This document shows, one piece after another, positions 1-64,000 of a stretch of 64,000 nucleotides of DNA. The stretch lies in the IMG/VR virus record IMGVR_UViG_3300005077_001244; one strand, given 5' to 3'. The notes under the pieces were generated by a model. The model did not search any database, had not been told where the DNA came from, and saw only the letters and a list, made by a program, of their open reading frames with translations. Numbering within the stretch: position 1 is the stretch's first letter; each line of letters begins with the position of its first letter. Position numbers and translations under genes: made by a program. The DNA comes from a virus.

Positions 1-58
1 ATTTTACAAATGTTTCAACTTCAAAATCCCAAGCTAATATCATCTTTTTATTAAGCAT
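1..58 (-). CDS. 5' end of a gene running off the window edge (MLNKKMILAWDFEVETFVK...)
   Basis: ATG at 58-56 directly after the stop of 61..282; frame open to position 1; too short to assign. Confidence 0.5.
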   Translation of the reverse strand, partial: MLNKKMILAWDFEVETFVK

Positions 59-60
59 AA

Positions 61-282
61 TTATTTTACCTGATTTAAATTGCCTTTTATCATTTCAAGT
101 GCTTTTTTATATTGATTCCCTTTTTCTTTTTCAATAGTTAAATTAGATTGCTTTTTTTTACCTTTTTTAATTTGCTTAATTTTTCTGTTCATCATTTCAA
201 ATTCTTCAATTTCATCATCTTCTAATTCGTTGTGATCAAAATCCATATAAAATCCTGGAAGTTGTTCAACTTTATCTTTCAT
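61..282 (-). CDS. hypothetical protein
   Basis: 73-aa ORF, SD-like GAGG upstream, tiles with neighbours. Confidence 0.6.
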   Translation of the reverse strand: MKDKVEQLPGFYMDFDHNELEDDEIEEFEMMNRKIKQIKKGKKKQSNLTIEKEKGNQYKKALEMIKGNLNQVK

Positions 283-293
283 ATCATCCTCTT

Positions 294-1070
294 TTATTTT
301 ATAAGTTTTTCTATGTAAAAATTTAAACCAATATCTTTTTGATTTAAATTTTCTAATATTTCAATTGATGGTTTTTTTAAACTATTCAAATATTGTGAAA
401 AGTCTTTTATAAATGTGTTTGAATTACTTACTTTATCATTCATAAATTGATTTTCATTTTTTGGAAATAGTAACAAATTATTTTTATTAGTTATAGCATA
501 ATATCCTCTTGAACCAGTTATCCAATGATTAGGATGTCCTAAAGAGTTCATGCTATCATCAAAAGACCATCCTTTCTTTTCTGAAAAACCAAATCTACCT
601 GCTTTAATAATTTCAACTGATATATTATATCTTTCCTTAACTTGATTTTTCATTAATTCAAAAGCATCTTTATCATTATGTGCATCAACACTATTACCAA
701 GACCCTCAATTAAATAAATTTTTGTAATTCTTCTAATATATGAAGAAAATCTATTTTCATCAAGTTCTTCTTGTATAACTCTTTTCATACTTAAACCACT
801 TATACTTATTAATTTATTTAACCAAACTCTATTATTTTTAATTTCTTCAACAAGTTCTTCAAATCCAACAATACTACCTCTTGCAGAAAGGAATAGATTA
901 TCTCCATCAGTTGCCCAATAGCCACCAATTTCTATACCAGACGGATGTGAGGATGATATACCAGTACAATGAAATATATTGTTAGTTATCCAGAATCTAC
1001 CATATTTAGTATATTCTTTGGGAAGGTTTTTTTCTTTATTTATATCGGGGAGTCTTTTAATTATTATCAT
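294..1070 (-). CDS. hypothetical protein
   Basis: 258-aa ORF, no motif recognised. Confidence 0.75.
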   Translation of the reverse strand: MIIIKRLPDINKEKNLPKEYTKYGRFWITNNIFHCTGISSSHPSGIEIGGYWATDGDNLFLSARGSIVGFEELVEEIKNNRVWLNKLISISGLSMKRVIQEELDENRFSSYIRRITKIYLIEGLGNSVDAHNDKDAFELMKNQVKERYNISVEIIKAGRFGFSEKKGWSFDDSMNSLGHPNHWITGSRGYYAITNKNNLLLFPKNENQFMNDKVSNSNTFIKDFSQYLNSLKKPSIEILENLNQKDIGLNFYIEKLIK

Positions 1071-1103
1071 TTTTAAAATTTTTATAAAGTAATATCTTTG
1101 TTT

Positions 1104-1301
1104 TCACCTTTTTTTCTTTTTTTTTATTTTCCCTTTCTCATTGTATATTTCATCATCTATTTCTTCATTATCATTTTTATCATAACTATCAATATTTTTA
1201 CCTTTGTTGATTTCAACGTCTTTATCGCTTTCTTTATATTTATCTTTTATATTTTTATTTTCTTCATAAACTTTTTGCAAATAATCATTAAACATACTCA
1301 T
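1104..1301 (-). CDS. small charged hypothetical protein, possible internal head protein
   Basis: 65 aa; N-terminus MFNDYLQKVYEE resembles that of 1619..2038. Confidence 0.55.
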   Translation of the reverse strand: MSMFNDYLQKVYEENKNIKDKYKESDKDVEINKGKNIDSYDKNDNEEIDDEIYNEKGKIKKKKKR

Positions 1302-1647
1302 AATTTTTACCTTCTAAAATCTTTTTATCTTTTTTTCTTTGATTTATCATATCTTCTTTACTTTTATATTTTTGTATATTTCTAATTTTTTTATATTCAA
1401 TTATTGAAATTTCTTCCCCATAAACATCATCATTAAAATCTAAAATATGACATTCAATTAAATCACTATTTTCTTTAGATATAATTATTGCTTTATATAT
1501 TATGGATCTTATCTTAATTAATCCATAATATACTCCATTTAAATTATTTTTAATTTTGATGTTTATTGTTGGGAAATCAACTTTTCTGCCTTGTTTGAAC
1601 CCATGTATTACTTTTGATTTAATATTTATCATTTTCAAACCTTTCAA
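1288..1647 (-). CDS. stand-alone riboflavin kinase domain (RibF C-terminal type)
   Basis: VIHGFKQGRKVDFPTINI (GxxxGRxLGFPTAN motif), GVYYG, ECHILDFNDDVYG (ExHxxDFxxDxYG). Confidence 0.85.
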   Translation of the reverse strand: MKGLKMINIKSKVIHGFKQGRKVDFPTINIKIKNNLNGVYYGLIKIRSIIYKAIIISKENSDLIECHILDFNDDVYGEEISIIEYKKIRNIQKYKSKEDMINQRKKDKKILEGKNYEYV

Positions 1648-2038
1648 TTTTCCGTTTTGTTTCCTTTAATTTCATTAATCTATTTTTAACAGCAGCATAA
1701 AAGTTTGGTTGTAAAGCCTTTAAATCATTTTTAAATTCATCTACACTTATAGTTATAGGAGTTCCTAATTTAAACTTAGGACAATTTGTTATATCTCCAC
1801 CTATAACATCATTATTATCAATATATTTAGCAGATAAAGTGAGGCTATTAAATTTAACATAATTTTTTAAACAAAAATGATACACTTCTTCAACAGTATA
1901 ATCACTATAACCTTCCAAATCTACTAAAAGATATTTGCATTTACTACAATGTGTATTATTTTCTTGTTGTTCACCCATAACTTCTTCATTATAAACTTTA
2001 CCTAAGTATTTTGTAAGTATACTTTCTTTACTTTTCAT
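1619..2038 (-). CDS. hypothetical protein with Cys motifs
   Basis: 139 aa; CSKCKY...C...C. Confidence 0.7.
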   Translation of the reverse strand: MKSKESILTKYLGKVYNEEVMGEQQENNTHCSKCKYLLVDLEGYSDYTVEEVYHFCLKNYVKFNSLTLSAKYIDNNDVIGGDITNCPKFKLGTPITISVDEFKNDLKALQPNFYAAVKNRLMKLKETKRKIERFENDKY

Positions 2039-2057
2039 TTTTTTTTATCCTCTTTCT

Positions 2058-2093
2058 ATATATTATTGTAATATAAATATTACAATAATATAT
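2058..2093. repeat. perfect 17-bp inverted repeat with 2-nt spacer
   Basis: atatattattgtaatat-aa-atattacaataatatat, checked base by base. Confidence 0.9.
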
Positions 2094-2138
2094 TCCATTA
2101 ATACATATATATATTTTTTTTTTTACTAAATATGAAAT

Positions 2139-2921
2139 TTACACGCACATTGAATATACATATGATTTCCAATCTTCTTTGAATGTAATTTTTTCTTTAT
2201 CATCAACAATTTTCTTTTGGACACAAGAGCCAAGCCACATACAGCAATCTTCAAAAACTCTAAAATCAAAATGTTTTAATTGATTTTTTTCAACTATTTC
2301 ATCTTTTATAAAATTATATACTTTTTCTTTCCATTTTAAAGGCATATCATGTGGTGGTGCTTCTTCAAGATTCATACCAACCCAATTAAATATTTCTTTA
2401 GATGTTGCAAGTATTTCTATTGGACTTGTTCTACTTAATATACCTTTATCAATTTTTGATCTTTGAATATTAGTTATTATTATTATTTTACTTGTAAAAT
2501 CCATTTTAGGCCTATAAAAACTTTTGCCTTTAACAATTTTGTTTGCTGCGTAAGAAACTCTTCTAACAACTTCATTAGTGGTAGCTGCTCTAAGAATTTC
2601 TCTACATTCTTTATCTGTAATTATAACATTAACGTCATCAAGTAAAATAATCTTATCAGGATTATTATTATCAGCTAAAGTTGTATAAAAAGAAACTGCA
2701 TCTTTAATCCCACCTGAAACTAATTCATAAGAAAGATTCTTACCTTCTCCTCTAAGAAATTCAATTTCATTTTTGATTTCTTCAAGAACTGCAAAACTTT
2801 TTCCGATTCCTGGATTACCCGTGACTAAGCGAGAAATTTTATATCCTCTTGTAACCGCACGAACACTCATACGAACCATTTCAATTTTTTTATCAAGTGT
2901 TAATGTATATTGACTATTCAT
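2139..2921 (-). CDS. AAA-type P-loop ATPase
   Basis: Walker A GNPGIGKS, Walker B IILLDD, SKIIIITN, SRT. Confidence 0.85.
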   Translation of the reverse strand: MNSQYTLTLDKKIEMVRMSVRAVTRGYKISRLVTGNPGIGKSFAVLEEIKNEIEFLRGEGKNLSYELVSGGIKDAVSFYTTLADNNNPDKIILLDDVNVIITDKECREILRAATTNEVVRRVSYAANKIVKGKSFYRPKMDFTSKIIIITNIQRSKIDKGILSRTSPIEILATSKEIFNWVGMNLEEAPPHDMPLKWKEKVYNFIKDEIVEKNQLKHFDFRVFEDCCMWLGSCVQKKIVDDKEKITFKEDWKSYVYSMCV

Positions 2922-3067
2922 TTTTAATTAATATCCTTCTCTTCAGTAATCATAAAATATCCATAATCTTGATATATTTCATCAGAATATTTTTCACCCT
3001 CTAATATTTCAATTCTTACCATACCATCATATACAGATACCATAAATTTTTGTTCATATAGTTCATA

Positions 3068-3319
3068 TTATTTACTTATCCATCTATAATTACATGTAGG
3101 GCAATGATAACTGAAAATATTTCCTTCTAATGCAATATTAATATCATTATTATCACATTTTGGACACATTGGATGTGTATCAATATAATTTCTAAGAATT
3201 ATATTAACTAATGTATCAACATCTATACCACGTTTTTCTGATTCATCTTTTAAAAACTGAATTACATCATCTTCTAAATCAAGTTGAACTTCTACAAATT
3301 CTTCCATATCATCCCCCAA
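3068..3319 (-). CDS. ribbon-helix-helix-like protein with C-terminal Zn ribbon
   Basis: VQLDLEDDVIQFLKDESEKRGIDVDTLVNIIL followed by CPKC...CPTC. Confidence 0.6.
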   Translation of the reverse strand: MGDDMEEFVEVQLDLEDDVIQFLKDESEKRGIDVDTLVNIILRNYIDTHPMCPKCDNNDINIALEGNIFSYHCPTCNYRWISK

Positions 3320-4076
3320 TTCTTTTGTTTGCTATTTCAACATATTCTTCACTAATCTCTGAACCTATAAAATTTCTACCTAAATCTATACAAACTTTAG
3401 CAGTAGTCCCACTACCCATAAATGGATCAAATACTAAATCATCTACATTACTCCATGAACTTATTTGATCTTTTGCAAGTTCTTCACAAAAGGGTGCAGG
3501 ATGTCCTGTCTTTTCTTTTCCTAATGTATATGAAAAAATATTAGGATGGATCTTAACATTTTTAGTTGCTTTGTAGTAAGTTTCATCAGATCTCATAGAT
3601 TGATTAGAGTCAATTTTCTTTCTTCTTTCTAATCCATACTTTTCAACTTTACCTGCATTTTTGCAAGGTATCATTATTGGATTAAATGTTTTTGGTTTAC
3701 CTTTACTTAATACAAACATATATTCAAATGATTGTTCATATCTTCTATGAGTTAATGGAACATAATTAATTTTTTGATATATCATTGTGTCATATAAATT
3801 AAAACCAATTTCTTTAAAATAGAGTGCTTGTCTGAAAGATGTTCCGCTTTCAGAACCATTTTTAGTTTGATCTCCTACTACCCAAACCATTACTCCATTA
3901 TATTTAAGAACTCTGTATAATTCTTTTGCTATTCTTTCAAATTCAAAAGAATAACCATTATATGTTCTAAGCCCATCATAAGGTGGACTTGTGAGTATAA
4001 AATCTATATAGTTATCAGGAAATTGTAACATTAAATCTAAACAATTACAAGTATAAATTTTATTAATTTCAATCAT
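3309..4076 (-). CDS. N4-cytosine/N6-adenine DNA methyltransferase (beta class)
   Basis: TSPPY catalytic motif precedes the FDPFMGSGTT SAM-binding motif; HPAPF. Confidence 0.93.
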   Translation of the reverse strand: MIEINKIYTCNCLDLMLQFPDNYIDFILTSPPYDGLRTYNGYSFEFERIAKELYRVLKYNGVMVWVVGDQTKNGSESGTSFRQALYFKEIGFNLYDTMIYQKINYVPLTHRRYEQSFEYMFVLSKGKPKTFNPIMIPCKNAGKVEKYGLERRKKIDSNQSMRSDETYYKATKNVKIHPNIFSYTLGKEKTGHPAPFCEELAKDQISSWSNVDDLVFDPFMGSGTTAKVCIDLGRNFIGSEISEEYVEIANKRIGG

Positions 4077-4471
4077 ATTGTAAATCTCTTAATTACGTCA
4101 ATAAACTCATCATTTTCTTTAAGATCTTTTGCTTCAATTTCAAGTTCTTTTTTATTTCTAATTACTTTTATTATATCTTGTGATATAAATTCTTTTTTAT
4201 TATTTTTATCATCATATATAATAATTTTATTACTTAATTTACCAAGTGATAAGAAGCGTTCAAATGGCATATCACCCCATCTTTTATCAAGAGGATTAAT
4301 TCTATGAATACCGAGTATATGTGCAATTAATGATGAAGATCCAGAATTATGAACTATTAATTTTTCAATATTATATGAATTATCATCTTCAACATTTAAA
4401 TCATAAACAATTTTAGATTTATTTATAATTGAATCTTTTTTTATTATTTGTGTTAATTTCAATTCTTGCAT
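4073..4471 (-). CDS. dnaE: split DnaE middle fragment: IntC (aa 1-42) + 90-aa DnaE extein
   Basis: VYDLNV...IVHN then SGSSSLIAHILGI...NPL...MPFERFL, matching the DnaE SAAGSLVAYxLGIT..DP...FERFL motif. Confidence 0.9.
   Translation of the reverse strand: MQELKLTQIIKKDSIINKSKIVYDLNVEDDNSYNIEKLIVHNSGSSSLIAHILGIHRINPLDKRWGDMPFERFLSLGKLSNKIIIYDDKNNKKEFISQDIIKVIRNKKELEIEAKDLKENDEFIDVIKRFTI
4346..4471 (-). mobile_element. split intein C-fragment (42 aa) of dnaE
   Basis: block F VYDLNV, block G VHN, +1 residue Ser. Confidence 0.9.
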
Positions 4472-5190
4472 AATTTGTACTCTTTTAATATTTTATAAAG
4501 TGGTTTTTGAGAAATTTTTAATGTTTCTTTTATATTTTTTATTGTTGATTTTTCATTATACATTTTTAAAATAATTTCTTCAAGCTTTAATCTTTTTAAA
4601 TAATTTAAAAAATATGGATTATTAATAGATATACCATTTATTTTTATAGGTTTAATAATTCTTTCAATAATCTTTCTGCTTACAAAGAATTTTTTTGCAA
4701 TTTCTCTTGAAGTTTTACCTTCAAATCTCATTAAAATAATATTATCTAAATCATTATTAGAAAACTTTTTTTTGTTTATTGGGCCATTATTTTCTTTTAA
4801 CCACGCAAACATTGGAATTAAATTTCTATTTTTTTGTTCTTTTCCATATTTTGATAGTTTTATTTTAGTTTTTAAATTATGTTTCCCACCACCATTTCCT
4901 CCATTATTTAAATTATAACCATATAATTTATCATTTGATTTAAAAAATAATATACATTCTTTTTCACAATTATCTAATTCATCTTGTGAATTACAATATC
5001 CAATAACTCTCCATTTAAAATACTTTTCATGTTTTGAATATGAATTTGTAAAATAAGTTTTATATTTAAGATACTTTTTCTTTTTATGGTTTTTTATTCT
5101 TTTTTCGAGCGTTGTTTTAGTTTGCCCAATATATCTTTTATTAGAAAGAGTATTATAAGCTTCATAAATCAATCCATAATAATCATTCAT
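4459..5190 (-). CDS. free-standing GIY-YIG homing endonuclease
   Basis: GLIYEAYNTLSNKRYIGQT, conserved R, E (NCEKECI) and GYNLNNGG; C-terminal HTH-like region. Confidence 0.9.
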   Translation of the reverse strand: MNDYYGLIYEAYNTLSNKRYIGQTKTTLEKRIKNHKKKKYLKYKTYFTNSYSKHEKYFKWRVIGYCNSQDELDNCEKECILFFKSNDKLYGYNLNNGGNGGGKHNLKTKIKLSKYGKEQKNRNLIPMFAWLKENNGPINKKKFSNNDLDNIILMRFEGKTSREIAKKFFVSRKIIERIIKPIKINGISINNPYFLNYLKRLKLEEIILKMYNEKSTIKNIKETLKISQKPLYKILKEYKLCKN

Positions 5191-5488
5191 AATATGCTAT
5201 AAAATCTCCTTCTTCAAGAAATTTTGATTCAATCCATTTTGGTATTCTTATTCCATTTTCATATTCTTTCTTTTTTATTGCAAATATTTTATGGTTATGA
5301 GTTACACCTTCAATATTCTTATTTGAATCTGTTTTAAAACATAATAAAGTTTCATCACAATCATATTTATATGTATTTAATACTTTTTTAAATTTATTTG
5401 TATGTGTTTTAACTATATCACCAATTTTTATATCACATAATTTAACATATCCTTTATTTGTATAAATTTTTACATCACCATTAAAACA
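5183..5488 (-). mobile_element. split intein N-fragment (101 aa) of dnaE
   Basis: block A CFNGDVKIYT, IKIGD, block B GVTHNHKIF, ends LEEGDFI then stop. Confidence 0.9.
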
Positions 5489-6793
5489 TCCTCTACCAGC
5501 ACCTGTTGGTATATTGTTATTTTTTGCATATTCAATAAAATCTGCAAGAATAAGAAAATATGTTGAGAATCCATTAATTTTAATTACATTTAATTCATAT
5601 TTAGCACGTTCAATATATTTTCTTTTTTTAGAAAACCCATAATCTATTAATCCTTGTTTTACTTTTTCGGTTAAAACTTTGTCTGCATTTTCTATGGTTG
5701 GAAGTTTTATATTTGTATCAAGTTCTATATTTTCTATTTTATCATAAATTTCATAATTACCTTTAAATACATCATTAATAAATGGAATTAATTCTTTATG
5801 ATTAATTTTAATATATTCTTTTAATTCTGATTCAGACATATAAAAAGCATCACCAGAAAATTCCCATACTCTTTTAACTTCTTTAATATCAATAACAACA
5901 TCTTTTTTAAAAGTATCACCAATTTTAACATCTTTAGCTAAAAAGCCTTTTCTAAATTCTTTATCAGGTTCAACTTTTTTATATTTAATTTCACCCTTAT
6001 TATTTTCAAATGTAATACCAATATCACTTTTACCAATATCACTTCTAATATTTTTATTTTGTAATAATAATAAATCTTGATGTGCTATTTGAGATTCTTT
6101 ATCAAGGTAATGAGAATCCATACCAATTATCATTGGTATATTAAGTTTTTTTGCAATTTTAATTAATTCTTTATTAGCAGTTATTTGTTCAGGTATTCTA
6201 TTTGCTTGAACTTCTATATAAAAATCATCACCAAATTGTTCTTTCATATTTATTGAATATTTTATTGCTGATTCAATATCATTATTTAATATATATCTGT
6301 TAAGTGTACCACCAAGACATGCAGAAGTAACAATTATTCCATTTTTATATTTAAATAATTCATCATAGGTTATAGTTGGTTTTGTATAAAACCCATTAAG
6401 ATAACCTGAGTTAGCTAATTCAATTATATTGTGAAATCCTGTTTGATTTTTTGCTATTAAAACAATATGGTCATGTTTTTTTATATGATCTCTTTCAAGT
6501 TGAAGTTTTTTCTTTTCATCTTTATCAATATCAGAATCACCTAAAGAATTAATTACTTTAACAATTTCAAGTAATCTATCTCTATGTTGATTTATATATG
6601 CTTCAATGCCAAAGATAGGTTTTATATTATTTTTTTTGCAAATGTTATAAAGTTGAATCCATCCTGCTATACTTCCATGATCGCAGATGGAAAACGATTC
6701 ATTGGATTTAATTGCTTCTGATACTATGTCTTCAATTTTTAGCATAGCATCTCTGGCACTCATGATACTATGAATATGATGTCTAACAAACAT
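5183..6793 (-). CDS. dnaE: split DnaE (Pol III alpha) N-fragment: PHP domain + IntN
   Basis: HHIHSIMS..DA, CDHG, KPIFGIEAY, HIVLIAKN, SACLGG, DSHY, YFLILADF, TGAGRG, then intein start CFNGD. Confidence 0.93.
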   Translation of the reverse strand: MFVRHHIHSIMSARDAMLKIEDIVSEAIKSNESFSICDHGSIAGWIQLYNICKKNNIKPIFGIEAYINQHRDRLLEIVKVINSLGDSDIDKDEKKKLQLERDHIKKHDHIVLIAKNQTGFHNIIELANSGYLNGFYTKPTITYDELFKYKNGIIVTSACLGGTLNRYILNNDIESAIKYSINMKEQFGDDFYIEVQANRIPEQITANKELIKIAKKLNIPMIIGMDSHYLDKESQIAHQDLLLLQNKNIRSDIGKSDIGITFENNKGEIKYKKVEPDKEFRKGFLAKDVKIGDTFKKDVVIDIKEVKRVWEFSGDAFYMSESELKEYIKINHKELIPFINDVFKGNYEIYDKIENIELDTNIKLPTIENADKVLTEKVKQGLIDYGFSKKRKYIERAKYELNVIKINGFSTYFLILADFIEYAKNNNIPTGAGRGCFNGDVKIYTNKGYVKLCDIKIGDIVKTHTNKFKKVLNTYKYDCDETLLCFKTDSNKNIEGVTHNHKIFAIKKKEYENGIRIPKWIESKFLEEGDFIAYYE

Positions 6794-6822
6794 TTTGTAA
6801 TCTCCGTTGTAAGTTATATTTT

Positions 6823-6831
6823 TATTATATA
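6823..6831 (-). promoter_or_regulatory. TATATAATA -10-like motif upstream of dnaE-N
   Basis: recurrent motif, 29 nt before ATG. Confidence 0.5.
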
Positions 6832-6850
6832 TTTTTGAAAATATTTTTGT

Positions 6851-7111
6851 TTAAAATTTTTTATTAATATAAAAATCTTCTGGTAAATTAGTTATTTCAA
6901 TTTTTATATTTTTTGCTTGTGTTTGTATATAGTCTTTAAAATAATTTAAAAATCCACTAAATAAAGGTGGGAATGTTTTTACATCTTGAAAATCAAATTT
7001 AATTAATTCATAATCTTCATTAACACATTTTTCAAATATATCAAATCCTGTTGATAGTGGGTTTTTAAATATTTTATCATCTTCTTTCAATTGTATATTT
7101 AATATTTTCAT
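6851..7111 (-). CDS. hypothetical protein, possibly STAS-like (DUF4325-type)
   Basis: IKFDFQDVKTF resembles the STAS 'hDhxxV' strand; adjacent to a clear STAS gene. Confidence 0.35.
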   Translation of the reverse strand: MKILNIQLKEDDKIFKNPLSTGFDIFEKCVNEDYELIKFDFQDVKTFPPLFSGFLNYFKDYIQTQAKNIKIEITNLPEDFYINKKF

Positions 7112-7499
7112 CTTTCTTCTCTTTAATAAAATTTATGCAATCTTCTAAAGAAGATCCAAAATATAAATTTGGTATTGGAATTGAATCCATATTTGTTAAT
7201 CTTAATAATTTATTAACTCCTTTTGTTGTGTTAAAACAACATATTAATTTATTATTATTTTTAGCATAAGAAACTAAAGATAATAATAAACCTACACCTG
7301 TTGAATCTATAGAATGAACATTTTGTAAATTTATAATAAAATCTAATTTTATATTTTTATTAATAAAATTTTTGTTTAAACTTTCATTTAAAGCACTAAC
7401 ATTATCAAATGAAATTTTTTCTGCAATTATTTTTAACAATATAACATTATCTAAAATAGTTTCAGTAATACAAGTTTCCATAGCTCTGCCACATCTCAT
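7077..7499 (-). CDS. STAS-domain anti-sigma factor antagonist (SpoIIAA/RsbV-like)
   Basis: IINLQNVHSIDSTGVGLLL with conserved DS(S/T)G phospho-site; VNKLLRLTNM. Confidence 0.85.
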   Translation of the reverse strand: MRCGRAMETCITETILDNVILLKIIAEKISFDNVSALNESLNKNFINKNIKLDFIINLQNVHSIDSTGVGLLLSLVSYAKNNNKLICCFNTTKGVNKLLRLTNMDSIPIPNLYFGSSLEDCINFIKEKKDENIKYTIERR

Positions 7500-7547
7500 G
7501 TTTACCCCCTAAATATTTATATAATCAATATTTAGGGAATAAATTAC

Positions 7548-7985
7548 TTATTTTTTTCCAGTAGACCCATGCCCACCACGATCTTTATTTTTTAATTCTT
7601 TAACTTCTTTAAATTTAATATGAGGCATTTTTTCAATAATTCTAAACTGACATATTCTATCATTTTTTTCGATCTTTGTATCTCTCATTGCAATAGCAGG
7701 AAAAAACCATTGATCATTATCTCCACAATAAGAATTATCAATAACTCCCATACTATTTGTTTGAATGATACCAAAATTTTTAAATGTTGAACTGCGGGGA
7801 ACTACATGTGCTTCATAATTTTCAGGTAATTGCATTGCAACCCCAAGAGGAATAAGTTTAAATTCAAATTGTTTTAGTTCTATTGTTTCTGCTGATCTTA
7901 AATCAATCCAATCACCGATTTGAATCTTTTCAAGTTTTTCTAATTCTTCATCAAAATACTTTATACTAATAATATGAATAGACAT
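7548..7985 (-). CDS. dut: trimeric dUTPase
   Basis: [29 protein letters not shown]. Confidence 0.93.
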
Positions 7986-8039
7986 AAAAACTCCTTAATA
8001 TAATTTTGCTTAAATTATTATATTTAGAAAGTTTTTAAT

Positions 8040-8570
8040 TTATCTAAATAATCTTAATTTTTTTCCTACTGCTCTACCAATTGCTTTATGTGCAATTTTT
8101 TCAGTAGTTGTCATCCTAACTCTTATATATTTATTACCAATCTTAACTCTTTTAAATCCTTTTTTTGGTTGAACAGATTTAAAATTAGTACCACGTCTTG
8201 CAAGTCTTCTTTGTTTTTTTTGCATCCTTTTTTCTTGTCTTGTTTGTTTATGCGGGTTAACACTAATTTCGTTGTAAACATCTTCCATAAATTCATCAGC
8301 ATTTAATATTATTGTATCATCTTCCCAATCATTTAATTCATCATCATAAATATCTTCAATAACATCAAAATCTGTTAAATCTTTTTCTATATCATAATTA
8401 ACTTCTATATTCCCATTATTACAATCAGGGCATGGAATATTTTGATTACCTGAACATGTTGGGCATACATTATTTAAAAAATCTACACCTCTTCCATTAC
8501 ATTCAGGACAATTAATATTACCACTTCCACCACATGACATACATGGTATTACGTCTAAAAATTTTTTCAT
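8040..8570 (-). CDS. DnaJ-type CxxCxGxG zinc finger fused to acidic and basic regions
   Basis: CMSCGGSG, CPECNGRG, CPTCSGNQ, CPDCNNG; no J-domain HPD motif. Confidence 0.75.
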   Translation of the reverse strand: MKKFLDVIPCMSCGGSGNINCPECNGRGVDFLNNVCPTCSGNQNIPCPDCNNGNIEVNYDIEKDLTDFDVIEDIYDDELNDWEDDTIILNADEFMEDVYNEISVNPHKQTRQEKRMQKKQRRLARRGTNFKSVQPKKGFKRVKIGNKYIRVRMTTTEKIAHKAIGRAVGKKLRLFR

Positions 8571-8583
8571 TTTATATATCCTT

Positions 8584-8620
8584 AAAAAAAATAAACTCTG
8601 ATATTATATTCAGAGTTTAT
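8584..8620 (-). terminator. intrinsic terminator after the MoxR gene
   Basis: 11-bp stem 8591-8601/8610-8620 followed by a T-run on the minus strand; the loop contains TATAAT. Confidence 0.75.
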
Positions 8621-8643
8621 CTTAAATTATATATTTTTTTTAT

Positions 8644-18180: not shown

Positions 18181-19272
18181 TTATTTTTCATCATCATCTA
18201 ATTCATCAAGTATATCTTCATCAAAATCATCATCTTCATCTTCATCTACAGGACGTTTTTTAGATATTTTCTTAGATGTTTTTTTAAAAAGTTTTTCATC
18301 TTCTTCATCCTCATCATCCTCATCATCCTCATCATCTACAGGACGTTTTTTAGATGGTGTAGATGATTTCTTTTTTATAGGTTCATCATCATAATCATCA
18401 TCATCATCATAATTATTAAATCCAATTGTTGAAAGATATTCTTCAAGAGCTTGTTCTGCTTCTTCATAAGTACAATATGTGACATAGTTTCTTAAATCAA
18501 CTCTTTCATCAAGAAGTTTAAGTTCTTCTTTTTCTAATGCTCTTGGTTTTCTTACAACTACTGAATCTTCATAAGAAATATCCCAATTCTGTGAACCAGT
18601 TTTAACTTTTTTAATCTTAAAATCATGACCTTCTTCAACATCCACAAGATCATAAACTTCTCTATCTTCATCAACTTCAAGTGAAGATTCTACAACCCAT
18701 TCATCCTGAACATCACGATAAAAAGCAAAACCCATATTCTTACAAAGTTGACTCATCAACTTGCCTTCATTAGATGAATCTTTTAGTATTTGATATACTG
18801 GCCCATCGTCTGTATAGCGAAGTACATTTGTAAAAAATTGACGCTTTCTTTTAATCTTACCTGCAATGTTTTTAAGTTCATCATCCTTATTTGCTCTTGC
18901 AAGTTCATACATTTGTGCAACTTTTTCATCAATTGGATCTTTTACTACTCTACCATCTTTCAAAGTAAATTTCTTTGGAGTCCAAAGCATCTTACCTTTT
19001 CCTTCAGGCCCAATACCTTCAAAAAAATGATAAGCATGTGTCATATAAAAAAAGTCATCTTCTTCACCTTTTTTACCAACAAGTTCACCATTAGAATTGT
19101 ATGTGTCTTGTGTTAGATTAAGTGGTGGGAGAACTCTAATTTTATGAGTTCCTTCTATTGGAAGCCATTCACGTCCATCTGATGTGTTATTTGCAGCAGA
19201 CTTAGCAGCTTTTTCTCTCTGCTTCTCTCTTAGTCTATCAGCATAACTACCTTTTGATTGTTTTTCAGCCAT
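18181..19272 (-). CDS. T4 gp32-like single-stranded DNA-binding protein
   Basis: HKIRVLPP, DPIDE, RKRQFFTNV, GHDFKIK, WDISY and a long acidic tail; recombination-gene context. Confidence 0.75.
   Translation of the reverse strand: MAEKQSKGSYADRLREKQREKAAKSAANNTSDGREWLPIEGTHKIRVLPPLNLTQDTYNSNGELVGKKGEEDDFFYMTHAYHFFEGIGPEGKGKMLWTPKKFTLKDGRVVKDPIDEKVAQMYELARANKDDELKNIAGKIKRKRQFFTNVLRYTDDGPVYQILKDSSNEGKLMSQLCKNMGFAFYRDVQDEWVVESSLEVDEDREVYDLVDVEEGHDFKIKKVKTGSQNWDISYEDSVVVRKPRALEKEELKLLDERVDLRNYVTYCTYEEAEQALEEYLSTIGFNNYDDDDDYDDEPIKKKSSTPSKKRPVDDEDDEDDEDEEDEKLFKKTSKKISKKRPVDEDEDDDFDEDILDELDDDEK
18242..18355. repeat. 24-bp exact direct repeat plus Asp/Glu triplet repeats in the SSB tail
   Basis: tcatctacaggacgttttttagat at 18242-18265 and 18332-18355 (encodes SKKRPVD twice). 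Confidence 0.85.
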
Positions 19273-19362
19273 TGTCTTATTACTCCTTTATATTTATTTT
19301 TTCTGTTTACCTTTTGTTAAATAAGGTAAAATCTTTTATAATATATTATATAAAAATGATTT

Positions 19363-19755
19363 CTATTTTTTTCTAAAAATTTTCTTTTTTTCAAAATCTA
19401 TTTCATATTTCCCATTCTCATCTAACTTATATTTAACATTTATCTGATTCTCAAAATTTCTTTGTTCTTCCCTAATACCTTTTAATTTACTTACTAAAGT
19501 ATCTTTCTGTATTTCAACATTGCCTATAGCAATTAATATATCTTCTTGCATAATTACTAAATCTTTCAAATATTGAACATCTTGTTCAGATATATTACAA
19601 ATAATTTCATCTTCTAAAACATTCTCCATTTCTTTTGAAACATCTACAAGATTTATATTGTTTGGTGATACTATTTTTTTTGATTCAGAATTTTCATAAT
19701 CTTCATTAATTTGTGATTCTACTAATTGTTCAACAAAATCTTTTTTCTTTGCCAT
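19363..19755 (-). CDS. hypothetical coiled-coil protein
   Basis: 130-aa ORF. Confidence 0.7.
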   Translation of the reverse strand: MAKKKDFVEQLVESQINEDYENSESKKIVSPNNINLVDVSKEMENVLEDEIICNISEQDVQYLKDLVIMQEDILIAIGNVEIQKDTLVSKLKGIREEQRNFENQINVKYKLDENGKYEIDFEKKKIFRKK

Positions 19756-19757
19756 AA

Positions 19758-20657
19758 TTATTTCCTTATTTTTGATAACATTTTACTTAAATTAACTTTA
19801 TATTTCAACTCACAAACCTCTTTATACTCACACCATAAACATTGTTTCTGAGATGAATTACATAACTTCAAATCAGGTTCTTTCGTAAACTCATAAACCT
19901 CATCTACTTGATATGTTAATCCTTGAAAAAACTTTTCTTGTTTTTTTACTTTATCAATATATTGCTCTTTAAAAAATAAAGTTTTATCTTCATGATTAAG
20001 TACAAGATAACTAAATGAAGATGGAAAAGATTTAAAAGTTTTTAAACAATAATAAAAATATATTAAACTTTGTGTGTCAACTACCCAATCAGTAAAATAA
20101 AATTTATTACTTTCTTTTGTAGTCTTAAAATCAATTATCTTATAACCATTTTCAAAAAAATAAATTAAATCTACTATACCATTTAAAGTTATATCATATT
20201 TTGAATAATCATATTTAATCTTAAATTCATGCTCAGGTTTTAAATCTTTAAAATCATTAAAATATGCTATAAAAAACTTACTAAACATTAAAGCATACTT
20301 TTCACCTTTCTCAATAAACTTCTTATAAGAATATCCCCTATTCTCTCTAAATGTCTCCCTGTTATTATTTAACCATCTATCATAATATTCTTTAAACTTA
20401 CCATCAATTTCTTGTAATATAATTTTTGGTTCTTTTACTAAAATATTAATTGATATAAATTCAAGAACAGCATGTATAGCTTCCCCAAAACCACTACCAG
20501 GCCATGATGCTGGTTGAATATTATATTTCTCTTTATCCCATATAAGTAAATATCTAAAAAAATATTTTCTCGGACATTCAAAAAATAAATTTATCTTAGA
20601 TGCAGAAAGAGTTATATCTGTTTGTTTTTTATAATTTTGTAATTCTTTTAATTCCAT
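19758..20657 (-). CDS. Cas4/RecB/AddB-like PD-(D/E)xK exonuclease with Fe-S staple
   Basis: LSASKI..FECP, GEAIH, GIVDLI, IIDFKT, C-terminal CLWCEYKEVC. Confidence 0.85.
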   Translation of the reverse strand: MELKELQNYKKQTDITLSASKINLFFECPRKYFFRYLLIWDKEKYNIQPASWPGSGFGEAIHAVLEFISINILVKEPKIILQEIDGKFKEYYDRWLNNNRETFRENRGYSYKKFIEKGEKYALMFSKFFIAYFNDFKDLKPEHEFKIKYDYSKYDITLNGIVDLIYFFENGYKIIDFKTTKESNKFYFTDWVVDTQSLIYFYYCLKTFKSFPSSFSYLVLNHEDKTLFFKEQYIDKVKKQEKFFQGLTYQVDEVYEFTKEPDLKLCNSSQKQCLWCEYKEVCELKYKVNLSKMLSKIRK

Positions 20658-20661
20658 AATA

Positions 20662-20670
20662 TATTATATA
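20662..20670 (-). promoter_or_regulatory. TATATAATA motif 4 nt before ATG (possible leaderless transcript)
   Basis: no SD before ATG 20657. Confidence 0.45.
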
Positions 20671-20739
20671 ATCTTTTTAATATTTTTTCTAAAAAAAAAT
20701 TAGTAAATAAATTTCCAAACCCTTAGAATATTTAAGAAT

Positions 20740-20771
20740 TATTTAATATATTAAATACTTAATATATTAAG
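20740..20771. repeat. tandem palindromes (18 bp and 14 bp) sharing the core TTAATATATTAA
   Basis: tatttaatatattaaata 20740-20757; cttaatatattaag 20758-20771. Confidence 0.85.
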
Positions 20772-20840
20772 ATATTTAACACTACAACCCTTTCCACAAG
20801 GTTATTTTATTGTCAAAAAAACAAATAATTTAATTTTTTT

Positions 20841-20871
20841 TAAAAAAAAAGAGAATTATAAAAATTCTCTT
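20841..20871 (-). terminator. probable terminator after the amidase gene
   Basis: 9-bp stem aagagaatt/aattctctt followed by a T-run on the minus strand. Confidence 0.55.
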
Positions 20872-20933
20872 AAAAAAGTTATATATAAATATATTTCAAA
20901 AACAAATTATTATTTATTTATCAATTTGTTTAT

Positions 20934-21665
20934 TTACACATTAGGCTTAATATCCCATAAAGATTCACCATTGTCATGCTTATATGAATAATATTGTGAT
21001 ACCATTTTCTTCCACATTAACCAATCAAATCCTTTGCCAGGGCATTCTTTCCCACCTAACTTGCCATTATTCACTTTTATCTTTGCTCTATTATGACTTA
21101 TCATTACATCTATTGTTGGATATAATTTTTTTAAATAATTAAATAAACTAAGTAATGATGTATATTGTTCAGCAGTATATTCCTTAGCATTAGATGTACT
21201 TGGATTTTCTAACTCAACACCTATACTACCACCATCATAACTACCAACATCTGCATGCCATACCCATTTATCAGGGCTAATTATTTCCCATATAGTTCCA
21301 TTACGTTCTATAAGATAATGAAATAAACCAATACCTTTTTTATAAGAAAGACCTCTTTTACTTTCTGGAGTTACAAGATCACGCATCCAACGAAGAACCC
21401 CTACCCCAGCAGTCCCATGAATAACAAACCAATTTATAGGTTTAGTCCTATCATATCCTGAAAAAAATTTATTTCTTATTTTTTCATCTTTATTAATTAT
21501 AAACTTAGGTGTATCAATAACTTTAACTTCATTGACAGTATTATTAATAATATTAAATTGACTTGACCCTGTTGGATCATTTTTTTCTAATCTCTTTGCT
21601 CTCCAAAGATTAAAAATATCACAAATAGTTCTTGTTGTTTTACTTCCCATACCTAAGCCATCCAT
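20934..21665 (-). CDS. N-acetylmuramoyl-L-alanine amidase (Amidase_2), endolysin candidate
   Basis: VIHGTA, HYLIERNG, WHAD, SIGVEL, ISHN, CPG. Confidence 0.88.
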   Translation of the reverse strand: MDGLGMGSKTTRTICDIFNLWRAKRLEKNDPTGSSQFNIINNTVNEVKVIDTPKFIINKDEKIRNKFFSGYDRTKPINWFVIHGTAGVGVLRWMRDLVTPESKRGLSYKKGIGLFHYLIERNGTIWEIISPDKWVWHADVGSYDGGSIGVELENPSTSNAKEYTAEQYTSLLSLFNYLKKLYPTIDVMISHNRAKIKVNNGKLGGKECPGKGFDWLMWKKMVSQYYSYKHDNGESLWDIKPNV

Positions 21666-21972
21666 AAAATTTAAAATAATTTAAATTATTTTCATTATCA
21701 TATGCTTCCTTTTCAAATAAAATATTTTTATATGCCTCAATATGAGAATTTTTTTTAAATCTATTTATTAAATAATTTATAAAATAAATTATATAAAAAA
21801 ATATAATTAAACACTCAGCTTGTTGTCTTAAATGTATATTTTCATGCTTTATTGTATTTATATTACCTTTCATTTCATTTCTTAAAAATATAAATGGAAA
21901 GATAGTTATACCAGATACCCATGATTGAAAACCACTTAATAAATATACTAAAAAATTATTATAAATTATCAT
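21640..21972 (-). CDS. small HExxH membrane-associated protein
   Basis: GITIFPFIFL, KHENIHLRQQ, FEKEAY. Confidence 0.6.
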   Translation of the reverse strand: MIIYNNFLVYLLSGFQSWVSGITIFPFIFLRNEMKGNINTIKHENIHLRQQAECLIIFFYIIYFINYLINRFKKNSHIEAYKNILFEKEAYDNENNLNYFKFYGWLRYGK

Positions 21973-22253
21973 GATCTCTTACCAAAAATTTTTTTTTCAA
22001 TTTCATATTTCATAGGACAATATGGTTTATATTCAGCACCTAAAAAAGAATTATATTTTTTTACAAAATCTTCTGCTTCATTAAGATCTAAATTTTCTCT
22101 GTAAATAACTTTATTATTAAAAAAATTATAATCTTTTTGACCTAATTCACCATAAATTAATATTATTTGATAATCCATATTTTTATACCTTTTATTTTGT
22201 TTTTCGATTAATACCATTACCTCTTCTGTTACCATTACCATATCCAGGGCCAC
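21969..22253 (-). CDS. hypothetical protein (true start probably 22217)
   Basis: GAGG SD precedes the ATG at 22217. Confidence 0.55.
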   Translation of the reverse strand: MALDMVMVTEEVMVLIEKQNKRYKNMDYQIILIYGELGQKDYNFFNNKVIYRENLDLNEAEDFVKKYNSFLGAEYKPYCPMKYEIEKKIFGKRS

Positions 22254-22383
22254 CTTTAGGACAAGAAGATGTATTCCTACCTAATCGTCTCCCTTGACCA
22301 ATACCATTTTTAGGACGTTCTATACCTCTTGAATTTTTTTCACTCATTTTTATACCATCCTTATATTTTATTATTTTACACAC
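22192..22383 (-). CDS. small Gly/Arg/Asn-rich basic protein (start probably 22347)
   Basis: GIGQGRRLGRNTSSCPKGGPGYGNG; AAGGA SD before ATG 22347. Confidence 0.55.
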   Translation of the reverse strand: MCKIIKYKDGIKMSEKNSRGIERPKNGIGQGRRLGRNTSSCPKGGPGYGNGNRRGNGINRKTK

Positions 22384-23268
22384 TTAGTTCAAAATAAGTT
22401 TAAACCATTGTACTAATACTGCTGCATTTATTGTACTCGCAGCAGGGGTACTTAAATTTACATATATATGTCGATTTTCACTCACAATTAAATTATTACC
22501 TATTGCTGCATCTGCTACTCCCGCAGAAGAAGAATAAGCTGTTGTATCCGCTTGTTGAGTAAATACCCCATTTATTTTACCAGATATTCTTAGAATATAA
22601 GAAGAAGCTGTAGATATATAAGTACCAGAAACAGAATATGTGATACTTATTTCTTTTGTTTTTTCTGGAATCCATTGAGAACAATTTATGTCTGCTGTAA
22701 TTACTGCCGATGCTGACCACATACTTATAGGAGTAATATAACTCCACACTTCAGTATTTTGAACAAAATCTACAAAATATTTCGTAGTCACCGCAGTATA
22801 AGCACAAGTCACAAATCTATATCTTGTATATCCAGTTGGTAAAGTAGGTGTTGTACTTGACGTTGACATTATAGCTGATGTTGTACCATCTTCTTTCATA
22901 ATAATAAAAAAATAATACCAAGTTGATTCAGCAACTAAACCTGTATCAAGCCCAAGAACACCTGAAATTGTTTGATCTACTATGTAAGTCCCAGGAGTTG
23001 CATTTAATCCTTGAACATTTATTGCAGTAAAAGTAATATCAATTTTTGTATTAGGAGTAGTTGCATTTCTCTTTACAAGTAAACCTATTGGATTAAATTG
23101 ACTTGCATCATACCCACCTAATTTTTCAACATTAAGATTATTTACCATTTCTTTTGATGTAACAACTAAAGGTGGTGTCCCATCTAAAACTGTTGACTCT
23201 AATGGATCTAAAATTTTTACATTAGGTTCATCAAAACTTTGAATTTCATTTATCTTAATCTTACTCAT
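22384..23268 (-). CDS. tail fibre-associated virion protein
   Basis: VNNLNVEKLGG linker; WYYFFII, PTLPTGYTRYRFV; context. Confidence 0.6.
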   Translation of the reverse strand: MSKIKINEIQSFDEPNVKILDPLESTVLDGTPPLVVTSKEMVNNLNVEKLGGYDASQFNPIGLLVKRNATTPNTKIDITFTAINVQGLNATPGTYIVDQTISGVLGLDTGLVAESTWYYFFIIMKEDGTTSAIMSTSSTTPTLPTGYTRYRFVTCAYTAVTTKYFVDFVQNTEVWSYITPISMWSASAVITADINCSQWIPEKTKEISITYSVSGTYISTASSYILRISGKINGVFTQQADTTAYSSSAGVADAAIGNNLIVSENRHIYVNLSTPAASTINAAVLVQWFKLILN

Positions 23269-23279
23269 AATTACTCACA

Positions 23280-23951
23280 TCACCATTTTATTTGATTTAA
23301 TTGCTCTACAGTAATAGCAGACTGTATTTGTGCTTCTAATGCCCATTTCTTATTATATAAATCAAATACATGATCTTCCATTTCATTGCATATAGAATTA
23401 AGTTGTGCAATAGTAACACCTACTTTAGTTTCACTAAAACCTTTGTAATCTGTAACAGTCAAACTGTTCCTTGTCATATATGAAATTAATCCTTGAACAT
23501 TCTGTAAATCATTCTTTAAATTTGAACGTCTGCAATCAATTTCAATTTCAATAGTTGTAGACATAAATTTGCCATTAGATATTTCATTATTAAAAGCATT
23601 AATAATTTCAAATTCTTTCAATTTCTTAAATTTATCTATATCAATTACCCAAATATCATTTTCAAACTTATTAGGATAACCTTCAATAGGAACTTCTTTA
23701 GTTAAATTATTAATATCTTCATTTAAAGAATTTATAACTATTTTTTGAGAAGTTTCCTTATCATAATAAATTCCTCTAATATCTGTTTTTAATACCCATT
23801 TTCTATTTTCAATAACTGGTATCTTGCCATCTTCTTGTGGAGGTGGAGTTGTCATCCATTCACGATTATTATAAACATCCTCTCCGTAAAATCCTTTATC
23901 TGATTTTCCTGTTATAATCTCACCATCTGAATTTGTTTTATATAATATCAT
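23280..23951 (-). CDS. tail fibre assembly/chaperone-like protein (DUF4376-like C-terminus)
   Basis: C-terminal AITVEQLNQIKW; TPPP...W N-terminal region. Confidence 0.6.
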   Translation of the reverse strand: MILYKTNSDGEIITGKSDKGFYGEDVYNNREWMTTPPPQEDGKIPVIENRKWVLKTDIRGIYYDKETSQKIVINSLNEDINNLTKEVPIEGYPNKFENDIWVIDIDKFKKLKEFEIINAFNNEISNGKFMSTTIEIEIDCRRSNLKNDLQNVQGLISYMTRNSLTVTDYKGFSETKVGVTIAQLNSICNEMEDHVFDLYNKKWALEAQIQSAITVEQLNQIKW

Positions 23952-24006
23952 TTACCTTGATCCCCCACTTTCATAATTTTATCTATAAATTTTAATGTAA
24001 TTTTTA

Positions 24007-24903
24007 TCATAATACCCTCACTATGTAATTAGTATACGACCCTTCTTCAAAAGCTGGATACCACATTAGTAACCCGCTTTCTGTGGCCTCTGCATAGTAA
24101 TACATCCCACGAGCTATCGGCACCCATGCGGATCCGTATTTTGTATAGGAGTTAATATCATCACCATATTCAGCTACAACCGCAGCAGCAGTCATTGTTG
24201 ACTCATTATCTACATATAAATGTGCATGCGCCATATAGTTATTTATCCATATAACATTTACAAATCCATCTGTAAGAGCTTGATGAACAGTTGTAAAAGC
24301 CTTAGAGACTCCGTTAGACATATCAGGATGACCACCGTATTTTTTAAATCCGAGCGGGTATCGTTCCTGTAAATCAGGCAAATAAAAATGCGTTGAGTCC
24401 GCAAAACCCCACGGATTAGAATATAAAGTCTGCGTCCCTGTGCCGTCGTCTGTCAGATTGATTACAGTTCCCGCAATCGCATTGTTAAGACTTGTCGCAA
24501 CCTTAAAACTATTCTCGTCATTGTATATTACAAAATATTCTGTGTCCTCAACGAGCGGAGCAGGTAGATCCGAGCCTACAAAGGAAATACACTCTCCTGT
24601 TAAGAATCCATGATTTGATAAGTTAATTAAATCGCTCCCATGTGTTGAAGTAATTACATCAACTTCTGTGTACCATTTAGACCATAAATCTGGATAAGAG
24701 GAACGAAGTAAAGAGGCACCTTTACACCACATCCATCTGCTATTTGGTAATACTTTTGAAGTCCAAGGTTTCATTTCACCAATTAATTCAGTAGAAATAA
24801 CTTCATCAGCGGAAATTGTTCCTACAATTTCTAATGGATCTAATATAGTAATTCTAGTCCCACTTAATTTTTGAATTTGATTTACTTTTAATAAGCTGCT
24901 CAT
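24007..24903 (-). CDS. tail collar-domain fibre protein A with inserted beta domain
   Basis: IGEMKPW...WCKGASL...YPDLW [insert] FYLPDLQ. Confidence 0.75.
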   Translation of the reverse strand: MSSLLKVNQIQKLSGTRITILDPLEIVGTISADEVISTELIGEMKPWTSKVLPNSRWMWCKGASLLRSSYPDLWSKWYTEVDVITSTHGSDLINLSNHGFLTGECISFVGSDLPAPLVEDTEYFVIYNDENSFKVATSLNNAIAGTVINLTDDGTGTQTLYSNPWGFADSTHFYLPDLQERYPLGFKKYGGHPDMSNGVSKAFTTVHQALTDGFVNVIWINNYMAHAHLYVDNESTMTAAAVVAEYGDDINSYTKYGSAWVPIARGMYYYAEATESGLLMWYPAFEEGSYTNYIVRVL

Positions 24904-25625
24904 TTATATTACTCTCACTATGTAATTGATACCGATTGAGTTCTCACGAGTTGTTAAACCGTATCTGGGGACGCCGTTTGTGCCGTCGTTAATAGGCGAA
25001 GTAATGACAGCATCACCATTTGTCCCTGTGACATTGCTTCCAAGTAAAAACGATGTTGCGCCGCCACTGCTGCCGGCAACATAATAGCCATAATAATGTT
25101 TATGCCCTTGGAACCCATCCTCTTCACTCACCCCCAGCGCCGGCGCGGTTTTAGTACGCCCCGATATAGTATAAGATCCGCTCGCTTTTAAGACTCGACC
25201 TTGATAATCTGGTAAATAAAAATGTGTAGAATCCTCAAACCCATAAGGGTTACTATATATAGTATGTGTTCCTGATCCTGCTGAAGTTGTTGCAAGTTTT
25301 GTACCTGCGATAGCAAAATCCAGTGTAGAAGCAAGATTAAATGAATTGTCATCAATTTCAATTACAAAATATTCTGTATCTACAGAAAGACCTAATGGTA
25401 AGGAACCTGTCGTGACAAGAGAAACACATGATCCTGTTAAAAACCCATGAGAGTTTAATGTAACAACTGCGGGATTTGCATTTGATATTGAAACATCTCC
25501 TCTATTTACATACCATTTAGACCATAAATCTGGATAAGAGGAACGAAGTAAAGAAGCACCTTTGCACCACATCCATCTACTACTTGGTAATATTTCTGAG
25601 GTCCAAGGTTTTGGTTCACCAATTA
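24671..25625. repeat. 115-bp direct repeat shared by the two collar genes
   Basis: 24671-24785 vs 25511-25625; first 44 bp identical, 10 mismatches in total. Confidence 0.9.
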
Positions 25626-25707
25626 GATATGTTGATACACATTCTTGTGCAACAACTATATTAGTTTCTACTTCATTAACTATAATTTTGCTCATAATAT
25701 CACCCAA
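24904..25707 (-). CDS. tail collar-domain fibre protein B (paralog)
   Basis: same collar split by the ISNANPAVVTLNSHGF insert; C-terminal EDGFQGHKH...RENSIGINYIVR. Confidence 0.78.
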   Translation of the reverse strand: MGDIMSKIIVNEVETNIVVAQECVSTYLIGEPKPWTSEILPSSRWMWCKGASLLRSSYPDLWSKWYVNRGDVSISNANPAVVTLNSHGFLTGSCVSLVTTGSLPLGLSVDTEYFVIEIDDNSFNLASTLDFAIAGTKLATTSAGSGTHTIYSNPYGFEDSTHFYLPDYQGRVLKASGSYTISGRTKTAPALGVSEEDGFQGHKHYYGYYVAGSSGGATSFLLGSNVTGTNGDAVITSPINDGTNGVPRYGLTTRENSIGINYIVRVI

Positions 25708-26054
25708 ACAGATCCAGATTCTATTGTTACTGTTATTCCGAGATTTACTTCAACAGGGCCTACAGATAACCCATTATTAAATTGTACTATAGTTATATCT
25801 TCAGTTATATATTGATTAAAAAATTCAATTTCTTGTAGTGATGACCCTTGTGGATTTAACCATATAGCATTACCTGTTATTGGGTCTTTAGTAAGAACTT
25901 GTTCATTAAGGGCAGCAGATACTTGTGTTAAAGTGTTTAATGATATTTGTTTATCAGATAATTCTGATAAATTGTTATTACTTTTTAGAACACCAGATAA
26001 TAATGGTTGCAATGTATCTACATCAATTACATTACCTTTAGCTTTTTCTCTCAT
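25692..26054 (-). CDS. small virion/fibre-like protein
   Basis: LKSNNNLSELSDK motif seen in fibre shafts. Confidence 0.5.
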   Translation of the reverse strand: MREKAKGNVIDVDTLQPLLSGVLKSNNNLSELSDKQISLNTLTQVSAALNEQVLTKDPITGNAIWLNPQGSSLQEIEFFNQYITEDITIVQFNNGLSVGPVEVNLGITVTIESGSVWVIL

Positions 26055-26067
26055 AATTATTTATACC

Positions 26068-26697
26068 TTAATTAAACTTTTTATACACTTCAATAATAGC
26101 AGTTTCTCCATGCCCTTTCCATGTATCCTTTTCAATATATGCTTGAACAAAAAATTTCCCATATTGGTTAAAATCACCTAAAAATGCTTTTACAGGTTCT
26201 TTAAAATTAGTAAAATTATATAAAGATTCAAATAAATCATTTTCTTCTTCATGATCTATGATTACATCAGCACCTAAAACTGAACTTGTAAATCTTAAAT
26301 CATTACCAACTAAACTTACAATAATATTATATGTAGATAAAGTAGTATTTAATAAAATAATTAAATCTGAAAAAGATATAGGTGTTATCATTCCATTTGT
26401 ATTAAATGTTATTGTTTCATTATTTAGTTTAAATTTGTATATAGTATCAGTTAATAAATTTGTATTATCTAATAAAAATACATTTATATCAATTTCATGG
26501 TATCCAAAATCTTGGGGTGCTGTAACATATTTAAGATATTTAAGGTCTTGAATAGATGCTGTGAATATATGTTCAGAATTATCAGGTTTTTTCATTTTAA
26601 TTTGTGTAACTGTTGAGCCTGTTAAATCCATTCCACAATTTAATAAAATTGTAATACCTGTATCACCCATATAGACTTTTATACTTTCATGAGACAT
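26068..26697 (-). CDS. BppU-N-like Ig-fold virion protein with inserted domain
   Basis: VYMGDTG..MKKPD...LKYVT [insert] LGDFNQYGKFFVQAYI. Confidence 0.55.
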   Translation of the reverse strand: MSHESIKVYMGDTGITILLNCGMDLTGSTVTQIKMKKPDNSEHIFTASIQDLKYLKYVTAPQDFGYHEIDINVFLLDNTNLLTDTIYKFKLNNETITFNTNGMITPISFSDLIILLNTTLSTYNIIVSLVGNDLRFTSSVLGADVIIDHEEENDLFESLYNFTNFKEPVKAFLGDFNQYGKFFVQAYIEKDTWKGHGETAIIEVYKKFN

Positions 26698-26716
26698 TAT
26701 TTATCTCCATATTGAT

Positions 26717-26754
26717 ATAACTATATAAAGAAATTATATTTCTTATATAGTTAT
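26717..26754. repeat. near-perfect 17-bp inverted repeat (1-nt bulge)
   Basis: ataactatataaagaaat-tat-atttcttatatagttat. Confidence 0.8.
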
Positions 26755-26870
26755 TTATAATTACATTAGTATTAATATATGAAAATAATTGTTTTTCTTT
26801 ATAAATTATTGATTTTGATTCAATAGTTTGGTTTATAAAAGATTGTTTAATTATTTCATTTATCATAAAC

Positions 26871-27317
26871 TTATTCTAATTCAAGTCTTAATGTTAATCT
26901 GATAACTCCGCCACCAGTTGTAGGAATTATAAATGGAGTTGGGAAGGATTCACACCACATTAATTCAGCAGTAGCATCATCTACTGCATTTCCTTTAAAT
27001 ATATAATATCCATAAATACTATATTCGGAAGCATCACTTAAAAGATTAATAACTTTTTCAGATGCAGTAGCTATACCTGATCCTGAACTTGTTATTGCCC
27101 AGTCAACAATTTCAACTTCTCTTTCTACTGGTGTTGTAAATAAAAGACTACTAACATCATTTGCAGCATTTTTTAATGTTGTCAATGTCATTGATTCATT
27201 AAATGGTATTAATGTTTTTGTAAAACCTATATATAGTTTATCTCCTGCATAATTAGTCTTTCCTAATATTAGACCTAGTATATTTCTTTCTGCTTCTTCT
27301 GGTACTATGATAGCCAT
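26871..27317 (-). CDS. putative virion structural protein
   Basis: AIIVPEEAE..IL, IYGYYI, WCESF pattern common in tail-region genes. Confidence 0.55.
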   Translation of the reverse strand: MAIIVPEEAERNILGLILGKTNYAGDKLYIGFTKTLIPFNESMTLTTLKNAANDVSSLLFTTPVEREVEIVDWAITSSGSGIATASEKVINLLSDASEYSIYGYYIFKGNAVDDATAELMWCESFPTPFIIPTTGGGVIRLTLRLELE

Positions 27318-27336
27318 AATAATTTCTCCTTTTATT

Positions 27337-27720
27337 TTAACTTAATGTCATTAACCCATTTGGGCCCCAATCAACATCGAAATTTCCTAATTGATTAGTT
27401 TCAAAATTTATAAAAAATAATATTCTTTTTGCTTCATCTAATAAAGATGTATCATCATAAACTATTGCATATCTTGATGGATTAATCATATTTGTATATG
27501 AAACAATGCTTGCGTTTAGTGTGTTATCTGTTATTATTGTATTTTCAATAATTTTTTCAGTTCCATTTACTATATATGAATTTATTTGGCTTTTAAATTC
27601 TAAAGAAGAACCTATAACAGATGATGCACTTTCATTTAAAAGAACTATTTTAAGAACAGAGTCTCTATATTTAGTTAATATTTCCTGAAAGAATCCACTA
27701 CAAAATGTCGTTGATGCCAT
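27337..27720 (-). CDS. putative virion structural protein
   Basis: KIVLL, RYAIVYDDT, FDVDW.PNG. Confidence 0.55.
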   Translation of the reverse strand: MASTTFCSGFFQEILTKYRDSVLKIVLLNESASSVIGSSLEFKSQINSYIVNGTEKIIENTIITDNTLNASIVSYTNMINPSRYAIVYDDTSLLDEAKRILFFINFETNQLGNFDVDWGPNGLMTLS

Positions 27721-27755
27721 TATTTTTATTCCTTATAAGTTTATATTCCATATAT

Positions 27756-27764
27756 TATTATATA
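27756..27764 (-). promoter_or_regulatory. TATATAATA -10-like motif
   Basis: 35 nt before ATG 27720. Confidence 0.5.
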
Positions 27765-27767
27765 AAT

Positions 27768-28160
27768 TTATTTAATATTTTTAATTATTTTAACTTTTGG
27801 AGCAATATTATTAACTTTACAAACCATTAATCTTGTATTACCTGCTACTAAATAATATGATTCATCTTGTAATTTCATAATAAGAGCTGGATACATTATA
27901 CCTGATTCTAATTCACCTAAAATTCTATCATAATTTAGAGGGCTTTTATCATACATTACTAATTTTTTTTTTACATCAAATTCAGTAACAACATCATAAT
28001 CTGTATTTTTTAATTCTGACCAAATTATATTAGGAAGAATTATTTCATGAGCATGTCTAAATGCTCTTAAAATTTCTAAAGGTGAACTTTGTAATCCAAG
28101 TTCTTCTATTGTTCTTTCAATTTCTTCAAGTTCATAATATTTTTCTTTAGCTAAATTCAT
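27768..28160 (-). CDS. ParB/Srx-like domain protein
   Basis: PALIMK...YYLVAGNTRL. Confidence 0.7.
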   Translation of the reverse strand: MNLAKEKYYELEEIERTIEELGLQSSPLEILRAFRHAHEIILPNIIWSELKNTDYDVVTEFDVKKKLVMYDKSPLNYDRILGELESGIMYPALIMKLQDESYYLVAGNTRLMVCKVNNIAPKVKIIKNIK

Positions 28161-28206
28161 TTAATCCCTTTTTAATTATTTCTTATATATTTATTAAATT
28201 AGTAAT

Positions 28207-28686
28207 TTAAAATAAACCTTTAAAATATTCAATAGCTGATGGAGTTAAAAAATTAATTAATTTAACATATTGCTCAATAAATAATCCTGCGATACCCCAT
28301 AATGGGATTAATGTCCATTTAGTATATCCATTTAATATAGAGCCATAAGTACCCCTATAATCCCAAGGTCTTAAATTCATATATTTATCATAAAGAAAGC
28401 CTGATAAAGCTTCAAATCCACTTATAGTTATACACCATATAATATATCTTAATATAAAATTTAAATCATATATTAAATAAAAATATACAGGTTCAAATAC
28501 AAATGTAAGCAATAAGCCATAAACAGGTATCATCCAAAGAGGTACATACCCTTTCATTTTTTTATCTTCTTCAGTAATTTTGCCATCAATTATATTAGAT
28601 ATAGCTGTAAATTTTACTTCCATGATTAATCCAAAAAAAACATAAGCATAAAATTTAAATAAACTTCCTAATAAAAAATTAATCAT
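28207..28686 (-). CDS. membrane protein (putative ABC-transporter type IV/DUF1113-like)
   Basis: four hydrophobic segments; EALSG...RPWDY. Confidence 0.65.
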   Translation of the reverse strand: MINFLLGSLFKFYAYVFFGLIMEVKFTAISNIIDGKITEEDKKMKGYVPLWMIPVYGLLLTFVFEPVYFYLIYDLNFILRYIIWCITISGFEALSGFLYDKYMNLRPWDYRGTYGSILNGYTKWTLIPLWGIAGLFIEQYVKLINFLTPSAIEYFKGLF

Positions 28687-28697
28687 TATTTATCTCC

Positions 28698-31600
28698 TTA
28701 TATACCTAATAAAGTTTTTAAAGCAGGTGATAAATTTTCATAAGTAATTTGGTCATCAACAATTCGTTGTTCCATGACTAAACTACTTTTAATTATTACT
28801 CTTCTACCTGCTGGAATCTCTTCATCAAAAATTACAGTTGTGTAAATATCATTACCATAATAATCTCCTGCTGACATTCCAAAAAGTGCAAGTCCATCAG
28901 GAGTATTAGATGCAATTGTTATTAACTGTAATGCACCTTTTGTGATTGTTTCAAACATTATACCTGTTTCTGTGAAATTTTTCTTAGCAATTAAATTAGC
29001 ACTTAAACCAGCAACAGTAAATAATCCATTTACATAAGTAACAATTTCATCTAAATTTAAAACATGAGTATTCATATCTATTGTACTTACAACACCACCA
29101 TTAACAGATATATCAAATTTATGGTTTAAATCCATTTCTGCTGTTATGTCATTAAATCCAATAATCCTTGCAGGTAATCCACTATCATCAATAGTAAAGT
29201 TATCACCACTTTGATATAAACCATCAATAAATATATTAGCATGATCCTTTGTTGGAATATTAAAAGGAAATTCAATAGTAGTAGTTGGAATAAGTACATT
29301 AACTACATGTTCATATGGGACTATATGATCTAATGGATTTGTTTGAGGTTTAACAATATTTCCTTTGACCATTAATATATCACTTTCAACTAATGGTGTT
29401 GAAAGGCGTATTGTTTTATTATCTAATCCAAAAAGATCAAATGTTAAACTTGATTGAATCATATTATTAACAAAGATTAATAAAGAATATTTTCCTTGAG
29501 GAGTCCAATCAATATCAAAATCATTAAATCCAGCTCCTAAAGAAACCCATGTAGAAGTAATTGAATTGTATCTTTCTATATTTCCACCATTAATTCTAAA
29601 TATATTTTCTTTAGGTACACATGCTTCATTAAGTTTAAAATCTACAAACACTTCAAGTTCATTTTTTGCTTCTTCTATAGCTTGATCAAAATAAACATCT
29701 CTTATATCTCTTAAATCTTGAAAAAGTTGTTGTGTTTCTGTACTAAAATGGTCAGGTGTAATTGTACCATTATCAACAGTAGTAAGAGTTTTATATTCTA
29801 TACCCTTTACAATTACAATATCATTTAAATTAAGTTGGTTATTAAATTGTAATATTCTATTAGTGATTGTAAATTCAGTTGAAGCTATAACTTCACCATT
29901 TATAACAACAATTAAAGATTTCTTTATAGCATCACTTGTAAAGTGTGTTGTACTATCTGGTGTAAATGTTAAAAGAAATGGTTCACCAAGAACACCTGTT
30001 GCAGTAAATCTATCTTCTTTTGGGCTATATATAGCTATTCTACTATCAACTATATCAGCAAGACTTTGTGTATCAGAATACATATCATATATACCAAAAA
30101 CATCTTCTAATGAAGCATTTGGATTAATTGATAAAGACACAGCTTTTGCACTTAAATGTTCATTTGCCCAATTTGCATTAAATTCAAATGCAAGTTCGTC
30201 ATAAACCATAGATGATGGAATTTTTACTCTGCCAAGTCTAATATCAATTCCAATACAATTTGCATAATTCCATGTATCCCATATATCACTATCTGAAAAA
30301 TCAACAGGAATTACAAAATTATATCCATTTTCTTCTATCAATGGTAAATTTGTAATTGGGTTAATTATATCAAGTGTTAATGCCTGACCTGTATTTAAAT
30401 TAGTTCCTACAATTGGATCTCCATTGATATTATTGACTAATCTGAAAGTTTTATTATCAGGATAACCAATAATATTTGGTTGAAATTTACAAAGAGTTTT
30501 AAAGAAACCTTTGAAATTACCACTATCATTATATCCAAGTAATTCAGGAGCAACAGTCGGAATAGAATCTACATAAAAATAATAATTAAAATTAATGTCA
30601 AGATTATCAAGCCATATATTTTCATCAAGTTCAAAATATATATACTTATCCTTATTATTAATATCAAGCTCCATTATATCTTCAACATTAGCATAAGGAA
30701 TAAGCACAGGATCACCAATTTGCATACCTGTATCTGTAAACATAAGCATACATAAATTATTCCAACCAGAGCCTAAACTCTTTAATCTTATACCAACAAA
30801 CTTATGAAATTCAATATTTTTATGTTTAGTCCATCCATACATAGATGCCTTTATAATTCTATCATCAAATAATGTACTTTCATCCTCTTGTGCTAATGTT
30901 ATTGATGATTCAACATAAACCTCTGTAGGCATTACTTCTGATATATAAGGGAAAGCAAAAGAAGTTTGTAAAACCCATGATGTCCCATTATATTGATATA
31001 AACCTTTTAAAACTGATCCTGTACCATCTGATTCAAAGTAATCATTTGTGGTAGGTGTTAATGGGTATTCACTTCCAGTGGTAACTATGATTGCATCCCA
31101 TGTAGTTGAGAATTTATACCATTGGAATGTTGTTTCGTTTACAATATGTTTAAAGTAATCTCCCACTTTATAGAATGGTTTATTAAATAAGTGCATATTT
31201 GTTGTAAATGTATCACCTGAAACTAATCTTGCAATAGCTTCTTTTGGTTCTATATCATATATTGAATCTAGGTATATTCCTGTTTCATCACAAAAGTAAA
31301 CATCTGCTGCAAGTATATCATCAGGATCGGTTAAGAGTTGTATTCCTGGGTAATTAAGTAATCTTGCTTGTTGTGAATTATCTATATATGGTTTAGACCA
31401 TTTACCTCTATAGTTAAATAATTTTTTAGTATTGTTCCAATTAATTTCATTTATAGAATCTTCAAGTTCTCTAATTTTTGATTGTAGAACAGTTTTTTTA
31501 TCATTTTTTTCTATATGAACTATTGAATCAGTTGTTAAATATCCATTAATTACATTAAGAATTATAAAAGATATATTGATTTTGTATAAAGGATTATCAT

Positions 31601-34600
31601 GAATTACATCCATTATTTCTGGATGAAACATTATTCTTCCATGTGCAACATCCACAAAAACTTCATTATTTATTGGTTTGCTAAGTAAATATTGATAAAG
31701 TAATGGTGCATTTATATCATCAAGATTTTGAGCTGTAACTTTATATTCATTAAATCCAAATAAAGGTGTTCTAAGTTTTGATATTTCTTGTAATTCAATA
31801 AATGTAGAACCACCATCACATGAATCTTTAATTACAAAATATTCAAGTGATTTATCAATTTCTCCATATTGATCTATACCATAATAAGGATACATCCCTG
31901 TAATTGTTGAACATCTAAAATTATAATATCCATTACGTTCTATATGATCTATATTAGCAATAGTTATACTTGGTATTTTCCATCCTATACCACTATCAGG
32001 ATTTAGAGATGACTTTGTTCTTATGATATTCCATTCATTTTTATTTATACTTTTTGTAATATCTAAATCAAATTTAATTTCATAAATATTTTGTCTTTCA
32101 CTTATTTTCTTTGGAGTCATTGTTTCATCTATTGATGGATAATCATCAGGGACAAATTCATCAATAAAATCTATTTGATTCATTACATCATTTTTTGATA
32201 TTGTTTTTGTATCAACTATCACATAATCTGTTGGCTTAAAAAATGCTATTTTTGATGGTAATGTTTCACTTTGACTTCTTATCCCAGAAATTAAACCAGC
32301 AATTACAATTCTTTCATTAACTGTTCCTGCATCAGAAATTAATAAAACATTACCAATTTGGTCCTTACCAAATCCTTCAGTTACAAGAACACAATCTCCT
32401 ATTGCAATGTTTTCTGTAGTAGTACCAATTTTGTTAAATAAAGTTATTGATTCAAATGTTTTAATTTCATAAGTACCAGTAACAACATTATGATAAACTG
32501 AAGCAGTATTTATTAATTCTATAGGTACATCAATTACATTAAAACTATTTTTAAATATTTTAGGAGTAATTATATCAATAGTAAAATCATCTTCTACTTC
32601 TGGTAAACCATTTTCAATTTTATAAATATGAGATATAAAACCTTCTCCACTATAAATATATATACCCTTTTCATCATCACCAGTTCCATTTACTTCTGCA
32701 TAGTCACCTAATTCCATTGCTGATATAGGTAAGTTAATTTGATTTGGGAAAGTTATTGTAATCTCTTCCCAATATGCTGTGTCAGATTCATATAAATATA
32801 AGCCTGATGGGATAGTCCCATTTCCTGTAGATTCAAAATATAAGTTATCTTGTAAATTTGTTAATGGGTATTCATCTGCTTCTGAAGCATGTATTCTTGC
32901 CCATGATTGACTTAAATAAAAATATTTATACCATCCATAAGCAGGTTTAGATGGATCATTTTCATTAATAGATTTCCATAACATTCCATCATCTTCAAAT
33001 GTGCCACCATTTACATTTTTATTGTATGTATAAGTTTTTGAAGTGGTTGGGTTATATACATAAAAAACACTACCATCATTTAATGAAATTGTTTCATAAG
33101 GTAATTCTGTAACTAATTCAAAAGGATCTACTTCTACCCATGTATTTACTACCCATGTAAATAATTCACTTGTTACAGGATTAAAGTAATAATTACCTGT
33201 TGTATTATCTATAGGTGGAGTTTCAGTTCTTAAAACAACATCACAAGTTAAATCATAATCACCGCTATTTGCATCAAAAGGATAATCAATATCTTCAGGA
33301 AGTATTTTGCCTGAAGGTATAGTAATCCAACTACCACTTACATATTTATGCAAACTATTATCATCAGTATCTTTAAAATATTGACCATGAATTAAATGTT
33401 CAATAGGGAAAGTTGCACCTTCACTATATGAAATCTTATTCCAACTGTTTTTATTATATTGATATAAACCAATATCAGGTACATCAAAATAAGAAATATC
33501 ATTTCCACTACAAAAGAAATAAAATGAATTATTAAATAAAGTAGTAGTAGGTAATATATCACCTGTTAGTATATTAATTCTTTCCCAATAACCGTCTGAA
33601 TTAGAATTAAATTGATACCATCCTTTGTCTTGTAAACCAGTTCCAGTTATACGAGCTATTTGCCCATTGATAGGTGCTGGAGTTATTGGAAAGGTTGCTT
33701 GATTAGTAAATGTAACAGTATTCCAAATAGTCCCATTGAATTGATATAATATTCCTGCAACATGAAAGTATGTACCATTTACAGGTATTTGTGGGAAATT
33801 AGAACAAGTTAATGCTATTGTAATTTCTTCCCATTTATTATTTACAAGTTGATAAAATTTGTTATTATTAGAATCTTGAATATAATCTTTATTCCAAAAT
33901 CCTTCTTTTTTATATCCAAGTAATATATGATTTAATTTTATTGTATCTTGAATAATAAATTCATTAGGAATTTCAGGAACAATAAATGGGAAATTACGTT
34001 TTGAAGAATTATTATTATTTAAATCAATATAATCATAAGTTAAACTATTTGTAACATAATTTAAATTACTTGGTAATTCAAATTTTGAAGCATTTAGAGC
34101 TGAAGCATCACCTTGACCATATTCTAATTCAAGTCTTCTAAATCTTTTAAATGGATGGAATAATTGTCTATCTACTCCACTTACTTTTAAAATTTTAAAT
34201 TCATTAGGTAAAGTTTTATGTGTATATACCCATTCTGTATTTGTAAAATTTACTACATCAGCAATACCAGTAAGAGTAGGCACTAATTCTATTAATCTTA
34301 AATCAGTAAATTGATTATATAAATCTTTTTTATACCATCCAATAGGATAACCATTATATACAAAGTTAAGTTTTATATATTTATTAACATCAGGTGAAGA
34401 TGGCAATGGAGGAAAGTTATCAAAGTCTGCCTCAGTATTATAGATGGCTGTATTTGTTTGTATTGCCCAAGATCCTGAATATTTATATAATGTATAAACT
34501 CCACCAGCAAATACTTCTATAAGTTGCCCAGAAGTACCACCTCCTGATGGTGGGGTGATAGAAGTAGTATATGATAATGATTTCCATATACCATTTGAGT

Positions 34601-35441
34601 TATATTCAAATGATATAGAATATATGATAAATTCTTTAAATCTTGCAGGCTGTCCATTTGAATCTACTTTATTTAAAGCAGCATCCCATAATTCTCCTTC
34701 ATCATCATATTCATAAAATTTTTGTAAATGTTTAATTAAGGGTTGAGAAGAATATCTTTCACCTTCTACATATCTCCAATATGGAGTAGTTTTTGTAACA
34801 TCTGTGTCATAATATACGATTGATATATAATCTCTTCTAAAGGGTTTACCTGAAACATTTATCATATCATTAATTATATATTCAGGTTGTTTTACCCATT
34901 CGGAATTAACGAGTTGATATAGTCCATTATAAGATGGATTTCCACTTATTATTACATAATCATATTCATCATATCCTATAAATGGTGATATAGGTAATTC
35001 TGTTAAAGGAGTTGGTGATGATGGGTATTCACTTGTAAGTCCATAATAAACATCATCTTGTATTTCATAAATATTACCAATAGTTTTAAATTTACCTTTA
35101 GTAACTTTTAAATATTTAAAAAGGTTTCTTTGGATATTATCATATGTTAATTCAACAGAAAAATCTGCATTATATTCATTAAATACACCTTCACAAAGAA
35201 TAGCACTACCAGCATTTTTTTCATTATTTATTTGTCTGTCATTTTCAATTAAGTCCTCAGCAACATGAAGTAAATCTTGAGTTCTTGCAACTTCTTGAAA
35301 TGGGATTATTCTGATAGTTCTTATATCAGGTATTCCTTCCGTTTTTAATAAATCTTTTGTACTATATCCTGCTGATTGACTTGTATTTAAAGGTACAAGC
35401 TCTCCAGTTTTAAGTCTTATATGGTCTCTTAATGTTGCCAT
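28698..35441 (-). CDS. giant (2247 aa) repeat-containing tail fibre/baseplate protein
   Basis: repeated (F/Y)P...G.YF...G.G...GxYxY...W units; fibre-type C-terminus ITYENLSP. Confidence 0.75.
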   Translation of the reverse strand: MATLRDHIRLKTGELVPLNTSQSAGYSTKDLLKTEGIPDIRTIRIIPFQEVARTQDLLHVAEDLIENDRQINNEKNAGSAILCEGVFNEYNADFSVELTYDNIQRNLFKYLKVTKGKFKTIGNIYEIQDDVYYGLTSEYPSSPTPLTELPISPFIGYDEYDYVIISGNPSYNGLYQLVNSEWVKQPEYIINDMINVSGKPFRRDYISIVYYDTDVTKTTPYWRYVEGERYSSQPLIKHLQKFYEYDDEGELWDAALNKVDSNGQPARFKEFIIYSISFEYNSNGIWKSLSYTTSITPPSGGGTSGQLIEVFAGGVYTLYKYSGSWAIQTNTAIYNTEADFDNFPPLPSSPDVNKYIKLNFVYNGYPIGWYKKDLYNQFTDLRLIELVPTLTGIADVVNFTNTEWVYTHKTLPNEFKILKVSGVDRQLFHPFKRFRRLELEYGQGDASALNASKFELPSNLNYVTNSLTYDYIDLNNNNSSKRNFPFIVPEIPNEFIIQDTIKLNHILLGYKKEGFWNKDYIQDSNNNKFYQLVNNKWEEITIALTCSNFPQIPVNGTYFHVAGILYQFNGTIWNTVTFTNQATFPITPAPINGQIARITGTGLQDKGWYQFNSNSDGYWERINILTGDILPTTTLFNNSFYFFCSGNDISYFDVPDIGLYQYNKNSWNKISYSEGATFPIEHLIHGQYFKDTDDNSLHKYVSGSWITIPSGKILPEDIDYPFDANSGDYDLTCDVVLRTETPPIDNTTGNYYFNPVTSELFTWVVNTWVEVDPFELVTELPYETISLNDGSVFYVYNPTTSKTYTYNKNVNGGTFEDDGMLWKSINENDPSKPAYGWYKYFYLSQSWARIHASEADEYPLTNLQDNLYFESTGNGTIPSGLYLYESDTAYWEEITITFPNQINLPISAMELGDYAEVNGTGDDEKGIYIYSGEGFISHIYKIENGLPEVEDDFTIDIITPKIFKNSFNVIDVPIELINTASVYHNVVTGTYEIKTFESITLFNKIGTTTENIAIGDCVLVTEGFGKDQIGNVLLISDAGTVNERIVIAGLISGIRSQSETLPSKIAFFKPTDYVIVDTKTISKNDVMNQIDFIDEFVPDDYPSIDETMTPKKISERQNIYEIKFDLDITKSINKNEWNIIRTKSSLNPDSGIGWKIPSITIANIDHIERNGYYNFRCSTITGMYPYYGIDQYGEIDKSLEYFVIKDSCDGGSTFIELQEISKLRTPLFGFNEYKVTAQNLDDINAPLLYQYLLSKPINNEVFVDVAHGRIMFHPEIMDVIHDNPLYKINISFIILNVINGYLTTDSIVHIEKNDKKTVLQSKIRELEDSINEINWNNTKKLFNYRGKWSKPYIDNSQQARLLNYPGIQLLTDPDDILAADVYFCDETGIYLDSIYDIEPKEAIARLVSGDTFTTNMHLFNKPFYKVGDYFKHIVNETTFQWYKFSTTWDAIIVTTGSEYPLTPTTNDYFESDGTGSVLKGLYQYNGTSWVLQTSFAFPYISEVMPTEVYVESSITLAQEDESTLFDDRIIKASMYGWTKHKNIEFHKFVGIRLKSLGSGWNNLCMLMFTDTGMQIGDPVLIPYANVEDIMELDINNKDKYIYFELDENIWLDNLDINFNYYFYVDSIPTVAPELLGYNDSGNFKGFFKTLCKFQPNIIGYPDNKTFRLVNNINGDPIVGTNLNTGQALTLDIINPITNLPLIEENGYNFVIPVDFSDSDIWDTWNYANCIGIDIRLGRVKIPSSMVYDELAFEFNANWANEHLSAKAVSLSINPNASLEDVFGIYDMYSDTQSLADIVDSRIAIYSPKEDRFTATGVLGEPFLLTFTPDSTTHFTSDAIKKSLIVVINGEVIASTEFTITNRILQFNNQLNLNDIVIVKGIEYKTLTTVDNGTITPDHFSTETQQLFQDLRDIRDVYFDQAIEEAKNELEVFVDFKLNEACVPKENIFRINGGNIERYNSITSTWVSLGAGFNDFDIDWTPQGKYSLLIFVNNMIQSSLTFDLFGLDNKTIRLSTPLVESDILMVKGNIVKPQTNPLDHIVPYEHVVNVLIPTTTIEFPFNIPTKDHANIFIDGLYQSGDNFTIDDSGLPARIIGFNDITAEMDLNHKFDISVNGGVVSTIDMNTHVLNLDEIVTYVNGLFTVAGLSANLIAKKNFTETGIMFETITKGALQLITIASNTPDGLALFGMSAGDYYGNDIYTTVIFDEEIPAGRRVIIKSSLVMEQRIVDDQITYENLSPALKTLLGI

Positions 35442-35458
35442 TCTTTCCTTCCGTTTTT

Positions 35459-36835
35459 TTAATTAACTGGTGCTAATATTTTCCAACTTACTTGATATGA
35501 GTTTGAACTATTCTTTGTAAAGTCAGATGTGCCAAATACTATTGAAGAAAACATATGTTCATTTTCTGTAAATAAAAATGCTTTAGTATATTGTAATAGA
35601 TTTACACCACCATTTACACCATTACCTTGTGCAGCACTCATACTTGTTGTAAATGTAACAGAAAAATCATTTATATAATCATCTGCACAATCTTCATAAT
35701 AAGGAGTTATTGTACTATATGAATCACCATCTTGATTACCATATCTAATTAATTGATTTGTTCCATATCCTCTGTTATAACCACTTTTAGGTATAATTAA
35801 ATTTATTACATTCTGTAATCCAGTAGTATAACTTATTTCAATTTTATCCCAAACATTATTACTAGGCCCAGGATTATTACCAGCAGCTATTACAGTCTGT
35901 GTATATATTGGTGGTACAATTGTTTCTGCTGTTTCTTCAATATATATTTTCCATCCTACAGGGGTAGAAGTATAATCATAATAAATTCTTGAACCTGTAT
36001 AATTAAACACACTATCAATTTCTGTTGTTCTTACTAATGTATCAGGAGATGTTGTAAATGTTACTTGCCCACTAAAAGGTGTAGTAATATGATAAAATTT
36101 TGGGCCTGTCCCTAAATCAACTTTATAATTAATTATTCTATTAGGCTTATTTGAAAAGGCATCTTTTGTATAAATACTTAATTCATCCTCAGTTGTTTCT
36201 GCTTTTAAATCAAACCATAATTCTTCTAATGTAACTGTGCCTTTTTTTAATTTTACAACTACTGATCCATGAGAAGGTGGTCTTATACCTGATTTCAAAT
36301 CAAATATTTTTCCATTAGTAGTTGAACCTTGAACATATCCATTTAATCCTACTGCATTGTTAAATGTATTAGAAAAAACATGCTTATATTCATCTTGTGA
36401 TGGATTTTCTGGTGCAGCACATATAGCACTACCATATGACCCACCACCGAATATTCCATTTGAGGCAACACTTATTCTATTTGAGCCTTCTGATATAGCA
36501 TAATATTCAAGTTTATTTTGTGCTGTAGCTCTTGGGTCTCCTATTCCTGTATCATTACTAAATCTCATTTTTGAAACTCTAAATTGTAATGGATCAATAA
36601 CTCCTGAATAAATACTTTGCCCTTGGCCTAGTAAACGAATTATTGCACTTTTACTTTCATTAACCACAAGGTTATTAAAAGTTCCTTCACTTATCACCTT
36701 CCCTGTGTGTATATCAGTTCCTTTGAAAGAAAATATACCTTTAAGATGACCAATATCTTCAGCAAATTTTGTTAATGGTTCTTTTCGTTTAGTTAAGTGT
36801 TTAATAAATATTTTTTTAAAAAGTGATTGTTTCAC
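35459..36835 (-). CDS. baseplate/fibre-attachment protein (GTG start)
   Basis: NNLVVNES...LL N-terminus and LF...MFS...TK...V.W C-terminus. Confidence 0.6.
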   Translation of the reverse strand: MKQSLFKKIFIKHLTKRKEPLTKFAEDIGHLKGIFSFKGTDIHTGKVISEGTFNNLVVNESKSAIIRLLGQGQSIYSGVIDPLQFRVSKMRFSNDTGIGDPRATAQNKLEYYAISEGSNRISVASNGIFGGGSYGSAICAAPENPSQDEYKHVFSNTFNNAVGLNGYVQGSTTNGKIFDLKSGIRPPSHGSVVVKLKKGTVTLEELWFDLKAETTEDELSIYTKDAFSNKPNRIINYKVDLGTGPKFYHITTPFSGQVTFTTSPDTLVRTTEIDSVFNYTGSRIYYDYTSTPVGWKIYIEETAETIVPPIYTQTVIAAGNNPGPSNNVWDKIEISYTTGLQNVINLIIPKSGYNRGYGTNQLIRYGNQDGDSYSTITPYYEDCADDYINDFSVTFTTSMSAAQGNGVNGGVNLLQYTKAFLFTENEHMFSSIVFGTSDFTKNSSNSYQVSWKILAPVN

Positions 36836-36901
36836 AAGGGACTCCTTTAATTGTTTACATATTATTATATTTTATAATAATGAATAAAACTTTTTATTTT
36901 T

Positions 36902-38701
36902 TTATAGAATGTTATTTAAAATTTCAATATAAATAACAATTGGATCAGCTAAGTTTTTATATTCATTAATAATCATATTTTTTATTCTTATATCATAATC
37001 ATAATCATTTTCAGTTATTAATTTAGGATTATTAAAAACATATTGACTATATTTATTTCTTAATTCAGAATCAATAAATTTAACTATTGTGTTGTTATTA
37101 ATTAATTCTTGTAGAAATGAAAATGAATCAAATTTTATACCTTCATCATAATTCCAATTAAAATCAAATTTTACACCATTTTTTATTTCATCTTCTTCAT
37201 ATATATTTCTTGAAAGTGTTATTGAAGTTTTATAAGAATTTATATGAGAATAATCAAGAGCAAAAAAATCAGCAGGTATCTTGAAAATCTTACCACCAAT
37301 ATGAACTTCTTTTACAAACCCAGTTTCAAAATTATCTCTATTTGCTTGTGTTAAATAATGTTGCCAATATATAACAGGTCTATCTGGAGGACCTGGATCG
37401 AATGTATCATAAATAATAGTATATGTTGCGGTACTATCACCATTTAATTTTAAAAATCCATTTGTACTTATAAATTTATATTCAAATCCAGAACCATTTA
37501 AATTAATAACTCCATTAGTTGATTCAAAAGTATAATTACCTGTAATTGCTGCCCCATTTAATGTAATTATACCTTCACTAAAAAATTGAGTAATTAATGC
37601 AGAACCTTTAAGTATTAATTTCTTACCAGTTGAAATAAAAATTTCTGGATTTATATATGGTGGGTCATCATCAAATATATATATTGGTGATGAAATTACT
37701 GTTTCATTAAGATTATAAAAATTGTCATTTAATTCATCAATTTTAAATATTTCAGTTAAATATTCAATATGATTTGGTTTAAGCCATTCAAGATATTCTT
37801 TTATTAAAGTTTTACTTTTTATAAATTGACTTGGCAAGTTAGAATTTTTTGAATATGTTACTCTTACATAGTTTGATTTATTAAAGTAATTTCTATTATT
37901 ATTTCCATTAACATAATTTCTTGGGTCAACATATTCTTGAAATTCTTCTTCTAATCTTTCACCATTTAAGTTATAAGTATCAAATGTAGAAGAATCAGGG
38001 TCATTAACATTTATTTCAATAAGTTGTTCTTTATCATTAAACCAAAATTCAAATATTTCAATATCATAACCTAAAGCACCAAAAAACAATTCATAAGCTG
38101 TTTTTGTGCCTCTTATATCTAATATTTCAATTAAATTATTTAATAAGTTTTTATAAACTTTTGTAGTTAAAGCATCTAATGAATTATTTTCAGTTTCAAA
38201 ATCTATGAATTGAAAACCTCTTTCAGAAAATAAAGTTTTTAAATATTTATTTTTAACTTTTAATGGGTTTTTAATATTTTGTATATCATTTTGATAAGCA
38301 TATAGAATATCGTAAAATTCAAATAAAGTATCAAAAACCACTTTATATGGTACATTAGTTTGCATATTAATTCTATCTATATTAGGCAAAATATGTCTTT
38401 CATAATTATCTCTAAAAAAAGAATTATAAATTACAAATTCAATTTCTTTTGTATATTTAACTCCCTCATATTCATAAATAAAATTTACAATACATGTACC
38501 TTCTGATAAAGGATAGATAAAATTATTTTTTATGTATATATTTTCATCTAATGTATATACTGTTGTTAATGCTGTGACATTTATTTTATTTGTAGTAGTT
38601 AAATAAAACCACACAAAAAACTCTCTATTTTCATCATTAATAGAAATATAACGATCTTGATATTCTAATTCTATCATTGGATATATTTTTATTTCATTCA
38701 T
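36902..38701 (-). CDS. baseplate wedge protein (gp7/gpI-like)
   Basis: LDIRGTKTAYELFFGALG, LKPNHI; follows the gp6-like gene. Confidence 0.65.
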   Translation of the reverse strand: MNEIKIYPMIELEYQDRYISINDENREFFVWFYLTTTNKINVTALTTVYTLDENIYIKNNFIYPLSEGTCIVNFIYEYEGVKYTKEIEFVIYNSFFRDNYERHILPNIDRINMQTNVPYKVVFDTLFEFYDILYAYQNDIQNIKNPLKVKNKYLKTLFSERGFQFIDFETENNSLDALTTKVYKNLLNNLIEILDIRGTKTAYELFFGALGYDIEIFEFWFNDKEQLIEINVNDPDSSTFDTYNLNGERLEEEFQEYVDPRNYVNGNNNRNYFNKSNYVRVTYSKNSNLPSQFIKSKTLIKEYLEWLKPNHIEYLTEIFKIDELNDNFYNLNETVISSPIYIFDDDPPYINPEIFISTGKKLILKGSALITQFFSEGIITLNGAAITGNYTFESTNGVINLNGSGFEYKFISTNGFLKLNGDSTATYTIIYDTFDPGPPDRPVIYWQHYLTQANRDNFETGFVKEVHIGGKIFKIPADFFALDYSHINSYKTSITLSRNIYEEDEIKNGVKFDFNWNYDEGIKFDSFSFLQELINNNTIVKFIDSELRNKYSQYVFNNPKLITENDYDYDIRIKNMIINEYKNLADPIVIYIEILNNIL

Positions 38702-38706
38702 AATTA

Positions 38707-41700
38707 TTAATTCTCTACAGGAATAATATTAATTTTAATTTTAAAATCGTCATATATTCCTTGAATATTAGAATATTGTTTTTCTAATTCTCTTAATAAT
38801 ATTAAAATATCATCTGTTAAAACAAAATAATAAGCTTTTTTACTAGTATCTAAATTTTCATTAAATATTTTAAAACTATTATCTTCAAGAATAGCATTTG
38901 TTATACCATAACCAGCAGATTGTGATAAAATTACGTCCCTAATTTTTTCTTGAGTAATAAATTCATTAATTTTATGTTTATTATTATAATTTTCATATTG
39001 AAAGCTATTCATTAATAAATTATAAGCAATAATACTTGCAGTATTAAATGAATATGATTTTTTAACATATAAATTAACAGTAAATCCAACAGGAATAAAA
39101 TTAATATCTTTTATTAAATTTTCAAGACAAATTAATCTTTTATTTTTTATATTTAAAATATCTGTAAATGATTTTGCTTCACTTTCAGTTTTATAAGGAT
39201 CTGCTTTATAATCACATGTAATATAGCTATAATTTTCTTTAACAAAATTTACTTTAACTTTATTAAAATATAAATATCCTGCATGATAAACAGGAAGAGC
39301 TGTATTGTCTTCAACTCCATCAACTACTTGAATTGATATATTATTATAAAATCTACTATATATAGGTGATTCAATATCTATAGATATTTTATTAACATCA
39401 GATACACCTACTGTATCATAAGCTGCTATATTTGTGAATAAAATCTTTTCAGATAGTATGACTGGATCAACATCTTTTTTTGTAAATATATGTAATTCAT
39501 AAGTATTACCAAGAGTTAATTTGTTTATTTCATCTAAATATAAAATAATTTTTGGCCCTTCTTCTTCATTAACACTTTGCTCCCAATTTTGTTCAGGAAG
39601 AAATTCTTGCACAAAAATATTATTTAAAGGATCAAGATCAACTATTTGAAAAAGCTGCATTGAAACAATTATCCCTAATTCATCTTTATATCCATTAACA
39701 TATGGTATTGATTGGATTGGATCTTTTAATTTTATATTTAAACTTGATAAAGTTGTTATATATTCAATAGAATTTTCATCATAAAAACAATCACCAGTAT
39801 GAATACTACTATCTGTACTTAGCATACTACTTAAATATTTTGAATAATTAGGTATTTCAACTTGATCTACAATTGTAGTATTATTCATTAATGATATTAA
39901 TATATTTGAGCCTGTTTGAAGTTGTTGATTTTGGTTTAGATATTTATCAAATAAAACTAATGAAAATGTTGGTCCTAAAGGACTTGTTGAATCTTGTTCA
40001 ATATCAACATCGAATATGTTTTCTGTGATATTATCACTTGGATCTATTGCACAAAATATTTCACTTTTTGAATAATTTAGAAAACTATTTTCATCTTTAA
40101 ATACAAGTTTTGTTCTTTTTGGTTTTGTAGTTCCTACATCAATATTTAAATCATCTAACAAATTCTTTGCTGCGCTACCATCTATCCCAATAACAGTTAT
40201 TTGGCTTCTCTTACCAAATTTAGGTGATAAGATTTGAATTAGTCCATTTGTATCATATGATACAAAATCATGTATATCTTTTATAATATAGAGTTCATGA
40301 TTATAACCTAAAATTGTTGGATTAAGATATGTATTTATTTGGTCTTTTATAGCATTATCTAGTACTTCTGCAAGGATTTCATAACTATAAACTCCTGAAG
40401 ATAATGATATATCAAATAAAAAATCATGGTCATCAAATTTTATCTTAAAATTATTATTTGCTCTATCTTCAGGGGAAGAAGAAACTATAATTTCAATAGT
40501 TGCAAATGTTTTACTTTTAACAATAGCTCTTTCATTTTGATATTTGTTATATATTAAATTATTTAATGGATAATTACCTTCAAATTCAATTCCATCAATT
40601 ACTTCATCATTAATATTATATGCTTGTAATTTTAATGAATTAGATAAAAGACTTTTATTTTTTAATATCCCATAAAAACTTAAAACACCATCATTATTTA
40701 CAAATTTTGTTACTAATTCATCTACTATTGCAGAATCATGAGTTCCTTTTATTCTTATAAATTCATTTAAATATTCAACAAATTTATTTTCATAATCTTC
40801 AACTGTGTAAGTAGATAATATCTCAGGAAATAATAATCCTTCAAATGAGCGAATTGGCACAATATAATGATAATTATGTAGCATTGGAATATTATTTGAT
40901 TTTTCTTCTTCATAATTTGGAATTTCAATTTCATGTTTAATTGTTAAATTTTGTAAGGCATCAGTAGCATCTATTTTATCAACAATTTGTTTTCCTCTGC
41001 CAAGTCTTAATGGTGCATAATCAATTACATCATCTAATGATTCACCATCAGCACCACCAACACCTTGAGTTATATTTGTAAAATTAATTTCTATTTCTGT
41101 ATTATTATCTATATTTACTAACTTAGTTTCATTAATTGAATTTAAGTATATGTTATTATTTAAACCACCACCATATCTTCCAAAAATTACTATTTCACCA
41201 CCTTCAGGGATGTCAGAAAATTTGCCACTAAAACTATCTGTGCCAAAAGTTATTATTGGTTGACCAGCAAAACTATGCTTTAAAAAATATTTAGGTGAGC
41301 CATTAGGGAAGATGTCAGTAATTATTCTGCCATAGTTATCATTTTTATTTTCAAATAATTCATAATAAATTCCATTTAAGTAAAAATAAACTTTTATTGA
41401 ATTTTCAATAACATTTAGATAAGGTACAAAAATATCAAATTGTTCTTGATTAATATTTACTGGGTAAGAATATCTTTGTGTTTCACCTGAATATGCTTCT
41501 ACTGTAAATGATGTATAGTTTTGTCCTGGAGTTATTTTTATATCGTCAAAATAATTATATTCGTTATTATCTTTTATAATTATTTCAAAAGGAATGACAG
41601 CACTATTTAAACCAGTTCCATAAAGTTTTGTAAATCGTGGGATATAAAAATCATTTATGAATTGATTATTAGTAAATATACATTTTAATGTAACAACTGA

Positions 41701-41994
41701 TTCTTTATTTTGTTTTAAAAAAATATTTTTATCATTTAAATTATAAATTTTTGCTTCATCAGAAACAGCAGATTGAAGAAAAATATCTCTTAATTTTCTA
41801 TCAAAACTTTCAGCATTTTTACCAAATAAAAAAGAAAATATTGCAATTACCATATTTAATGAATCATGATGAAGTAATCCATTATAATTATCACTCCATT
41901 GTGGATGATTTTTAATTCTTTGTATTAATTCTGATTCTAATGAAGCTCTATCAAAATTTATTAAATCAGGTGGGAGTATTTGTTCTAAAGTCAT
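38707..41994 (-). CDS. baseplate wedge protein (gp6/gpJ-like)
   Basis: NFDRASLESELI, FLQSA, YGGGLNNN, TQGVGGADGESL. Confidence 0.8.
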   Translation of the reverse strand: MTLEQILPPDLINFDRASLESELIQRIKNHPQWSDNYNGLLHHDSLNMVIAIFSFLFGKNAESFDRKLRDIFLQSAVSDEAKIYNLNDKNIFLKQNKESVVTLKCIFTNNQFINDFYIPRFTKLYGTGLNSAVIPFEIIIKDNNEYNYFDDIKITPGQNYTSFTVEAYSGETQRYSYPVNINQEQFDIFVPYLNVIENSIKVYFYLNGIYYELFENKNDNYGRIITDIFPNGSPKYFLKHSFAGQPIITFGTDSFSGKFSDIPEGGEIVIFGRYGGGLNNNIYLNSINETKLVNIDNNTEIEINFTNITQGVGGADGESLDDVIDYAPLRLGRGKQIVDKIDATDALQNLTIKHEIEIPNYEEEKSNNIPMLHNYHYIVPIRSFEGLLFPEILSTYTVEDYENKFVEYLNEFIRIKGTHDSAIVDELVTKFVNNDGVLSFYGILKNKSLLSNSLKLQAYNINDEVIDGIEFEGNYPLNNLIYNKYQNERAIVKSKTFATIEIIVSSSPEDRANNNFKIKFDDHDFLFDISLSSGVYSYEILAEVLDNAIKDQINTYLNPTILGYNHELYIIKDIHDFVSYDTNGLIQILSPKFGKRSQITVIGIDGSAAKNLLDDLNIDVGTTKPKRTKLVFKDENSFLNYSKSEIFCAIDPSDNITENIFDVDIEQDSTSPLGPTFSLVLFDKYLNQNQQLQTGSNILISLMNNTTIVDQVEIPNYSKYLSSMLSTDSSIHTGDCFYDENSIEYITTLSSLNIKLKDPIQSIPYVNGYKDELGIIVSMQLFQIVDLDPLNNIFVQEFLPEQNWEQSVNEEEGPKIILYLDEINKLTLGNTYELHIFTKKDVDPVILSEKILFTNIAAYDTVGVSDVNKISIDIESPIYSRFYNNISIQVVDGVEDNTALPVYHAGYLYFNKVKVNFVKENYSYITCDYKADPYKTESEAKSFTDILNIKNKRLICLENLIKDINFIPVGFTVNLYVKKSYSFNTASIIAYNLLMNSFQYENYNNKHKINEFITQEKIRDVILSQSAGYGITNAILEDNSFKIFNENLDTSKKAYYFVLTDDILILLRELEKQYSNIQGIYDDFKIKINIIPVEN

Positions 41995-41995
41995 A

Positions 41996-42361
41996 TTAGT
42001 CCTTCTTATCTCTTATTTTTGAAAAGGTTAAAACTTCTTTTGCATTAGGATCAATTTTTAATGTATATTCAATTTCTATAAGTAATATTAATTCTGTTCC
42101 ATTTATAGGTATGAAGCCAGCAGAAATAGCAGTTACATTTAAATTCTTCTCATATCTATATATTAATCTTTTAACTTCAAAAATTATGTTTCTTATTGTT
42201 TCACTATCAGCAGGTTCCCAAAAAAATTCCATAATTTTTGAACCATCTTCAAATCTTCCAGGGATTTCTGAATCAATAAAAAATAATCTTTCTAATCTAT
42301 CATAAATATATTCTTTATCATACTTAATTTGAATAGATTCTTTTAAACTTAATCCTTGCAT
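41996..42361 (-). CDS. gp25/gpW-like baseplate protein
   Basis: IPGRFEDGS, LIYRYEKNLNV; size and position. Confidence 0.65.
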   Translation of the reverse strand: MQGLSLKESIQIKYDKEYIYDRLERLFFIDSEIPGRFEDGSKIMEFFWEPADSETIRNIIFEVKRLIYRYEKNLNVTAISAGFIPINGTELILLIEIEYTLKIDPNAKEVLTFSKIRDKKD

Positions 42362-42364
42362 TTA

Positions 42365-45037
42365 TTAACCTGTCCCACCAGTATTACTTTGATATATTTT
42401 TTTAATAAATTTCCCTGCATCACTTATTCCATCCCATCCAGATCTTAATAATTTTTGAGTTTCTTCATCTTCAAAATCAAAATTCTTTTTAGATGATTCC
42501 CAATCAAAATATTTATCAGCATCTAAACTTGCAGGTTTACCTGCTACAACAACAAAACCAGCAAACATTCTTTTCATATCAGGATCATAAATTTCTATAT
42601 TTTCTAATTCATTTTTTAAAAATTCACTATCAAGTTTATCTTTAATTAATTTATTTGAAGCATCAACTGTAGATTGAAGCATTTTATAATATTTATATAA
42701 TAATGAATTAGAATCATTATATTTATATATCTTTTCTGCTTCTATCTTTAAATTAGTAATCATTATATTTATATTTTTAATATCACCAAGTATAGCTAAC
42801 TCCCCTTGTGATATTAATTGTTTAATACTATTATTATAATTAATTTTTTCAATTTCTTTTTCTTTTTTTTCATATTCCCATGTTTTTAAATTAATTTCAC
42901 TAATAGTATATATTTTTTGATTAGTAATATCATCTATAGGCCAAATATTACTATTGTTAATTAATAAATAAAACTCATCAAATATTAAATTAATTTCGGT
43001 AATTAATTCATTTATATTTTCATTTAAATCTTCTATTGTATTATTAGTAAGATTAATTAATACATCAATAGCAGCTATATCTTCAATACTTCCTCCTGTA
43101 TTTATTAAAATTTGCCTTTGATTATTATAGGAAATTAATAAATCAGTATTAATAATTAATTGATTTTGTTGTGTTTTTAATCCATTTAATTTAATCAATA
43201 ACTGTCCTAAAATTGATTGACTATGAATATTTTTAATTAAATTATATCTCGCTTCTGATAAGAAATAATATTCATTTATATATTTTTTAGTTTTAAGATA
43301 AATTGTTGTATTACTATCAGAGTAAGTAAATTCATCTTGATAATCATGTACTAATTTTTCCTTTTCAATTTCATTTTTTATTTTTAATATTTCTTTATAA
43401 CTTCCAAGAGAGTTTTTAAAAAAACCTTTTGAATTTCTAATTAACTTAACAGCTTTTTTAGTACCACCTTGACCAGGTAAATCACTTTCTTCAGGTTTTA
43501 CATGTAATTTCAGCATTGCCATAGTTGGAATATTAAGTAACATGTTTATAAAATTAAGTATTTGATCGATAATTTCTATTATTTTTATTAAAGTATTTAT
43601 TCCATCAATTATTTGCTTTAATGTATCATCAATTTCATCTAAAATTGTTCTATTAGTTTCATAAGAAAAATTTTTTATTGATTCTAAAAATTCATCAATT
43701 ATATCAAACATAAACCCAAATAAATTACCAGCAGTTAATCCAATCCAATAAGGCCATTCATATCTTCCATCTTGTGCTGTTAAAGTAGATTTAGTAGAAA
43801 TATCAAAAGGGTCTTTAGCTGTGTCAATTGCTGAATTAAAAACCTCAACAGTTGATTTAACTATGTTCATTAAATCAAATAACACTTTACCAAGTAACCC
43901 ACCATTACCTTTACTAACAAATTTCCCATCTTTTTGTTTTTGATAACCACATAAAATATAAATAAATTCCATCATTTGTGAAATATCAGGAAATGCTACT
44001 GCAAAAATATAAATATATAATTCCCCATTATCACCAAAATCAGGTCTACCAGTTTTTAAATTAGTTAATCCACCATTAGCTCCTTGACCTATTAAAGCCC
44101 AAGGGCTATATTTTTTCATTCTTGCTTTATTTTGGTCTTGTTGTTGTTTTTGATCTTTATGAAAAAGTGTTTGCTTCCCTTGAAGTTTAACTATTTGTCT
44201 TGGCAATATATCTGTTGGGTCTAAAAAATGACCACAAATTTTTTCTATAAATTCATTGTATGATTCTTTTTTATAAGCAAGTAATTCTCTAAAATAATTA
44301 GAAAATTCTGTACCTTGTTTTGTAGTTATACCATCTGACCCAATTGTAAATGGGGAATTATTAGCTATATCTTTGAATGTAGCATCTTTATTTTCTAATG
44401 TTTTTAAAAACTTTCCATCAAATATTGATTCCTTTTTTATTTGCATAGCAGCTTCAGGATTTAACCACCAAGGCCCAATATAATTATTTGTAAGAAATGG
44501 ATCATCTTCATTATCCATAAAATGATATGTAGTCATATCAAGAAAATAAAAACCTGTTGATTTTAAATCTTGTAGCATCCTTTGAATTTGATTAATTATT
44601 TCATTAAGAAACATTTTTAAAGCATTTTCATAAAAATCAAGAAATTTCTTTATTGCAGATATAATTTTTCTTACAAATAATAATGATTTCTTAGCTCTTT
44701 GTAATGCTCTCTTCCAATATTGAAGTTCTTTTTGGCCTCTTTTTATATATTTAGTACCATCTTTCCATTTAAAACTCATTGATTCCCATGTTGGCCCATC
44801 TTCTGAATTTTCAGTTGGTTTATATGGTATATCCATTAATAAAGAATTTAATTGATCTATCCCACTTTCATATACACTATCAATAATTTCAGGATTAAAT
44901 GATATAACTGGATTAGGAAGTATAAAATATTTTTCAATTGTATTATTTGTATTTGTAATAATTGGCACATTTGCAGAAATAATAATTTTTATTACAGTAG
45001 TGTTTGAAAAGGTGATATTTTGATTTGTAACTTCCAT
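42365..45037 (-). CDS. hypothetical coiled-coil virion protein
   Basis: 890 aa within the baseplate cluster. Confidence 0.65.
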   Translation of the reverse strand: MEVTNQNITFSNTTVIKIIISANVPIITNTNNTIEKYFILPNPVISFNPEIIDSVYESGIDQLNSLLMDIPYKPTENSEDGPTWESMSFKWKDGTKYIKRGQKELQYWKRALQRAKKSLLFVRKIISAIKKFLDFYENALKMFLNEIINQIQRMLQDLKSTGFYFLDMTTYHFMDNEDDPFLTNNYIGPWWLNPEAAMQIKKESIFDGKFLKTLENKDATFKDIANNSPFTIGSDGITTKQGTEFSNYFRELLAYKKESYNEFIEKICGHFLDPTDILPRQIVKLQGKQTLFHKDQKQQQDQNKARMKKYSPWALIGQGANGGLTNLKTGRPDFGDNGELYIYIFAVAFPDISQMMEFIYILCGYQKQKDGKFVSKGNGGLLGKVLFDLMNIVKSTVEVFNSAIDTAKDPFDISTKSTLTAQDGRYEWPYWIGLTAGNLFGFMFDIIDEFLESIKNFSYETNRTILDEIDDTLKQIIDGINTLIKIIEIIDQILNFINMLLNIPTMAMLKLHVKPEESDLPGQGGTKKAVKLIRNSKGFFKNSLGSYKEILKIKNEIEKEKLVHDYQDEFTYSDSNTTIYLKTKKYINEYYFLSEARYNLIKNIHSQSILGQLLIKLNGLKTQQNQLIINTDLLISYNNQRQILINTGGSIEDIAAIDVLINLTNNTIEDLNENINELITEINLIFDEFYLLINNSNIWPIDDITNQKIYTISEINLKTWEYEKKEKEIEKINYNNSIKQLISQGELAILGDIKNINIMITNLKIEAEKIYKYNDSNSLLYKYYKMLQSTVDASNKLIKDKLDSEFLKNELENIEIYDPDMKRMFAGFVVVAGKPASLDADKYFDWESSKKNFDFEDEETQKLLRSGWDGISDAGKFIKKIYQSNTGGTG

Positions 45038-45039
45038 TC

Positions 45040-45354
45040 TTAATCCTCTTCAAATTTTTTTTGTAATTCTTCTATTTTGTTTCTATTATTTTCAATTTTA
45101 TCAATAAAATCCTTTTCATTTAATTTTTGCATTAAAATCATTTGTTCACCAATAGAAAATAATTCATTAAATCTTTCTTTATCATTTAAAATTTTAATTC
45201 TTTCATCTAATTGCATAACAAATTCTGTTCTTAATTCTGTTAATATATCTCTTAATTCAACAAAAAGATGTTTTTCTTTTTTTTCTTTTTCACTCATTAT
45301 ATTATCCCTGTTGGAGTAGCTGTCCCAGTAAATGTTAAATGTGATCCTGCACAT
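45040..45354 (-). CDS. hypothetical protein (start probably 45296)
   Basis: helical ORF; second Met MSEKEK follows the upstream stop. Confidence 0.55.
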   Translation of the reverse strand: MCRITFNIYWDSYSNRDNIMSEKEKKEKHLFVELRDILTELRTEFVMQLDERIKILNDKERFNELFSIGEQMILMQKLNEKDFIDKIENNRNKIEELQKKFEED

Positions 45355-45806
45355 GGTATTGTTGGTATAAAACTTAAAATTCCTGTTACTATTTGCTGTG
45401 CCATTTTATTAAATATTGCAACTCTATCAGTCATCATTGCAACATTAATAACTATAGGTGGGAAACCAACCATACTTCCAGTAGCGCATGAAAATGGAGG
45501 GTCAACTGCATAAATTCCTGCCATTATCCCACTAGATATTTGTAAACTTAAAGCTGCTGTGCCAGGTGCAGGTGTAGGTGTTAAAATTATTGGCATAGTT
45601 ATTATTTTCCCAGTAGCTATAACTACAGGATCAGGTAAGGATGTAGGTGGTGGGCTAAATCCTACCCATGCAAAATTTACAACTGCATTTGACATTATAT
45701 AAGAACTTATAGCAGTACCTAATTTTGTTTGTGCTACTATTGCAGTTGGAGCATTTTGAGTTGCAGATAACATTTGTGTTGCGAGTAATGATGCTATTAA
45801 TGGCAT
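45297..45806 (-). CDS. hypothetical virion protein
   Basis: 169 aa, Pro/Ala/Thr-rich, downstream of the spike gene. Confidence 0.65.
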   Translation of the reverse strand: MPLIASLLATQMLSATQNAPTAIVAQTKLGTAISSYIMSNAVVNFAWVGFSPPPTSLPDPVVIATGKIITMPIILTPTPAPGTAALSLQISSGIMAGIYAVDPPFSCATGSMVGFPPIVINVAMMTDRVAIFNKMAQQIVTGILSFIPTIPCAGSHLTFTGTATPTGII

Positions 45807-45870
45807 TTTATTTATACCTAATTCTCTTCAAATATTTTTTACAGAAATTCCAGTACATTTTCTTTTTTAT

Positions 45871-47262
45871 TTACATGGCGGTTGAACCAGAATGAATTGC
45901 TCCAGTAAAAAGGCACATAGGTAAGGCGCAAAATGGGCCTGAACCTGTAGGTGCTACAGTTTTTGACCCAGCTTTAATTACAGTAGAACCACTTAAATCA
46001 AGAACACCTTTAGCTTTTAGTTCAATAAGTGTAGATTCTACAACAGTTTTAATTTTTGATTTAAGATTTAAAGACATAAGAGCTTCAATATCCATAGTCA
46101 TTTTTGTATCTATTTTTGTACCCATCATACTAGTTAATTCAATCTTAGCTAATGACTCCGCTTTTAACCCAGTAGTACCAGATAATTCAATTTTTCCTAA
46201 TTGACTATTAATCTTTATATTTCTACTTGAAAATAATTCTGCTGAACCACCTGTTTTAAAATCAAGATAAGAATTTATTAAGCTATAAGTTGTGTTTAAA
46301 TAATAAGAAGTTCCATATGCTTTTAAATCTAATCCACTTGCAGTAGGATGAAGCATCGTCCCACATCTTAATTGAATCTTATTGTTAAATTTAAAATTAA
46401 AAACATTAAGTAATATATCACCCATTCCAGTATCAAATTCAACATCACCCTGAATAGCATTTACAAGATATGCTTGCCTTGGTCCTAACCCTGGTATCCA
46501 TCCAGATAATTTAGAACTACCAAGATCAAATTTAACAGAATTACTTGATACATTAAAATATCCACCTTCACCAACAAAATCAAATTTCTTCGATTTAACA
46601 AAAAATGTACTTAACCCCTTATATGCCTTTATATCATCATTCGTACTTGATTCAGTATCAGCTTCACCAGTAAGAAAAAAAGTACCCTCATTCAACCTAA
46701 TTGATAATTTCTTACTCTCTATATCAATCTGTTTATCATCAAATAAAAACATCTTCTTAGTCCCACCAGAAATACCTGACGTAACATAATCATTAGTCGC
46801 ATTTTGAATTGACCATGATTCATCATTAAGCATAAAAGTATTATTTCCTGATGATGCTTGAATATTATTATTTGTTACTTTAAACTCACTTGTGGCACTT
46901 TTAAGTTGTATGCTACCTTCATTAGATAAAATTTTTGTGTTACCTTTTTTACTACTAAAAATAGATGTATATCCAACCTCATCTTTTGTTTTACTACCCA
47001 ATTTATATCTACTTTTATTATTAATAAATCCAATACAATATTTGTTAGTTGATTCTAACATATTTTCTTTTATAATAAGACATTCTGAATTTAGTTCTAT
47101 TTTAGATGGTATTTGACATACAATTTTTGCATAAGTAATATTATCATCAGGTGAATCTTTATTAAATTCATCACTATAAACAAATGTTACAAATCCCGAA
47201 GATGTGTCATCACTTCTAACTATACCTGTTTTTAAAACAGAAAAATTAAGTATTGGTTCCAT
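45871..47262 (-). CDS. central spike (gp5/gpV-like) protein
   Basis: beta-helix-like repeats in the C-terminal half; tip motif FCALPMCLFTGAIH. Confidence 0.7.
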   Translation of the reverse strand: MEPILNFSVLKTGIVRSDDTSSGFVTFVYSDEFNKDSPDDNITYAKIVCQIPSKIELNSECLIIKENMLESTNKYCIGFINNKSRYKLGSKTKDEVGYTSIFSSKKGNTKILSNEGSIQLKSATSEFKVTNNNIQASSGNNTFMLNDESWSIQNATNDYVTSGISGGTKKMFLFDDKQIDIESKKLSIRLNEGTFFLTGEADTESSTNDDIKAYKGLSTFFVKSKKFDFVGEGGYFNVSSNSVKFDLGSSKLSGWIPGLGPRQAYLVNAIQGDVEFDTGMGDILLNVFNFKFNNKIQLRCGTMLHPTASGLDLKAYGTSYYLNTTYSLINSYLDFKTGGSAELFSSRNIKINSQLGKIELSGTTGLKAESLAKIELTSMMGTKIDTKMTMDIEALMSLNLKSKIKTVVESTLIELKAKGVLDLSGSTVIKAGSKTVAPTGSGPFCALPMCLFTGAIHSGSTAM

Positions 47263-47556
47263 TTATATTATACCTAAGTCTATTAAATAATCATAAGGCA
47301 AATAAAATATTTTTTTTCCATTAGTATAAAAAGAAAAATCACTTGTCTTATTAATTTCATCAATTACCCATGATAATGAATCATCACCATATAAACTATA
47401 TGAAATTTTATCAGGTCTAAATTCTTCATTTGTTCTTATTATATAAGTGCTATATTTATTTTTATAATCACTAAATTTAGGAATATTAAAACAAATTCCT
47501 GAATATTCTTTTCTAACATCATCAGTTAATGTTGTTGAATAATTAAAATAACTCAT
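47263..47556 (-). CDS. gp53/LysM-like baseplate protein
   Basis: RPDKISYSLYGDDSLSWVI..IN. Confidence 0.75.
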   Translation of the reverse strand: MSYFNYSTTLTDDVRKEYSGICFNIPKFSDYKNKYSTYIIRTNEEFRPDKISYSLYGDDSLSWVIDEINKTSDFSFYTNGKKIFYLPYDYLIDLGII

Positions 47557-47562
47557 ATTTTT

Positions 47563-48630
47563 TTATCCCTCAAAATCTATAGTAAATCCAAAATTATTAG
47601 CTATATTAATATATTTTGAAATAATAGGTCTTTTTCCCATATATACATACTCAATATCATATGTAGCATCTGTTGTATAACTTTCAGCTAATATTAATCT
47701 ATCACTAATTCCAATTTGATGTAAACAAACAAAATCATCTAAAAAACTTACATCTTTTGTCCATCCTTCTGCAAATGGTATATTATTTTTATGACATATA
47801 AAAGCCACCATAGAATCATGTATTACATCACCTTTTGCATCAGTAGAATATAAATTACCATCAGATGTAATTACAATTCTATTATTTACAGCTTTATTAA
47901 TTTTATTAATCTTGATATTATTTGTTAATTCATTAATAACATAATCTACATCTATACTTTTATCATGATGTATTACTCTATAATATTCAATAATTTTTCT
48001 ATATATATCATTCTTATTAATACCTGATTTATTAAATTCAACAAAATTTAAATTAAATCTTTTTAAAACATTACCATAAATTTGATTAACTCTTTTAGAA
48101 TTTAAATCAAAATCATAACTTTCACTTTGTAATAATTTATCCCTTTGTAATTCAAAACAAGCAAACTCCTTCAAATAAAAATATTCATCTTCAGGCCAAC
48201 TTAATAAAGTATCATCTTCCAATGGTATTCTTTCAAACATATGGGCAAACACAATTAAATCTTCATGAATTAAATTCCCAATTCCACAAGAAAACATATT
48301 ACCTTTTGTTGTAACTACAATTCTTGAATTAAATTCAGGTTTTTTATTTATACTTATACCTTTTCTTAATTCAATAAAAAATTCTTTTTTTGTCATAACA
48401 GTTGTTTCATCTTCTTCAGAATGATATTCTAAAAGTTTATCAAATAAAGAATTTGAAATTATATCATTAAAAGAATAATCCTCTATTTTTTGTTTATCTA
48501 ATACATTTTCTGCATTAGCTACACTTGTCTGTCCACCAGATAAAAGTTCTTGTCTTAATTTTGGTGTAGATGTTTCATTAATTGGTTTTCTAATTTCTTC
48601 TGCTTGATTCAAATATTTTTTAAACATCAA
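47563..48630 (-). CDS. hypothetical protein with internal tandem duplication
   Basis: RIVVTTKGNMF...LIHED vs RIVITSDGNLY...VIHDS. Confidence 0.7.
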   Translation of the reverse strand: MMFKKYLNQAEEIRKPINETSTPKLRQELLSGGQTSVANAENVLDKQKIEDYSFNDIISNSLFDKLLEYHSEEDETTVMTKKEFFIELRKGISINKKPEFNSRIVVTTKGNMFSCGIGNLIHEDLIVFAHMFERIPLEDDTLLSWPEDEYFYLKEFACFELQRDKLLQSESYDFDLNSKRVNQIYGNVLKRFNLNFVEFNKSGINKNDIYRKIIEYYRVIHHDKSIDVDYVINELTNNIKINKINKAVNNRIVITSDGNLYSTDAKGDVIHDSMVAFICHKNNIPFAEGWTKDVSFLDDFVCLHQIGISDRLILAESYTTDATYDIEYVYMGKRPIISKYINIANNFGFTIDFEG

Positions 48631-48639
48631 TTAAACCTC

Positions 48640-49449
48640 TTAACTTATATATTGTAATTCTTGTCTACCAAACACCGCACCTGTGTCAGCAGTCCATACT
48701 TGAGTTGCTGATATTGCTTGCCAAGCAGGATATGAGCTTTTCATTTCAATTGTTATCTTTTTCATCATTGCTCTCATAGTTGTAATTTCAAATGGATTAG
48801 TTTCCTCAACAGTAACATTTTTAATTACTACAGGGAAATCAACAAATATATTACCAATATTAAGTAATACTTTTACAGGTGGTGCAAACTTACCATCATA
48901 TTGAGGGAATACAAGAGATTTAATTTGTAATGAAAATCTTTCAATCGCATTTAATGTCCATGTCGTATCCTTAATATACCCAATTTCACTTGTTAAACCA
49001 GAGTTCTTTCCATTTTCTGCTAAATAGGTTAATGATACAGTTAAATCTTGTGCTTGTGAATTTCCATATATAGATTGACTTTCAAATCTACCCATTATAT
49101 CACCAAGATCATTCCATTGTGCTGATTTATTCCATACAGGTATTTGTTCAATATATTGAAATGGTATTCCATAAAAAGATTTATAAGTATTTGAATTAAG
49201 CCATTCTTTATATTTAAGTGGATCATCTTCATATGAAGTTATCCCTTTTTTTAATTTCATTCTTTTTAATTGTTTTTTATATTCATCATTCCAATCCCAA
49301 ACAACTAATCCAAATTTATGTGGTTGCATACCTACTCTATTACCTAACATATCAGAAGCAGAATATGTTTCATTAATTAACATACTTTCTTCTATCCATC
49401 TGTTTTTTAAATCAGCTTCTATTCTTCTGAAAAATCCTTCTTGTGACAT
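48640..49449 (-). CDS. tail tube initiator-like protein
   Basis: IKSLVFPQY...PPVKVLLNIGNIF...VIKNVTV. Confidence 0.65.
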   Translation of the reverse strand: MSQEGFFRRIEADLKNRWIEESMLINETYSASDMLGNRVGMQPHKFGLVVWDWNDEYKKQLKRMKLKKGITSYEDDPLKYKEWLNSNTYKSFYGIPFQYIEQIPVWNKSAQWNDLGDIMGRFESQSIYGNSQAQDLTVSLTYLAENGKNSGLTSEIGYIKDTTWTLNAIERFSLQIKSLVFPQYDGKFAPPVKVLLNIGNIFVDFPVVIKNVTVEETNPFEITTMRAMMKKITIEMKSSYPAWQAISATQVWTADTGAVFGRQELQYIS

Positions 49450-49452
49450 TAT

Positions 49453-52400
49453 TTATTCTCCAATCTTAATCATTCCTTTCATACCTATCATGGAACTTAA
49501 CCAATCTTGTCTTTGTTGATCTTTACTTCTTTGGTCAACTGTTTTTTCATCTATAGATTTTGCATGAGCAGCTCCAGCCCCTGTATTTCTATCCATATTT
49601 TTTAAATAATTTAAATGTTTTGTTTCATTTTCTTTAGCTCTTTTTCTTTCCCTATATGCTATAGCAGCCATTTCTTTTGTTGTTACTAAATCTGCTTTCT
49701 GCTTTTCATATGCTTGTTTATCAAACTTAGCATCACCACCCCATTTCGCTTTATATTTTTCAAGATCTATAATCGCTTGATCTACATCTGCTATAAATTT
49801 TCTATTACCTGTATCATTAGCATATGCAGAAGTTTGACTTGTAGCCATTTGTTTTAAAGATGCTTTTAAAGTTTTATATTCATCAACATCTTGTTGATAC
49901 CATGCTGAAACATTAATAGCTTCTAATCCTTGAACCATAGATCCAATTTTTTCAACTAATGCAGTACCAGTATAACCCATCATAGCAATTTGAGCATCTG
50001 AAAGATTTCCAAAAGCCTTATTTTGCGCTGCAAATTTATCTAAAGCTGCTTTTGTTCTTGAATCATCTTTACCATATTTTTTTTCTAATAATTTTGCTTC
50101 ATTGTGTAATTGTTCAAGTTTATAAAATTTTTCTGCATCAAACTTTTTCTTTTCAAGCTCTTCACCAAATTTTATTCTGCTTTTATAAAATTGTTGTTGT
50201 TGTGCTGTTAAAGTAATCTCACCTGATTCATGAAGTCTCATTTTTTCTTTATAACTTTCAACAATTTTTGCTTGTTCTTGAGTCATACCATAACCCATCA
50301 TATTCATTAATTGCTGAGTTTCATCCATTATTTTATTTCTTGATTCATCAGATAATTTTTCAACATCAAGTTGCATACCACCTTTATTTTTGCCACCATT
50401 TTGTATGCTTTTACCACCTGTATTATCTTCAACTCCCCACATTTTATTTCTAAAAGTGTTTCCCTTGTCAAGAAAACTTTCGCTTATTATATTTGCGCCT
50501 GAACCAGACTCATCTATTGTTGAAGTTATTTCTTGTCTTTCTTTTATTTTTCTTTTTTCTATATCTGCAAAACTAACATTTTTTGCAACATCAGCAGCTT
50601 TTACTAAATCATTTTGTTGTATTAACTTTTTAATAAATTTTTCTTTTTCAGTTAACTCTCTCTCATCTTGCTCTTTTGATTGTATTCTTATACTCTCTTG
50701 ATATAAATTTGCATCTTTAATTGTACTATTTGAATTTTGTAATAAATATCCTAATCTATCTAATTCTGTAGCTGTAAGTTTCTTTCCCTCTGATATACTT
50801 ATTGTAAAACCTTCAATTTCTTTTTCAACATCTTTCTTATTAGATAATAACCCACCAATTCCTCTTGCAATTGCTTTTTGTGTTTCATCAGACATTAATC
50901 CAAATGTTAAACCATTTAATGCACCTGCAATTCCACCTGCAAATTTTTCACCCGCTGAAGAACTCTTTGTGGCAAAGGTATCAGCAGCGTTCATAGCTCC
51001 TTCAAAAGCACCCATAAGACCACCTATAGCCAATCCCATAGGACCAAATGCTTTAGAAACTAATCCTATACCTTTTGTAGCTAAACCAATTCCCTTTGTA
51101 GCTACACCACCAATAGCTCCACCTGCTTTAGCTAACATACCTGCTTTTGGTGCAGCAGATGCAACAGTTCCAGCAGTACCTAATCCATCTATAGCCATCC
51201 CACTAAATGTGGATCCCATGCCAAGCATCCTTGAAAAGAGTCCTGCTTTTTTTGGGGCAGAAGTAGTAACAGTTTTAACTGCGTCAGTAGCAGTTTTAGC
51301 TCCCTTACCTCTTCCAGTAAACATATCAAGAAAGCTACTTCCACCTGCACTTAAATCACCTGCGTTCTGAACAAACATGGGTCTTGCTCTACTAGATCCT
51401 CTTGCAAATAAATCACCAAAAAATGATTTACCAGCACTAAATGCTTTTAATCCAAGAGCAACAGAGGCAAGAGTAGTTATGATAGGATTACTTTTCATCA
51501 TATTAAGCCAAAAATCAACAGCACCACCTAGTATATTAGGAGTTTGTTCTATAAGAGTTTTTCCTATAAATCCAATTGCCTTACCAGCAATATCAATAAA
51601 TCCACCTGCAAGTTTAGCAAGAAAGTCAGGAAAGTTACCACCACCATTAAGAACATCCATAGCTGGCATAAATGATTCTTTAATTGCATCAAAAACTTTT
51701 GTTAAACCTTCTGTATATCTTTTAAATAAACCAAATACTTTTTTAGCAATATCCCAGAATATCCAAATATTTTTATTAATCCATGCCATCATAGGTTGAA
51801 GTGCATCACGTTTCATTAAGTGGAGTGTGTCATTAAATTTTTGAGATTCAGCAGCCATTTGTTCTTGTTTTTTTTGAGCTGCTTTATCACCTTGAGCCTT
51901 TGCTTTATAATCTTTCATTAATTGACTAATTTCTCCTGTGGTTGCTTTAGCCATTTTTTGTGCAATTTCAAGAGGTAATCCAAGCGATTTAGCAAAATTC
52001 ATTCTTGCCATAGGGTTAGCAATATTTTGAATTTGTTCTGCAACTTGTGGAAGATTAGTTAATAATCTATCAAATATCATTTCCTTAGCATCACCTGATG
52101 CCATCATATCCATATAATCTTGATATGATATTCCAACTTTATTAAGTAACCCTATGTTTTCACCCATTTGTTCAGGATCAATTAATTTCCCTACCCATTC
52201 AGCAGCCTTTTGTGTAGATATACCAAATTTAGAAAGCACACCAATAGTTTGAGATATTCCTTTAGTTAATGCGTAAGCTGATTTAGTACCATCACTAAAA
52301 TATGGGCCAACCTTTTCCATTGCATCACCAATAGTCTTCATAGAAACTTCAACTTCACCTGCTGTCATTCCAAATGTATCTTGTAAGGCTAATACTGATG

Positions 52401-53193
52401 ACATCATTCTTTGTGTTGATCCAATAGATACTTGCCAATTTCTTACCATGATACCTGCAAAGGATGAAAAACTTTCTGCACCTATTCCAGATGCTAAAGA
52501 TAAATTAGTTACCCATGCAGTTAAACTTTCAAATCCTTTAGTTGTATTTGGTATTCCTTGTGCAGAAAGTGAAATAAGAACTTGTCTAACAGTATCAAGA
52601 CTACCAGCAGACATACCAAAAACTGTGTGCATTTGACCAATAGCTAATGATGTACTACCTGATGAATTTGAAAGAGTGTTAAGTGATTTACTCCAATCAA
52701 GAGTTTCTTGATTGGCTTGAAATGCTTCTCTAACTACTCCTGAAATTCCGAAGTGAACCCCTAACATAGTTGGAATTAATGCTTCAAACCTACTAATTAA
52801 AGAACGAGTTTGATAATTAAATTTACTCATTCCTAAAGCACCCATTTTCATAGCTTCAGAAAGACCTACTTGACTTTGTGATGCGTTGCTTTGTTGTCTT
52901 TCAAGATCTTTAAGAAATGAAGAATTAAATTTACTATTATTTATATCATCAAATCCATGACTAATTTGTGCAAAATTATTCTTAGCATGTTTGCTAAATG
53001 TGTCAAAATCTTTATCAATATTATTAATACTTTTTTTAAATGATTTTTCATCAATCATATTTGACATTAAATCACTAAGTTTTAATACATTTTTGGAAAG
53101 GTTATCTATTCCCTTCCCCATAGTATCAAGAACTTTAGTATTAGCTTTTAATGATAATTCTATTGAATTAATTTGCTGCCCTTTTTTAGCCAT
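49453..53193 (-). CDS. tape measure protein
   Basis: 1246 aa, Ala/Gly-rich helical, position before the hub gene. Confidence 0.8.
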   Translation of the reverse strand: MAKKGQQINSIELSLKANTKVLDTMGKGIDNLSKNVLKLSDLMSNMIDEKSFKKSINNIDKDFDTFSKHAKNNFAQISHGFDDINNSKFNSSFLKDLERQQSNASQSQVGLSEAMKMGALGMSKFNYQTRSLISRFEALIPTMLGVHFGISGVVREAFQANQETLDWSKSLNTLSNSSGSTSLAIGQMHTVFGMSAGSLDTVRQVLISLSAQGIPNTTKGFESLTAWVTNLSLASGIGAESFSSFAGIMVRNWQVSIGSTQRMMSSVLALQDTFGMTAGEVEVSMKTIGDAMEKVGPYFSDGTKSAYALTKGISQTIGVLSKFGISTQKAAEWVGKLIDPEQMGENIGLLNKVGISYQDYMDMMASGDAKEMIFDRLLTNLPQVAEQIQNIANPMARMNFAKSLGLPLEIAQKMAKATTGEISQLMKDYKAKAQGDKAAQKKQEQMAAESQKFNDTLHLMKRDALQPMMAWINKNIWIFWDIAKKVFGLFKRYTEGLTKVFDAIKESFMPAMDVLNGGGNFPDFLAKLAGGFIDIAGKAIGFIGKTLIEQTPNILGGAVDFWLNMMKSNPIITTLASVALGLKAFSAGKSFFGDLFARGSSRARPMFVQNAGDLSAGGSSFLDMFTGRGKGAKTATDAVKTVTTSAPKKAGLFSRMLGMGSTFSGMAIDGLGTAGTVASAAPKAGMLAKAGGAIGGVATKGIGLATKGIGLVSKAFGPMGLAIGGLMGAFEGAMNAADTFATKSSSAGEKFAGGIAGALNGLTFGLMSDETQKAIARGIGGLLSNKKDVEKEIEGFTISISEGKKLTATELDRLGYLLQNSNSTIKDANLYQESIRIQSKEQDERELTEKEKFIKKLIQQNDLVKAADVAKNVSFADIEKRKIKERQEITSTIDESGSGANIISESFLDKGNTFRNKMWGVEDNTGGKSIQNGGKNKGGMQLDVEKLSDESRNKIMDETQQLMNMMGYGMTQEQAKIVESYKEKMRLHESGEITLTAQQQQFYKSRIKFGEELEKKKFDAEKFYKLEQLHNEAKLLEKKYGKDDSRTKAALDKFAAQNKAFGNLSDAQIAMMGYTGTALVEKIGSMVQGLEAINVSAWYQQDVDEYKTLKASLKQMATSQTSAYANDTGNRKFIADVDQAIIDLEKYKAKWGGDAKFDKQAYEKQKADLVTTKEMAAIAYRERKRAKENETKHLNYLKNMDRNTGAGAAHAKSIDEKTVDQRSKDQQRQDWLSSMIGMKGMIKIGE

Positions 53194-53260
53194 GTTTTGA
53201 TCCTTTTAAAATACTTTATCTTATTTATATATTACAAAAAAGATATAAATAAATATTTTT

Positions 53261-56134
53261 TTAAGCTTCACCATTATCACTTTGTGTAACTGCATTATAT
53301 AATTGTCCTGCAAGTTCAGAAGAACCAGCGGTTGAATCTTTTAATAGGGAAAGGCTTGTAATATACTGTCCATTAGATATAGCATGTTTAATATTTTGAA
53401 TAACATAAATACCTGTAAAATAGCTTAAATCACCATCTTTAGTATAATATTTTATAAATATATATTTGCCTAAAGCATTTACATCATATATGGGATCACC
53501 TATTACATCTAAATCAGCAGTTATATTTGTAGATGCTAATAGTGAATGTTTTCTAAATTCCTGCATTACTTTTCTTCTACCTTGTATATCTGCAAATGAT
53601 GAATTTTCTACTAATGGGTTTTTAAATATTAAAAGAGATGGATTTGTATATGGAACCTTACCATGATATTGTGAAAAATATTCTTTTTGTCTTCTTATAG
53701 AAGCAAGTTCTTGTTTTGCTTCTTCTATTTTTTTCTTATTTTCTTTTTTCTTTTCTTCACTATTATTTCCTGTTGGATTTTCTTTTTCTAATATTGATAT
53801 TTCTAAAGTTTTTGCTTCAATTTTTTGTTGTAATGCTGGAATACTTTCTTTCATTACAGCACCAACATTAGCTACTTGATCTCTAAAATTTAATTTAGGT
53901 TGAAAAGAAAGTATATCAGGGAAATCTATATCCCATACAGAAGGGTATCCTGGATTATATTGTGAAAAATCATTACTTTCTGTATTTGTAAATGCAACTG
54001 CTCTTTTATTAGCCATTCTGAAAGAATATGCTTGTAATATTTGTTGTTTACCATTTAAGGGATTATATAAAGAATCAACTCCAGGAATTACTTCAAAAGA
54101 TAAAAGTAAAACAGGTGTACCTTTAGGCAAATCTGATATTATTTTATATTCTTTTTTTATATCATCTATAGCATTTGATGTAGTAACTATATCTTGTAAT
54201 ATATTTGGTTTAACATTTAAACTTTGTTGGAATTGTTGTCTTGCTTCAACTATCTGTAATAGTGTATATATATTTTGTGTTGCTTCTTCTTTTGACATTT
54301 CAAAGCAATTTCCAATTATTTTTGTTGGGACTTGATTTTTAACTTCTTTACTACCAATTGCTATTTTTTCTTTTTCTATACTTTCTTTATTTGATTGTGG
54401 AGAAGTGTCACCATCTTTTATTTGTTGCCAGTCTTGTTCTCCAATCCAAACAAAACATTTTTCAGAAACCATTTTAAAAACTTGTGACCATGAAGAAGAT
54501 GGGTTCAAATTTATATCTGATGCTTTTATTAAATAATTTTCATTCCCAAAATTATACACATCAACATTATCATTAGGATTCTTATATCCGCCAATATATC
54601 CATCATTAAATCCTTGTATATAACTTACATGTGTTTTGTCAATATCTCTTTTTTTATCATCAGATAAAGATGAATCATTTTTACTTTTTTCTTTTATAGT
54701 TTTCAATTGTTCTTTAAATGTTTGTTTCATAAATTGAAGAATATCCCAAGGATGAATAAGTGAATTATTTAATACGGGTGTTAAATCCATTACTAATTTT
54801 CTTAATGATTTACTTACTTCTGTATTGTCACTTAATAAGGTTCTTAAATTATCTTGTATAGATATTAATGAATTAGATTTTTGAAATAGGTTAAAAATTT
54901 CTTGAAGATTTTTAAATGTTGAATCAATTTTATATTTTTTAATATCTATTTGGTTATTAACAAACATATTTACAAACTTTTTATTTTTAACATTTTTACT
55001 TTGTTTTTCATCCTTTCCTAAATTATTTAAAAAATTTACAAAATATTCAAATTCATTACTATCAGATTGAATTATTAATGTATCATTTGTGAAAAAGGCA
55101 AAGGAAGAAAGTAATACATGAATTATTCCATCTGTAGATTTAATTTGTTTAAAAAAATAAAGAAATTTTATAATAAATTCACCAATATTTTTCTTTTTAA
55201 TACTTTCAGATGTTTTTTTATTTTGTAATTCTTCACCAAAAAAAATATAAAAACTATATAAAGTATGAATCATTTGTAATGTAACACCAGGATTCTTACC
55301 TACAAAATCATAAGGTAAAAAATGTTGAAATGGTTCAGGAAAATTCATTTCCTTCATACCAATAAAAGTTAATTCTAAAACACCTTCATTGCTGTAAGTA
55401 TGTTCAAAATCAGTTACAACACAAAACAAACTACGTCTAAAATAACACCTTGTTTCAATAACAGATGCTCTATCACCTTGATAATCTGAAAGATCCATAA
55501 AATTTTGTAAATCAATACTACTATCTTTATGATACCATCCATATTCAATTTCTAAAACAGGTGCAACTGACATTAACATATTACCTAATATGTATCCAAT
55601 ATATTCAATAATATCTTGATCTGCATCAGTAATAACTAATTTAACTTTATGATCTTGTGTACTATATTCAAAATTTTTAATTATATTATTATAACTACCT
55701 TTATTCTCATTTTCTAAATTAGTAGTAGATGGAGGTAAAAATATATATGTTAAAGAATCTTGTTTTCCACCAACTATAACTAATTGAGCTTTAATATATG
55801 GAGTCGCTGTTTGAAGAAAATATACAGGTTTAGTAAATAAAGGTTTTGTCTTAGTTACATCTCTTAATCCATCAATTCTATCTTTAATTCTTATATCAAG
55901 ATTCTGTGTAACAATTTCTTGTTTTTCTGATTCATTAAATTTAGTGCTTTGTAATGCACTTTTAACATTTTCATCACTAAATCTTTCTTTATCTGAAACT
56001 ATTCTTTCGTTTGTATCAGCAGTTTTTAATTCATCATCATACTTTTTAATAAAATCAGAAATATTAACTCTTTCTTTCTTTTTTAATTCTTGTTTTTGTT
56101 GTGATGCTACTGCTTGCTTATTTTTTTTTGCCAT
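53261..56134 (-). CDS. baseplate hub (gp27-like) protein
   Basis: C-terminal VIGDP...FTGIYVIQNIKHAISNGQYITSLSL. Confidence 0.7.
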   Translation of the reverse strand: MAKKNKQAVASQQKQELKKKERVNISDFIKKYDDELKTADTNERIVSDKERFSDENVKSALQSTKFNESEKQEIVTQNLDIRIKDRIDGLRDVTKTKPLFTKPVYFLQTATPYIKAQLVIVGGKQDSLTYIFLPPSTTNLENENKGSYNNIIKNFEYSTQDHKVKLVITDADQDIIEYIGYILGNMLMSVAPVLEIEYGWYHKDSSIDLQNFMDLSDYQGDRASVIETRCYFRRSLFCVVTDFEHTYSNEGVLELTFIGMKEMNFPEPFQHFLPYDFVGKNPGVTLQMIHTLYSFYIFFGEELQNKKTSESIKKKNIGEFIIKFLYFFKQIKSTDGIIHVLLSSFAFFTNDTLIIQSDSNEFEYFVNFLNNLGKDEKQSKNVKNKKFVNMFVNNQIDIKKYKIDSTFKNLQEIFNLFQKSNSLISIQDNLRTLLSDNTEVSKSLRKLVMDLTPVLNNSLIHPWDILQFMKQTFKEQLKTIKEKSKNDSSLSDDKKRDIDKTHVSYIQGFNDGYIGGYKNPNDNVDVYNFGNENYLIKASDINLNPSSSWSQVFKMVSEKCFVWIGEQDWQQIKDGDTSPQSNKESIEKEKIAIGSKEVKNQVPTKIIGNCFEMSKEEATQNIYTLLQIVEARQQFQQSLNVKPNILQDIVTTSNAIDDIKKEYKIISDLPKGTPVLLLSFEVIPGVDSLYNPLNGKQQILQAYSFRMANKRAVAFTNTESNDFSQYNPGYPSVWDIDFPDILSFQPKLNFRDQVANVGAVMKESIPALQQKIEAKTLEISILEKENPTGNNSEEKKKENKKKIEEAKQELASIRRQKEYFSQYHGKVPYTNPSLLIFKNPLVENSSFADIQGRRKVMQEFRKHSLLASTNITADLDVIGDPIYDVNALGKYIFIKYYTKDGDLSYFTGIYVIQNIKHAISNGQYITSLSLLKDSTAGSSELAGQLYNAVTQSDNGEA

Positions 56135-56145
56135 TTTTTTACCTT

Positions 56146-56766
56146 TTAATATCCAAAATCATCATCATCTGTTTTAGATTGTTCTTTAACAATATTATCT
56201 TCTTTAACTGCTGACTTAGTAGCTGATTTAGTTCCTGGAGTGATTGTTGAAACTTTGTTTTCTTCTTCTTTTATTAGACCAGAATTATCACCTGCCATAG
56301 TTTTTTTAACTTCATTTAATTTAACACCACGTTTAGAATAAAGATTCATAGCTTTTACTTGAAAATCTTTTTGTGCTTGTTCAAATAATTCTTTTGATTG
56401 TGAACTTAATTCTAATTCAGTAAAATCTTCTGATTTATTTAAACCATAATTAATTAAAGATGCTTGTGTTATATAATTAGTAAAAAATGTTCTATAACAT
56501 TTTTTAATTTCTCTTGGCAAATAAGACTTAAATATTTTATATAATAATCTACCATTATATTTATTTGAATTTGGTATTTTAGATAATTGCACAATTACTC
56601 TAACTATCTTTGCTCTATCTAATATGTTTAATTGTTTTGCTCCTATATTAAGAAGATGAGTTTTAGTAGACCCCCCACCAGGAAACATTATAAACGCATA
56701 TATGCGGTAATTTGTTTTCCATCTTACATATCTTAAAGAATAAATTGCGCCTGTTTTTAATATCAT
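56146..56766 (-). CDS. hypothetical protein
   Basis: 206-aa ORF; weak resemblance to T4 gp2-type proteins not confirmed. Confidence 0.65.
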   Translation of the reverse strand: MILKTGAIYSLRYVRWKTNYRIYAFIMFPGGGSTKTHLLNIGAKQLNILDRAKIVRVIVQLSKIPNSNKYNGRLLYKIFKSYLPREIKKCYRTFFTNYITQASLINYGLNKSEDFTELELSSQSKELFEQAQKDFQVKAMNLYSKRGVKLNEVKKTMAGDNSGLIKEEENKVSTITPGTKSATKSAVKEDNIVKEQSKTDDDDFGY

Positions 56767-56785
56767 ATTTATATATATCTCTTTT

Positions 56786-56794
56786 TATTATATA
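56786..56794 (-). promoter_or_regulatory. TATATAATA -10-like motif
   Basis: 19 nt before ATG 56766. Confidence 0.45.
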
Positions 56795-56854
56795 ATTTAT
56801 ATTTTTGAATATTAAAAATAAATTTTTAATTAAAATATAAAATAGGAGAATTAA

Positions 56855-57331
56855 ATGATAGATTTAAAAAAATATAATCAAGCTAAATATAAAAAGAAAA
56901 AGAAAAAAGCAATAAAAATGCTTGATTCATATAAAGGAAAAGAATCATCAATAGAAAAAAAAATTAGAGAGTTTTTACAAAAAGAAGGAATACATTTCAT
57001 ACAAGAATATGGCGTAAATCATATTTTAAGAAAAAAACCATTATACAAAGTATATGATTTTTATTTAAGTGGGGTAAATGATAAAGGTAATCAATATAAC
57101 TTTCTGATAGAAACAGACGGTTTTTTTTTTCATGCTCATGAATATTTAGAAGGAAATTTAGCTTATAGTAAATTAAGTAAGTTACAAAAAAGAAATTTAA
57201 GAAATGATAAACTAAAAAATGAAATAGCAAAAAGTATTGGTTTGCCATTATTAAGACTTAAAGAAAAAGATATTAATAATAATTTTCAATTAATTAAAGA
57301 AACTATATATAATATGATTAATCGTTTTTAA
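56855..57331 (+). CDS. Vsr/DUF559-like (EDxHD-type) endonuclease, the only plus-strand gene
   Basis: SSIEKKIREFL, YDFY, IETDGFFFH, DKLKNEIA...LLRLKE; GGAG SD. Confidence 0.85.
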   Translation: MIDLKKYNQAKYKKKKKKAIKMLDSYKGKESSIEKKIREFLQKEGIHFIQEYGVNHILRKKPLYKVYDFYLSGVNDKGNQYNFLIETDGFFFHAHEYLEGNLAYSKLSKLQKRNLRNDKLKNEIAKSIGLPLLRLKEKDINNNFQLIKETIYNMINRF

Positions 57332-57371
57332 AAGTATGTAATTTGTTTGAAAATATATACATGTTAAAAAA

Positions 57372-57788
57372 TTATGTAAGCATTTCTAAAAATATTTTTA
57401 GTAACATTTCTTCTTCATTATCAATTTTAAAATTTTCTTCTTCTTCAATAACTTTAATTAATTCTGTAATGATTTCAGGAATTTCTTCATTATAATTTTT
57501 ATTATTTTCATTAAACAGATTAAATAAAGCTAAAATAATATCACGTTCATCTTCTTCAGAATATTCTTGATTAGTAGTTTTAACTATAATATTTTTGAGC
57601 TTTATAGATAAACTAAGACCATCAACTAATATATTAGCATCTTCTATATCTAATAAAGGAGTTAATAATGTATCATCTGGGCCAGACAAACCTTGATTCT
57701 TTCTACTAATTATTTTCTTTACTTTTTCTTGAAAATACCTTGTAGGAAATGTTTTAAATAAATAATTATGTGGGAAGAATTGCAACAT
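57372..57788 (-). CDS. hypothetical protein
   Basis: 138-aa ORF. Confidence 0.65.
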   Translation of the reverse strand: MLQFFPHNYLFKTFPTRYFQEKVKKIISRKNQGLSGPDDTLLTPLLDIEDANILVDGLSLSIKLKNIIVKTTNQEYSEEDERDIILALFNLFNENNKNYNEEIPEIITELIKVIEEEENFKIDNEEEMLLKIFLEMLT

Positions 57789-57791
57789 TTA

Positions 57792-58244
57792 TTAATCCGT
57801 ATCAAGTGTTACATTTAATCTATTACCATTTTCATCAACAGATGCTACTATTCTATTTTTAGAATTAATATAATCTCTAAATGAAATAGTGTTTGTCCCA
57901 CCACCATTTGATCTATTTGCTAATACAGCAGTAAATAATTTAAGTAATTCTCTTATACCAAGATCACCTTCTATATCAGCTTCCAAAGTAAATTTATCAA
58001 TTGTACCATATTGATAACGTCCTGATATTACACTATCTGCATCTATCATAACTGTATAATCTTTTTTATCTTCAAATAAATCAAAATTATAAGCATAAAA
58101 CCCATTATCTACATCAGTCATATTTTCAAAAGTTACTACAGCAGTAGGAACATTTATATCAGTAATATCTGTTATAGTTATTTTAGGAGTTAACCCTATA
58201 ATCGGTGCTTCTGTACTATTCTTAAAAATTGTTGTTATTTTCAT
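57792..58244 (-). CDS. putative virion protein
   Basis: IIGLTPKITI, GFYAYNF, NRIVASVDENGNR. Confidence 0.6.
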   Translation of the reverse strand: MKITTIFKNSTEAPIIGLTPKITITDITDINVPTAVVTFENMTDVDNGFYAYNFDLFEDKKDYTVMIDADSVISGRYQYGTIDKFTLEADIEGDLGIRELLKLFTAVLANRSNGGGTNTISFRDYINSKNRIVASVDENGNRLNVTLDTD

Positions 58245-58253
58245 AAAATACCT

Positions 58254-58532
58254 TTAGCAATTAATTGCTCCACTCCAAATATCCAAAGTTTTAATTTTAA
58301 CATAAAGCTGATCTATTAATGGTAATGTTACATCAAATGTAAAATCAATTCCATCAAATTTAACAGTTTTAATCATTAATTCCTTTTTATTCTCTGTTCT
58401 TGCTTGAGCATTAACAAATCCTAAAATATTAACTATACTTTTTTTAGTATGGAAATCTACATCTACTTTACCAATTTTCCAATATTCTGCATCTACTCCA
58501 AAATTTGTTGTAAAAGTTTTTTTTAAAGCCAT
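58254..58532 (-). CDS. hypothetical phage protein
   Basis: MALKK..TNFGVDAEYWKI. Confidence 0.7.
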   Translation of the reverse strand: MALKKTFTTNFGVDAEYWKIGKVDVDFHTKKSIVNILGFVNAQARTENKKELMIKTVKFDGIDFTFDVTLPLIDQLYVKIKTLDIWSGAINC

Positions 58533-58561
58533 TTTTAAACACCTCTTTAATTATTTAAATT

Positions 58562-59212
58562 CTATATTTCTTGAATAATTTTCCTATAGTTTGTTATTGC
58601 ATGATCTTTTATTGAATAATAAAATGGGATCCTAACTTTTGGTTTACCAAAATGAAAACATAAACCAAAATGTCTATAATTCATACACCATGTTGGTAAA
58701 TGAGGAACAATATCTCTGCCACAATTAACCCTAATCGCTTCAGGACAAACATCTTTCATCATTAAACTAAATAAATAATTTCCTACACGTGGAGACCCAA
58801 ATATAACTAATTTTATATTTTTATTTTCTAAATGTGTTTTTAAATATAATACTATTAAAGAAGCTACAGCCCCACCTAAACTAAAACCAGTTATAATAAC
58901 ATTACCATTATATTCTAAAACAATTTGAACTATTTTATCAATAATTAATTTATAATGTTTAAAAAAACCAAAATGTATTTTTGGACCATTACTATAAACA
59001 TCAAAATGAATCTTTTCATAATCTAAATTATTAATCCAATCCTGTAAATCATCAGAACCATGAATACTAATAATTAAATCATTTTTATGCTTAATAACAT
59101 GAAATTCTGCATTGCTAATATTATACTTTTTTACATCATCAAAATACCCAACAATAGGAGTTTGACATGCTTTTACAGTTAATTTAATTAATTCTTTTTG
59201 GTATTCATTCAT
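58562..59212 (-). CDS. class 3 lipase (alpha/beta hydrolase)
   Basis: HGS..DW, IHFGF, GFSLGG, FGSPRVG, DIVPHLP, DH. Confidence 0.88.
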   Translation of the reverse strand: MNEYQKELIKLTVKACQTPIVGYFDDVKKYNISNAEFHVIKHKNDLIISIHGSDDLQDWINNLDYEKIHFDVYSNGPKIHFGFFKHYKLIIDKIVQIVLEYNGNVIITGFSLGGAVASLIVLYLKTHLENKNIKLVIFGSPRVGNYLFSLMMKDVCPEAIRVNCGRDIVPHLPTWCMNYRHFGLCFHFGKPKVRIPFYYSIKDHAITNYRKIIQEI

Positions 59213-59216
59213 TTGT

Positions 59217-59369
59217 TTAACCTATTTGTATATTCGCTTCTTGTAAAAGTTCTTCAATCCTTTTATAAATATAATCACTTATATCCATTCCTAATATATC
59301 AGAAATTTTTTTAATCTTATCATATTGCTCATCAGTCATAATAAATACCTTTTGTCTCTCTGCTTCCAT
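59217..59369 (-). CDS. 50-aa ribbon-helix-helix-like protein missing from the ORF track
   Basis: MEAERQKVFIMTDEQYDKIKKISDILGMDISDYIYKRIEELL...; TAATG overlap with the upstream gene. Confidence 0.7.
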   Translation of the reverse strand: MEAERQKVFIMTDEQYDKIKKISDILGMDISDYIYKRIEELLQEANIQIG

Positions 59370-61150
59370 TAAGTTCTCCTCGGCTTACCACCATTATAAT
59401 GCAATCTCATCTCACCAATATTCATCTTATAAGGTTTCCACATTATATCTCTCACAAAACCTGTGGAATATTCATTGTCAGTAGTTCCATTATAACCACC
59501 AAATATAAAACCTGCATTAGGATTAAATCTTGCATTAGCAACAGAAGTAATAAAAACACCATTCTTATATAAAGAAGATATATTTTTAATCCCATCAAAT
59601 ACAATAGTCCAAAAATTCCATACATTTCTCCAGTCTGGTATTGTAACAATTGATTCAAGGTTATTTACAGTAAAACTTATATTATTTATACCTGAAGCAT
59701 CCTGTCCAAGAGTATAAATGTTGACACCTCTTGCAGGACTATTTATACTATTACCAATCCACCTTCTATAACCTACACCAACACTTGTATCCTTCCACCA
59801 AAACGCTACAGTATTCCCATCAAGTGAAGATAAGTTCCCTATGTTTATTGCAGAATACAAATGCCCCTTATCTTCTTCAACTAACTTATAACACTTAACA
59901 CCATCTTCTATCTGATTTATTAAAACACCGACCACATTCCTTCTCAATAAATTCAAATTGGATGGTACTTCAGGAGATATTCTACCATAGTATCCTATTT
60001 GTTGCATAGACTGAGAATAGTCTGTTTCCTCACAAGGCCATCTATAATAATCAAGATGTTGATTCAAACAAGATTGAAAGGAAGACCACTGGTTCCCTTT
60101 ACCCCTATTCCAAAGAATGTTTAATTCTTCATCACTTATTGCTCTATCATAAAATCTAAAACTATCTATTATAAGTCTAGATAAAGGTTCTAACCCATCA
60201 TCTCTTGCCCCAAGAGCAATAACAGTAGAAGCTGATGGAAAGGAAAAAGTTAAACCAGATATTGTAATACTTTCTTCATACACTACATTAAAGGAATCTT
60301 GAAATCGTAACATTAACGTAGTCCCATCATACCTTGCAAAAACATATTTAGATACTGATGAATTTCCTACAAAAGCAGTTGTAATAGGTATTTCTACTAC
60401 ATTTCCATTAGCTGTCAATCTTAATGAATTAGTAGAAGTACGTTCAATATGAATATTATCAGAGGCTGCTCCAATTTCAAATAAATACATGTTAGGCGTT
60501 ATACCAGCAGGAAAAGGCTGACCTGAAGTATTAGTTCTAACCATAAATAAAATTGACCATTGATTTAAAGAAATATTATCATAAAGAGTACCTCTCAAGT
60601 GATCTCCTGTTAAATGATTAGTTCCATCAAACTGAACCCCTCTATAACCTTCCATAACTAAAGCTGTATTTGAAGTTATGCCTGCTCTTTTAAACCAAGT
60701 AGATGATGGAACTGAAGCAGTAGGAGTTACCGCTGTATTAGCAGTTGTATAAGTTGTAGATACTCTAAATGAATCAGGATTAGAAGCTAATATTACATAA
60801 TAAATAGTATTAGCCGTAAACCCACCTCCAGTAGCTAATGGAGTAACCATTTCCCCAACTGTTAATCCATGAGCAACACAGGCAATATCTTGAACACCTG
60901 AAGTAATTACACAAGTTGGAAGTGTTATCCTTGAACGTATAAACGACTTCATATTAAGAAATCTTGTACCTGCATTTGAATAAACATATTCATTATTTGT
61001 TACAACATTATTATTTACAAGTGTATAGTTATCATCTAATTTTAACCACCACATTGGTTTTAAATCATCTATAAGATACCAAGTGTTATCAACTAAATTA
61101 TATTGAAAAGCCTTACCAGCTCTAAATTTTATTTCTCCATTTACAGCCAT
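59369..61150 (-). CDS. LamG/ConA-like lectin-domain virion protein
   Basis: two LamG-like units (IIDSFRFYDRAISDEEL; FVRDIMW...HYNGG) plus an HG-beta insert. Confidence 0.75.
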   Translation of the reverse strand: MAVNGEIKFRAGKAFQYNLVDNTWYLIDDLKPMWWLKLDDNYTLVNNNVVTNNEYVYSNAGTRFLNMKSFIRSRITLPTCVITSGVQDIACVAHGLTVGEMVTPLATGGGFTANTIYYVILASNPDSFRVSTTYTTANTAVTPTASVPSSTWFKRAGITSNTALVMEGYRGVQFDGTNHLTGDHLRGTLYDNISLNQWSILFMVRTNTSGQPFPAGITPNMYLFEIGAASDNIHIERTSTNSLRLTANGNVVEIPITTAFVGNSSVSKYVFARYDGTTLMLRFQDSFNVVYEESITISGLTFSFPSASTVIALGARDDGLEPLSRLIIDSFRFYDRAISDEELNILWNRGKGNQWSSFQSCLNQHLDYYRWPCEETDYSQSMQQIGYYGRISPEVPSNLNLLRRNVVGVLINQIEDGVKCYKLVEEDKGHLYSAINIGNLSSLDGNTVAFWWKDTSVGVGYRRWIGNSINSPARGVNIYTLGQDASGINNISFTVNNLESIVTIPDWRNVWNFWTIVFDGIKNISSLYKNGVFITSVANARFNPNAGFIFGGYNGTTDNEYSTGFVRDIMWKPYKMNIGEMRLHYNGGKPRRT

Positions 61151-63226
61151 TTACATAGCCTCCCACGAAGTCCCAGAAAAAAAGAACATAGAAGATAAAT
61201 CTGTATCAAATACCTGTTGTCCTGCTGATGGCGATAATGCTAATCTTTGAGCAGTTGTATAAGAAGGTATTAATCCTGGAGTTCCACCTACAATTTCTTC
61301 CCAACTTGTCCCATTATGAATAAAATATTTTTTAAGGTCAGTATCCCATATAGTAATTCCCTCAACAGCAGGAGAAGCTAATCTTTCGGCTGTAGTAGCA
61401 TTTGATCTTAAAAAACTGATGTTAGTTATATTAGATGAACCAAAAGCAATGTTTAGCCCAGTAATACCTGCACCAAATTTACAAGTATCTACTTCAGCCC
61501 CAATAATATTATTATTAAATCTTTGTTCAATAATACATCCATCTATATCATAGAAATGATTAGAAAATACTGATACTCCTATAGTATTATTTAAACAATA
61601 TTTAGGAAAACTATTATTAGTAAAATCTAATCCTATACTACATTGTCTACATATTCCCATTCTTGAACTATTTCCACCATCAAATTTAACCTTTTGTGTT
61701 TGAATAAAAATACAAAATAAGGCTTTGTTTATGATACTATCTTGAGCATCATCATGATACGTAGAACTATTACCTAATATTTCTGAATTATCTGAACGAG
61801 CTATTAAACATCCATAAGCTGAGTTAATTTTTGATTCTCTAATATTATATATGGTGGTATTGCCATAACCCCCAAATTCACTCTCAGTAAAAGTTGTAGG
61901 TTGATAAAATACATTGCCGTCTATACCATCTTCTACAGTAACTACTCTCGGTTCATTTATTTTAACATTTTTACAGGTATTCTCCATCTGAAATTCACCT
62001 TCAGATAATTGGGTTCCATCAGGATTACACAATCTAAAACAATATATTACATCCGCAGGATCTACTGGTAATTCATATCCACCTAAAGAATGAATATTAT
62101 CTTCCCTATATGCAATATACTTGTAGGAATCTGTATATCCAGATAATGCAACTCTTATCCAAAAGAAAGTCCCTCCAGTTAATCCTGGTTGTTGGTTTAA
62201 ACATCCATCTATTAGGCAAGCATATAAAGCATTGCCTTGTCTTACTAAAGTATCTTTACTATAAGTAGTTGAGTTATTCCATAAAGGTACTGAATTATGA
62301 TCTATACCATATCTTGCAGCAATTACAGCTCTATAATCACATATATCATAAAATTTCTTTTTAAGATTTCTTCTATTTTTTAAATATCCATTTCTATATC
62401 TTATCCCATAAGGTACATACTCTTCTTGAAATAAAGAAGCTGATAAGGAATTTAGATTTATAGGAGAAATAATAGTGAATGTAGAAATATCTATACCATT
62501 AATTACAGTATAATCTACTCCATAATTCTCAGAATTAAAAATATAAGAATTTGTACCATCATTCACAAGTAAATTAAAATTACCTTTATCAACACCAATT
62601 CTTTTATTAGTAGAAAACGAATTAGAACTTAATCTTGTTACTAAAATATTTCCATGATTGCCACTGCTTGCGTTCCAATCTATAGAACCATTTCCTGATT
62701 CATCATAAACATAATCGTCATTAAAATCATAATCTGCTTCTTCATAAGGATGATCTATAGATATTGCAGTCACATCAAATGTGGATGTAGTTATTGCCTG
62801 CAATAATATGCTTTCCGTAGGAATAGTTGCCACATTAACATTGTAAGTTACTACTGAAGTTTCTAAAAGTTTATGTATTGTTTGATAATTATTTATAATA
62901 TAATATGATAAGGGCACTAAACTATTTGAATCAACTAATAATTTTAATTCTGCATAAGTACCTGACCATACAGTGGAAGATCCTCCACCGCCATAATAAT
63001 TATATAATCCTGCAACTCCTACCCATCTTGTATCACCACCATACGGAGTTGCAAGAACTTTTGTATTATCTATAATTGCCCCTGAAGAAGCATGGAAATG
63101 GTATAAAGTTCTAAGACTATCTACATAAACAAGGGCATTATCAAACACTCCAGTTAAAGAAAATAAATCTGTTATATTATTTACTCTATTTATATTTCCG
63201 TCTTTAGGGATATATTTTTTGGTCAT
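61151..63226 (-). CDS. tailspike/receptor-binding protein
   Basis: tailspike-like N-terminus, WNNSTTY..D.LV carbohydrate-binding-like motif, beta-helix region, duplicated C-terminal TTAxRLA...DTDL...GTSWE. Confidence 0.7.
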   Translation of the reverse strand: MTKKYIPKDGNINRVNNITDLFSLTGVFDNALVYVDSLRTLYHFHASSGAIIDNTKVLATPYGGDTRWVGVAGLYNYYGGGGSSTVWSGTYAELKLLVDSNSLVPLSYYIINNYQTIHKLLETSVVTYNVNVATIPTESILLQAITTSTFDVTAISIDHPYEEADYDFNDDYVYDESGNGSIDWNASSGNHGNILVTRLSSNSFSTNKRIGVDKGNFNLLVNDGTNSYIFNSENYGVDYTVINGIDISTFTIISPINLNSLSASLFQEEYVPYGIRYRNGYLKNRRNLKKKFYDICDYRAVIAARYGIDHNSVPLWNNSTTYSKDTLVRQGNALYACLIDGCLNQQPGLTGGTFFWIRVALSGYTDSYKYIAYREDNIHSLGGYELPVDPADVIYCFRLCNPDGTQLSEGEFQMENTCKNVKINEPRVVTVEDGIDGNVFYQPTTFTESEFGGYGNTTIYNIRESKINSAYGCLIARSDNSEILGNSSTYHDDAQDSIINKALFCIFIQTQKVKFDGGNSSRMGICRQCSIGLDFTNNSFPKYCLNNTIGVSVFSNHFYDIDGCIIEQRFNNNIIGAEVDTCKFGAGITGLNIAFGSSNITNISFLRSNATTAERLASPAVEGITIWDTDLKKYFIHNGTSWEEIVGGTPGLIPSYTTAQRLALSPSAGQQVFDTDLSSMFFFSGTSWEAM

Positions 63227-63255
63227 TAGACCTACCTCTTATTTTTAAATGATTA

Positions 63256-63339
63256 GGGAGTGATTAAAAAGCCTCCCTGTCCATTGTGGGATGATAAAAA
63301 ATCTCCCATATATTATTGTGGAGTAATTAAAAAGCCTCC
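63256..63339. repeat. three GGAG...CTCC hairpin units with a 32-bp period
   Basis: units start at 63256, 63288 and 63320. Confidence 0.85.
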
Positions 63340-63347
63340 ATAATTGC

Positions 63348-63998
63348 TTATTTACCATTCCTAATATTTCTATTAGGCATTATTTTTAAACTTGCTCCAG
63401 CCGATTTAAACAATATATTAAATTGTTCTGTAAATGGAGAACATAATCCTGTTGTTGGTTCATATAAAAAGAATCTAAATTCTAATTTATCATTGGCTCC
63501 TGCTAAATCTAACAACATATTAGAAGTATTAAATGGAATATGTATTTTCCTAATTCTAAATATTTTATTACTATTATATTCCAAACTAGCTTCATAATTT
63601 ACATCTAATTTATAGATTTTTAGTCTATTATGCTTTTGAGTAAATATAACACCTAATTGCCATGCAGTTCCTCCAGTAATATATTCTGGCACAAATGGAA
63701 TAATAAATTGATCCACCCCAATTGGTTTTACCATGAAATAATGGTATCTTGGGTTAAGTAGATTATCAACCAAATGATATACTCTTACACAAGAATAATT
63801 AAACCAATAATCACCCATTTTAGGATTTTCACCATAACTTATAAAACTACTTGTAATAGGGTTTTGTTCTCCTATTACTATAGAATTAAGATAATATAAT
63901 TTATTATTTATTGTCGGTAATATATTTTCAAATAAATAATAATCATCATCAACTGAGTCATAAAATCTTTTACCTGTAGGATTATATAAATATGATGC
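63348..63998 (-). CDS. 3' part of a gene entering from beyond the window
   Basis: the frame of ORF 63348..63818 stays open for 60 more codons to the edge, so the listed ATG is probably internal. Confidence 0.75.
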   Translation of the reverse strand, partial: ASYLYNPTGKRFYDSVDDDYYLFENILPTINNKLYYLNSIVIGEQNPITSSFISYGENPKMGDYWFNYSCVRVYHLVDNLLNPRYHYFMVKPIGVDQFIIPFVPEYITGGTAWQLGVIFTQKHNRLKIYKLDVNYEASLEYNSNKIFRIRKIHIPFNTSNMLLDLAGANDKLEFRFFLYEPTTGLCSPFTEQFNILFKSAGASLKIMPNRNIRNGK

Positions 63999-64000
63999 GG

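Follow-up and report, generated by a model that had tools for sequence, protein, structure and literature searches.

The window that we have analysed, a stretch of 64,000 nucleotides of viral DNA (IMG/VR record IMGVR_UViG_3300005077_001244), carries on its minus strand, at 6793-4073, a dnaE locus composed of three overlapping ORFs (Table 1). ORF1 runs from the PHP domain and the beginning of the palm of DnaE into the N-terminal fragment of an intein (IntN), with its stop codon at 5185-5183, right after this fragment. ORF2, which encodes a GIY-YIG endonuclease, shares 8 nt with the end of ORF1, from its ATG to the ORF1 stop. ORF3 overlaps ORF2 by 13 nt; it begins with the C-terminal intein fragment (IntC) and continues into DnaE sequence and a tail. 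The first-pass annotation had described this locus as a fractured dnaE with a GIY-YIG ORF between its parts, and every feature that it named was found at its coordinates. Outside the dnaE system, the start of a DNA methyltransferase gene is overlapped by the ORF3 stop codon at 4075-4073; synteny comparison showed this gene to be absent at the matching position in the related contigs L006, L007 and L036. No minus-strand terminator-like site was detected between 2900 and 7600. A promoter scan remained at chance level, and the hairpin that covers the Shine-Dalgarno sequence of the endonuclease gene was no stronger than in shuffles (z -0.35).

Table 1. Positions of the genes and features at the dnaE locus and of the adjoining methyltransferase gene
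Feature	Position	Strand	Description
ORF1	6793..5183	(-)	536 aa; DnaE PHP + palm start, then GAGRG|C and IntN
dnaE piece 1, N-extein (residues 1-435)	5489..6793	(-)	PHP + first part of the palm, ends ..NNIPTGAGRG
IntN, 101 aa (C436-E536)	5186..5488	(-)	Block A Cys1 (CFNGD), block B GVTHNHKIF, ends ..EEGDFIAYYE
ORF2	5190..4459	(-)	243 aa; GIY-YIG + HTH endonuclease
Free-standing GIY-YIG homing endonuclease gene	4459..5190	(-)	243 aa; C-terminal HTH DNA-binding modules
ORF3	4471..4073	(-)	132 aa; IntC, then DnaE sequence and tail
IntC, 42 aa (M1-N42)	4346..4471	(-)	VYDLNVEDDNSYNIEKLIVHN; block F VYDLNVEDDNSYNI; block G LIVHN, then Ser+1
dnaE piece 2, C-extein (S43-S80)	4232..4345	(-)	SGSSSLIAHILGIHRINPLDKRWGDMPFERFLSLGKLS; Pfam DNA_pol3_alpha positions 66-96
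C-terminal tail (N81-I132), 52 aa	4076..4231	(-)	Conserved in about 55 protein clusters
N6/N4 DNA methyltransferase gene	3309..4076	(-)	Pfam N6_N4_Mtase E 8e-46; outside the dnaE system

In ORF1, Pfam recognizes PHP (E 7e-35) and positions 3-69 of the DNA_pol3_alpha profile (E 3e-14), and in ORF3 the IntC is followed by SGSSSLIAHILGI..FERFL, which covers positions 66-96 of the same profile. In ORF1 the match runs out at position 69 and in ORF3 it is taken up again at 66, so that the two exteins abut; the insertion point falls at profile positions of about 66-69, in the G.GRG|S motif of the N-terminal palm. The C-extein completes the G.GRGS..GSL nucleotide-binding motif and ends short of the catalytic PDIDxD motif. 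It had been proposed that joining the exteins gives GAGRGSGSSSL, a conserved DnaE motif, and the intein-less alleles, at which the C-extein is continuous with piece 1, agree with this. L007 (8702-10264) encodes an unbroken 521-aa protein reading GTGRGSAVSSL at the empty site, L006 reads GSGRGSGVSSL, and an uninterrupted G.GRGS..SSL is found in L007, L006, L036 and about 50 further clusters. The N-extein shares 67-68% identity with its intein-less homologues in L007 and L006, and only 3 of the N-subunit protein clusters that were read (P0004, P0022 and P0054) contain an IntN. The split intein of the cyanobacterial DnaE is located at AEY|CFN, in the C-terminal half of the protein. The present insertion is at G.GRG|S rather than at AEY|CFN, just as the first-pass annotation had claimed.

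The class 1 residues can be read directly from the two ORFs, as had been noted before: in ORF1, PTGAGRG is followed by the nucleophile Cys436 and by a block B of the T-x-x-H type (THNH), and in ORF3 VYDLNV...LIVHN|S provides the penultimate His, the terminal Asn and Ser+1. All class 1 catalytic residues (Cys1, TxxH, His-Asn and Ser+1) are present. A comparison with phage DnaE inteins at GRG/S, suggested earlier as a check, identified in Bacillus phage G a homologous intein, that of gp329, which occupies exactly this site; IntN is 33% identical to this intein (E 6e-14), and IntC with its extein is 47% identical to its C-terminal end and extein (E 4e-14). An alignment of IntN with its counterparts in P0022 and P0054 and with the phage G intein shows no variation at C1, T63 and H66 (in four homologues for Cys1). 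Similarly, V22, D24, L25, H41, N42 and S43 of the IntC ORF are invariant in three relatives. Moreover, the IntN profile matches the gp41-1 intein in PDB with an E value of 0.0018. In complex prediction, IntN and IntC reached an ipSAE of 0.56 against 0.01 for the best control, with three runs agreeing in at least 94% of contacts and a partner pLDDT of at least 61. This is a weak pass, as are all scores up to 0.60, of a mark that 51 of 78 solved complexes attained, as did 2 of 108 mismatched pairs, and the score could stem from split inteins of solved structure that the model has memorised.

Perhaps the intein no longer splices, and IntN and IntC only hold the dnaE pieces together non-covalently. 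On both intein fragments, the Pfam Hint and intein models score under their cut-offs (Hint_2 16.8 bits against 28.4; Intein_splicing 20.5 bits against 35.8), and a Hint relic lacking catalytic residues, discussed below, persists at a gene break in the same protein family. Nonetheless, Cys1, the block B T..H, His41-Asn42 and Ser+1 are not only all present but also invariant in relatives at 42-56% identity. Such invariance despite divergence is what selection for splicing would be expected to produce, and we consider a non-splicing intein improbable.

The endonuclease encoded between the IntN-ending and IntC-starting ORFs of this one host gene, which is the arrangement of a fractured gene, exceeds the Pfam cut-offs for both a GIY-YIG catalytic domain (29.2 bits against 22.6, residues 6-85) and a separate DNA-binding module (HTH_7, 28.7 bits against 23.8, residues 207-236). 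By sequence it is a putative homing endonuclease, and its annotation as a GIY-YIG ORF with an 8-nt overlap to the DnaE-N ORF was correct. Homologous endonuclease genes occupy the same place in L003, L004 and L005, and in one relative (L003/L004) the gene is frameshifted. The arrangement of GIY-YIG gene and IntC ORF also occurs in three metagenomic relatives with 56-68% identity, with the catalytic residues kept. Because the layout is shared by these three relatives, and because the intein-less alleles are continuous across the junction, it is not a product of chance. The evidence thus supports a dnaE locus built of a split intein and a free-standing homing endonuclease, the insertion site not being that of the cyanobacterial DnaE split; intein-less alleles, catalytic residues and the phage G homologue at the identical site all bear out the fractured-gene reading.

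The term "halves", by which the two dnaE pieces were first described, is however wrong. The second piece consists of only 38 aa of DnaE and a 52-aa tail, and the catalytic core would be a third gene. In the 64-kb window, tblastn with the full-length GBK1 DnaE matched only the N-terminal 397 residues of the query, and a Pfam scan of 26 ORFs of the window revealed no other DNA polymerase. Comparison with related contigs indicates that the spliced product (525 aa) corresponds only to the N-subunit, and that the DnaE of this phage clade is a two-gene enzyme. The gene for the catalytic subunit of about 700 aa (PDIDxD palm, fingers and HhH) probably lies just outside the window, where synteny with L036 would place its start 100-200 nt beyond position 1 on the minus strand. 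In L034 this gene follows immediately downstream, in L031-L033 it lies immediately upstream, and in L036-L040, L042 and L043 it is at a distance of 0.4-3.9 kb. By synteny with L036, P0145 (672 aa) would be the candidate C-subunit of this phage. The possibility that the 520-aa protein acts as a stand-alone PHP exonuclease was rejected, as a C-subunit gene is present on every checkable long related contig.

The absence of the catalytic core from the window and the frameshifted endonuclease gene of L003/L004 could also be taken to mean that endonuclease insertion has destroyed dnaE, leaving decaying pseudogenes and replication by another polymerase. We regard this as highly improbable: 1- all three ORFs are intact, with their overlaps of 8 and 13 nt, 2- length and catalytic residues of the IntC ORF are preserved in three diverged relatives, 3- the N-subunit family of about 55 clusters is under clear protein-level conservation, 4- a matching candidate C-subunit exists in P0145 and 5- the 26 Pfam-scanned ORFs of the window offer no replacement polymerase.

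At the boundary between the two subunits, the catalytic half starts with a leader of 13-21 aa, found in about 45 clusters, and the N-subunit ends with the conserved tail. A fused form exists in P0161, and unsplit forms without extensions in P0154, P0177, P0182 and P0183. GIY-YIG genes lie between the two dnaE pieces in L040 and at the place of P0164, those of L040 being 28-38% identical to ORF2. Furthermore, the catalytic half of some relatives, such as L036, L041 and L055, contains gaps of 35-49 nt inside PD|IDxD that resemble the ribosomal bypass of T4 gene 60. Across the relatives, this second break is that of a split gene with extensions of the MobA/MobE type, of which only the tail is present in the window.

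The tail profile finds intein block-B regions as its two best PDB matches (E 0.002 and 0.016). In an AF2 model of the natural fusion of tail and leader (P0161), with a pLDDT of 97-98 over the tail, both fold together as the central half of the Hint fold, without catalytic residues. Structure searches with this model returned almost exclusively inteins and Hint domains (top 23 in Foldseek, top 27 in VIA-align), 5bkh_A for example aligning with a Z of 8.0 and an rmsd of 1.8 A over 57 residues. We read tail and leader, on the strength of this modelling, as the fossil of a split intein, which would now serve to dock the subunits non-covalently; from the single AF2 model of a naturally fused homologue, the tail is presumed to be the docking module for the separate catalytic subunit. 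A working, atypically split second intein of which the tail is the IntN was considered and rejected: depending on the family member, FERFL is followed by S, D, N, A, Q or T, and the C-subunit leaders have only 13-21 aa and carry no His-Asn.

On the other hand, tail and leader may be ordinary extensions derived from a MobA/MobE-type cassette, as in T4 gene 39/60 and Aeh1 nrdA, their likeness to Hint being convergence on a small beta-sheet. The split-gene layout does match the MobA element of topoisomerase genes (bioRxiv 10.1101/2022.08.31.505936), with both products extended, endonuclease genes that separate the pieces in L040 and at the place of P0164, and bypass-like gaps elsewhere. In addition, hhalign of the tail profile against the window IntN profile gave a probability of 14%, which is not significant, and VIA notes that a Z under 8 can reflect a common arrangement. 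Against this, two independent structure searches rank inteins or Hint domains essentially throughout their top matches, the profile of the tail alone matches intein block-B regions first, and the break between tail and leader falls at the natural split place of inteins. Such an origin by convergence is unlikely in our view, even though it deserves serious weight.

Taken together, we are quite confident that IntN, GIY-YIG gene and IntC form one mobile cassette, inserted in frame at G.GRG|S in the dnaE of an AT-rich tailed phage, the product of which would dock to a separate catalytic subunit. The three ORFs would be co-transcribed, as suggested by the start/stop overlaps and by the scan for terminators. 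ORF1 would yield DnaE(1-435)-IntN, and ORF3 IntC-DnaE(38 aa)-tail. IntN and IntC would associate and splice by the class 1 route, with a thioester at Cys436, attack by Ser+1 and cyclisation of Asn42, to release a 525-aa protein with a restored GAGRGSGSSSL. The endonuclease would cut the intein-less dnaE of co-infecting relatives, and repair would copy the cassette in by homing. Most likely, the 52-aa Hint relic would then zip with the 13-21-aa leader of the catalytic subunit of about 700 aa.

A wider reading, which we put forward tentatively and rate at somewhat short of an even chance, is that of a three-gene polymerase combining a live split intein at GRG|S, docking through a dead split intein and a gene-60-type hop inside PD|IDxD of the catalytic mRNA. 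As part of this joint reading, the dead intein would be the central half of a Hint fold, with its blocks A, F and G lost and its chain broken at the canonical split point. If this is true, dnaE would have undergone three successive homing-endonuclease attacks on its catalytic motifs, each rescued by a different mechanism.

The locus offers a new natural split pair (101 + 42 aa, Cys1/Ser+1) for the intein toolbox. A recA-like gene of the same replication module contains another pair, of 23 + 135 aa, which is split atypically, and the sharing of one module makes the two pairs candidates for a naturally orthogonal set. The locus also shows how heavily DnaE inteins use G.GRG|S, a site with many split occupants, and that "dnaE" in this phage clade would denote a two-subunit enzyme. 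The subunit junction resembles a split intein whose splicing has been lost and whose association has been kept; if true, nature would have turned a fractured gene into a permanent heterodimer. Similarly, the bypass-like gaps of the relatives, if true, would bring a second enzyme, and with it an active-site motif, under gene-60-type recoding.

With regard to known systems, the Ssp and Npu DnaE inteins of cyanobacteria resemble the present one in being naturally split class 1 inteins in Pol III alpha with Cys1 and a C-terminal Asn. They differ by having no endonuclease gene, halves at distant loci and a +1 Cys instead of Ser, and neither is among the PDB matches of the IntN profile at E<=1. In phage G gp329 (JN638751), the insertion point is identical (GPGRG|C...VHN|S) and the splicing blocks are homologous, yet the intein there is contiguous and has about 125 additional residues at the place where the window intein is broken and carries the GIY-YIG gene. 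The phage G dnaE is also broken before DIDIDF by a 1.2-kb insert with a GIY-YIG gene, in which Rfam found no group I intron. More occupants of the site emerged when 1.84 billion representatives were searched with extein and IntN as query, giving 302 proteins at E<=1e-10. Among the best 150 of these, 26 end 69-109 aa after Cys1 (most of them at 90-104, with ..GDYIAE-type ends like this IntN), and 88 have contiguous inteins at GRG|C..HN|S with a median of 420 aa. These counts, of clusters at 50% identity, are lower bounds (at least 26 N-fragment and at least 88 contiguous-intein clusters). GRG|S is very commonly used by DnaE inteins, many of them split and many contiguous.

For the second break, the nearest parallels are T4 gene 39/mobA/gene 60 and Aeh1 nrdA-mobE (Bonocora 2011; Friedrich 2007; Crona 2011, PMC3045599; Manning & Atkins 2022 preprint), where one enzyme is made of two extended polypeptides that re-associate non-covalently, as is proposed here. 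Endonuclease genes between the pieces are shared with some dnaE relatives, and other relatives have, as T4 gene 60 does, a stop-hairpin coding gap whose take-off and landing codons match and which lies a few dozen codons from the start of the second gene. However, the host here is DnaE rather than a topoisomerase or RNR, in the model the extensions take on the fold of the central part of a Hint domain, and in the window itself only the C-terminal one is visible.

Finally, Dassa, London, Stoddard & Pietrokovski reported in 2009 (PMC2677866) fractured genes that combine a split intein with a free-standing GIY-YIG or Vsr-like endonuclease, three dnaE loci from ocean metagenomes among them, with IntN lengths of 88-105 aa. 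As here, the host is a phage-like replication gene in two adjacent ORFs, with an IntN of about 100 aa, a short IntC, an endonuclease ORF between the pieces, overlapping frames and an insertion site that differs from the cyanobacterial one. What sets the window apart is that its host gene is itself, as it appears, the N-subunit of a two-gene DnaE, so that the polymerase would come in three pieces. Of the suggestion that this is an independently evolved split DnaE intein, the difference in site from cyanobacteria stands, while a new invention is contradicted by the fractured dnaE of 2009. In view of that work, of the phage G intein at the same site and of the many split and contiguous occupants of GRG|S, the fractured layout is already known, and the present locus adds one further example to it.

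The window is AT-rich (21-37% GC) and its minus strand holds nearly all of its genes. Positions 6793-4073 of this strand are occupied by three overlapping ORFs, where the ORF2 start precedes the ORF1 stop by 8 nt and the ORF3 start precedes the ORF2 stop by 13 nt (see table). In ORF1, Cys436 and 100 more residues directly follow ..PTGAGRG; this IntN contains intein block B (GVTHNHKIF) and gives ORF1 its C-terminus ..EEGDFIAYYE. Residues 1-42 of ORF3 finish in VYDLNVEDDNSYNIEKLIVHN, corresponding to intein blocks F and G, and residue 43 is a Ser. The first-pass annotation had placed here a dnaE gene broken into IntN, GIY-YIG and IntC pieces, and direct reading together with Pfam bore out this layout and its coordinates in all details.

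Coordinates and features of the window genes and of the related loci
Feature	Locus and position	Strand	Details
ORF1 (DnaE N-extein, IntN)	window 6793-5183	minus	536 aa; PHP domain E 7e-35; first 69 positions of DNA_pol3_alpha E 3e-14 (Pfam)
ORF2 (GIY-YIG endonuclease)	window 5190-4459	minus	243 aa; GIY-YIG nuclease 29.2 bits (Pfam cut-off 22.6); HTH_7 modules
ORF3 (IntC, DnaE C-extein, tail)	window 4471-4073	minus	132 aa; residues 43-76 = DNA_pol3_alpha positions 66-96 (Pfam)
N6/N4 DNA methyltransferase	window 3309-4076	minus	ATG overlaps ORF3 stop (ATGA)
STAS-domain protein	window 7077-7499	minus	anti-sigma-factor antagonist type; Pfam STAS E 1.7e-8
recA-like N-ORF	window 17753-17325	minus	ends ..AILLSGE + 23-aa IntN (..LLSGE/CLDRNTKLKIKVDDKFFEFLKNY)
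ORF between recA-like pieces	window 17276-16689		Cys-rich N-terminus; no Pfam match
recA-like C-ORF	window 16701-15217	minus	135-aa IntC (SENH, VFDFEV, VHHN); junction ..VHHN/SGKGKS
C-subunit gene	L034		directly downstream of N-subunit gene, ATGA overlap
C-subunit gene	L031-L033		directly upstream of N-subunit gene
C-subunit gene	L036-L040, L042, L043		0.4-3.9 kb from N-subunit gene
Gap in C-subunit gene	L036 9751-10001		take-off + stop GAU UAG; landing GAC; 43 nt; resumes VDSDFG
Gap in C-subunit gene	L041 1061-1112		take-off + stop GAC UAA; landing GAC; 49 nt; resumes TDLG
Gap in C-subunit gene	L055 1340-1470		take-off + stop GAU UGA; landing GAU; 35 nt; resumes IDSD

The methyltransferase gene is absent from the corresponding position in three related loci (L006, L007 and L036), so it was recently inserted, with dnaE on one side and the Zn-ribbon/AAA ATPase genes on the other. 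The STAS gene lies two genes upstream of dnaE, with an 86-aa ORF intervening, and L031, a related contig, also has a STAS gene near dnaE.

The intein insertion is genuine on four grounds: empty sites, the same layout in relatives, a contiguous homologue and breadth of occurrence. A metagenome scan returned empty sites in L007, whose 521-aa protein (67% identity) reads uninterrupted through ..GTGRGSAVSSLVAY.., and in L006 (..GSGRGSGVSSL..). Among about 55 clusters of the ~520-aa N-subunit protein found by protein search, only P0004 (that of the window), P0022 and P0054 have an IntN terminus. IntC ORFs of P0002 (L003/L004; 65% identity) and P0003 (L005; 56% identity) are each preceded by a homologous GIY-YIG gene, and D24, H41, N42 and S43 are unchanged across the IntC ORFs of the compared relatives. 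In two independent assemblies, L003 (39-777) and L004, the GIY-YIG gene is frameshifted into two overlapping frames and the IntC ORF is intact; this endonuclease appears to be decaying, as homing endonucleases usually do after fixation.

Alignment with a phage DnaE intein at the GRG/S site had been proposed as a check, and gp329 of Bacillus phage G aligned with both intein pieces. Its contiguous intein (GPGRG/CFVPG...VHN/SAAGSL) is homologous to the split one, with 33% identity to IntN (E 6e-14) and 47% to IntC plus extein (E 4e-14), and carries about 125 additional residues exactly at the break point of the window intein. When 41 extein residues joined to the IntN served as the query, an exhaustive phmmer search gave 302 representatives at E<=1e-10. 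The best 150 of these 302 include 88 contiguous inteins at GRG/C..HN/S (134-542 aa, median 420) and 26 proteins ending 69-109 aa past Cys1, mostly 90-104 aa, the majority of which stop just past a ..GDYIAE-type strand as the window IntN does. The GRG/S site is heavily used by inteins. When IntN and IntC were modelled as two chains, the ipSAE was 0.56 against 0.01 for the best control. This is weak support, as scores <=0.60 are weak passes and this one may stem from solved split inteins already known to the predictor; three runs shared at least 94% of contacts with partner pLDDT at least 61, and in calibration 51 of 78 solved complexes and 2 of 108 mismatched pairs attained the mark.

The predicted spliced product of ORF1 and ORF3 would be only a part of DnaE. 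ORF3 ends 58 aa past FERFL, short of the catalytic PDIDxD motif, a termination point identical in all relatives examined, and no further DnaE sequence was found within the 64-kb window. This early end is explained by the long related contigs, where the remaining DnaE is a separate ~700-aa C-subunit gene with DNA_pol3_alpha, DNA_pol3_finger and HHH_6 domains. A reversed gene order was observed at 7849-11587 of L031, a ~530-kb sewage-metagenome contig, and in the shorter L032 and L033 (36 and 72 kb). A C-subunit gene lying upstream rules out a frameshift or intron between the two parts and shows them to be independent cistrons.

The PDIDxD region itself is a hot spot in relatives. At L040:909-7959 the N- and C-subunit genes are separated by two GIY-YIG(+HTH_7) endonuclease genes, an intein-less fractured arrangement at the second DnaE break. 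In two IMG/VR phages (L038:5693-5932 and L039:5694-5935) a group I intron ends immediately before DIDSD, with Rfam RF00028 matches of 55 and 58 bits, above gathering score. In phage G (L002:7170-8370), ..KLP and DIDIDF are held apart by a 1.2-kb insert that carries GIY-YIG gp330 and in which an Rfam search found no intron. In three other relatives, L036, L041 and L055, a leader ORF closes with an Asp codon and a stop, and the polymerase frame restarts, in a different frame, after a second Asp codon; none of the gap lengths is divisible by 3. Common to all three are a hairpin that begins at the stop codon or close to it (for L041 a 13-bp stem, with -23 kcal/mol for the gap segment and z -5.5 for an 86-nt stretch), a spacer rich in A/U, and an AGG or GG placed 6-8 nt upstream of the landing codon. 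No start codon was found near the resumption point in L036 and L041, while in L055 an AUU comes just past the landing codon. The first AUG is 12-36 codons downstream. These features are shared with those listed for gene-60-type bypass cassettes in the 2022 Manning & Atkins preprint, which found such cassettes in topoisomerase genes only. The three gaps are candidates for T4 gene-60-type ribosomal bypass within the catalytic PD/IDxD motif. At the P0164 place, the order GIY-YIG, 32-aa ORF, 100-nt gap and C-subunit is that of mobA/gene 60.

Window ORFs 1070-294 and 282-61 are homologous to the two genes preceding the C-subunit gene in L036, and this synteny would place the third dnaE gene just past position 1, with a start some 100-200 nt outside the left edge. 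Its product is probably P0145 (672 aa, 54% identity to the L034 C-subunit). The first residue of P0145 is an internal Met downstream of PDIDxD, the one at which the hop-containing P0148 also starts, so the third gene of the window phage would probably be interrupted as well.

The ORF3 tail, N81-I132, keeps the pattern KIxIxDxxGxKxEFxExDxVxxxRxxxxxxIxAxxLxEGDE across the family. Unsplit clade members (P0154, P0177, P0182, P0183) pass from FERFL through about 10 aa to PDIDxD, without tail and without C-subunit leader, and in P0161 tail and leader are joined into a single insert of ~65 aa. The two best PDB matches of the tail profile, 9hth_A (E 0.002) and 5o9j_A (Mja TFIIB mini-intein, E 0.016), are intein block-B regions; hhalign of the tail against the window's own IntN gave no significant match. 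For the naturally fused chain (P0161:459-565), AF2 modelling from an alignment of 52 sequences gave a mean pLDDT of 87.7, with 97-98 in the tail; the leader contributed one extra strand. Inteins or Hedgehog Hint domains took 23 of 23 first ranks in Foldseek against PDB (best E 0.025, probability 1.00), and inteins or Hint domains the first 27 of 27 in VIA-align, which is independent of Foldseek and whose best local fit, 5bkh_A, placed model residues 15-71 onto intein residues 73-138 (Z 8.0, rmsd 1.8 A over 57 residues), all these E- and Z-values being moderate. Tail and leader may be ordinary extensions of a MobA/MobE-type cassette, as such cassettes carry (Manning & Atkins preprint; Crona 2011, PMC3045599), and not Hint-derived, which we consider rather unlikely. 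From the profile matches, the model and the fold searches, we read them as a Hint fold's central half, which starts at the block B strand, crosses the canonical split point and ends with the first IntC strand. They would hence be a putative remnant of a second split intein that perhaps serves now as a non-covalent docking module. A working intein is ruled out: the residue next to FERFL is not a conserved nucleophile in the family comparison and the leaders (M.IK.I.I.KPE.S[WYF]PD) are without His-Asn, so the tail cannot splice.

A second fractured gene, recA/uvsX-like, lies at 15217-17753 of the minus strand and is split in the P-loop; its intein is atypically split.

Overall, the earlier interpretation proved right and the finding is real; what stands above routine is the three-gene polymerase, the Hint-relic tail read within 4073-6793 and the second fractured gene. 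As the annotation had recognized, a split intein with a free-standing endonuclease is the known layout of the 'fractured genes' defined by Dassa et al. 2009 (PMC2677866), and six Pol III alpha insertion points were given by Novikova et al. 2016. The window locus adds one more case of this published arrangement, at an intein site that is common, and is not a new kind. The cyanobacterial Ssp/Npu intein occupies another insertion site, is without an endonuclease gene and has Cys at +1. In contrast, the window intein has an endonuclease gene, Ser at +1 and the GRG/S site, and on these three differences its proposed independence from the Ssp/Npu DnaE intein is upheld.
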